Virus record (IMG/VR): IMGVR_UViG_2516143081_000005
DNA from: a virus
Taxonomy: Duplodnaviria > Heunggongvirae > Uroviricota > Caudoviricetes
Length of the DNA: 15,184 bases
Strand: one strand, 5' to 3'
Shown: positions 1 to 15,184 of the stretch, piece after piece
How the letters are laid out: every line of letters begins with the position of its first letter
Position numbering within the stretch: position 1 is the first letter of the stretch
Translations under genes and position numbers: made by a program
Notes under the pieces: generated by a model
Seen by the model: the letters and a program-made list of their open reading frames with translations, nothing else
What the model was told of the DNA's origin: nothing
The model's database searches: none

Positions 1-7
1 CATCCAA

Positions 8-40
8 CCGCAGCACGTTCTTGCTTAAGACGTGCTGCGG
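8..40 (-). terminator. Stem-loop just downstream of tfa on the minus strand; possible weak terminator
   Basis: ccgcagcacg (8-17) pairs with cgtgctgcgg (31-40), extended by tctt/aaga, giving a stem of about 14 bp with a 4-nt loop. The U-tract after it on the minus strand is weak and the window edge truncates context. Confidence 0.25.
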
Positions 41-54
41 CATAATCCCAATGA

Positions 55-639
55 TTACTCCCTGACAGGGTTCGTAGGCCACTCAATATCAGGTGCAGTT
101 GATGTATCAACACGGTTCAGCAACACCCGATACTTTTTCCAGGCTTCCAGCAATGAGGTTTCTTCCTCCGTTGCGATTTCCAGATCTACAGCATCCTGAA
201 GTGGCGCAATATGCTCACTGGCTACCTGCATCAGGCTGTTTTTTATTTCTTCCGCCTCTCGGATCCGGAACAGTTTTTCTGCTTCTGCATCTTTCACCCA
301 GGCTGTGCCGTTCCACTTCTGAAACTCCCCTTCCGGCGATAACCAGGTAACATTTTCCGGTAACGGACCGAGTTCAGAAATAAATAACTCGTCCCCTGAC
401 GCTACGTCATAAACCGTTTTACCCCGATGGTCTTCAACGAGATGCCACGATGCCTCATCACTGTTGAAAACAGCCACAAAGCCAGCAGGAATATCTGGTG
501 GTGCAATATCGGTACTGTTTGCTGGCAGACCTGTATGAGGCGGAATATATGCATCACCTTCACCAATAAATTCATTAGTTCCGGCCAGCAGATTATAAAT
601 TTTTATGGTCCGTGCTTGTTCACTCATTCTGAATGCCAT
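55..639 (-). CDS. tfa: Tail fibre assembly protein (lambda Tfa-like, 194 aa)
   Basis: ORF translation [34 protein letters not shown]... is near-identical over its full length to lambda Tfa as recalled. ATG at 639-637 overlaps the upstream stop (TAATG). Confidence 0.9.
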
Positions 640-824
640 TATGCAAGCCTCACAATATAGTTAAATGCGATGTTTTTGACGGTGTTTTCCGCGTTACCAG
701 CAGCGTTAACGGTGATGGTGTGTCCATGTGAGCCAATCGCAACGGAGTGCGTATGAGCACCAATACCGACAGTATGTGCGTGTGCACCTGCGCTTGCAGC
801 AGTGCCGGACAGTGAGTGGGTAAC
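639..824 (-). pseudogene. 3' remnant of a side tail fibre gene (about 60 C-terminal codons)
   Basis: Manual minus-strand translation gives ...[48 protein letters not shown], the conserved C-terminus of lambdoid side tail fibres. It runs straight on from the terminase-fragment stop at 825-827, with no start or N-terminal body. Confidence 0.6.
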
Positions 825-1913
825 TCAAGACCTGTTGCCCCCTGCGTATTGTCTGTCAGCGCGGTTATCCCCTTTCGTTTTCATCCAGTCTTTGACAATC
901 TGCACCCAGGTGGTGAACGGGCTGTACGCCGTCCAGATGTGAAAGGTCACGCTGTCCGGCGGCTCAATCTCTTCACCGGATGACGAAAACCAGAGAATGC
1001 CATCACGGGTCCAGATCCCGGTCTTTTCGCAGATATAACGGGCATCAGTGAAGTCCAGCTCCTGCTGGCGGATGACGCAGGCATTATGTTCGCAGAGATA
1101 AAACACGCTGGAGGGATCATCCGGCGTCCATTTGAGGCCAAACGGCGTCTCTTTATCGCCAAATTTAAGGTACTGCTCCTCCCCGCAGTGCGGGCAGGCA
1201 ACATGAAAACGCATAAAATGCGGGGATTCACTGGCTGCACGCTCAATCTGACAGGTGCCTCTCACTTTGGGCGTGGAGCCACGGATGGACTTTGGCCAGA
1301 CCGAGCCTTCAATACGTTTGTCACCCAGGAACGTCGGAGAGCCTTCCTGTTCAATATCCTCATCAAAGGCAGCAAGTTCATCATAACCCGCCACATCCAC
1401 CGACTTTTCACGGTAGTTTTTTGCCGCTTTACCGCCCAGGCACCAGAAACCACGCCCATTGGTGAAACGCTTCATGGTGAGCGTGTTATCCCGGTGCTTT
1501 TTGCCATACCACGGGGCCAGCGCCAGCAGCGACGGAATATCGCGGATGGTCGGCTCAACGTGGGTTTTCATAAAGTTCTCGGCATCACCATCCGTCGGCA
1601 ACCAGATAAGGGTGTTGCGCTGCTTATGCTCTATAAAGTAGGCATAAACACCCAGCAGCATTTTGGAATAACCGACACGGGCAGACTTCACCACATTCAC
1701 CTCACGGATGTAGTCGCTGCCCATCGCATTCATGATGGCCCGCTGAAAGGGCAGTGTTTCCCAGCGCCCTTCCTGGTATGCGGATTCTTTCGGGAGATAG
1801 TAATTGGCATCCGCCCATTCAACGGCGGTCTGTGGCTCCGGCCTGAACAGTGAGCGAAGCCCGGCGCGGACAAAATGCCGCAGCCTGTTAACCTGACTGT
1901 TCGATATATTCAC
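825..1913 (-). pseudogene. aaaD: Terminase large subunit (lambda gpA) N-terminal fragment, truncated at about residue 348
   Basis: Translation MNISNSQVNRLRHFVRAGLRSLFRPEPQTAVEWADANYYLPKES... matches lambda gpA from residue 1 to about KTKGD, then diverges (NRADRQYAGGNRS*). GTG start and 26-nt overlap with Nu1 as in lambda. The C-terminal nuclease/ATPase part (lambda gpA is about 641 aa) is absent. Confidence 0.85.
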
Positions 1914-2433
1914 TCAGCAACCCCGGTATCAGTTCATCCAGCGCGGCTGCTTTGTTCATGGCTTTGATGATATCCCGTTTCAGGAAATCAACATGTCGGT
2001 TTTCCAGTTCCGGAAAACGCCGCTGCACCGACAGGGGAATCCCGTCGAGAATACTGGCAATTTCACCTGCGATCCGCGACAACACGAAAGTACAGAATGC
2101 GGTTTCCACCACTTCAGCGGAGTCTCTGGCATTCTTCAGTTCCTGTGCGTCGGCCTGCGCACGCGTAAGTCGATGGCGTTCGTACTCAATAGTCCCTGGC
2201 TGGAGATCTGCCTCGCTGGCCTGCCGCAGTTCTTCAACCTCCCGGCGCAGCTTTTCGTTCTCAATTTCAGCATCCCTTTCGGCATACCATTTTATAACGG
2301 CGGCAGAGTCATAAAGCACCTCATTACCCTTGCCACCGCCTCGCAGAACGGGCATTCCCTGTTCCTGCCAGTTCTGAATGGTACGGATACTCGCACCGAA
2401 AATGTCAGCCAGCTGCTTTTTGTTGACTTCCAT
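1888..2433 (-). CDS. nohD: Terminase small subunit Nu1 homologue (181 aa), apparently intact
   Basis: Translation MEVNKKQLADIFGASIRTIQNWQEQGMPVLRGGGKGNEVLYDSAAVIKWYAERD... is essentially lambda Nu1 at full length (181 aa). ATG at 2433-2431. Confidence 0.9.
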   Translation of the reverse strand: MEVNKKQLADIFGASIRTIQNWQEQGMPVLRGGGKGNEVLYDSAAVIKWYAERDAEIENEKLRREVEELRQASEADLQPGTIEYERHRLTRAQADAQELKNARDSAEVVETAFCTFVLSRIAGEIASILDGIPLSVQRRFPELENRHVDFLKRDIIKAMNKAAALDELIPGLLSEYIEQSG

Positions 2434-2439
2434 TGCTCA

Positions 2440-2660
2440 TTCCACGGACAAAAACAGAGAAAGGAAACGACAGAGGCCAAAAAGCTCGCTTTCAGCACCT
2501 GTCGTTTCCTTTCTTTTCAGGGGGTATTTTAAATAAAAACATTAAGTTACGACGAAGAAGAACGGAAACACCTTAAACCGGAAAATTTTCATAAATAGCG
2601 AAAACCCGCGAGGTCGCCGCCCCGTAACCTGTCGGATCGCCGGAAAGGACCCGCAAAATG
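2440..2660 (-). other. cos packaging site (cosB - cosN - cosQ), lambda-type, apparently intact
   Basis: Reverse complement of 2434-2622 reads GGGCGGCGACCTCGCGGGTTTTCGCTATTTATGAAAATTTTCCGGTTTAAGG...GGAAACGACAGGTGCTGAAAGCGAG..., matching the lambda left end (cosB with Nu1/IHF sites) with a few substitutions. 2623-2700 matches the lambda right end (...GATCCGACAGGTTACG). Confidence 0.85.
2611..2622 (-). other. cosN: 12-nt cohesive-end sequence (GGGCGGCGACCT on the minus strand)
   Basis: Plus-strand AGGTCGCCGCCC at 2611-2622 is the reverse complement of the lambda cohesive end, flanked by CGTAACC (cosQ side). Confidence 0.8.
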
Positions 2661-2821
2661 ATAATAATTATCATCTACATGTCACAACGTGCATCTACGC
2701 CATCAAACCACGTCAAATAATCAATTATGACGCAGGTATCGTATTAATTGATCTGCATCAACTTAACGTAAAAACAACTTCAGACAATACAAATCAGCGA
2801 CACTGAATACGGGGCAACCTC

Positions 2822-3016
2822 ATGTCAACGAAGAACAGAACCCGCAGAACAACAACCCGCAACATCCGCTTTCCTAACCAAATGATTGAACAAATTAACA
2901 TCGCTCTTGAGCAAAAAGGGTCCGGGAATTTCTCAGCCTGGGTCATTGAAGCCTGCCGTCGGAGACTAACGTCAGAAAAGAGAGCATATACATCAATTAA
3001 AAGTGATGAAGAATGA
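2822..3016 (+). CDS. ylcI: Small basic protein (64 aa), YlcI-like; possibly ribbon-helix-helix DNA-binding
   Basis: ORF MSTKNRTRRTTTRNIRFPNQMIEQINIALEQKGSGNFSAWVIEACRRRL...: basic N-terminus, a short beta-strand-like RNIRFP then two helices, which resembles an RHH fold (inference). Size and position between cos and the ybcW-like gene fit ylcI of DLP12 (from memory). Confidence 0.55.
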   Translation: MSTKNRTRRTTTRNIRFPNQMIEQINIALEQKGSGNFSAWVIEACRRRLTSEKRAYTSIKSDEE

Positions 3017-3116
3017 ACATCCCGCGTTCTTCCCTCCGAACAGGACGATATTGTAAATTCACTTAATTACGAGGGCATTGCAGTAATTGAGTTGCAGTTT
3101 TACCACTTTCCTGACA

Positions 3117-3144
3117 GTGACAGACTGCGTGTTGGCTCTGTCAC
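3117..3144. terminator. Hairpin between convergent ylcI-like and ybcW-like genes; possible bidirectional terminator
   Basis: gtgacaga (3117-3124) pairs with tctgtcac (3137-3144) around a 12-nt loop. No strong U-tract on either side. Confidence 0.3.
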
Positions 3145-3180
3145 AGGCTAAATAGTTTGAATGATTAGCAGTTATGGTGA

Positions 3181-3387
3181 TCAGTCAACCACCAGGGAAT
3201 AATCCTTCATATTATTATCGTGCTTCACCAACGCTGCCTCAATTGCTCTGAATGCTTCCAGAGACACCTTATGTTCTATACATGCAATTACAACATCAGG
3301 GTAACTCATAGAAATGGTGCTATTAAGCATATTTTTTACACGAATCAGATCCACGGAGGGATCATCAGCAGATTGTTCTTTATTCAT
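3181..3387 (-). CDS. ybcW: Uncharacterised prophage protein (68 aa), YbcW-like
   Basis: ORF of 68 aa with ATG at 3387-3385 and GGAG about 9 nt upstream. Size and position match ybcW of DLP12 and the small ORF near the right end of lambda (from memory). Confidence 0.65.
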
Positions 3388-3672
3388 TTTGTCGCTCCAT
3401 GCGCTTGCTCTTCATCTAGCGGTTAAAATATTACTTCAAATCTTTCTGTATGAAGATTTGAGCACGTTGGCCTTACATACATCTGTCGGTTGTATTTCCC
3501 TCCAGAATGCCAGCAGGACCGCACTTTGTTACGCAACCAATACTATTAAGTGAAAACATTCCTAATATTTGACATAAATCATCAACAAAACACAAAGAGG
3601 TCAGACCAGATTGAAACGATAAAAACGATAATGCAAACTACGCGCCCTCGTATCACATGGAAGGTTTTACCA

Positions 3673-4083
3673 ATGGCTCAGGTTGCCATTTTTAAAGAAA
3701 TATTCGATCAAGTGCGAAAAGATTTAAACTGTGAATTGTTTTATTCTGAACTAAAACGTCACAACGTCTCACATTATATTTACTATCTAGCCACAGATAA
3801 TATTCACATCGTGTTAGAAAACGATAACACTGTGTTAATAAAAGGACTTAAAAAGGTTGTAAATGTTAAATTCTCAAGAAACACGCATCTTATAGAAACG
3901 TCCTATGATAGGTTGAAATCAAGAGAAATCACATTTCAGCAATACAGGGAAAATCTTGCTAAAGCAGGAGTTTTCCGATGGGTTACAAATATCCATGAAC
4001 ATAAAAGATATTACTATACCTTTGATAATTCATTACTATTTACTGAGAGCATTCAGAACACTACACAAATCTTTCCACGCTAA
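3673..4083 (+). CDS. ybcV: Uncharacterised prophage protein, YbcV-like (136 aa from the ATG at 3673; ORF is open from 3550)
   Basis: ORF 3550-4083. The internal ATG at 3673 has a GGAAGG Shine-Dalgarno 8 nt upstream and gives 136 aa ([19 protein letters not shown]...), matching the expected YbcV size. Start is ambiguous. Confidence 0.7.
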
Positions 4084-4373
4084 ATCATAACGTCCGGTTT
4101 CTTCCGTGTCAGCACCGGGGCGTTGGCATAATGCAATACGTGTACGCGCTAAACCCTGTGTGCATCGTTTTTAATTATTCCCGGACACTCCCGCAGAGAA
4201 GTTCCCCGTCAGGGCTGTGGACATAGTTAATCCGGGAATACAATGACGATTCATCGCACCTGACATACATTAATAAATATTAACAATATGAAATTTCAAC
4301 TCATTGTTTAGGGTTTGTTTAATTTTCTACACATACGATTCTGCGAACTTCAAAAAGCATCGGGAATAACACC

Positions 4374-4667
4374 ATGAAAAAAATGCTACTCGCTACTGCG
4401 CTGGCCCTGCTTATTACAGGATGTGCTCAACAGACGTTTACTGTTCAAAACAAACCGGCAGCAGTAGCACCAAAGGAAACCATCACTCATCATTTCTTCG
4501 TTTCTGGAATTGGGCAGAAGAAAACTGTCGATGCAGCCAAAATTTGTGGCGGCGCAGAAAATGTTGTTAAAACAGAAACCCAGCAAACATTCGTAAATGG
4601 ATTGCTCGGTTTTATTACTTTAGGCATTTATACTCCGCTGGAAGCGCGTGTGTATTGCTCACAATAA
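4374..4667 (+). CDS. borD: Bor lipoprotein (serum-resistance moron), 97 aa
   Basis: MKKMLLATALALLITGCAQQ... has a signal peptide with lipobox LITGC. The full sequence matches lambda Bor as recalled. Confidence 0.9.
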   Translation: MKKMLLATALALLITGCAQQTFTVQNKPAAVAPKETITHHFFVSGIGQKKTVDAAKICGGAENVVKTETQQTFVNGLLGFITLGIYTPLEARVYCSQ

Positions 4668-4673
4668 TTGCAT

Positions 4674-4699
4674 GAGTTGCCCATCGATATGGGCAACTC
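4674..4699. terminator. Perfect 10-bp stem-loop between convergent bor and Rz
   Basis: gagttgccca (4674-4683), loop tcgata, tgggcaactc (4690-4699). It overlaps the Rz stop codon. Confidence 0.4.
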
Positions 4700-5160
4700 T
4701 ATCTGCACTGCTCATTAATATACTTCTGGGTTCCTTCCAGTTGTTTTTGCATAGTGATCAGCCTCTCTCTGAGGGTGAAATAATCCCGTTCAGCGGTGTC
4801 TGCCAGTCGGGGGGAGGCTGCATTATCCACGCCGGAGGCGGTGGTGGCTTCACGCACTGACTGACAGACTGCTTTGATGTGCAACCGACGACGACCAGCG
4901 GCAACATCATCACGCAGAGCATCATTTTCAGCTTTCGCATCAGCTAACTCCTTCGTGTATTTTGCATCGAGCGCAGCAACATCACGCTGACGCATCTGCA
5001 TGTCAGTAATTGCCGCGTTCGCCAGCTTCAGTTCTCTGACATTTTTGTCGCGCTGGGCTTTGTAGGTAATGGCGTTATCACGGTAATGATTAACAGCCCA
5101 TGACAGGCAGACGATGATGCAGATAACCAGAGCGGAGATAATCGCGGTTACTCTGTTCAT
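4699..5160 (-). CDS. rzpD: i-spanin Rz (153 aa)
   Basis: [21 protein letters not shown]... has an N-terminal TM helix then a coiled-coil-like periplasmic domain. ATG at 5160-5158 overlaps the endolysin stop (ATGA). ORF is open from 5172. Confidence 0.85.
4758..4940 (-). CDS. rzoD: o-spanin Rz1 lipoprotein (60 aa), embedded in the +1 frame of Rz
   Basis: [22 protein letters not shown]... has a lipobox VVGC followed by a proline-rich stretch (PPPPPAW...PPPDW). Lies entirely inside Rz. Confidence 0.8.
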
Positions 5161-5654
5161 TGCTGACCCCACAAACAGATTTCACGCTCAATCTCACGAC
5201 GAGTCATGAGACCTTTCCATTGCTTACCGCCAGCATATGTCCAGCGACGTAGCTGATCACATGCGCCTTTGATATCGCCCTGGTTTATTTTGCGAAGAAG
5301 CGTCGATGTTCTGAAATTGCCAGCACCCACGTTGTAAACGAATGAGTAAAGAGCGCCGCGCGTTGTTTCCGGTATATCGACTTTGATGTACGGGTTAATT
5401 TGTCTGGCGACAGTGGCAAGGTCTTTATTCAAGAGTGCTTTGCATTCTGCTTTGGTATACGTTTTACCGAGCATGATGTCTTTTCCTGTATGCCCGTGAC
5501 ATACAGTCCATACACCAACAATATCTTTATATGGTATGTAGCTGACACCTTCCAGACCATCGTCACCACTCGGACCAGTGATGAGCACAGACGCTATGGC
5601 AACAGCCCCACCACCAATAGCAGCTGCTACAGCCTTGCGTAATGATGGCGACAT
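5157..5654 (-). CDS. rrrD: SAR endolysin (phage 21 R-type lysozyme, 165 aa)
   Basis: N-terminal Gly/Ala-rich signal-anchor-release segment ([20 protein letters not shown]), then a T4-lysozyme-like core with E/D/T catalytic residues ([17 protein letters not shown]). Confidence 0.9.
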
Positions 5655-5869
5655 TATTCACCTCTCGCAGCCTTACGCTTATCTTCTTTAATCTTGAAAT
5701 AAAGGTTTGTCAGGTACGTCAGCAGGCCAAATACCAGGCTACCCAGCACTCCAATTGCCGCCCACTGTGAGGGCGTGACTTTATCTAGCAGCTGTAAAAA
5801 CCAGTACCCGGCACTACCTGCTGAGGTGCCATAGGCGACACCCGTTGTTAACTTATCCATGGATTTCAT
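5654..5869 (-). CDS. essD: Class II holin (phage 21 S-type pinholin, 71 aa) with dual-start motif
   Basis: [30 protein letters not shown]... has two TM segments. ATG codons at 5869 and 5860 (M1-K2-S3-M4) give the holin/antiholin dual start. Confidence 0.9.
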
Positions 5870-5992
5870 AACCCCACCTCGCAGACAAAGCGGGTGTAAA
5901 TTGAGGGAATACTACGAAACGTAACAGACTCGGAGTCAGTGAATAACTCAGGTATTGGGTTATCAGCTAATATCGAGACTCAAAAAATGGAA

Positions 5993-6014
5993 AAACCCGC
6001 TCGACGGCGGGTTT
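5993..6014 (-). terminator. Rho-independent terminator on the minus strand upstream of the holin; candidate tR'
   Basis: Minus-strand reading AAACCCGCCGUCGAGCGGGUUU followed by UUCCAUUUUUUGAG. Stem 5993-6000 / 6007-6014 with loop 6001-6006. Lies about 125 nt upstream of the holin start. Confidence 0.5.
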
Positions 6015-6441
6015 AAGCTGTGTGACGAAGTAACCACTCTTAACAGCATAACCAATTTTTTACGTACGTAAACCACTAAATGATATTTGCGAGAATGCTA
6101 CCGAGTATTGAAAACACCACTACAAATACATAAGCAAATCTCAACAAATAACCAACAAATAATTTCCAGTGTTATTTTTAGCCGATTTAAATTGAACCTT
6201 CAAATTATAGAGCACTTATAAATAACAGCCGTTAATATAAATTGGCTAATAGATTTATTTTTATTCAGCCAAGAGCTATAAATAGGATTCGATAGAAAAA
6301 AGTTCAGATAAAAATAGAGATCTACTTCACAAATCAAACGAGAAACCAAAACTTACATCTTGAAATAATCACATTGATTAGATGAATATTTATCGCGCAG
6401 TGACATCATTTTTTAATAATAGTTCAAAAAAAGGGCTCACG

Positions 6442-7539
6442 ATGAAAAAATTAACAGTGGCAATTTCTGCTGTAGCTGCATCAGTACTGATGGCGATGTC
6501 TGCTCAGGCAGCTGAAATTTATAATAAAGACAGTAACAAGCTGGATCTGTACGGGAAAGTTAATGCTAAGCACTACTTCTCCTCTAATGATGCAGATGAT
6601 GGTGATACTACTTATGCCCGTCTTGGCTTCAAAGGTGAAACCCAAATCAACGATCAGCTGACTGGTTTCGGTCAGTGGGAATATGAATTCAAAGGCAACC
6701 GCGCTGAATCTCAAGGTTCCTCCAAAGACAAAACCCGTCTTGCATTTGCAGGCCTGAAATTCGGTGACTACGGCTCAATCGATTACGGCCGTAACTACGG
6801 TGTAGCATACGACATCGGTGCGTGGACTGACGTTCTGCCAGAATTCGGTGGCGATACCTGGACCCAAACAGATGTGTTCATGACTGGTCGTACCACTGGT
6901 GTTGCAACCTATCGTAACAACGACTTCTTTGGTCTGGTTGATGGTCTGAACTTTGCTGCTCAGTACCAAGGCAAAAACGATCGTAGCGATTTCGATAACT
7001 ACACTGAAGGTAACGGTGATGGCTTCGGTTTCTCTGCTACCTATGAATACGAAGGATTCGGTATCGGTGCAACTTATGCGAAATCTGATCGTACCGACAC
7101 TCAAGTTAATGCAGGGAAAGTTCTTCCTGAAGTATTTGCTTCCGGTAAAAATGCAGAAGTTTGGGCCGCAGGTCTGAAATATGACGCTAACAACATTTAC
7201 CTGGCCACTACCTATTCTGAAACCCAGAATATGACTGTATTTGCTGATCACTTCGTTGCTAATAAAGCTCAAAACTTCGAAGCTGTTGCACAATATCAGT
7301 TCGATTTCGGTCTGCGTCCGTCCGTTGCTTACCTGCAATCTAAAGGTAAGGATCTTGGAGTATGGGGCGATCAGGACTTAGTCAAATATGTTGATGTAGG
7401 TGCAACCTATTACTTCAACAAAAATATGTCTACTTTCGTTGATTACAAAATCAACCTGCTTGACAAAAATGACTTCACTAAAGCACTCGGTGTAAGCACT
7501 GATGACATCGTTGCTGTAGGTCTGGTTTACCAGTTCTAA
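6442..7539 (+). CDS. nmpC: Outer-membrane general porin (OmpC/OmpF/PhoE family, NmpC-like), 365 aa, apparently intact
   Basis: [23 protein letters not shown] | [16 protein letters not shown]... has a signal peptide with AQA cleavage site, the porin N-terminal signature and the C-terminal ...VGLVYQF beta-barrel motif. ATG at 6442 preferred over the ORF-track start at 6382. Confidence 0.9.
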
Positions 7540-7676
7540 TCTGATTACGAAAAAGATATGTTGCGGGAGGCTTTGCCTCCCCAACATATAAGTGGCTCCC
7601 TCAAGCCACTTCCTTTAGGAGCACAACCTTGCTTCTAACTATATAAACCTTCTGTTATATATTACCCTTTATTTTT

Positions 7677-7702
7677 GGGGGCGTTGCAACGCCCCATTTT
7701 TA
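7677..7702 (+). terminator. Rho-independent terminator downstream of the porin gene
   Basis: Palindrome ggggcgttgcaacgcccc (7677-7694) followed by ATTTTTAAT. The minus-strand version is followed by an A-rich tract, so it is plus-strand-specific. Confidence 0.5.
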
Positions 7703-7728
7703 ATAACTTTTAGTAAACAACTGGCATA

Positions 7729-8112
7729 TTAATTAGAGTTATTAACAACGATATCCATCTCTAACCGGATATCTAATGCCATTAACATCCCTTCAATTAT
7801 ACCCTCAGCCTTCTGTAACCTTTTCCCGATATAACCATCAGAGCAGCAATGCTTACCTGCCAGTGACATGAATGTCATACCGACTACATAATAATCTACT
7901 AATAAATCGTGCAAATCGCTGTTGTTCTTTTTCAGACGGGCCATGCACCCGCAAATGAGCATCGCGTCATCGTCACAACATTGCGGGCGAGATTTTACTT
8001 TTGAAGGAATTAATCCCTTAAAACCGGCGGCAATGGACGACCAGGTCACATCTTCATGATTATTAGCCGCCCACGCTCCCCAACGCTCAAGAACCATCTG
8101 AATATCACGCAT
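7729..8112 (-). CDS. quuD: Late-gene antiterminator Q (phage 21/82 type), 127 aa
   Basis: [24 protein letters not shown]... with Cys-rich motif ([12 protein letters not shown]...HCC). First ATG at 8112 with GGAG upstream; the ORF-track start at 8127 is a TTG. Confidence 0.85.
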
Positions 8113-8197
8113 CAACTTACTCCACAAAAATCAGACCAGAACGCCAATTACAAGCAAAAATCAACAAAACAGTATTAGTTGATTGTTATCTCTGACT

Positions 8198-8338
8198 TCA
8201 TACTCCTGCTCCTGTCAGGGTTTTGGCGTAATTCTTCAGTATTCGGTAATCGGTCAAAACAGAACCGGGGAAACGATATAAGCGCAGACGCCCCCAGCGG
8301 TGGCGAAGAAGTTCTGCCATATTAAACTCAAACATCAT
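8198..8338 (-). CDS. ylcG: Small protein (46 aa), YlcG-like; not in the ORF track
   Basis: Manual translation [46 protein letters not shown]. Start overlaps the rusA stop (ATGA); stop at 8198-8200. Confidence 0.6.
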
Positions 8339-8697
8339 TCATTCCCCATTTCGGTGATGGTCAGTTCCAGCCTCCCACCTTTGGTAACAGGCATCTTCAC
8401 AACGCGGTAATCAACGACCTGAGCATCATCCAGCCAGAAACCTGCTTTAGTGAGTGCGTCAAAAGCGGCTTTTTGCAGATTATCCAGGTCACGGCGACGG
8501 CGATCCGGCATGTGGCACTCAATGCGGATTTTCACAGGCATAGCCAGGCCGATATCCAGCATTGCGTTTTTAATGATTCGGGCGACGTTATCGCGGTATG
8601 CCTGCCCCTCTGCGCTGACGTGCGTGCGCCCGCGATTATGGCGGTAATAGCGATTATTGCTCGGAGGCCAGGGTAATGTGATGCTGTAGGTATTCAC
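8335..8697 (-). CDS. rusA: Holliday junction resolvase RusA (120 aa)
   Basis: [43 protein letters not shown]... is the RusA family signature at the correct length. Confidence 0.9.
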
Positions 8698-8984
8698 GCC
8701 TTAATAACCCCCTCTTTCAGCCAGATAACCTGTGTTCTCGCCATACCTTCCAGCGCGCATTCTTTTGCATATGCAGCATCGACAAAATGTGTGCGGCGGT
8801 CGATTTCGTCGTGGCAGGCAGAACATGCAATGGTGGCAATCAGGTCTGGCGATTTGGTACCGGTGCCGCACAATCCAGTCAGCCGGATATGTGCCAGTAC
8901 AGACGTTTCAGGGTTGCCATTACATACGCCAGGGATTCTTACCTGGCATTCCCGACTACGCGCTGCTTTTCTCAAATCAGCCAT
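8694..8984 (-). CDS. ybcO: YbcO-like nin-region protein (DUF1364, putative nuclease, 96 aa)
   Basis: [35 protein letters not shown]...CSACHDEID is Cys/His-rich. ATG at 8984 is preceded by AGGAGG. ORF is open from 9023. Confidence 0.8.
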
Positions 8985-9147
8985 GATTCCTCCTTGCTGC
9001 CAGTCGCAACCATTTTTTATCAACCAGGCTGGCGGTATATCCGAGCAGTGTTGGTATTTCGGAAGGCTTCAGCTCCGGTTTACGCTTACGACGATTTGGT
9101 ACTCTGTAGATGTGTCCGTTCATGACACGAATAAGCGGTGTAGCCAT
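8977..9147 (-). CDS. ninE: NinE-like small protein (56 aa); not in the ORF track
   Basis: Manual translation [56 protein letters not shown]. Start overlaps the ybcN stop (TAATG); 3' end overlaps the ybcO start by 8 nt. Assignment by size and nin-region position; I could not recall the lambda NinE sequence reliably to confirm. Confidence 0.65.
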   Translation of the reverse strand: MATPLIRVMNGHIYRVPNRRKRKPELKPSEIPTLLGYTASLVDKKWLRLAARRNHG

Positions 9148-9602
9148 TACGCCTCCTGTTTGTCGCGGAGCTGCTGGAACTCGCAGCTCTGCGGAATAGT
9201 CAGGTGGCAGCCAATATTCATCGCCCAGGCTTCAACCTTACACAGGAAGACATACATCTCTCCGGTATCAAGATCGGAGGTATGGCGTAACGACTGGATA
9301 GTGGTGATATCACCGGTTACGACATCAACCAGGTCTTTGGTTTCATAACCGAGATATGTGTGTTTGAGAGCATCTTTTACCCAAGCTGGAGTGGCGAACG
9401 TTTTACCCTTGCTGATGAGGTATTCACTGATTTCGCTGTACCACATGTGGCTGAGTGCATTCTGGGAAAGACTGCGTCTCTCGCGCCACGGTTTAAGCAC
9501 CATGCGAAAGCATTTGCCGTCCTCCAGATAAGGCTGGATCTGCCGACCGATAGCGGTGAAGTTACCGCGATGCAATTTGATACCATCTTGTGGGAGGTTC
9601 AC
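9147..9602 (-). CDS. ybcN: NinB-family protein YbcN (151 aa), GTG start
   Basis: (M)[29 protein letters not shown]... GTG start at 9602 with GGAGG upstream. Size and position match YbcN/NinB. Confidence 0.8.
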
Positions 9603-9700
9603 GCTTCACCTCCGCAGAGATCAAACGCTGGATGCAAAATATCGCAGGTGCATTTCTGCATCTGTGAATGGAGAAGAGAGGTTGGATTGTATGTGCGCAT
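9599..9700 (-). CDS. ylcH: Small protein (33 aa), YlcH-like; not in the ORF track
   Basis: Manual translation [33 protein letters not shown]. Stop overlaps the ybcN GTG start (GTGA). Assignment by size and position from memory. Confidence 0.45.
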
Positions 9701-9796
9701 AAACGTCCCCGTTTAGCGCAGAAGTCACCGGAGTTGTTCAGGCTCCAATGGCATGATTATGGCTGGTTGATTATTGGAAATCAAATGTGCTGAAAA

Positions 9797-10306
9797 TTAG
9801 TCTGCCAAGTCTTCCTCAGTCGCAACTGGGTAATTCCAAATATCAAAAAAAGCTATAGCCTCCTGCCATTTGCTCCATAAGTTATCAAGTACTTGTGTAG
9901 GTTCCGTACTTTTAAAAACAGAATCAGCCGCATCACCGTTATGAACTTCCTCGTACAGTTCCATTATTAGCAGATTAACAAAGTACTGTTTCAACATTAA
10001 TGCCTGATTACCTTCTTTCTGCTGGCTATCCTGCTTGATGATCTCCATCGCCCGTACTAGGCACCTGATGATATCCGCTGCATCATTAACGCTCCATTCA
10101 GATCCGCGCTTATCTTTAGCTGATGAATTGGCTCTCTCAGCGCAAGCCTTTAAAGACTCATAAAGGTAAACTCTATTTTGTAGCTGCAGCGCTTTTTTTG
10201 ACGTGTACCAACTTGCAAGCGCCGACCCCGCTGCGGCTAATGTGCCAAACGCAGAAATACCTGCTGCTATTGCACTTAAGTCGGCACTGTCAAAGTTCCA
10301 CATCAT
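9797..10306 (-). CDS. Hypothetical protein (169 aa) with one N-terminal transmembrane helix and an acidic helical C-terminal domain
   Basis: MMWNFDSADLSAIAAGISAFGTLAAAGSALASWYTSKK... has a hydrophobic stretch around residues 10-33. ATG ATG start with AAGGTG Shine-Dalgarno 5 nt upstream. Own upstream region after a terminator. I recognise no family. Confidence 0.6.
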   Translation of the reverse strand: MMWNFDSADLSAIAAGISAFGTLAAAGSALASWYTSKKALQLQNRVYLYESLKACAERANSSAKDKRGSEWSVNDAADIIRCLVRAMEIIKQDSQQKEGNQALMLKQYFVNLLIMELYEEVHNGDAADSVFKSTEPTQVLDNLWSKWQEAIAFFDIWNYPVATEEDLAD

Positions 10307-10488
10307 CGTTACACCTTATATAAATACCCCTCAGTAATATCCAATAAGGTATGTGCACAATCAATATAATTTTATCCGTATCGGCACATAGCGATTTGAA
10401 CGCTACTGGTAATGGTATATTTTAGATTATATCGTCCAGTTTACAGCACCCGTATTTTATGAAATGGACTCGCATATTACCCAAAAAA

Positions 10489-10521
10489 TGCCAGCACTTC
10501 CGTCATCGTAGAATGCTGGCA
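10489..10521 (-). terminator. Rho-independent terminator on the minus strand downstream of the 107-aa gene
   Basis: tgccagca (10489-10496) pairs with tgctggca (10514-10521), with inner ttc/gaa pairing. On the minus strand it is followed by UUUUUUGG (reverse complement of 10481-10488). Confidence 0.5.
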
Positions 10522-10540
10522 GTATTTCTAACTAGTGACT

Positions 10541-10864
10541 TTATTGGAACAGATTCTGACGGAAATATGGTAACACTCGACTCCACTTATCATCCAGCCA
10601 CGGCTGGAATTTTACATGTGCCGTTTCTCTGGCGAGGATTGCTCGCGCTCTGTTGAGTATCTGGGGATATTCTTGCTCGATAGAAGTAAAGCGGCCGGCT
10701 TCGCGGTGCTCCGCAACCTGAAGTAGTGGAGTAACGTTCTGGCAGGCAGTTAACATCACATCACCTGCTCGCCATAACCAAGCACGTGCACAAAGTTTGT
10801 TATCAGTGAATTGTTTTGTGATTGGGTATTGTTGAACTGCTAGAACGAGAACGCCAGCATCCAT
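10541..10864 (-). CDS. Hypothetical protein (107 aa), no recognisable family
   Basis: ORF with ATG at 10864 and AGGGA about 7 nt upstream. It sits between the serine recombinase and the 169-aa membrane protein and is followed by its own terminator. Codon usage looks ordinary; no homology recognised. Confidence 0.5.
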   Translation of the reverse strand: MDAGVLVLAVQQYPITKQFTDNKLCARAWLWRAGDVMLTACQNVTPLLQVAEHREAGRFTSIEQEYPQILNRARAILARETAHVKFQPWLDDKWSRVLPYFRQNLFQ

Positions 10865-10975
10865 TGGCAGTCCCTATAGTAAAACCATAGCTCAGGACGC
10901 TTCGTTCAGGATAGATAATTTTATTGTACTTACCTAACTTTCTTACTATAGCACGGTTGAAAAAGTGATTATTAC

Positions 10976-12502
10976 TCAAAAATAAACCTCACCATCAACC
11001 ATATATTTGAGAGTACTTATCGCCTGCTGGGCGGATATTGTTTTCATTAAAGGATAGTGTTTAAAAACAATGCCATTCATAAAATAGATATCACAGGTTT
11101 TATTATCTGTATTGATTATGATTTTTTCGAATGTTTTATAGGCAAGTGTACGACATAGCTCTCGCCCATTTTTACTGGTTAAGTCAATAGCATGAAAATC
11201 ACCAAGTGAACTCACCGCTTTACTCTTCAAAGTTTTTAATGATACAGAAGCCCTTCGTAATTCCTTATCTAATACTCTGATTTTTTCTGCTATAGCGGTA
11301 ACTTCAGGCGCAACAGATAATGCAGCAATTAAATTATTAATTTTCATCTGGAGCTCAATAATTTTCAACTCTAAAGTTTCATTAGCATCTTTCTTGTTTT
11401 CAACTGGTTGGATTTTACTACAATTAAAAAGCAACTCATTAATGATATTATAATCAACCAAATCTCTCTTTATTGATGGCCTGTCACATCGATGCAGTCT
11501 TCTCATCGGACAAACATAATAGCCATGCAAACTTCCAGATACCGCATGAACAATCATGGTATTACCACAAGCCTCGCACTTCATAACTGTTCGAAGTAGA
11601 TTTATCAACATAGGATTTTTGCTACTATTGCTAATACCAAAAGGTGCCAACCGAATTTCCTGCACAGCGTAAAACAAATCATCTGATATGACTCTGGGAT
11701 AATAGCCAGCGATTTCACTTATTCCTTTACCTCTTGCACGATATGAAGGTACGCATATACCTATCAGAGCTTTATTCGCTAATAATTTTTCAATTACAGA
11801 AGGTCCCCATGCACTTTCTTTTCCTGAGAAATTCTTTACAGCATGATCATTTAAATACTTGGCTATTGCATTCAATGAGCGCCTTTCCATCCTGAGTTTA
11901 AAAATTAGCTCAATAGTTTTCACCCTGTCGGGGTCTGGAACAAAAGCCGTTCTTTTGTCATCCAATGAGAGCCATCTCGGACAAGACGCCGTCATAATCG
12001 TGCCTGACTCCAGTGCATCCTGCCGTTTTTTCTTCCATGATAATTTAACCCGACTTGACTTTATCTCGCTTTCTTCATTTGCCCTTTGTGCTATAAGTAT
12101 GGCTTTTATTAATGAATATGGCTCATTCAATGAGTCAATATTATAGACTGTATTATCGCAAAGAGTTATAACATCAATACCGTGATTCAAAATCAATTTC
12201 AGACGCTCAATCGCTTCACCGACTTTTTCTCTTGAAAGTCTGTCCAGACTTTCAACTAACAATGTAGTCCCTGGCAATATATAACCATGTTCTATAGCAT
12301 CTAAAAATTCCGAAAAAGCTCCTGATTGTGCATGCTTTCCATTGAATGCGCTTAACCCCAAATCTTCATACGTTACGGTATCAAGGTAATAATCACTATT
12401 TACCTTTAGCCATTCAGTAATAAGCCTTCTCTGGCGGTTTAATGAATCACCAGACATCTGACCTGGTGATGAAAATCGCATATATGCTATGGCTTTTTTC
12501 AT
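10976..12502 (-). CDS. ybcK: Large serine recombinase (resolvase/invertase catalytic domain plus recombinase domain and zinc-ribbon), 508 aa
   Basis: N-terminus MKKAIAYMRFSSPGQMSGDSLNRQRR has the serine-recombinase catalytic motif (Y-x-R-x-S-S...Q). C-terminal region has a Cys cluster (CEACGNT...YYVCPMRRLHRCDRP) typical of the zinc ribbon of large serine recombinases. Length matches YbcK. Confidence 0.9.
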   Translation of the reverse strand: MKKAIAYMRFSSPGQMSGDSLNRQRRLITEWLKVNSDYYLDTVTYEDLGLSAFNGKHAQSGAFSEFLDAIEHGYILPGTTLLVESLDRLSREKVGEAIERLKLILNHGIDVITLCDNTVYNIDSLNEPYSLIKAILIAQRANEESEIKSSRVKLSWKKKRQDALESGTIMTASCPRWLSLDDKRTAFVPDPDRVKTIELIFKLRMERRSLNAIAKYLNDHAVKNFSGKESAWGPSVIEKLLANKALIGICVPSYRARGKGISEIAGYYPRVISDDLFYAVQEIRLAPFGISNSSKNPMLINLLRTVMKCEACGNTMIVHAVSGSLHGYYVCPMRRLHRCDRPSIKRDLVDYNIINELLFNCSKIQPVENKKDANETLELKIIELQMKINNLIAALSVAPEVTAIAEKIRVLDKELRRASVSLKTLKSKAVSSLGDFHAIDLTSKNGRELCRTLAYKTFEKIIINTDNKTCDIYFMNGIVFKHYPLMKTISAQQAISTLKYMVDGEVYF

Positions 12503-12757
12503 GGTGACACCTGCTAAAGTATGCTTTTATAAACCTTAGTGGTGAGATATGATTTTTGTTTAATTTTTATTTAAAAAGACAATTAAGGTCACATTATCTT
12601 GAATATACAACAATAATCGTATTGCAATTTTCTTACACCATAATCTTGAAAGCACAAAAGAATGAATAAAAACTAAAGACATTAACAAAAAGCATAAAAC
12701 GAGGCCCATATAAATATACGAGCCTCCATATTTTAGTCGTTTAAAAACAAATTATTT

Positions 12758-13090
12758 TTAATGTGGTGTGCTTCGTGACAATAAATTAATAACCAACACA
12801 CCGGCACAAATCAACATCATGCCTATAATGGCTGGCAGGTCCAACCGTTGGCCGAAAAATCCCCATGATAGTAAGCTAATCAGGACAATACCGACTCCTG
12901 ACCAGATAGCATAAGCAATCCCTGTAGGAATATAAGCCAGCGTCTGAGCTAATAACCAGAATGATGCACAATAACAAATAATTGTACCAACAGATGGCCA
13001 TAACCGTGTAAAACCTTCTGAAAACTTCATTAAGGTTGTACCAATGACCTCTGCAAGTATTGCACCACCAAGATAAATATAAGGATTCAT
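12758..13090 (-). CDS. emrE: Small multidrug resistance (SMR) efflux transporter EmrE (110 aa)
   Basis: MNPYIYLGGAILAEVIGTTLMKFSEGFTRLWPSVGTIICYCASFWLLAQTLAYIPTGIAYAIWSGVGIVLISLLSW... is the EmrE sequence with four TM helices. ATG at 13090; ORF is open from 13144. Confidence 0.9.
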   Translation of the reverse strand: MNPYIYLGGAILAEVIGTTLMKFSEGFTRLWPSVGTIICYCASFWLLAQTLAYIPTGIAYAIWSGVGIVLISLLSWGFFGQRLDLPAIIGMMLICAGVLVINLLSRSTPH

Positions 13091-13157
13091 AGCATATTCT
13101 TTCCTGTTCAAACTGGAGAGAATTGTACTACAGTTTGAACTCAACTCACCTGTTTCA

Positions 13158-13460
13158 TCATTGTGTACCCATTGATGTTCTTTTATATACCCTCAATACC
13201 CGTTTCATCGCGGCACTCTGGCGACACTCCTTAAAAATCAAATTCGTGCTCACCTTTCCTTCCCATTCTTCTCTGGTAGCGAACCGATAATACACCGTTC
13301 GCCAGACCTTACCATCAACGACCAGGATTCCTGCCCGCGCCATTTTAGCCGCAGCCTGATTTATGCTGGTTACCGTTGCGCCTGTTACCGCGGCAACGTC
13401 CTGCGCACAGAATTTCTTATGAGTCCCCAGGTAATGAATAATTGCCTCTTTGCCCGTCAT
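13158..13460 (-). CDS. ren: Ren-like protein (100 aa)
   Basis: MTGKEAIIHYLGTHKKFCAQDVAAVTGATVTSINQAAAKMARAGILVVDGKVWRTVYYRFATREE... is near-identical to lambda Ren. Start overlaps the P stop (ATGA) as in lambda. Confidence 0.85.
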   Translation of the reverse strand: MTGKEAIIHYLGTHKKFCAQDVAAVTGATVTSINQAAAKMARAGILVVDGKVWRTVYYRFATREEWEGKVSTNLIFKECRQSAAMKRVLRVYKRTSMGTQ

Positions 13461-14050
13461 ACCCTTGCTCCTTTCAGCCCAAACTTAGCTTTGATTTCTG
13501 CGATCTTCGCCAGAGCCTGTGCACGATTTAGAGGTCTACCGCCCATGACAGGAAGTTGTTTTACTGGTTCAGGTATAGCCTCACCACGGTTAATTCGTGC
13601 GGTCATACAGGACAGTTCATCGGCAGCCTTGCGCCGTAATTCCGCGTCAGTCAACGCATTGGCCCGCATGTTCTGATACAGGTTGGTAACCAGCCAGTAG
13701 TGCGCGTTTGATTTCCACGGATAAGACTCTGCATCCGGATACAGCCCGCGCTTCCGGCAATACTCGTAAACCATATCAACCAGCTCGCTGGCGTTTGGCA
13801 GCCCGGCGGTAACGGATGCTTCTTCCCGGCACCAGGCGACAAACTGCCCGGGTGATGGCAGGAATGGTCGATTCTGCCGACGGGCTACGCGCATTCCAGC
13901 GTTAACCTGTTCCATTGTGGTGATCCCGTTTTCCCGAAAAGCCAGCACCCACTGGCGGCGGATTTCGTTCAGTTCATTCTGGTCACGGTTAGCCAGGCTC
14001 GCCGGGAAAGTTGCCAGTAACTGGCTGAACACACCGTTGATGATCTGCGC
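13457..14050 (-). pseudogene. peaD: Replication protein P (helicase loader) C-terminal fragment, lacking about the first 36 residues
   Basis: From ...[26 protein letters not shown]... to the C-terminus the translation matches lambda P. The first 28 residues of the ORF ([28 protein letters not shown]) are unrelated and are encoded antisense to the integrase 5' end. Confidence 0.8.
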
Positions 14051-14128
14051 TATGCCTCGTATTCGCTCCCGGGCGGGAAACGAATTAAGGAATCTCTTGG
14101 CACAAAGGACAAGCGGCAAGCTCAGGAG

Positions 14129-15184
14129 TTGCACGACAAGCGAAAAGCAGAACTCTGGCGAGTAGAAAAGCTAGGGGATTTACCTGATGTCACTTTTGAA
14201 GAGGCCTGCCTAAGATGGCTTGAGGAAAAAGCTGATAAAAAATCTCTCGATTCAGATAAAAGCCGGATTGAGTTCTGGCTTGAACATTTTGAGGGTATAA
14301 GGCTTAAAGATATCTCGGAGGCAAAGATTTACTCTGCTGTAAGCAGAATGCATAACAGAAAGACGAAAGAAATATGGAAACAGAAAGTTCAGGCCGCCAT
14401 CAGGAAAGGTAAAGAACTGCCTGTTTATGAACCAAAGCCAGTATCAACTCAGACAAAGGCAAAGCATCTTGCCATGATAAAGGCCATTCTCCGTGCTGCA
14501 GAACGCGACTGGAAGTGGCTGGAAAAAGCGCCTGTCATCAAGATACCAGCGGTCAGAAACAAGCGAGTCAGATGGCTGGAAAAGGAGGAAGCAAAACGCC
14601 TTATTGATGAGTGCCCCGAACCACTGAAATCTGTCGTCAAGTTTGCGCTGGCAACTGGTCTGAGAAAGTCGAACATCATAAATCTGGAATGGCAACAAAT
14701 CGACATGCAGCGACGAGTTGCCTGGGTGAATCCAGAAGAGAGCAAATCAAACCGCGCCATTGGTGTGGCGCTAAACGATACCGCCTGTAAAGTGTTGCGT
14801 GATCAAATAGGCAAGCATCACAAATGGGTGTTTGTACATACCAAGGCGGCTAAGCGAGCAGATGGAACATCAACGCCTGCGGTCAGGAAGATGCGCATCG
14901 ACAGCAAGACATCATGGCTATCAGCTTGTCGTCGTGCAGGAATTGAAGATTTCCGTTTCCATGACCTCAGACACACCTGGGCAAGCTGGCTGATTCAGTC
15001 AGGCGTCCCATTATCAGTGCTTCAGGAAATGGGCGGATGGGAGTCCATAGAAATGGTTCGTAGGTATGCTCACCTTGCGCCTAATCATTTGACAGAGCAT
15101 GCGAGGAAAATAGACGACATTTTTGGTGATAATGTCCCAAATATGTCCCACTCTGGAATTATGGAGGATATAAAGAAGGCGTAA
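14129..15184 (+). CDS. intD: Tyrosine integrase (P22/DLP12 IntD-type), 5'-truncated; probably a pseudogene or expressed from a non-ATG start
   Basis: C-terminal catalytic region ...[41 protein letters not shown]... carries the R..H-x-x-R...Y signature. In-frame homology extends upstream to about 14051 ([23 protein letters not shown]). There is no in-frame ATG or GTG between the stop at 14018-14020 and the TTG at 14129. Stop at 15182-15184. Confidence 0.8.

Follow-up and report, generated by a model that had tools for sequence, protein, structure and literature searches.

A DLP12-family cryptic prophage of Escherichia coli retains a lambda-type cos site and an intact small-terminase gene, probably as a sequence-competent relic rather than a vehicle for host gene transfer

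Judged from its sequence, the element carried by the window (the whole stretch of DNA analysed, 15,184 nucleotides) is a cryptic lambda-like prophage of the DLP12 family (qsr'-type) from Escherichia coli, in which positions 2440-2700 are a cos site followed by an intact small-terminase gene of the nohD allele. Considering all observations together, we hold it very probable that this cos is a sequence-competent relic, which would be dead in cis but could be cut in trans, and which would take part in recombination with phages without giving rise to mature transducing particles. The practical importance of such a site would be that of a reservoir, making the chromosome a hot recombination partner for incoming lambda-like phages and driving phage mosaicism, and not that of a vehicle for the transfer of host genes. 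The deletion allele of DLP12 is the only previously undescribed feature here, all else being known. Indeed, the cos and nohD of DLP12 are already annotated in K-12, and the DLP12 cos has already been described by De Paepe et al. 2014. In K-12 both are located in a 3.3-kb block which is 98% identical to lambda, and both have been shown by experiment to work once recombined into lambda.

The window is contained exactly in contig AJQW01000024.1 (GCA_000259425.1) and its end falls at the int stop codon. The fusion protein encoded by its truncated large-terminase gene, A', has an exact match on record in this one contig only, as found by an exact-protein look-up. Compared with the DLP12 of K-12, which spans ~ 17 kb from intD to tfaD, the window displays ~ 97.7% identity in the stretches that both have, which make up 83% of its length, with an integrase segment that is 99.7% identical and a gene order like the one of K-12, namely intD ... 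ybcK ... rusA, quuD, porin, essD, rrrD, rzpD, bor, ybcV, ybcW, ylcI, cos, nohD, A', tfaD. However, the two elements are distinct. Their cos sites differ at 3 of 232 positions, and K-12 DLP12 is without positions 494-1605 of the window, i.e. a further 1112 bp are missing, whereas the window keeps 349 codons of A, a stub of stf and an intact tfa. In addition, IS5 in the porin gene and IS3 in ren are present in K-12 DLP12 and absent from the window, P is longer in the window and the ybcL-ybcM cargo has been replaced. The K-12 DLP12 junction was found in 368 of the 5426 complete E. coli genomes. The A'/stf junction of the window was absent as a contiguous stretch from these 5426 genomes, in which only Qin-type arrangements joined from two to three pieces were retrieved, and an exact-pattern scan of species-representative genomes found none.

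Several other features were observed outside the cos region. The porin gene located between Q and S (6442-7539, plus strand) is of the nmpC type and encodes 365 aa with a full-length Pfam Porin_1 match; it is uninterrupted, the K-12 copy having its IS5 at the 3' end. At the ybcL/ybcM place, 1.2 kb (9773-10966) are without counterpart in K-12 DLP12, and two ORFs are found there on the minus strand, one of 169 aa (9797-10306) with no Pfam match and one of 107 aa (10541-10864) with the C-terminal domain of the P22 antirepressor. Between 13158 and 14134, ren is intact and a nearly full-length P ORF (225 aa) abuts and overlaps the int region, the junction of the early-region deletion at this place being different from that of K-12. 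Downstream of the window's left end, the source contig (locus 11914-14612) carries an intact ybcY methyltransferase gene (222 aa), which is frameshifted in K-12, and a gene for a 494-aa alpha/beta-hydrolase is found at the position of appY, before ompT.

When aligned with lambda (NC_001416), positions 866-5160 of the window (minus strand) correspond to the stretch that runs from lambda 45966, where Rz starts, across 48502/1 and up to 1758 within A. The identity is 98.86% in an alignment of 4296 columns, a homology that is far beyond chance. Within this block the cohesive-end 12-mer of cosN, GGGCGGCGACCT, is read on the minus strand at 2611-2622, exactly where an earlier note on this DNA had placed cosN, and matches lambda 1-12 without any difference. 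With the flanking nick-site pairs cosN covers 2609-2624, and the whole stretch corresponding to lambda 48487-52 is identical in the window. The cosQ heptamer GGGTCCT, which is the packaging termination signal, is found at 2646-2652 (minus strand), spaced from cosN as it is in lambda; it is identical to the lambda heptamer, which we take to be 48473-48479, and the differences closest to it are at 48471 and 48486. This 7-bp element is highly conserved (Feiss et al. 2015; Murialdo & Feiss 2022). Regarding cosB, R3 (lambda 50-65), the critical binding site of the small terminase subunit, is located at 2558-2573 (minus strand) and carries C53>T. The R3-R2 interval, which holds the IHF site I1 in lambda, occupies 2516-2557 (limits approximate) with two changes, 73 A>G and 102 T>C. 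R2 (lambda 108-123) is found at 2500-2515 on the plus strand, inverted relative to R3 and R1, and is identical to lambda, while the accessory R1 (lambda 152-167) is at 2457-2472 (minus strand), the R2-R1 spacer being 1 bp shorter through a deletion at lambda 138.

Over the 252 bp from lambda 48441 to 190, ten differences are observed, at 48444, 48459, 48467, 48471 and 48486 on the cosQ side and, on the cosB side, 53 C>T, 73 A>G, 102 T>C, the 1-bp deletion at 138 and 188 A>G. All of them spare the cohesive ends and the nick-site pairs, as well as the cosQ heptamer, bp 55-63 of R3 and the cores of R2 and R1, and the alignment with lambda shows no indel between cosN and R3. The limits of R3, its segment in contact by NMR (bp 55-63), the functional bp 56, 58 and 59 and the importance of the cosN-cosB spacing are taken from published work (Feiss et al. 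2015; Murialdo & Feiss 2022). The sole change in R3, and the only one of the ten to call for suspicion, is the one at bp 53, where a C common to all three lambda R sites in our R-site alignment is a T in the window; it lies outside the 55-63 contact segment, and bp 56, 58 and 59 are as in lambda. Hence the description of cosQ, cosN and cosB as almost identical to those of lambda, made in the earlier note, holds: the heptamer, cosN, the R3 core, R2, R1 and the spacing are unchanged, cos (2434-2700) is 96% identical overall, and all the defining sequence features of a lambda-type complex cos are present, i.e. the 12-nt end with its flanks, cosQ, R3-I1-R2-R1, their spacing and the R3 contact bases. 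Several intergenic stretches near cos are 100% identical to lambda, while the differences within cos avoid the experimentally defined elements.

Wherever the cos of the window differs from lambda, its base is that of K-12 DLP12. Moreover, three phages whose records were deposited as complete genomes, PhiR29_1 (PV340556), Lambda_4B5 (LR595863) and 1H12 (NC_049947), have these variants as well. The cos of PhiR29_1 differs from that of the window at 1 of 232 positions, and both T53 and the deletion at 138 are shared by the three phages and K-12 DLP12. At bp 85 the window differs from all three phages, and at 48472 from K-12 and two of the three phages, having the lambda base in each case. The records of Lambda_4B5 and 1H12 begin at, or at most 1 base from, the cohesive end, and on the strength of such starts and of the GenBank metadata the three are probably viable phages. 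Substitutions in the cosB R sites or in cosN that abolish recognition had been put forward as what would speak against a usable site; cosN has none, and the only one in the R sites is the C53>T of R3, which is common to sequenced phages. Furthermore, the 232-bp cos is 100% identical in the cattle strain E. coli 13E0767, where it lies in a DLP12-type prophage carrying A, W, B, C (annotated as frameshifted), D, E, FI, FII, Z, U and V. Among 5426 complete E. coli genomes, 3985 have a lambda-type cos (at least 80% of the 232-bp query), the median number of matching places being two per genome, and the feature is therefore commonplace.

The gene next to cos, Nu1 (1888-2433, minus strand, start codon at 2433), encodes the terminase small subunit and is full length, as previously noted: its 181 aa are identical to lambda gpNu1 at 180 residues, the only change being the conservative L132I, and match Pfam Phage_Nu1 over the full length (E = 9e-101), K-12 NohD having three differences from gpNu1. 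The large subunit is truncated, also in line with the earlier note. Indeed, A' (825-1913, minus strand) comprises codons 1-349 of 641 followed by 13 unrelated residues and a stop, with one substitution relative to lambda in these 349 codons; the ATPase domain has been kept, almost nothing is left of the nuclease domain and the portal-binding part is absent. A linker of 45 bp (821-865), found in Qin-type elements as well, joins A' to a 3' remnant of the side tail-fibre gene stf (640 to ~ 820, ~ 180 bp, minus strand), which is matched by blastn to lambda 21824-22608 and to the Qin-type element. It is followed by the tail-fibre assembly gene tfa (55-639, minus strand), which is intact (194 aa, Pfam Caudo_TAP E = 1.6e-44), and the stf-3'/tfa of lambda shows 91% nucleotide identity to the window copy. 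The statement that no head or tail genes are left is therefore in need of a small correction, as the intact tfa and the stf stub are still there. Upstream of cos, in the same late transcription unit, the lysis genes S (5654-5869), R (5157-5654) and Rz (4699-5160) are intact on the minus strand, and so is the late antiterminator gene Q (quuD, 7729-8112, minus strand, Pfam Phage_antitermQ). By analogy with lambda, Q would be required for transcription to run through the lysis genes, cos, Nu1 and A'.

The element cannot cut its own cos because A' is without nuclease domain, and in cis the site would be dead altogether, there being neither proheads nor a replication origin. Cutting in trans is plausible, as the site has every sequence feature that a terminase of lambda specificity requires in order to recognise and nick it. 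The relevant helpers would be phages with such a terminase. HK97 would not suit as a helper, its cos and terminase being unrelated to those of lambda. Phage 21 discriminates more than 1000-fold against lambda cosB, and lambda DNA is packaged by the N15 terminase (Feiss et al. 2015; Murialdo & Feiss 2022). With respect to phi80, the identity to the nu1-A region of DLP12 is only 79% (De Paepe et al. 2014). The phages having the same variants and the active recombinants between lambda and DLP12 described below give indirect support to a site that would be bound and nicked by terminase with IHF. In such a sequence of events, the lambda-specificity terminase of an infecting or induced phage, together with IHF, would bind R3-I1-R2 and nick cosN. 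Terminase would then remain bound to the cosB/Nu1 end and move in the direction of decreasing window coordinates, i.e. through A', tfa, ybcY, tfaX, the hydrolase gene, ompT, envY, ybcH, nfrA and nfrB, and recombination enzymes would have access to the end on the other side (ylcI, ybcW, ybcV, bor, Rz, R, S).

The real consequence, which is documented for DLP12, is homologous recombination, probably break-stimulated, with the incoming phage over the near-identical block of 4.3 kb, by which the lysis, bor, cos and nu1 alleles of DLP12 are donated to phages and mosaics are formed. Published observations on K-12 are consistent with this. De Paepe et al. 2014 marked the DLP12 block and selected lambda recombinants, 10 of 19 right-hand junctions of which adjoin cos and 3 of 19 lie beyond it. 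All the recombinants tested were active, including those with R, Rz or nu1 of DLP12 in place of lambda's, and recombination with DLP12 was about a hundred-fold more frequent than with Rac or Qin and concentrated at cos (De Paepe et al. 2014). In order to explain that half of the junctions adjoin cos, the same authors proposed that terminase cuts the DLP12 cos, which was offered as an inference and not as a demonstration.

It could be, instead, that a helper terminase not only cuts cos but also packages the adjacent chromosome (A', tfa, ompT, envY, nfrAB onward), and thus transfers host genes in the manner of cosmids and cos-type satellites, as the earlier note had envisaged. The first half of this reading is reasonable, since the cos is sequence-competent, a helper terminase can initiate in situ at a chromosomal cos and the recombination hotspot at the DLP12 cos suggests cutting during lambda infection. 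Initiation at a chromosomal cos by the terminase of a helper is established (Feiss laboratory), and in the helper-packaging assays of that laboratory a chromosomal 'passive prophage' between two chromosomal cos sites was packaged at ~ 2 phage per cell. It is the second half that lacks support. We took as a cosmid-like substrate one with a second co-oriented cos ~ 38-51 kb downstream, and neither a second cosN (allowing one mismatch) nor cosQ plus cosN was found. The scan covered 11.8 kb of the source contig on the downstream side and, in K-12, 49.6 kb of DNA in synteny, on which the negative relies past the end of the contig. A cosN-like 12-mer with two mismatches, GGGCAGCGACCA, located 40.7 kb downstream in K-12 (locus position 41096), was considered as a terminator and rejected, as it has no cosQ and about two such matches are expected by chance per 50 kb strand. 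According to published work, cos terminases require a second cos in order to terminate, and uncut protruding DNA blocks tail attachment. With no second co-oriented cosQ-cosN within a lambda genome length, packaging cannot terminate, and mature transducing particles are therefore not expected. According to the literature of the 1970s on lambda docL particles, a single cos gives only defective heads with one cohesive end.

Nor is multimeric substrate to be expected. No O gene, ori or primase was detected among the ORFs scanned in the element, the far end of which holds only the P remnant, ren and int; the element is without origin because the O gene is absent, and without O gene or ori it cannot form concatemers. 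An excised circle of the DLP12 type would moreover be far below packageable size. Excision does not rescue mobilisation, as there is no replicon for concatemers and a one-cos monomer of such size is not a packaging substrate. In addition, nearly all host reads obtained from purified lambda particles of a K-12 lysogen (reads PRJEB33536) lie no more than ~ 25 kb from the lambda prophage, although DLP12 was not a specific object of the study concerned, and any reads coming from the block identical to lambda would be ambiguous in their mapping. Cutting in trans, for which all the recognition elements are present and which is already in the literature, therefore stands as plausible, whereas mobilisation resembling that of cosmids or satellites has neither the second cos nor the origin it needs, and we consider it unlikely.

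A further reading is that retention has been selected, cos, Nu1 or the nuclease-less A' acting against superinfecting lambdoid phages as a decoy for terminase, a dominant-negative subunit or a suicide break of the chromosome, or Nu1 having been domesticated to serve the host. Nu1 is indeed intact, with 181 aa, in three elements with different truncations of A, the truncation points beside intact cos and Nu1 being at ~ lambda 1018 in K-12 DLP12, at lambda 1758 in the window and at ~ lambda 1895 in the Qin-type element, and Q and the upstream lysis genes are intact too. However, this progression is also one of an A remnant shrinking by successive deletions, as decay predicts. Specific conservation of cos was looked for and rejected: cos is the most diverged, and not the most conserved, piece of the 98.9% block, hence there is no sign of special selection on it. 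The substitutions in A' relative to lambda, 19 synonymous and 1 non-synonymous, are the signature of recent descent from working phages and do not call for new selection. Finally, lambda grows and recombines productively on K-12, which has both DLP12 and Qin (De Paepe et al. 2014). Selected retention thus appears highly improbable, and descent as a relic is the preferred account: cos would have been inherited without change from a complete lambda-like phage, which would have lost its head and tail genes through the internal deletion between A codon 349 and the 3' end of stf.

An orphan cos of this kind would be more than a relic in two cases, either (a) as the start of cos-to-cos packaging where a co-oriented cos lies 38-51 kb downstream, or (b) if it were kept with Nu1 as a protection of the host population from phages of lambda specificity. 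Taken jointly, we regard the two as very unlikely. If (a) were true, a defined chromosomal block, here ompT-nfrAB-cus-ent, would be transferred at high frequency, and if (b) were true, protection would come from terminase-triggered cutting or from subunit poisoning. More generally, if orphan cos sites bracket packageable lengths of chromosome, they could make a predictable helper-dependent route of transfer, given that at least one lambda-type cos is found in about three quarters of complete E. coli genomes. It is scarcely credible that the site is non-functional, disabled for terminase binding by C53>T in R3, by the change in the I1 region or by the 1-bp R2-R1 loss. It is true that C53 is conserved in R3, R2 and R1 of lambda and that cos has ten differences in 252 bp. 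Against this, the changes in question recur in phages with records beginning at cos and in a prophage that has the morphogenetic genes A to V, and lambda remains active when the recombination junction lies beyond the DLP12 cos. Moreover, neither the known critical positions (56, 58 and 59) nor the spacing of cosN and cosB is altered, and R1 is only accessory.

Compared with known systems, the site resembles the cos of lambda itself, a complex type made of cosQ, cosN and cosB, with which it shares the heptamer, cosN, the R3 core, R2, R1, the spacing and the position upstream of Nu1. It is unlike the lambda cos in that it is present once, in the chromosome, and has neither a working large subunit nor proheads nor an origin next to it. 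In the 'passive prophage' dilysogens of the Feiss laboratory, terminase supplied in trans likewise starts at a chromosomal cos, but there a second cos follows one genome length downstream. Cos-type satellites (Gram-negative PICIs such as EcCICFT073, and cos SaPIs) and cosmids likewise have a lambda-like cosN that can be cut by a helper terminase, and an integrase is present. PICIs carry their own replication module together with Rpp, which retargets TerS to a different cosB, whereas the element described here has a genuine Nu1, a lambda cosB, no replicon and no Rpp. The possibility that it is itself a PICI-like satellite was accordingly rejected, the gene after cos being a full-length Nu1 and both replicon and Rpp being absent. 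Cosmids and satellites, unlike the element, are packaged from multimers, namely concatemers with an interval of lambda size between two cos sites of the same orientation.

The Qin cryptic prophage offers a parallel for the arrangement as a whole. Its cos-nohA-A'-stf'-tfaQ segment displays the same layout, with an intact cos, an intact Nu1 homologue and a truncated A fused toward the tail-fibre genes. Qin differs in its chromosomal site and neighbours (ynfO, ydfO, pinQ), in a longer A' (to ~ lambda 1895) and in a larger stf remnant. A 51-bp linker (window 821-871) is found in the Qin-type element as well (locus 5518-8837). Together, these likenesses suggest that the left arms of DLP12 and Qin share an ancestral deletion, or have exchanged by gene conversion, and were later eroded by further deletions.

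What the first reader, a model, noticed from the sequence alone, without database searches (positions are those of the whole stretch)
9701..10975. Uncharacterised two-gene cargo module (107-aa protein plus 169-aa single-pass membrane protein) in a prophage accessory slot beside a serine recombinase
Between the conserved nin-region genes (ybcN/ylcH) and the ybcK recombinase, where I recall E. coli K-12 DLP12 carrying ybcL and ybcM, this window has two different genes with no family I recognise. One is a 107-aa soluble protein with its own rho-independent terminator (10489-10521). The other is a separately promoted 169-aa protein with one N-terminal TM helix and an acidic helical C-terminal domain. 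A small cytoplasmic protein paired with a membrane-anchored protein in a variable prophage slot is a common layout for superinfection-exclusion, abortive-infection or other defence/moron functions. This is the best candidate here for an undescribed system, but the function is unknown from sequence alone.
Basis: partly seen in the sequence, partly recalled or inferred. Interest (0 to 1): 0.7.

Follow-up and report, generated by a model that had tools for sequence, protein, structure and literature searches.

The report
Antirepressor remnant beside orphan membrane-protein cassette
The supposed two-gene module is two unrelated things: a broken leftover of a phage antirepressor-like gene, and next to it a single-gene cassette for a small membrane-anchored protein of unknown function that lambdoid prophages carry in a swap-prone accessory slot.

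Summary
Both ORFs exist, on the minus strand: 107 aa at 10541-10864 and 169 aa at 9797-10306. The terminator at 10489-10522 is real. They do not form a module.

The 107-aa ORF is the 3' remnant of a Bro-N + P22_AR_C antirepressor-like gene annotated "Rha". It keeps only the P22_AR_C domain. Its ATG is fortuitous and lies out of the ancestral frame. The ORF carries an internal stop in O104:H4 and is eroded further in the 4A7 phage group.

The 169-aa gene is a separate swap cassette of about 720 bp (9789 to about 10511). It belongs to a small Enterobacterales family (PHROG 1779, about 35 clusters at 50% identity) under strong purifying selection. The family sits in accessory early regions of lambdoid prophages and P1-like phage-plasmids, with changing neighbours.

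The protein has a conserved weakly hydrophobic N-terminal helix whose flanking charges predict N-out/C-in. Its acidic all-helical domain is therefore predicted to be cytoplasmic and ends in a conserved DEDLxD tail. No Pfam, NCBIfam, PADLOC, PDB or fold match was found. A promoter-like element travels with the gene.

The slot is variable: empty, ybcL/ybcM, an esterase, a HEPN pair or a 118-aa ORF. The wider ren-ninB interval carries PD-lambda-1 in sibling phages.

My best guess is a lysogen-expressed exclusion or abortive-infection protein. This is unproven. Interest is modest.

The parts
9797..10306 (-). 169-aa gene. An alternative start at 10303 would give 168 aa, as in phage PhiR5_1. It is an orphan family (PHROG 1779) and the only real cargo of the finding.
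   Evidence: ORF. phrog_1779 at 1e-102, with nothing in Pfam, NCBIfam or PADLOC. Purifying selection, with pS 0.77-0.88 against pN 0.20-0.31 versus homologues of about 50-66% protein identity. Annotated as WP_000990013.1.
10208..10279 (-). Codons 10-33 (LSAIAAGISAFGTLAAAGSALASW). This is a weakly hydrophobic helix rich in Ala, Gly and Ser, predicted to be an N-out/C-in membrane anchor.
   Evidence: A hydrophobic 19-mer sits at the same place in 32 of the 33 family members (in the 288-aa P0042 it lies at residues 141-163). Kyte-Doolittle means are 1.5-2.5. The N flank has net charge 0 to -4 and the C flank is usually positive. The 288-aa member P0042 places this helix as the fourth hydrophobic segment.
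9800..9820 (-). Codons 163-169 (TEEDLAD-COOH). This is a conserved acidic C-terminal tail with low model confidence, so probably a flexible binding motif.
   Evidence: T163, E165, D166, L167 and D169 are invariant among close homologues. The motif [TS]-D-x-D-L-x-D is kept in most distant members. pLDDT is below 50.
10336..10364 (-). Promoter-like element that travels with the gene: -35 TTGATT (10364-10359), a 17-nt spacer, and -10 GATATT (10341-10336). The Shine-Dalgarno sequence AAGGTG lies at 10317-10312.
   Evidence: The core TGGATATTA is invariant and TTGnnT sits at a fixed spacing in the window, L007, L008 and L010. The block is 49-71% identical, against 35-44% at third codon positions. 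At 8/12 it falls below the scanner's threshold.
9789..10511 (.). Extent of the exchangeable single-gene cassette: the gene plus about 200 bp of upstream AT-rich DNA.
   Evidence: Homology to prophages carrying other cargo stops at 9785-9788 on the ninB side and resumes at 10512, 10559 or 10695 on the other side. The cassette is present in 181 of 5426 E. coli genomes.
10489..10522 (-). Intrinsic terminator of the rha-type gene. It separates the two ORFs.
   Evidence: GC-rich stem followed by U6; -20.3 kcal/mol, z = -2.3. Also present after the full-length rha of PhiR5_1.
10541..10864 (-). 107-aa ORF. It is the 3' remnant of a Bro-N + P22_AR_C antirepressor-like ('Rha') gene and keeps only the P22_AR_C domain.
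   Evidence: Pfam P22_AR_C at 1.1e-12. Full-length relatives of 249 and 202 aa carry Bro-N + P22_AR_C. It is 81% identical to residues 101-198 of the 202-aa protein. In-frame stops lie upstream. It has an internal stop in O104:H4.
10852..10880 (-). Junction between rha-derived DNA and the low-GC emrE-ylcJ-ybcK block. It contains a 1-nt deletion and a fortuitous ATG (10864-10862) that lies out of the ancestral reading frame.
   Evidence: Alignment A5. Megablast and blastn homology to rha alleles ends at 10851 or 10863. GC content drops to 0.34-0.39 from here.
10976..12502 (-). ybcK, a large serine recombinase. It is context only and not part of the cassette.
   Evidence: Resolvase + Recombinase + Zn_ribbon_recom. 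Annotation.
9599..9788 (-). Conserved ninB-side border of the slot: putative promoter (-35 at 9784-9779, -10 at 9761-9756), an inverted repeat, and orf33/ylcH (9599-9700).
   Evidence: Phage 82 record X92588 annotates these features. The promoter scan hits the same site at 9/12. Shared by all compared lambdoid prophages except lambda itself.

Best explanation
Anatomy (about 0.9 confidence). The interval holds two independent pieces.

(1) The 107-aa ORF is a relic. An ancestral Bro-N + P22_AR_C antirepressor-like gene, annotated 'Rha', lost its 5' half where the low-GC emrE-ylcJ-ybcK block now abuts it. A 1-nt deletion and a chance ATG leave an open 107-codon frame that encodes only the P22_AR_C domain. 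The terminator after it belonged to the original gene.

(2) The 169-aa gene is a self-contained single-gene cassette with a moron-like layout. It carries its own conserved sigma-70-like promoter element and Shine-Dalgarno sequence. It lies in the ren-ninB accessory interval immediately upstream of the orf33/ninB border.

Mechanism (inferred, about 0.35 confidence). The protein inserts in the inner membrane through its short acidic N-tail and its weakly hydrophobic Ala/Gly/Ser-rich helix, in N-out/C-in orientation. This leaves a roughly 130-residue acidic helical bundle and a flexible DEDLxD C-terminal tail in the cytoplasm. I propose it is expressed from its own promoter in the lysogen. At the cytoplasmic face of the membrane it would bind a protein partner. 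That partner would be either an incoming phage's DNA-injection or early protein, or a host membrane protein that the phage needs. The effect would be single-protein superinfection exclusion or abortive infection. No enzymatic motif is present, so binding or sequestration is more likely than catalysis.
For: Remnant status:
- P22_AR_C is the only domain; full-length homologues carry Bro-N + P22_AR_C.
- In-frame stops lie upstream of the ATG.
- The alignment shows the 1-nt deletion and an out-of-frame ATG.
- The junction coincides with a GC drop.
- Only part of the remnant survives in the 4A7-type phages.
- It has an internal stop in O104:H4.
- Its 90% cluster contains forms of 62-107 aa.

Independence of the 169-aa gene:
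- Cassette borders lie at 9788/9789 and at about 10511-10558.
- Diverged homologues sit next to DUF551 or unknown genes, never next to P22_AR_C.
- The rha 3' end occurs with other cargo.
- The gene is intact and identical while its neighbours are pseudogenes in O104:H4.

It is a real gene: synonymous sites are saturated while pN is 0.20-0.31.

Membrane anchor:
- The hydrophobic helix and the charge asymmetry hold across the family.
- A four-helix variant exists.

Helical acidic domain and tail.

Own promoter-like element conserved beyond the neutral level.

Accessory or defence context:
- The slot is empty in O157:H7.
- It holds ybcL/ybcM in K-12, an esterase in 4A7, a HEPN pair in PEC240 and a 118-aa ORF in Turner.
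- PD-lambda-1 (PADLOC 2e-198) lies two genes away in PhiR26_1 and in common E. coli prophages.
- Family members persist in small prophage remnants.
Against: - There is no functional evidence of any kind.
- No hit to any PADLOC model, and no detectable relationship to SieB, RexB or HEPN.
- The gene is co-oriented with the pR early operon. In other phages it lies only 72-108 bp from the upstream gene, so it could simply be a delayed-early lytic gene.
- The promoter-like element scores 8/12 and is absent from L012, L014 and L020.
- The slot also carries non-defence cargo (emrE, an esterase, ybcL/ybcM), so guilt by association is weak.
- The helix of this allele is at the low end of hydrophobicity.
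- The 107-aa frame is open in both the window and Turner, with dN/dS about 0.22. Residual function of the fragment is therefore not excluded. The same value is also expected if the body was exchanged with full-length alleles.
Confidence: 0.4

Rival explanations
1. The 169-aa protein is a delayed-early lytic-cycle accessory protein transcribed from pR under N antitermination. It would be a membrane-tethered factor that modulates host takeover, counter-defence, replication or lysis timing. It would not be a lysogen-expressed protective gene.
For: - It always has the same orientation as the early operon. It usually sits between the replication genes and ninB/DUF1367, with short intergenic gaps. 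One distant member lies in the pL operon after N.
- It is present in plaque-forming phages PhiR5_1 and PhiR26_1.
- An acidic domain with an acidic tail could mimic nucleic acid or bind host proteins, as early phage proteins often do (inference).
Against: - A promoter-like element is conserved with the gene.
- In this lineage a terminator precedes the cassette.
- The gene is kept intact in decayed prophages that can no longer grow lytically.
- It is absent from most related phages (181 of 5426 genomes), so it is not needed for lytic growth.
Confidence: 0.3
2. The 169-aa protein is a host-directed moron unrelated to phage-phage conflict. For example, it could change envelope physiology, stress tolerance or colonisation, like bor/iss, lom or emrE elsewhere in the same prophage.
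For: - The same prophage carries emrE, bor/iss and a porin.
- The slot holds ybcL/ybcM or an esterase in relatives.
- The protein has a membrane anchor.
Against: - The bulk of the protein is predicted to be cytoplasmic, not surface-exposed.
- There is no enzymatic or transporter signature.
- The family is confined to temperate-phage early regions and phage-plasmids.
Confidence: 0.2
3. One reading: the 107-aa and 169-aa proteins form one two-component system, with a cytoplasmic sensor or antitoxin plus a membrane effector.
For: - Within E. coli, 176-178 of the 181 cassette copies lie next to an rha-type 3' end.
- The 107-aa frame is open in the window and in Turner, with dN/dS about 0.22.
Against: - The adjacency in E. 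coli reflects recent common descent (at least 95% identity). In most copies it is to a full-length 202- or 249-aa gene, not the 107-aa fragment. The window arrangement is found in only 66 of 5426 genomes.
- An intrinsic terminator and a recombination boundary separate the two ORFs.
- Diverged homologues lack any P22_AR_C neighbour.
- The 107-aa ORF has an internal stop in O104:H4 beside an intact 169-aa gene.
- The ATG is fortuitous.
Confidence: 0.04
4. The 169-aa ORF has no function. It is a hitch-hiking or selfish ORF kept only by linkage.
For: No known domain or fold. The family is small.
Against: - Synonymous sites are saturated while the protein is conserved, and length and architecture are kept from 22% to 98% identity.
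- The termini and the upstream element are conserved.
Confidence: 0.05

Closest known systems
Bro-N / P22_AR_C antirepressor-like proteins of lambdoid phages (annotated 'Rha'; Pfam PF02498 + PF10548)
   Same: The 107-aa ORF is 81% identical to residues 101-198 of a 202-aa member and matches P22_AR_C at E = 1e-12. It keeps that gene's terminator.
   Different: It lacks the Bro-N domain and the native start. Its reading frame was restored by a 1-nt deletion with a chance ATG. It is a fragment, not a member in working order.
Prophage morons: independently transcribed accessory genes such as lambda bor/lom and HK97 gp15 (general concept reviewed in PMC3594210)
   Same: It is a single gene showing presence/absence polymorphism between otherwise collinear phages. 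Its GC content is lower than the flanking nin genes (0.44 against 0.51). A promoter-like element travels with it, and a terminator lies just upstream.
   Different: No terminator of its own was demonstrated. Expression in lysogens is untested. It lies in the early-right region rather than the late or tail region, where the classic morons sit.
Membrane-associated prophage exclusion proteins: P22 SieA (PMC10883804), lambda/P22 SieB, lambda RexB
   Same: It is a small inner-membrane protein encoded by a temperate phage outside the structural genes. A single gene would be sufficient in principle.
   Different: No sequence or profile similarity was found: hhalign probability is below 1% to lambda SieB and RexB, and there is no Pfam hit. 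Those proteins are generally described as having several membrane-spanning segments (recalled, not tested here), whereas this one has a single weak anchor and a large cytoplasmic domain. No phenotype is known.
Weakly hydrophobic N-terminal anchors: SAR domains of phage endolysins and pinholins, and Pf3-coat-type N-out insertion (from general knowledge, not tested here)
   Same: The helix is 47-74% Ala, Gly, Ser and Thr across the family (74% in this allele), like SAR domains. The short acidic N-tail and basic C-flank resemble N-out/C-in proteins that insert without a signal peptide.
   Different: SAR proteins are N-in/C-out with a periplasmic catalytic domain. Here the charge bias and the 288-aa variant predict the opposite topology. 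Release from the membrane is pure speculation.
PD-lambda-1 (DUF4041) defence gene, and HEPN-containing pairs found in the same interval of sibling prophages
   Same: They occupy the same ren-ninB accessory interval. PD-lambda-1 is two genes from a 98.8%-identical copy of the 169-aa gene. A HEPN pair replaces the cassette in PEC240.
   Different: There is no homology. hhalign to the HEPN protein gives probability below 1%. The family has no conserved Rx4-6H motif. Foldseek hits to HEPN toxins have E of 0.5 or more and TM-scores up to about 0.33.

Membership tests
Bro-N/P22_AR_C antirepressor-like ('Rha') proteins (107-aa ORF) | C-terminal P22_AR_C domain | tested here: met
   PF10548 at E = 1.1e-12, 48.3 bits against a cutoff of 22.4.
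Bro-N/P22_AR_C antirepressor-like ('Rha') proteins (107-aa ORF) | N-terminal Bro-N (or other DNA-binding) domain in the same polypeptide | tested here: not met
   It is absent. In-frame stops lie upstream. The full-length 202- and 249-aa relatives have Bro-N.
Bro-N/P22_AR_C antirepressor-like ('Rha') proteins (107-aa ORF) | Native start codon and reading frame | tested here: not met
   The ATG at 10864 aligns out of frame with the ancestral gene, and a 1-nt deletion restores the frame.
Two-gene operon or defence system (107 aa + 169 aa) | Co-occurrence of both genes across diverged relatives | tested here: not met
   Homologues in L007-L012, L014-L021, L028 and L029 have no P22_AR_C neighbour. 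The rha end occurs with other cargo.
Two-gene operon or defence system (107 aa + 169 aa) | Co-transcription and mutual dependence | tested here: not met
   An intrinsic terminator lies between them. The 107-aa ORF is a pseudogene beside an intact 169-aa gene in O104:H4.
Moron (independent prophage transcription unit) | Presence/absence between otherwise collinear phage genomes | tested here: met
   Cassette borders lie at 9788/9789 and about 10511-10558. It is present in 181 of 5426 genomes, against about 2957 that share the flank.
Moron (independent prophage transcription unit) | Own promoter | tested here: inconclusive
   A conserved TTGnnT-17-GATATT element is present. It scores only 8/12, was not reported by the scanner, and no transcript data are available.
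Moron (independent prophage transcription unit) | Own terminator | tested here: inconclusive
   No canonical terminator lies between 9797 and 9789. The next hairpins belong to the conserved orf33 border.
Moron (independent prophage transcription unit) | Expression in the repressed prophage | not testable with these tools
   This needs RNA-seq or a reporter assay in a lysogen.
Known anti-phage defence proteins (PADLOC-DB v2.0.0) | Significant HMM match | tested here: not met
   No hit for the window protein at E up to 1. Only scattered single-member hits above E = 1e-3 appear across the 33 family members.
SieB / RexB exclusion proteins | Sequence or profile similarity | tested here: not met
   hhalign probability is below 1% against lambda SieB and RexB. 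No Pfam hit.
HEPN domain proteins | HEPN profile match and a conserved Rx4-6H motif | tested here: not met
   No Pfam HEPN hit. hhalign probability is below 1%. No conserved His appears in alignment A2. Foldseek hits are non-significant.
Single-pass (bitopic) inner-membrane proteins | One conserved hydrophobic segment of about 19-24 residues with a flanking charge bias | tested here: met
   All 33 members have one, with Kyte-Doolittle means of 1.5-2.5. The N flank is acidic or neutral and the C flank is usually basic. This allele is marginal (1.59, Hessa sum +2.7).
Single-pass (bitopic) inner-membrane proteins | Demonstrated membrane localisation and topology | not testable with these tools
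   This needs fractionation or PhoA/LacZ/GFP fusions.

The most novel reading that the evidence does not exclude
PHROG 1779 would be a new single-gene, prophage-encoded anti-phage protein. It would be tethered to the cytoplasmic face of the inner membrane by a weakly hydrophobic N-out anchor. It would use an acidic helical domain and a conserved DEDLxD C-terminal peptide to trap a component of an infecting phage, or a host factor that phage needs. It would share no ancestry with SieA, SieB, Rex or any catalogued defence family.
Probability: 0.3. Interest if true: 0.55.

Novelty: new member of a known kind. Interest (0 to 1): 0.3.

Why it matters
If the 169-aa protein proves to be an exclusion or abortive-infection factor, it would add one more small orphan family to the prophage defence repertoire. 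It would also mark the ren-ninB interval of DLP12-like phages as a defence-carrying hotspot comparable to the P2/P4 hotspots. That interval already holds PD-lambda-1, a HEPN pair and emrE. The gene is present in pathogenic lineages, including O104:H4 2011C-3493.

As it stands, the main value of this check is corrective. It removes a false 'two-gene system', identifies one member as a gene fragment, and reduces the candidate to a 720-bp single-gene cassette that is easy to clone and test.

Tried and rejected
- Pfam, NCBIfam, PHROGs and PADLOC scans of both proteins. Only P22_AR_C (107 aa) and PHROGs of unknown function were found.
- Pfam and PADLOC scans of all 33 family members. These returned noise only.
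- A profile search of PDB sequences. Nothing below E = 4.
- The afdb50 library was unavailable.
- hhalign of the family against lambda SieB, lambda RexB, the PEC240 HEPN protein and the Turner 118-aa cargo. No relationship was found.
- An Rfam scan of 9000-13500 at E up to 1. Nothing was found, so there is no known sRNA in the AT-rich spacer.
- Literature searches for the accessions, PHROG ids and phage names. No paper mentions them. Searches for a described lambdoid ren-ninB defence hotspot found none.
- dN/dS of the rha fragment (0.22-0.25). I considered it as evidence for function and judged it uninformative, because the body can be exchanged with full-length alleles.
- A simple insertion of a ybcK element into rha. 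I rejected this because no 5' half of rha lies on the other side of the block.
Full report
WHAT IS THERE

The window is a DLP12-like lambdoid prophage. Over the finding (9603-10975) it is 100% identical to E. coli 88-3493. All early-right genes lie on the minus strand in this order: ren, emrE, ylcJ, ybcK (10976-12502), a 107-aa ORF (10541-10864), a 169-aa ORF (9797-10306), orf33/ylcH (9599-9700), ybcN/ninB (9147-9602), ninE, ybcO and rusA. A hairpin followed by U6 lies 20 nt after the stop of the 107-aa ORF. Its folding energy is -20.3 kcal/mol, z = -2.3. The physical observation is therefore correct.

THE 107-AA ORF IS A GENE FRAGMENT

- It matches Pfam P22_AR_C at E = 1.1e-12 and anti-repressor PHROGs.
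- In the plaque-forming phage PhiR5_1, the collinear gene is a 249-aa 'Rha' protein. In prophage PEC240 it is a 202-aa protein. Both have Bro-N + P22_AR_C.
- The window ORF is 81% identical to residues 101-198 of the 202-aa protein.
- The frame upstream of the ATG is full of stop codons.
- DNA homology to rha alleles ends at 10851-10863. At that point GC content falls from 0.47 to 0.34-0.39, the composition of the emrE-ylcJ-ybcK block.
- A nucleotide alignment shows residual similarity for about 15 more bases. It also shows a 1-nt deletion, and an ATG that derives from a CTG read in a different frame from the ancestral gene.
- Phage Turner has the identical junction. The 4A7 phage group keeps only 10695-10975, followed by an esterase gene.
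- In O104:H4 2011C-3493 the ORF carries an internal stop. Its 90% cluster includes forms of 62-107 aa.
- dN/dS of 0.22-0.25 against other alleles does not rescue it. The body can be exchanged with intact rha genes of other prophages.

THE 169-AA GENE IS A SEPARATE SINGLE-GENE CASSETTE

Borders and distribution:
- Prophages with other cargo share the ninB-side flank up to 9785-9788. Homology resumes at 10512 (PEC240), 10559 (Turner) or 10695 (4A7).
- The cassette occurs in 181 of 5426 complete E. coli genomes. The window's ybcK-remnant-cassette arrangement occurs in 66.
- The commoner arrangement is PD-lambda-1/DUF4041, a small ORF, a full-length 202-aa Bro-N/P22_AR_C gene, then the cassette.

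Size and placement of the family:
- HMMER over 1.84 billion representatives found only 35 clusters at E of 1e-3 or better. All named members are 'hypothetical' proteins from Escherichia, Citrobacter, Kluyvera, Pantoea and Scandinavium. A tblastn hit also places a member on an Enterobacter plasmid.
- In diverged members the gene is again co-oriented with the early operon. It usually sits just upstream of ninB or its analogue DUF1367, but beside DUF551 or unknown genes.
- One member lies in a pL operon after N. Another lies in a roughly 4-kb prophage remnant.
- Others are on P1-like phage-plasmids next to phd/doc, and on a 51-kb Enterobacter lambdoid plasmid.
- None has a P22_AR_C neighbour.
- In O104:H4 the protein is intact and identical, while the 107-aa ORF, ybcK, emrE and rusA are all pseudogenes.

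PROPERTIES OF THE PROTEIN

- Synonymous sites are saturated (pS 0.77-0.88) while pN is 0.20-0.31 against homologues of about 50-66% protein identity. This is a gene under purifying selection.
- Every family member has one hydrophobic helix rich in Ala, Gly, Ser and Thr, at about residues 8-32 in all but the 288-aa variant. The N-tail is acidic or neutral and the C-flank is usually basic. This predicts an N-out/C-in anchor.
- This allele is marginal (Kyte-Doolittle 1.59).
- A 288-aa variant places three further hydrophobic helices in front of this one. That arrangement fits the same topology.
- The remaining roughly 130 residues are acidic (pI 4.75). They model as a helical bundle at pLDDT 81.5.
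- The last residues form a flexible conserved [TS]-D-x-D-L-x-D tail.
- No Pfam, NCBIfam, PADLOC or PDB sequence match exists for the protein or for the family.
- Fold searches return only generic helical bundles.
- Profile comparison excludes SieB, RexB and HEPN.

EXPRESSION SIGNALS

The consensus scanner found no promoter scoring 9/12 or better in the 234-bp AT-rich spacer. However, TTGATT-17-GATATT (10364-10336), with the invariant core TGGATATTA, lies at a fixed distance from the start codon in four lineages. In those lineages third codon positions are only 35-44% identical, while this block is 49-71% identical. This conserved cis element is best read as the gene's own promoter. That is an inference. 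It is missing in three other lineages.

CONTEXT

- In lambda itself ren and ninB are only 73 bp apart.
- In O157:H7 nothing lies between ybcK and orf33.
- Between ybcK or the rha-type gene and orf33, other prophages hold ybcL/ybcM, an esterase, a HEPN pair (weak PADLOC candidate hit PDC-M28A), a 118-aa ORF or this cassette. The wider ren-ninB interval also carries emrE-ybcK or PD-lambda-1.
- This is a real accessory hotspot, but its cargo is mixed. Association with defence is suggestive, not diagnostic.

VERDICT

The two-gene system is rejected.

My preferred mechanism is a lysogen-expressed, membrane-tethered binding protein that acts in superinfection exclusion or abortive infection. I hold it at about 0.35. 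A delayed-early lytic accessory role is nearly as likely, at about 0.3. Nothing here would surprise a specialist. It is a catalogued PHROG of unknown function in a typical moron position. Interest is therefore modest, but the 720-bp cassette is a clean target for a cheap phage-challenge test.

Noticed in passing
window 10852-13184 (emrE, ylcJ, ybcK): A low-GC block (0.27-0.40, against about 0.50 in the flanks) replaces what PhiR5_1 and PhiR26_1 carry between ren and rha, and lambda has none of it. Its ninB-side edge differs between lineages: 10937 in K-12, 10910 in O157:H7, and about 10852-10880 here. It looks like a cassette linked to the large serine recombinase. It was not a simple insertion into rha, because no 5' half of rha lies on the other side.
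   Followed up: partly
window 9599-9788; copies at L005 6343-6480 and L027 4502-4599: The conserved border upstream of ybcN carries a putative promoter, an inverted repeat and orf33, as annotated in phage 82 record X92588. A 98-138-bp copy of this border recurs upstream of the rha-type gene in PEC240 and PhiR26_1. It may act as a recombination linker that flanks exchangeable cargo.
   Followed up: partly
L027 2691-4193 (phage PhiR26_1); L031 and L032 (E. coli P276M and B2): A bona fide PD-lambda-1 / DUF4041 defence gene (PADLOC E = 2e-198) lies on the opposite strand in the same ren-ninB interval. It is two genes from a 98.8%-identical copy of the 169-aa gene.
   Followed up: yes
L005 4222-5018 and L006 2874-3670: In other prophages the cassette position holds an overlapping pair: a 138-aa HEPN protein (Pfam 3e-06; PADLOC candidate PDC-M28A at 1.8e-07) and a 133-aa protein with no hits. 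This may be a toxin-antitoxin or abortive-infection pair.
   Followed up: partly
L028 4920-5384 (plasmid pS51_2); L029 4887-5390 (Enterobacter plasmid); L007, L010: Family members occur on P1-like phage-plasmids directly upstream of phd/doc. A DUF551 gene is the immediate upstream neighbour in L007, L010 and L029, and lies a few genes upstream in L028, often with Ead/Ea22-like genes nearby. Whether DUF551 and this family are functionally linked was not examined.
   Followed up: no
protein P0042 (288 aa): A family member with a 137-residue N-terminal extension containing three additional hydrophobic helices. This makes the family helix the fourth hydrophobic segment of a larger membrane protein.
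   Followed up: partly
L033 3520-4272 (E. coli FELIX_MS533): Homology to the cassette ends 2 bp upstream of the start codon, so the Shine-Dalgarno sequence and the promoter-like element are gone, and an IS1 transposase gene starts about 56 bp upstream. The ORF is still intact, while the neighbouring ybcN has an internal stop and the replication genes are deleted.
   Followed up: no
window 4374-4667 (+) and 6442-7539 (+): The prophage also carries a bor/iss serum-survival lipoprotein gene and an intact nmpC/ompC-like porin gene. In the K-12 record the porin gene has an IS5 immediately next to it. The window differs from strain 88-3493 by a small indel (a 16-bp coordinate offset) somewhere between window positions about 4370 and 6440, so it is not identical to that genome throughout.
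   Followed up: no

Follow-up and report, generated by a model that had tools for sequence, protein, structure and literature searches.

The AT-rich emrE-ylcJ-ybcK block of a DLP12-type prophage: probably a mosaic of cargo modules in a slot between ren and ninB

Introduction

Among the phage genes of the window considered here (the whole analyzed stretch of 15,184 nucleotides) lies an AT-rich block, positions 10865-13144, encoding a large serine recombinase and a multidrug efflux pump. The initial annotation took it for a possible nested mobile element or invertible segment, and the question is whether the recombinase moves or flips the adjacent DNA, or whether the block was assembled in some other way. 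Our analysis points to the latter: the block is probably a DLP12/lambda-like accessory slot between ren and ninB, holding a mosaic of separately acquired modules, and not one bounded element.

The prophage and its AT-rich block

The window as a whole is a defective DLP12-type lambdoid prophage of E. coli, with the part 9147-13460 being 100% identical to E. coli 88-3493. It is syntenic with the prophages of K-12, O157 and A16 that are annotated emrE / ylcJ / ybcK, and the block 10865-13144 is the already annotated emrE-ylcJ-ybcK cargo of a DLP12-type prophage. Its gene content was known beforehand, DLP12 being among the most studied prophage remnants. The features of the block and its surroundings are as follows.

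13158..13460, minus strand: ren, 100 aa, Ren-like exclusion protein (PHROG 142, E = 1e-41; "protein ren" in RefSeq)
13091..13157, minus strand: emrE upstream region, with a 13-nt inverted repeat (9-nt spacer) at 13106-13140, just before the emrE ribosome-binding site
12758..13090, minus strand: emrE, 110 aa, ATG start (PF00893, E = 2e-35; residues 1-110 of 3b5d, E = 1e-69)
12701..12726, minus strand: terminator-like hairpin 3' of emrE, an 11-bp stem followed by GTTTTATG (a pattern match from a consensus scan)
12560..12709, minus strand: ylcJ, 49 aa, hydrophobic (PF23688 YlcJ, E = 2e-30)
10976..12502, minus strand: ybcK, 508 aa, intact large serine recombinase
10865..10975: spacer 3' of ybcK, 111 bp, not a demonstrable recombination site
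10541..10864, minus strand: P22-type antirepressor C-terminal-domain (P22AR_C) ORF, 107 aa (PF10548, E = 1e-12; PHROG 7640, E = 2e-65 over the full length)
9797..10306, minus strand: 169-aa protein in the exchangeable cargo position (PHROG 1779, E = 1e-102)
9771..9786: nin-side boundary of the variable slot (BLAST breakpoints in loci L001-L006)
9147..9602, minus strand: ybcN, NinB/Orf homologue (PHROG 72, E = 4e-52; ybcN in RefSeq)

As the initial annotation had it, the block interrupts the ren-nin gene order, with ren (13158-13460) and ninB/ybcN (9147-9602) on either side. The AT-rich region had been placed at 9700-13150, which holds for approximately 10750-13250, where the drop in GC content is steep, but not for 9700-10750, which is only mildly AT-rich (GC 0.43-0.48 in ORFs). 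The GC content of the block is 0.360, compared to 49-55% in the flanking phage genes (ybcN 0.507, rusA 0.532, ren 0.488, P 0.547). The values for individual segments (ybcK 0.365, with GC3 of 0.30; the ylcJ region 0.271; emrE 0.405) bear out the foreign composition of the block. The only Rfam match in the whole window is IS009, distant from the block.

The prophage is defective due to a deletion, seen as the following junction.

14051..14052: P/intD deletion junction, a P gene truncated at its 5' end being fused to intD without its first 10 codons

The evidence for it is that positions 13401-14052 of the window correspond to 13942-14593 of the A16 prophage locus (L001), while 14051-15184 correspond to 21494-22627 of the same locus. 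The deletion removed O, cII, cro, cI and the recombination genes, up to a partial helix-turn-helix pseudogene beside intD; all these genes are still annotated in strain A16. The tyrosine integrase that the initial annotation credited to the phage is itself damaged in this strain.

The efflux pump gene emrE and the leader gene ylcJ

The four-helix SMR domain covers all 110 amino acids of EmrE, with the membrane-embedded Glu in position 14 (GGAILAEVIG), and the match to the solved EmrE structure 3b5d is full-length, confirming the pump as an SMR multidrug/cation exporter. Its 5' end needs correction: position 13144, given earlier, belongs to a TTG-extended ORF, whereas the real gene occupies 12758-13090. 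The inverted repeat at 13106-13140 is kept in K-12, and homology to the emrE copy of the fliE-linked remnant (see below) extends to 13167. Promoter-like sites are not more frequent than in shuffled sequences (10 against 12.3 expected), so the autonomy of emrE is based on the literature, where emrE is described as a moron of phage Perceval, expressed in the LF82 lysogen (10.1101/2022.10.28.514194).

The hairpin at 12701-12726 overlaps the start of ylcJ. The latter, located between emrE and ybcK, was absent from the initial annotation. Together with its flanks it forms a 255-nt leader of ybcK with 27% GC; strain A16 has a frameshift in it and O157 a shorter version, and no ylcJ homologue was found beside YbcK relatives outside Escherichia. 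A Rho-dependent terminator has been reported in the ybcK leader of K-12 (PMC4150792).

YbcK is a conserved large serine recombinase

Three Pfam domains are recognized in YbcK, that is, Resolvase (PF00239, E = 9e-19, residues 4-161), Recombinase (PF07508, E = 2e-14) and Zn_ribbon_recom (PF13408, E = 8e-8). In the catalytic domain, R9, S11, D87, R88 and R91 are invariant across 21 relatives, while C309, C312, C331 and C339, the four cysteines of the zinc ribbon, are invariant in the family; both the catalytic and the zinc-binding residues are retained down to 29% identity. In the AF2 model (pLDDT 81), the zinc ribbon is followed by long helices 346-364, 369-395 and 401-429, which may be read as its coiled coil. 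A single-sequence search of PDB with YbcK gave no match, and profile and fold searches were needed: the YbcK profile matches SprA with E = 1e-16, and Foldseek yields SprA (9dxd/9dxh, E = 2e-18 to 1e-16), PhiC31 (9tep, 8e-14) and Bxb1 (9iu2, 1e-13) integrases. Hence, domains, conserved residues and fold all uphold the assignment of the 508-aa protein to YbcK-type large serine recombinases.

The domain order and fold (catalytic domain, long helix E, recombinase domain, zinc ribbon, long helices) are those of SprA from SPbeta, PhiC31 Int and Bxb1 Int, although the sequence identity to these proteins is only 14-19%. Each of the latter is the only integrase of its phage, and its gene lies beside attP, at the edge of the phage genome once inserted. 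In contrast, YbcK is encoded internally, alongside a tyrosine integrase, with no att site or directionality factor identified.

Among ybcK alleles, whose dS reaches 0.18, the dN/dS ratio ranges from 0.06 to 0.16 and is less than 0.1 for most pairs, and the 508-codon ORF is intact in all six compared alleles; the K-12 allele differs from the one in the window by dN of 0.012 and dS of 0.18. These ratios indicate that ybcK is maintained by selection, and, judging from its sequence, YbcK is presumably enzymatically active. The literature search revealed no biochemical or genetic study of YbcK, which has been described as "function-unknown" (PMC7181518).

Relatives of YbcK with 37-60% identity are located at prophage or island edges, where integrases sit. 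In particular, a subfamily of 541-aa relatives is inserted in hofB with AbiTii genes downstream, homology of these islands starting approximately 78 bp upstream of the start codon, and other relatives adjoin yedK, ssrA or lepA at prophage ends. Some relatives directly follow tail-fibre and tail-fibre-assembly genes, as Gin and Pin do, and one is oriented divergently to a gene that faintly matches Shufflon_N. Association with tRNA or tmRNA genes is restricted to one of 26 loci of the family (near ssrA). Across genera, homology among relatives is limited to the ORF and about 70-85 bp upstream, while DNA homology of ybcK itself to other genera begins at or inside the ORF, never upstream of the start codon.

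Search for recombination sites

The spacer downstream of ybcK had been suggested as part of a recombination site because of its repeats. Such motifs do exist (CTATAG and TCAGGA, each found twice in 10865-10975), but their number is at the chance level: two repeated hexamers are fewer than the mean of 2.5 under the first-order Markov model (the probability of at least two being 0.63), and other 111-nt windows of the island contain 2.4 repeated hexamers on average. Moreover, the spacer is preserved to differing extents (+9 to +39 nt in K-12, +66 in O157, approximately +215 in Perceval), and K-12-type alleles, which keep just its first 9-39 nt, argue against its being a site.

Direct repeats, inverted repeats and dyads were searched for in 9600-13400 at all candidate boundaries, yielding only short AT-rich matches, none of them significant; the best inverted pairs near the block are at most 16 nt long or at most 72% complementary, and lie in AT-rich DNA. 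The sites of large serine recombinases (approximately 40-50 bp) need to share just the 2-bp core, and thus repeat searches are a weak test, a lack of repeats being compatible with the presence of sites. The K-12-specific 310 bp downstream of ybcK contain a perfect 13-bp inverted repeat whose arms are 24 nt apart, giving 50 bp in total, the size of a serine-integrase site; the half-site of this palindrome does not occur above chance in the window.

Distribution and boundaries

The ybcK gene was found in 1427 of 5426 E. coli genomes, with one place per genome at the median and two at most, and one plasmid match. In 1400 genomes the match to 10852-12757 covers at least 80% of its length, and all 39 carriers listed have it as a single collinear piece. 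Wherever examined (39 listed carriers and 80 phage contigs), ybcK is preceded by ren-emrE-ylcJ, the exceptions being IS insertions, and in every listed carrier or examined locus (out of 1427 carriers and 80 contigs) it is internal, with phage genes on both sides. Occasionally, ybcK is damaged by IS elements or deletions. Two further scenarios were rejected: IS-like proliferation of ybcK, given one or two copies per genome, and integration of the whole phage via attP adjacent to ybcK, as no listed or examined carrier has ybcK at the prophage end.

Downstream of ybcK, homology ends at no fewer than eight points (10967, 10925, 10758, 10725, 10707, ~10648, ~10555 and 10490), and in a separate comparison at +9 to +427 from the stop codon; thus, the comparison of related genomes yields no common junction there. 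A fixed left context, variable cargo 3' of ybcK and a fixed right boundary are also expected of an island with an integrase at its left edge. An artificial empty-site query (for ybcK plus cargo) produced no clean empty site in the prophage among 5426 genomes, the only "empty" hits representing one deletion lineage of one or two genomes, in which 52 ybcK codons remain. No inverted HSPs across 8500-14200 were found in 80 phage contigs.

In K-12 DLP12, emrE-ylcJ-ybcK have the same order between ren and ybcN, with approximately 96% nucleotide identity over the shared block. The differences are downstream of ybcK, where K-12 has the private 310 bp followed by ybcL and ybcM, while the window has the 111-bp spacer, the P22AR_C ORF and the PHROG 1779 gene; besides, ren of K-12 carries IS3, whereas in the window ren lacks IS3 and the prophage has its own P/intD deletion. 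The Escherichia phages Perceval (LF82 prophage 2), Turner, 1W and Lambda_4C10 carry the block as well, with ren-emrE-ybcK at the same place and YbcK of 97-99% identity; unlike this prophage, they are lambdoid phages with complete genomes and their own intact tyrosine Int and Xis. Their cargo downstream of ybcK differs, being an alpha/beta hydrolase in Perceval.

A remnant linked to fliE (yedK / porin-ybcM-ybcL-emrE / fliE), present in 2626 of 5426 genomes, has no ylcJ-ybcK: where K-12 has the 2.07-kb ylcJ-ybcK segment, the remnant has a 66-bp emrE-ybcL spacer. In K-12, the junctions of this indel are marked by an imperfect 9-nt direct repeat (GTTTCTAAA / GTTTTTAGA). The indel could be an old insertion or a deletion; the remnant spacer is only about 75% identical to K-12, which makes the junction unresolvable. 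The search for a closer empty site returned strain HH45, with K-12-like flanks but a diverged spacer, and phage PhiR70_1, which is K-12-like.

The ren-ninB cargo slot

On one flank of the slot the conserved phage genes end with ren, homology to prophages with other cargo stopping at 13185-13189, within the 3' end of this gene; on the opposite flank the conserved nin genes begin with ybcN, homology resuming from 9771-9786 in every comparison. These outer boundaries, near 13187 and 9786, are common to prophages with and without ybcK, and therefore are not tied to this gene. There are at least ten alternative contents between ren and ybcN within the common boundaries, as in a moron or cargo hotspot. 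Along with ybcK the slot may hold ybcL/ybcM, an alpha/beta hydrolase, BstA (PADLOC, E = 4e-121), other small genes or nothing, whereas prophages without ybcK have Kiwa, a HEPN protein, a SNIPE-associated protein, a TagO-like protein or small hypothetical proteins here. The interval is a general cargo and defence hotspot, varying alike in prophages that lack ybcK. We found no paper naming it as such, in a literature search that was not exhaustive.

The genes downstream of ybcK follow the same pattern. A ybcK-free prophage (L005) has a 202-aa version of the P22AR_C ORF, the shared homology ending at 10851, and in strain JNEC-KY203 this ORF and the PHROG 1779 gene occur together without ybcK. At the position 9797-10306, other carriers have BstA, a 260-aa Cys-rich protein, a 118-aa protein, ybcL/ybcM, an alpha/beta hydrolase, or nothing. 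The 169-aa protein has no Pfam or PADLOC match, its function being unassigned by these searches, and PADLOC gave no match for YbcK, EmrE, YlcJ and the P22AR_C ORF either.

Similar fixed sites with alternative, mostly AT-rich defence or moron genes are the hotspots of P2/P4 (PMC9122126) and the cI-N region with rexAB or bstA (PMC8585504), the slot considered here being at another genome position, ren-ninB. As in known prophage defence hotspots, BstA, Kiwa and a HEPN protein are found in the slot itself.

Origin of the block

The mosaic of separately acquired modules, which we consider the probable explanation, would consist of three parts. The emrE gene may be a self-contained moron with its own upstream region, terminator-like hairpin and expression in the lysogen, supplying the host with a small proton-coupled multidrug exporter. 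The ylcJ-ybcK module encodes a complete large serine recombinase with intact catalytic residues, kept by selection, and is oriented in the same way as the delayed-early rightward operon; as ybcK in the lysogen is behind the emrE hairpin and the published Rho-dependent terminator, it is likely made mainly under phage antitermination. The third module would be the short antirepressor C-terminal-domain ORF with one exchangeable gene, here the PHROG 1779 one. The slot content may be swapped when lambdoid phages recombine at the conserved flanks, ~13187 and ~9786, in a general or illegitimate manner, and probably not by site-specific recombination via YbcK. What counts against this explanation is that strong purifying selection on an integrase-type enzyme suggests that YbcK acts on some DNA site, and no candidate substrate could be identified in the window. 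It is doubtful, though conceivable, that YbcK is an active second site-specific recombinase, kept in the delayed-early operon of lambdoid phages and acting on unrecognized sites.

Other origins place the recombinase at the center of the events. For an island in which ybcK is the left-edge integrase and, with the downstream cargo, has been inserted between emrE/ylcJ and ybcN, able to excise or exchange cargo, speak the relatives at edges with cargo downstream (hofB/AbiTii; yedK, ssrA, lepA), the AT-rich composition, and the left context and right boundary (~9786) remaining fixed while the cargo varies. Yet this right boundary is the same in prophages without ybcK, the cargo junctions are at no fewer than eight positions instead of one, the cargo exists without ybcK in JNEC-KY203, and neither repeats nor a clean empty site were found (only the deletion with 52 ybcK codons kept), which makes such an island quite improbable and leaves the initial proposal of a nested mobile element, with neither shared ends nor a second context, unsupported. 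Elements of the TnpX (Tn4451) and TndX (Tn5397) type have defined ends, circular excision and several contexts. There, a large serine recombinase moves a small element with a resistance gene, which the nested-element idea resembles, but here the ends are undefined, and the gene keeps to a single context, at one or two copies in each genome. Slightly less improbable, but still unlikely, is that a DLP12 ancestor acquired, between emrE and ybcL, a compact single-gene recombinase cassette of approximately 2.07 kb comprising ylcJ, ybcK and some 310 bp, with the derivative in the window having lost the downstream end. The spacer of the fliE remnant, the direct repeat at both K-12 junctions, the 50-bp palindrome and the narrow intergeneric homology of the relatives are consistent with it. 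However, quuD-ybcN and all else beyond porin..emrE are missing from the remnant too, which makes a third deletion just as plausible, and its diverged spacer obscures the junction; the inner ends of the segment, by inspection of the sequence, have no dyad symmetry that would rebuild attP, ybcK has a single context within E. coli, and ylcJ has no counterpart beside relatives elsewhere.

Two further possibilities concern what YbcK does now. A phase switch, with YbcK flipping an adjacent promoter- or gene-bearing segment like Gin, Pin or Hin, could be suspected from the relatives near tail-fibre genes and the Shufflon_N-like gene, and from the reported inversion of DNA by serine recombinases encoded in cryptic prophages of E. 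coli (PMC12529663). Still, no inverted repeats bound any segment, no contig has an inverted arrangement, the listed carriers are all collinear, and YbcK has the architecture of an integrase and not the invertase form of approximately 190 aa; the invertible segment proposed initially is largely refuted already and extremely improbable. It is also very unlikely that ybcK is an inert relic, a hitch-hiking integrase gene with no present function that is decaying. Silencing by Rho in K-12 (PMC4150792), its absence from the fliE remnant, in which the host has retained emrE, ybcL, ybcM and porin, the empty-handed search for cognate sites, and the occasional IS or deletion damage could be explained in this way, but not the low dN/dS at dS up to 0.18 with all ORFs intact, the invariant catalytic and zinc-binding residues in the family, or the presence of ybcK in complete lambdoid phage genomes.

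Implications

Apart from the maintained integrase and the cargo slot, the finding matters little. Depending on the strain, the slot holds genes for drug efflux (emrE) and for phage defence (BstA, Kiwa, HEPN). Being well delimited, it is a convenient place to look for defence genes and to learn how phages spread a resistance pump. Roughly one E. coli genome in four encodes this full-length serine integrase, which is under strong purifying selection, and so do complete lambdoid phages already equipped with Int and Xis. If YbcK is active, it may offer an alternative integration route, or capture and exchange of cargo at the ren-ninB hotspot; one candidate site would be the 50-bp palindrome located 200-250 bp downstream of ybcK in K-12-type alleles, and another could lie at some different place in the host, or in a phage competing with it. 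A serine integrase native to E. coli would, if its sites were defined, be of interest to both phage biologists and genome engineers.

Composition and gene content of the block

Relative to the K-12 convention, the window shows a DLP12-type lambdoid prophage from the other strand. Megablast matches to it exist in almost every E. coli genome, and region 9147-13460 is 100% identical to E. coli strain 88-3493. The minus-strand gene order in close relatives from RefSeq is P, ren, emrE, ylcJ, ybcK, variable genes, a small ORF, and then the nin side with ybcN (the NinB homologue), ninE, ybcO, rusA, ylcG and quuD. Compared with strain A16, the window has lost O, cII, cro, cI, and the recombination genes up to a partial helix-turn-helix pseudogene adjoining intD. 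This deletion makes the prophage cryptic, and its tyrosine integrase (intD) is probably not made. The features are as follows.

98-296 (-), match to the Rfam IS009 RNA (228 bits, E = 2e-56), distant from the block
6382-7539 (+), nmpC-type porin gene, an uninterrupted ORF of 385 aa from the first ATG
10541-10864, ORF of 107 aa, C-terminal domain of a P22-type antirepressor
10976-12502 (-), ybcK
12560-12709, ylcJ
12758-13090, emrE proper
14051/14052, deletion junction, 5'-truncated P fused to intD without its first 10 codons

In K-12 the nmpC porin gene is disrupted by IS5. A ybcK-free prophage has a 202-aa version of the P22-type antirepressor ORF, whose homology with the ORF of the window ends at 10851.

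The initial annotation had described an AT-rich segment with a serine recombinase and an EmrE pump. The composition claim holds for 10865-13144 (GC 0.360), while 9700-10750 is only mildly AT-rich. GC content is 0.365 in ybcK (GC3 0.30), 0.271 in the ylcJ region and 0.405 in emrE; in the flanks, it is 0.507 in ybcN, 0.532 in rusA, 0.488 in ren and 0.547 in P. The 508-aa serine recombinase is confirmed by its Resolvase, Recombinase and Zn_ribbon_recom domains. The pump is indeed EmrE (PF00893; match to the solved EmrE over all 110 residues, E = 1e-69), but the end assigned to it, 13144, belongs to a TTG-extended ORF, and ylcJ had been overlooked.

A terminator-like hairpin follows emrE at its 3' side. 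A 13-nt inverted repeat (13106-13140), its arms 9 nt apart, lies after the ren stop codon and before the emrE ribosome-binding site; K-12 and the fliE-linked copy of emrE both keep it, and it may act as a terminator or form structure in the 5'-UTR. The emrE gene is reported to be expressed as a moron in Perceval, the LF82 prophage (10.1101/2022.10.28.514194), which is a complete lambdoid phage with a tyrosine Int, Xis and ybcK.

YbcK as a large serine recombinase

In the alignment of YbcK with 21 relatives, down to 29% identity, R9, S11, D87, R88, R91 and four zinc-binding cysteines are invariant, and the family profile matches the SPbeta integrase SprA (E = 1e-16). The AlphaFold model (pLDDT 81) comprises the catalytic domain, the long helix E, the recombinase domain and the zinc ribbon, with long helices 346-429 that may be read as a coiled coil; the top Foldseek matches are full-length SprA, PhiC31 and Bxb1 integrase structures (E = 1e-18 to 1e-13). 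In all six compared alleles from E. coli and phages the ORF of 508 codons is intact, and dN/dS is 0.06-0.16 at dS up to 0.18. This pattern of substitution indicates that ybcK is kept by selection and is not decaying. Our literature search found no paper assigning a function to YbcK, which has been termed function-unknown (PMC7181518); a Rho-dependent terminator has been mapped in the ybcK leader (PMC4150792).

Boundaries of the block

The proposal that the block is a nested mobile element is not supported by the repeat search, the varied downstream ends or the empty-site query. In 9600-13400, the search for repeats yielded only short AT-rich matches. The motifs noticed in the 111-bp spacer downstream of ybcK are present (CTATAG and TCAGGA, twice each), but at a chance-level count: two repeated hexamers compared with a simulated mean of 2.5 (P = 0.63) and an average of 2.4 in other 111-nt windows of the island. 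The ybcK gene is carried by 1427 of 5426 complete E. coli genomes, at a median of one place per genome and a maximum of two, essentially never on plasmids, and its context is identical among the carriers listed.

In 80 IMG/VR contigs the genes upstream of ybcK are always ren-emrE-ylcJ, the exceptions being IS insertions. At the 3' side, homology in these contigs and other carriers stops at no fewer than eight different positions, most commonly 10967 (20 contigs), 10548-10559 (18), 10490 (14) and 10758 (9), the remaining ends being 10925, 10725, 10707 and about 10648. K-12 retains just 9-39 nt past the ybcK stop codon, and thus the 111-bp spacer is no obligatory partner of ybcK. On the outside, the variable region ends near 9786 and near 13187, and prophages without any ybcK have these same limits.

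An artificial empty site, the ybcN block joined to ylcJ-emrE, was queried against the 5426 genomes; the sole match is one deletion lineage (1-2 genomes), which still has 52 codons of ybcK. As for the suggested inversion, the 80 contigs contain zero inverted HSPs across 8500-14200.

The ren-ninB interval as a cargo slot

The ren-ninB interval is a general defence and cargo hotspot. Alongside ybcK it contains ybcL/ybcM in K-12, an alpha/beta hydrolase in Perceval, BstA in strain A16, and elsewhere a 260-aa Cys-rich protein, small proteins, or nothing (O157). In ybcK-free slots (the ren-ybcN interval of E. coli prophages, hits H48, H49, H53, H54 and locus L005 6817-8319) there are Kiwa (KwaA/KwaB), a HEPN-domain protein, a SNIPE-associated pseudogene, a TagO-like protein and small hypothetical proteins. 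The A16 abortive-infection protein BstA (309 aa, L001 9952-10881, PADLOC E = 4e-121) occupies the exchangeable position after ybcK, equivalent to 9797-10306 of the window, whereas BstA is known from downstream of cI (PMC8585504).

The fliE-linked remnant and the K-12 segment

In 2626 of the 5426 E. coli genomes, a prophage remnant between yedK and fliE has the order porin-ybcM-ybcL-emrE without ylcJ-ybcK (loci L007 1899-5342 and L022 3318-6762). The emrE-ybcL spacer is 66 bp in the remnant, as in HM670 and HH45, and 2.07 kb in K-12, where it comprises ylcJ, ybcK and a private 310 bp, with an imperfect 9-nt direct repeat at both junctions. Further internal stretches are missing from the remnant, and identity between its spacer and K-12 is only about 75%; hence the 2.07-kb difference may be an insertion or a deletion, either being compatible with these data. 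In strain HH45, ybcL/ybcM and emrE are K-12-like (98-99%) and the spacer is diverged, which suggests gene conversion between the prophage and fliE-linked loci.

The 310-bp segment, found only beside ybcK (675 genomes), holds a palindrome absent from the window.

L002 (K-12-type locus) 11277-11326, palindrome 200-250 bp 3' of ybcK, 13-bp perfect inverted repeat AAAATACGTGACA / TGTCACGTATTTT with a 24-nt spacer, 50 bp in total

Its size is that of a serine-integrase site, for which it is a candidate.

YbcK relatives outside the window

By position, YbcK relatives behave like integrases. Those at 37-60% identity are located at prophage ends by tail-fibre genes and ssrA or lepA, directly after yedK, or adjoining umuDC. 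In L026 (8932-11524) and L029 (9107-11524), two relatives with 50-52% identity come directly 3' of yedK, an SRAP gene, and border on umuDC or phage-tail DNA. The same yedK neighbourhood is seen at the fliE-linked remnant of E. coli.

A subfamily of 541 aa, with 37-39% identity to YbcK, stands at the head of AT-rich islands in Mixta, Serratia, Leclercia, Rahnella, Erwinia and Klebsiella (L039-L047, recombinase at 10001-11527). In L039 (Mixta), the single locus checked for this, the insertion lies in hofB, the gene for the type IV pilus ATPase, and AbiTii-domain genes lie 3' of the recombinase in both loci scanned (Mixta, Erwinia). Across Mixta, Serratia, Leclercia and Rahnella these islands are 92-96% identical, with homology beginning 78 bp before the recombinase start codon. 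Like ybcK itself, a Pantoea relative (42% identity) lies in a lambdoid prophage with the replication genes on one side and Q on the other. In a Citrobacter koseri plasmid/ICE-like contig (L017 6145-9530), a relative with 49% identity is divergent from a 555-aa gene with a faint Shufflon_N match, and an invertase role is a possibility in that context.

Origin of the block

The block is probably a mosaic of cargo at a lambdoid hotspot, with cargo turnover not driven by YbcK. The gene position neighbouring ybcK is exchangeable, and the turnover of cargo is best accounted for by recombination, general or illegitimate, at the flanks that the phages have in common. In such a region ybcK would encode a predicted functional serine integrase, shielded from transcription in the lysogen and probably made when antitermination operates, and emrE would be a host-benefiting moron.

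That ylcJ-ybcK is present between emrE and ybcL in K-12 and absent from the fliE-linked remnant would fit a single-gene recombinase cassette, but this is unlikely given the further losses and the diverged spacer of the remnant. An island with ybcK at its edge would agree with the integrase-like relatives at prophage ends or heading islands in hofB; the unchanged outer limits in ybcK-free prophages, the multiple downstream ends and the lack of a clean empty site among the 5426 genomes make it quite improbable. The low dN/dS and the intact ORFs render an inert relic very improbable, and an invertible segment, with no inverted HSPs in the contigs, is extremely so.

These genes and their position have been annotated before, for K-12 as well as for published phage genomes. 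If the 2.07-kb difference is a deletion, the host retained emrE, ybcL, ybcM and the porin and dropped ybcK, suggesting that YbcK has a role that is selfish or on the side of the phage. The recombination substrate of YbcK is the only part liable to surprise a specialist.

Follow-up and report, generated by a model that had tools for sequence, protein, structure and literature searches.

A probable illegitimate deletion joins truncated P and intD genes in a DLP12-type cryptic prophage of Escherichia coli

Results

The window (the whole 15,184-nucleotide stretch of DNA analysed here) can be recognised from its sequence as the 15 kb nearest the integrase in a lambdoid cryptic prophage of the DLP12 type, located beside the tRNA gene argU in Escherichia coli. 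Gene calls and Pfam searches on co-linear contigs and window ORFs, together with co-linearity with annotated relatives, gave the gene order of DLP12: ren, emrE, ylcJ, ybcK, ybcN, ninE, ybcO, rusA, quuD, porin, lysis genes, bor and nohD. The integrase is of the intD type, and in relatives a tRNA-Arg gene follows int after 16 nt, as expected for insertion at argU. The window itself ends at the int stop codon; contigs with an identical junction run on into fimZ-sfm-folD-cysS, and many E. coli chromosomes match their fimZ-side flank at 100% identity. Other lesions in the element include a truncated terminase and the loss of head and tail genes.

Table 1. Features at and around the P-intD junction, in window coordinates.
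Feature	Position	Strand	Evidence
P', 3' part of lambdoid gene P, residues 37-233 and stop	13457..14050	-	PF06992, phmmer, amino acid identity
Junction TA, microhomology	14051..14052	.	Alignment ends, parental sequences
intD', DLP12-type tyrosine integrase, codon 11 to stop (15182-15184)	14053..15184	+	Nucleotide identity, PF00589
int codon 11, TAT	14051-14053	+	Sequence comparison
Open antisense-of-int stretch extending the P' frame to GTG 14134	14053..14134	-	ORF list, translation
Antisense-of-P stretch in the int frame: TAA, then ten codons from CTG 14021	14018..14050	+	Translation
ren-like gene directly downstream of P'	13158..13460	-	'protein ren' in co-linear relatives

By BLAST against five relatives and by direct sequence comparison, the minus strand is homologous to P up to position 14052 and the plus strand to IntD from 14051 onward, with the same two points recurring in each of the five alignments (contigs L001, L003, L004, L005 and L014). 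The only sequence common to both parents at the junction is the dinucleotide TA, the P parent reading ...GATGATCTGCGC-TA-CCTGCTG across the join and the int parent ...GAAATATGG-TA-TGCCTCG. The join is a 2-nt overlap with no inserted or filler bases, the structure of a microhomology-type illegitimate deletion. It leaves two start-less gene remnants, P' and int', head to head and transcribed outward in opposite directions. The junction is made up of P and int sequence only, with no IS end, target duplication or att core at the join, and 15-mers of the argU/att region had zero occurrences in the window. An earlier sequence-only reading had put the breakpoint at about 14050/14051; the base-level alignment it proposed places it at 14050/14053. 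Neither a full-length int start upstream nor intervening xis or immunity sequence, the two things that reading thought it might have overlooked, was found at the junction.

Residues 37-233 of P' are 100% identical in amino acid sequence to the intact P of E. coli 88-3493. Codon 36 was changed to ATA at the junction, and P is not full length, codons 1-36 and the ribosome binding site being deleted. The conserved P domain is present: PF06992 (Phage_lambda_P) matches P' over its whole profile (1-162 of 162, E = 7.9e-62), and phmmer matched P' to lambda P, the helicase loader 8v9t, with E = 4e-129 and true identity from residue 37. At the nucleotide level P' is 93% identical to lambda P and the proteins are nearly identical from residue 37, but compared with lambda P (PDB 8v9t, 6bbm) the window copy is truncated N-terminally and lacks start signals. 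As the sequence-only reading had noticed and ORF translation confirmed, the P fragment is preceded by 28 unrelated codons: a minus-strand ORF of 225 aa (13457-14134, GTG start) consists of 27 codons antisense to int, hybrid codon 28 (ATA, 14051-14053) and then P residues 37-233. Upstream of GTG 14134 there is no Shine-Dalgarno pairing (+1.3 kcal/mol), and the sequence of the 28 added codons suggests a mere open frame, with no sign of translation. Window positions 13100-14052 are 99.9% identical to positions 10001-10953 of the 88-3493 contig (L014), and the P side appears otherwise undisturbed, as the ren-like neighbour is intact.

On the other side, int begins at its nt 31, codon Y11. Nucleotides 1-30, encoding residues 1-10 (MSLFRRNEIW), are missing along with the ATG, the GAGGAAAG Shine-Dalgarno sequence and everything upstream, so that the window holds no complete integrase N-terminus, start or ribosome binding site; the loss of about 10 N-terminal codons and the ATG claimed earlier proved to be exactly codons 1-10. 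Over int nt 31-1164, int' is 99.7-99.9% identical to intD of five E. coli strains, and its residues 11-387 differ from the integrase of phage Turner by one amino acid (P133L). PF00589 matches int' with E = 5.1e-47, and its catalytic domain is intact. In the intact 88-3493 reference, the HDLRHTWAS...RYAH motifs align to HP1 integrase and XerC-like structures, and the window integrase is identical to the reference across these motif residues. The IntD protein is 73-74% identical to the SfII and Salmonella-phage integrases; set against P22/SfII-type integrases, the window copy is again truncated at its N-terminus and without start signals. In lambda Int the N-terminal domain is the arm-binding domain. 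Since matches of the integrase N-terminal domain in a PDB sequence search hit the catalytic domain only, an arm-binding role for IntD residues 1-60 stays an analogy.

Upstream, the int frame is closed by TAA 14018-14020, the coordinate at which the feature in the sequence-only reading had begun, and the in-frame stretch between this codon and int' contains no ATG, GTG or TTG. From CTG 14021 onward the frame is open for 387 codons, exactly the native IntD length, and one GenBank gene call (GCA_029845805.1, contig L006 8951-10114, mapping to window 14021-15184) consequently shows the apparent pseudogene as a full-length, CTG-start integrase of 387 aa. In other assemblies with the junction the gene call is 278 aa, from ATG 14348.

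Between 13000 and 15184 on both strands, zero promoter-like sites were found against 2.4 expected, and in neither remnant is a usable Shine-Dalgarno sequence placed before a canonical in-frame start. At TTG 14129 the spacing to AGGAG is zero, ATG 14348 has a Shine-Dalgarno score of -2.3 kcal/mol, and the near-cognate ATT 14327 has GGAGG 4-5 nt upstream; from these sequences, near-cognate start use at CTG 14021 or ATT 14327 is possible. Because promoter, Shine-Dalgarno sequence and start codon are all missing, both P' and int' are most likely silent pseudogenes, and the overlapping ORFs across the scar (the 225-aa "P" and the 387-aa "integrase") look like accidents of open frames. The remnants are otherwise undamaged, with a single amino acid difference in int' and none in P', which fits a recent deletion event. 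The same lack of damage could, however, also reflect purifying selection acting on one of the two, and silence sits less easily with the retention of the whole conserved Pfam P domain in P' and with the treatment of the chimeric frame as an integrase by one gene call.

Relative to E. coli 88-3493 the window lacks 8,808 bp, comprising 17 annotated features together with the first 36 codons of P and the first 10 of int. The two flanks match, at 99.7-99.9% identity, sequences separated by 8,808 bp in 88-3493 and by 6,902 bp in A16; window positions 4317-14052 and 14051-15184 are co-linear with the 88-3493 contig at 98.5% and 99.7% identity, and the P-ren part is 99.9% identical. In the missing stretch, the closest intact relatives carry a partial HTH (xis-like) gene, DUF4222, TraR/DksA, DUF1382, DUF1317, exo, bet, gam, hypotheticals, an XRE/S24 repressor, a cro-like HTH gene, YdaT, an O-like replication protein and the N-terminal part of P. 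The sequence-only reading was right that nothing of the early region is left between int and P; its list of lost genes was too lambda-centric, the closest intact relatives being annotated differently and without an N gene in this stretch. The same integrase as in the window occurs in 88-3493, A16, AJ1 and the free phage Turner (PP925837), the proteins of 88-3493 and Turner being 100% identical, and the P-ren-emrE-ybcK block is likewise shared with the fuller prophages and Turner (99.9% identical in 88-3493). All four nevertheless have full-length int and P and an early region of 6.9-8.8 kb that is absent from the window. Isolate AJ1 has a chromosomal flank 100% identical to that of contig L006, yet retains the full int-to-P region.

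The exact 225-aa ORF was found on at least 11 independent contigs, and the identical junction in one gut metagenome, two assemblies from NCBI and several from Logan that stem from separate runs; both NCBI assemblies and one of those from Logan carry it inside single alignments of 99.97% identity. It was present in 0 of 5,426 complete E. coli genomes. With at least 11 independent contigs set against this absence, the junction is real, heritable and rare. An assembly chimera or misjoin, considered solely because the junction is absent from complete genomes, is ruled out by its identity in separate NCBI, Logan and gut-metagenome assemblies, within long co-linear contigs. The exact 44-mer across the junction had no match in a one-genome-per-species collection, a result of little weight since E. 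coli has a single representative there.

DLP12 of K-12 shares the insertion site of the window (argU/fimZ side), an integrase 99.7% identical in nucleotide sequence and the same neighbours from ren to the lysis genes in the order given above. Comparison with it, as the sequence-only reading had suggested, showed that in K-12, too, the early region separating int from P is gone and what remains of P lacks its start, though the scar is a different one. Its record annotates intD, a partial exonuclease, a partial P and ren; unlike the window it keeps an intact intD with 95 bp upstream and a piece of exo, and its scars join P nt 10669 to exo 17968 and 18273 to 19635 (88-3493 coordinates). The window, in turn, lacks exo and has a truncated int; its P fragment is about 280 nt longer.

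Further scars in E. coli prophages (types LD27-1, SCZE5/SW071614, EC06, FDN-24, AR_0085 and F11) are, like that of the window, same-locus deletions from P to the leftward operon or int, with 2-6 nt overlaps wherever the join could be mapped (2 nt in the window). In EC06 int is truncated too, by 53 codons. Their endpoints all differ, and none equals that of the window. Seven other distinct E. coli prophage junctions have their P-side end at 10962-10966 of the 88-3493 contig, a 5-nt interval in codons 32-33. Their partners are the cro-like gene, bet, exo codon 10, a point 136 bp upstream of int, int codon 54, a methyltransferase gene and the start of the xis-like gene (with a 40-nt templated patch), and all partner sequences start with TA. 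In the window the break falls 9 nt from this cluster, at the TA of the other copy of CAGGTA. In an unbiased sample, all four other junction types that keep P to codon 37 or beyond end within 4 nt of one another.

Several searches were directed at this site. A 24-mer of the P hotspot had 25 matches in the one-genome-per-species collection and gave no new junctions: 23 of the 25 continue as lambda, apparently lambda contaminating unrelated assemblies, one is cut off where its contig ends and the last is an intact allele from E. albertii. When IMG/VR was scanned for the reciprocal product, with the O side retained and P' lost, only SNP variants of intact P came up; a scan for further junctions made at the TA used in the window gave a SNP variant only. 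A hairpin or cruciform was rejected, since the DNA fold is no better than that of shuffles (z = +1.6), as was an IS200/IS605-TnpB origin suggested by TTGAT 20 nt from the hotspot, because IMG/VR contained no insertion following TTGAT. Selection favouring fusions in frame with the antisense reading of P was dismissed because 2 of 7 junctions are in frame, about chance when judged by eye. A literature search on mapped lambda replication start sites gave nothing usable. We gave no weight to a type IIS site, ACCTGC (4/8), which would presumably cut at exactly 10962/10966, to the 9-mer ACCTGCGGC, which we take to be common to the lambda hotspot allele and the argU att region, or to primase CTG start sites, CRISPR self-targeting and the nearby YbcK, presumably a large serine recombinase, as assumed causes of a hotspot.

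Discussion

As a whole, the locus is best explained, with a probability of roughly 85%, by an illegitimate P-intD deletion in a DLP12-type prophage that left silent remnants. Illegitimate recombination would have joined P (inside codon 36) to intD (codon 11) through the two-base TA overlap, most simply as a single event in a more complete prophage resembling that of 88-3493. About 8.8 kb would thereby have been removed, with the whole immunity region, the O-like initiator and origin, the recombination genes and the xis-like gene; the same deletion would also have taken the int promoter region, the int ribosome binding site and both gene starts.

The P-side end lies 9-13 nt from the recurrent breakpoint of DLP12 variants, and for this reason a secondary deletion or a site-directed process is possible. 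In place of a single 8.8-kb event, a secondary deletion of about 175 bp might have acted on an older scar of the SCZE5/SW071614 type, in which P codon 33 abuts sequence 136 bp upstream of intact int. This variant retains both window endpoints, in seven complete genomes the P'-int distance is just 173 nt greater than in the window, and K-12 and FDN-24 resemble secondary deletions from the LD27-1 type, their P' allele being 100% identical to that of this type. We nevertheless think two steps unlikely: P-ren of the window is 96.1-96.3% identical to those variants against 99.9% to the intact prophage, a random secondary deletion would rarely take only 10 nt from the P side, and the other three secondary-looking scars removed 199-520 nt. 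Somewhat less doubtful, though still tentative, is a recurrent site-specific break, arrest or priming at CAGGTA-CAG-CAGGTA (P codons 32-36), in which the P end would be preserved and the other end lost to a variable extent. This reading concerns mechanism only and is compatible with the single deletion favoured above. The shared P-side end of the seven junctions, the TA at the start of every partner and at the window break, and the tight ends of the four P-retaining types argue for it; against it, no enzyme, IS element, hairpin or known site is tied to the position, some junctions possibly descended from each other, two types came from pattern scans aimed at this site, and the window's own end is outside the 5-nt cluster. 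If so, the scar might be the product of an undescribed hotspot at lambdoid P codons 32-36, where P' and everything from ren onward are kept to within a few bases and DNA on the origin/immunity side may be lost variably or patched by template switching. One-sided nested deletions would follow from a defined break, arrest or priming site, for example the place where rightward leading-strand synthesis would begin once the origin of a non-excisable prophage fires.

Two further readings deny that the remnants are debris. A truncated or chimeric, partly active integrase might still be made from CTG 14021, TTG 14129, ATT 14327 or ATG 14348, given a frame open throughout 14021-15184, a catalytic domain one amino acid from a functional phage integrase, the GGAGG before ATT 14327 and the gene calls in assemblies. 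The lack of any promoter-like site, with the native upstream region deleted, of a canonical start with a properly spaced Shine-Dalgarno sequence and of xis makes this highly improbable, and in any product the N-terminal domain, arm-binding by analogy with lambda Int, would be missing its first 10 residues or more. Scarcely more probable is the retention of P' for a useful DnaB-binding part, for example one interfering with incoming lambdoid phages. The complete domain, its identity to the intact allele and the keeping of exactly this portion by many independent scars would suit such a role, but promoter, Shine-Dalgarno sequence and start codon are all missing and far more of P was lost in K-12, FDN-24 and F11. 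Moreover, an in-frame deletion joining P codon 9 to codon 86 abolishes the known P activities, replication initiation and P lethality (PMC3640518).

Under the deletion reading, the prophage may reasonably be regarded as locked in and non-inducible through the deletion, although the element has the other lesions named above, and we infer that the element can neither be induced nor replicate. DLP12 of K-12, with intact IntD, excises at <1e-5, i.e. below 1 per 100,000 cells, and the Qin prophage, with an inactive integrase, shows no excision (PMC3105296); De Paepe et al. (PMC3945230) give no data bearing on the window junction. Such residual IntD-dependent excision should be lost here, because int is without a translation start and its first N-terminal residues and xis is absent.

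The scar is ordinary prophage decay and, since K-12 DLP12 bears its own, different deletion at this position, a new allele arising from a familiar process. The known decay deletions of the most widespread E. coli cryptic prophage thereby gain a rare allele mapped to the base, which would also allow a natural test of the dependence of residual DLP12 excision on IntD. If a systematic census confirms it, the clustering of independent scars at P codons 32-33 would indicate that prophage grounding is set off by a specific molecular event, and such a hotspot, if true, would be a general route to the grounding of lambdoid prophages.

Structure of the P-integrase junction

BLAST comparison of window positions 13400-15184 with five related loci divided the query, in every case, into two abutting pieces: minus-strand P ending at 14052 and plus-strand intD beginning at 14051. 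The parental P sequence, read antisense, is ...GATGATCTGCGC TA CCTGCTGTAC..., the parental integrase sequence is ...GAAATATGG TA TGCCTCGTATTCG... and the window junction is ...GATGATCTGCGC TA TGCCTCG...; the join is therefore exact, lacks filler, and has TA (14051-14052) as the only bases common to both parents. The sequence-only reading, which had proposed a deletion fusing a P remnant to a start-less integrase, is thus confirmed as an observation and supported in its structure, and the alignment that it had suggested for placing the breakpoint fixes the join to the base. The interval it had assigned to the junction, 14018-14134, is the overlap of two accidental ORF extensions, since GTG 14134 and TAA 14018-14020 bound it. 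How the ends were joined and what the scar does to the element we infer below.

P residues 37-233 are kept in the window, and codon 36 has changed from GTA to ATA. The remnant protein (P′) shows 100% identity to its intact counterpart in E. coli 88-3493 and is almost the same as lambda P. Its frame runs on antisense to int as far as the GTG, giving a 225-aa ORF in which, as had been noticed, 28 non-P codons precede the P residues. The Pfam P domain begins at residue 38, so that the site of clustered P-side ends described below is also a domain boundary. The first integrase codon kept is TAT (Y11); MSLFRRNEIW, the ATG, the GAGGAAAG ribosome-binding site and all upstream sequence are lost, in agreement with the predicted absence of about ten N-terminal codons and the start. 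These ten residues presumably belong to an arm-binding domain, by analogy to lambda Int. A PDB sequence search with the integrase gave matches confined to the catalytic domain. The remnant (int′) differs by one amino acid from the integrase of phage Turner, and its frame stays open upstream through ten antisense-P codons to the TAA. From CTG this chimeric frame has 387 codons, coincidentally the exact native IntD length, and is called as a 387-aa integrase in GCA_029845805.1, an annotation pitfall; other assemblies call a 278-aa integrase from the first ATG.

Prophage context and missing region

On the minus strand the window carries a co-linear run of lambdoid genes, in order P′, ren, emrE, ylcJ, ybcK (a large serine recombinase), a P22AR-C gene, ybcN, ninE, ybcO, rusA, ylcG and quuD; these are followed by a porin gene (plus strand), essD/rrrD/rzpD (minus strand), bor (plus strand) and, again on the minus strand, ybcV, ybcW, ylcI, nohD, a shortened terminase gene and a tail-fibre assembly gene. 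The integrase lies on the plus strand, its stop codon at the final base of the window. This order is that of the DLP12 cryptic prophage. In contigs with identical sequence, fimZ, sfm fimbrial genes, folD and cysS lie beyond the integrase; many E. coli chromosomes match this flank at 100% identity, and relatives have a tRNA-Arg 16 nt after the integrase. Because the ATPase-only terminase adjoins the tail-fibre assembly gene, a second large deletion, with loss of head and tail genes, is indicated. The cargo block of emrE (SMR efflux), ylcJ and ybcK (508 aa), between ren and the nin-region genes, is found in fuller prophages too.

The prophage that E. coli 88-3493 has at this site is fuller, and it is 99.9% (P-ren) and 99.7% (integrase) identical to the window. 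Taking 8,808 bp out of it gives the window, which bears out the claimed loss of the early region between int and P. The missing stretch has 17 annotated features, namely genes for an O-like replication protein, a YdaT-domain protein, a cro-like HTH protein and an XRE-type repressor, five hypothetical genes, gam, bet, exo, DUF1317, DUF1382, TraR/DksA and DUF4222 genes, and a partial xis-like HTH gene. Also absent are P codons 1-36, the int upstream region and int codons 1-10. Measured against strain A16, 6,902 bp are missing. Isolate AJ1 has a complete int-to-P region and a chromosomal flank 100% identical to that of the GCA_029845805.1 contig bearing the window junction. The free phage Turner shares its integrase with 88-3493 (IntD) at 100% identity and has a small ORF immediately before the gene, from which it follows that the intact module is part of a living phage.

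An identical 225-aa fusion ORF was found on 11 contigs, which represent one human-gut metagenome, two assemblies at NCBI and several Logan assemblies, each built from its own sequencing run; three of these contigs align through the junction as a single block at 99.96-99.97% identity to the window. A search of 5,426 complete E. coli genomes did not find the junction in any; a 241-nt junction probe was covered in only seven of them, as two pieces about 175 nt further apart. The window allele is real and heritable, but rare.

Coordinates of features in the window and of scars at the int-P locus (a::b, the two joined positions in the 88-3493 prophage, L014, with the P-side end first for P scars)
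Feature	Window	Strand	88-3493 prophage	Remarks
Tail-fibre assembly gene	55-639	minus
Match to K-12-type DLP12	1-865			no counterpart in A16 prophage
Terminase large-subunit ORF	825-1913	minus		ATPase domain only
emrE-ylcJ-ybcK block	10976-13144	minus
Chimeric int frame, CTG start	14021-15184	plus		L006 (GCA_029845805.1) 8951-10114
P cluster region	14041-14052 (P codons 36-39)		10952-10966	L001 3652-3664; L003 2622-2633; L015 2152-2166; L017 2149-2161; L043 2490-2543; L047; L049
int TTG	14129	plus
int ATT	14327	plus
int ATG	14348	plus
Missing stretch			10954-19761
Window scar			10953::19760
K-12			10669::17968; 18273::19635
LD27-1			10964::17592	exo codon 10; also K-12's second deletion
SCZE5, SW071614			10963::19594
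EC06 (L015)			10966::19890	int codons 1-53 absent
FDN-24			10765::19651
AR_0085			10964	joined to methyltransferase fragment
F11			10443, patch, 19529	54-nt patch (L044 2450-2503) copied from 18812-18865
bet type			10962::17375	in frame with bet; seven complete genomes
cro type			10962-10966::12692	in cro-like gene; one complete genome
O157:H7 TR01 (NZ_CP033605.1)			10963-11002	40-nt replacement; L043 2501-2543
L049 (IMG/VR UViG_2579778952_000008)			19657 to 20124	internal int deletion besides P::bet scar

Related scars and clustering of P-side ends

Similar scars abound at the int-P locus; that of the window adds to the series, and this kind of event is already known. Since the EC06 and L049 variants also damage the integrase, the IntD N-terminus has been lost more than once. 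The F11 patch, lying between P and sequence upstream of int, is a further case of templated insertion at the join of a prophage deletion.

Seven different deletion or patch junctions in E. coli lambdoid prophages have P-side ends no more than 5 nt apart, at L014 10962-10966 (P codons 32-33). Some of these types may derive from one another, scans aimed at this site contributed two of them, and the window's own P end falls just outside the 5-nt cluster. Four of the seven (LD27-1, SCZE5/SW071614, EC06 and AR_0085) end at 10963-10966. The partners of the seven range from the cro-like gene to int codon 54 and all begin with TA. The cluster site is the TA of the V33 GTA codon, and the window break is the TA of the V36 GTA codon, 9 nt off in the other CAGGTA copy of a CAGGTA-CAG-CAGGTA quasi-repeat. 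In an unbiased sample, with full coverage for any junction keeping P to at least codon 37 and int within ~1.4 kb, the P ends of the four other types with such coverage all lay within 4 nt of each other. The P′ side was always the one kept, and no reciprocal product was seen in the small collection searched. The site was not tied to any structure, IS element or known enzyme. A deletion hotspot in P is possible, and is the only part of this work that might merit more. The TR01 patch (P codons about 20-33) reproduces, without a mismatch and in the same orientation, exactly 40 nt from the beginning of the xis-like gene that lies upstream of int at a distance of 8.5 kb, and it looks like a double template switch; it creates a TGA stop, and P there is also split by IS1203. 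Separately, exact lambda P sequence occurred in 23 assemblies of unrelated taxa among GTDB representative genomes (within L018-L042), including Shewanella, Pseudomonas, Streptomyces and Bacillus relatives, several on ~48.5-kb low-coverage contigs, which looks like phage lambda DNA contamination.

Origin and consequences of the deletion

The junction carries no IS element, att sequence or filler, only the 2-nt overlap, a signature that argues for illegitimate, microhomology-type joining. The scar would have arisen from an 88-3493-like ancestor in one such deletion step, the most economical route because the alleles match 88-3493 on both sides. A two-step route through a scar of the SCZE5/SW071614 type, in which P codon 33 is joined 136 bp upstream of int, seems unlikely, its P allele being only 96% identical to that of the window.

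A consensus scan of both strands of 13000-15184 found no sigma-70-like sites, against 2.4 expected. The first canonical in-frame int start is a TTG that AGGAG abuts with zero spacing, and the first ATG has no Shine-Dalgarno pairing (-2.3 kcal/mol); the CTG, like an ATT that has GGAGG 4-5 nt upstream, is no more than a near-cognate possibility. The P′ GTG has no Shine-Dalgarno pairing at all (+1.3 kcal/mol), and the antisense-int stretch contains a Shine-Dalgarno-like GGGAG/CGAGG after which come only ATA and ATC codons. These promoter and start-signal results are best read as indicating that int′ and P′ are both probably silent pseudogenes. As both are otherwise undamaged (one amino-acid change in int′, none in P′), a recent deletion would be the simplest explanation; either may instead have a function.

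Without a repressor, early promoters, an initiator and origin, and full-length P, the element is, we infer, incapable of induction or replication. An in-frame deletion joining P codon 9 to codon 86 abolishes both initiation and P toxicity (PMC3640518). K-12 DLP12, with intact IntD, still excises, in fewer than 1 per 100,000 cells, and Qin, with an inactive integrase, does not excise (PMC3105296); the window allele would be expected to behave like Qin in excision.
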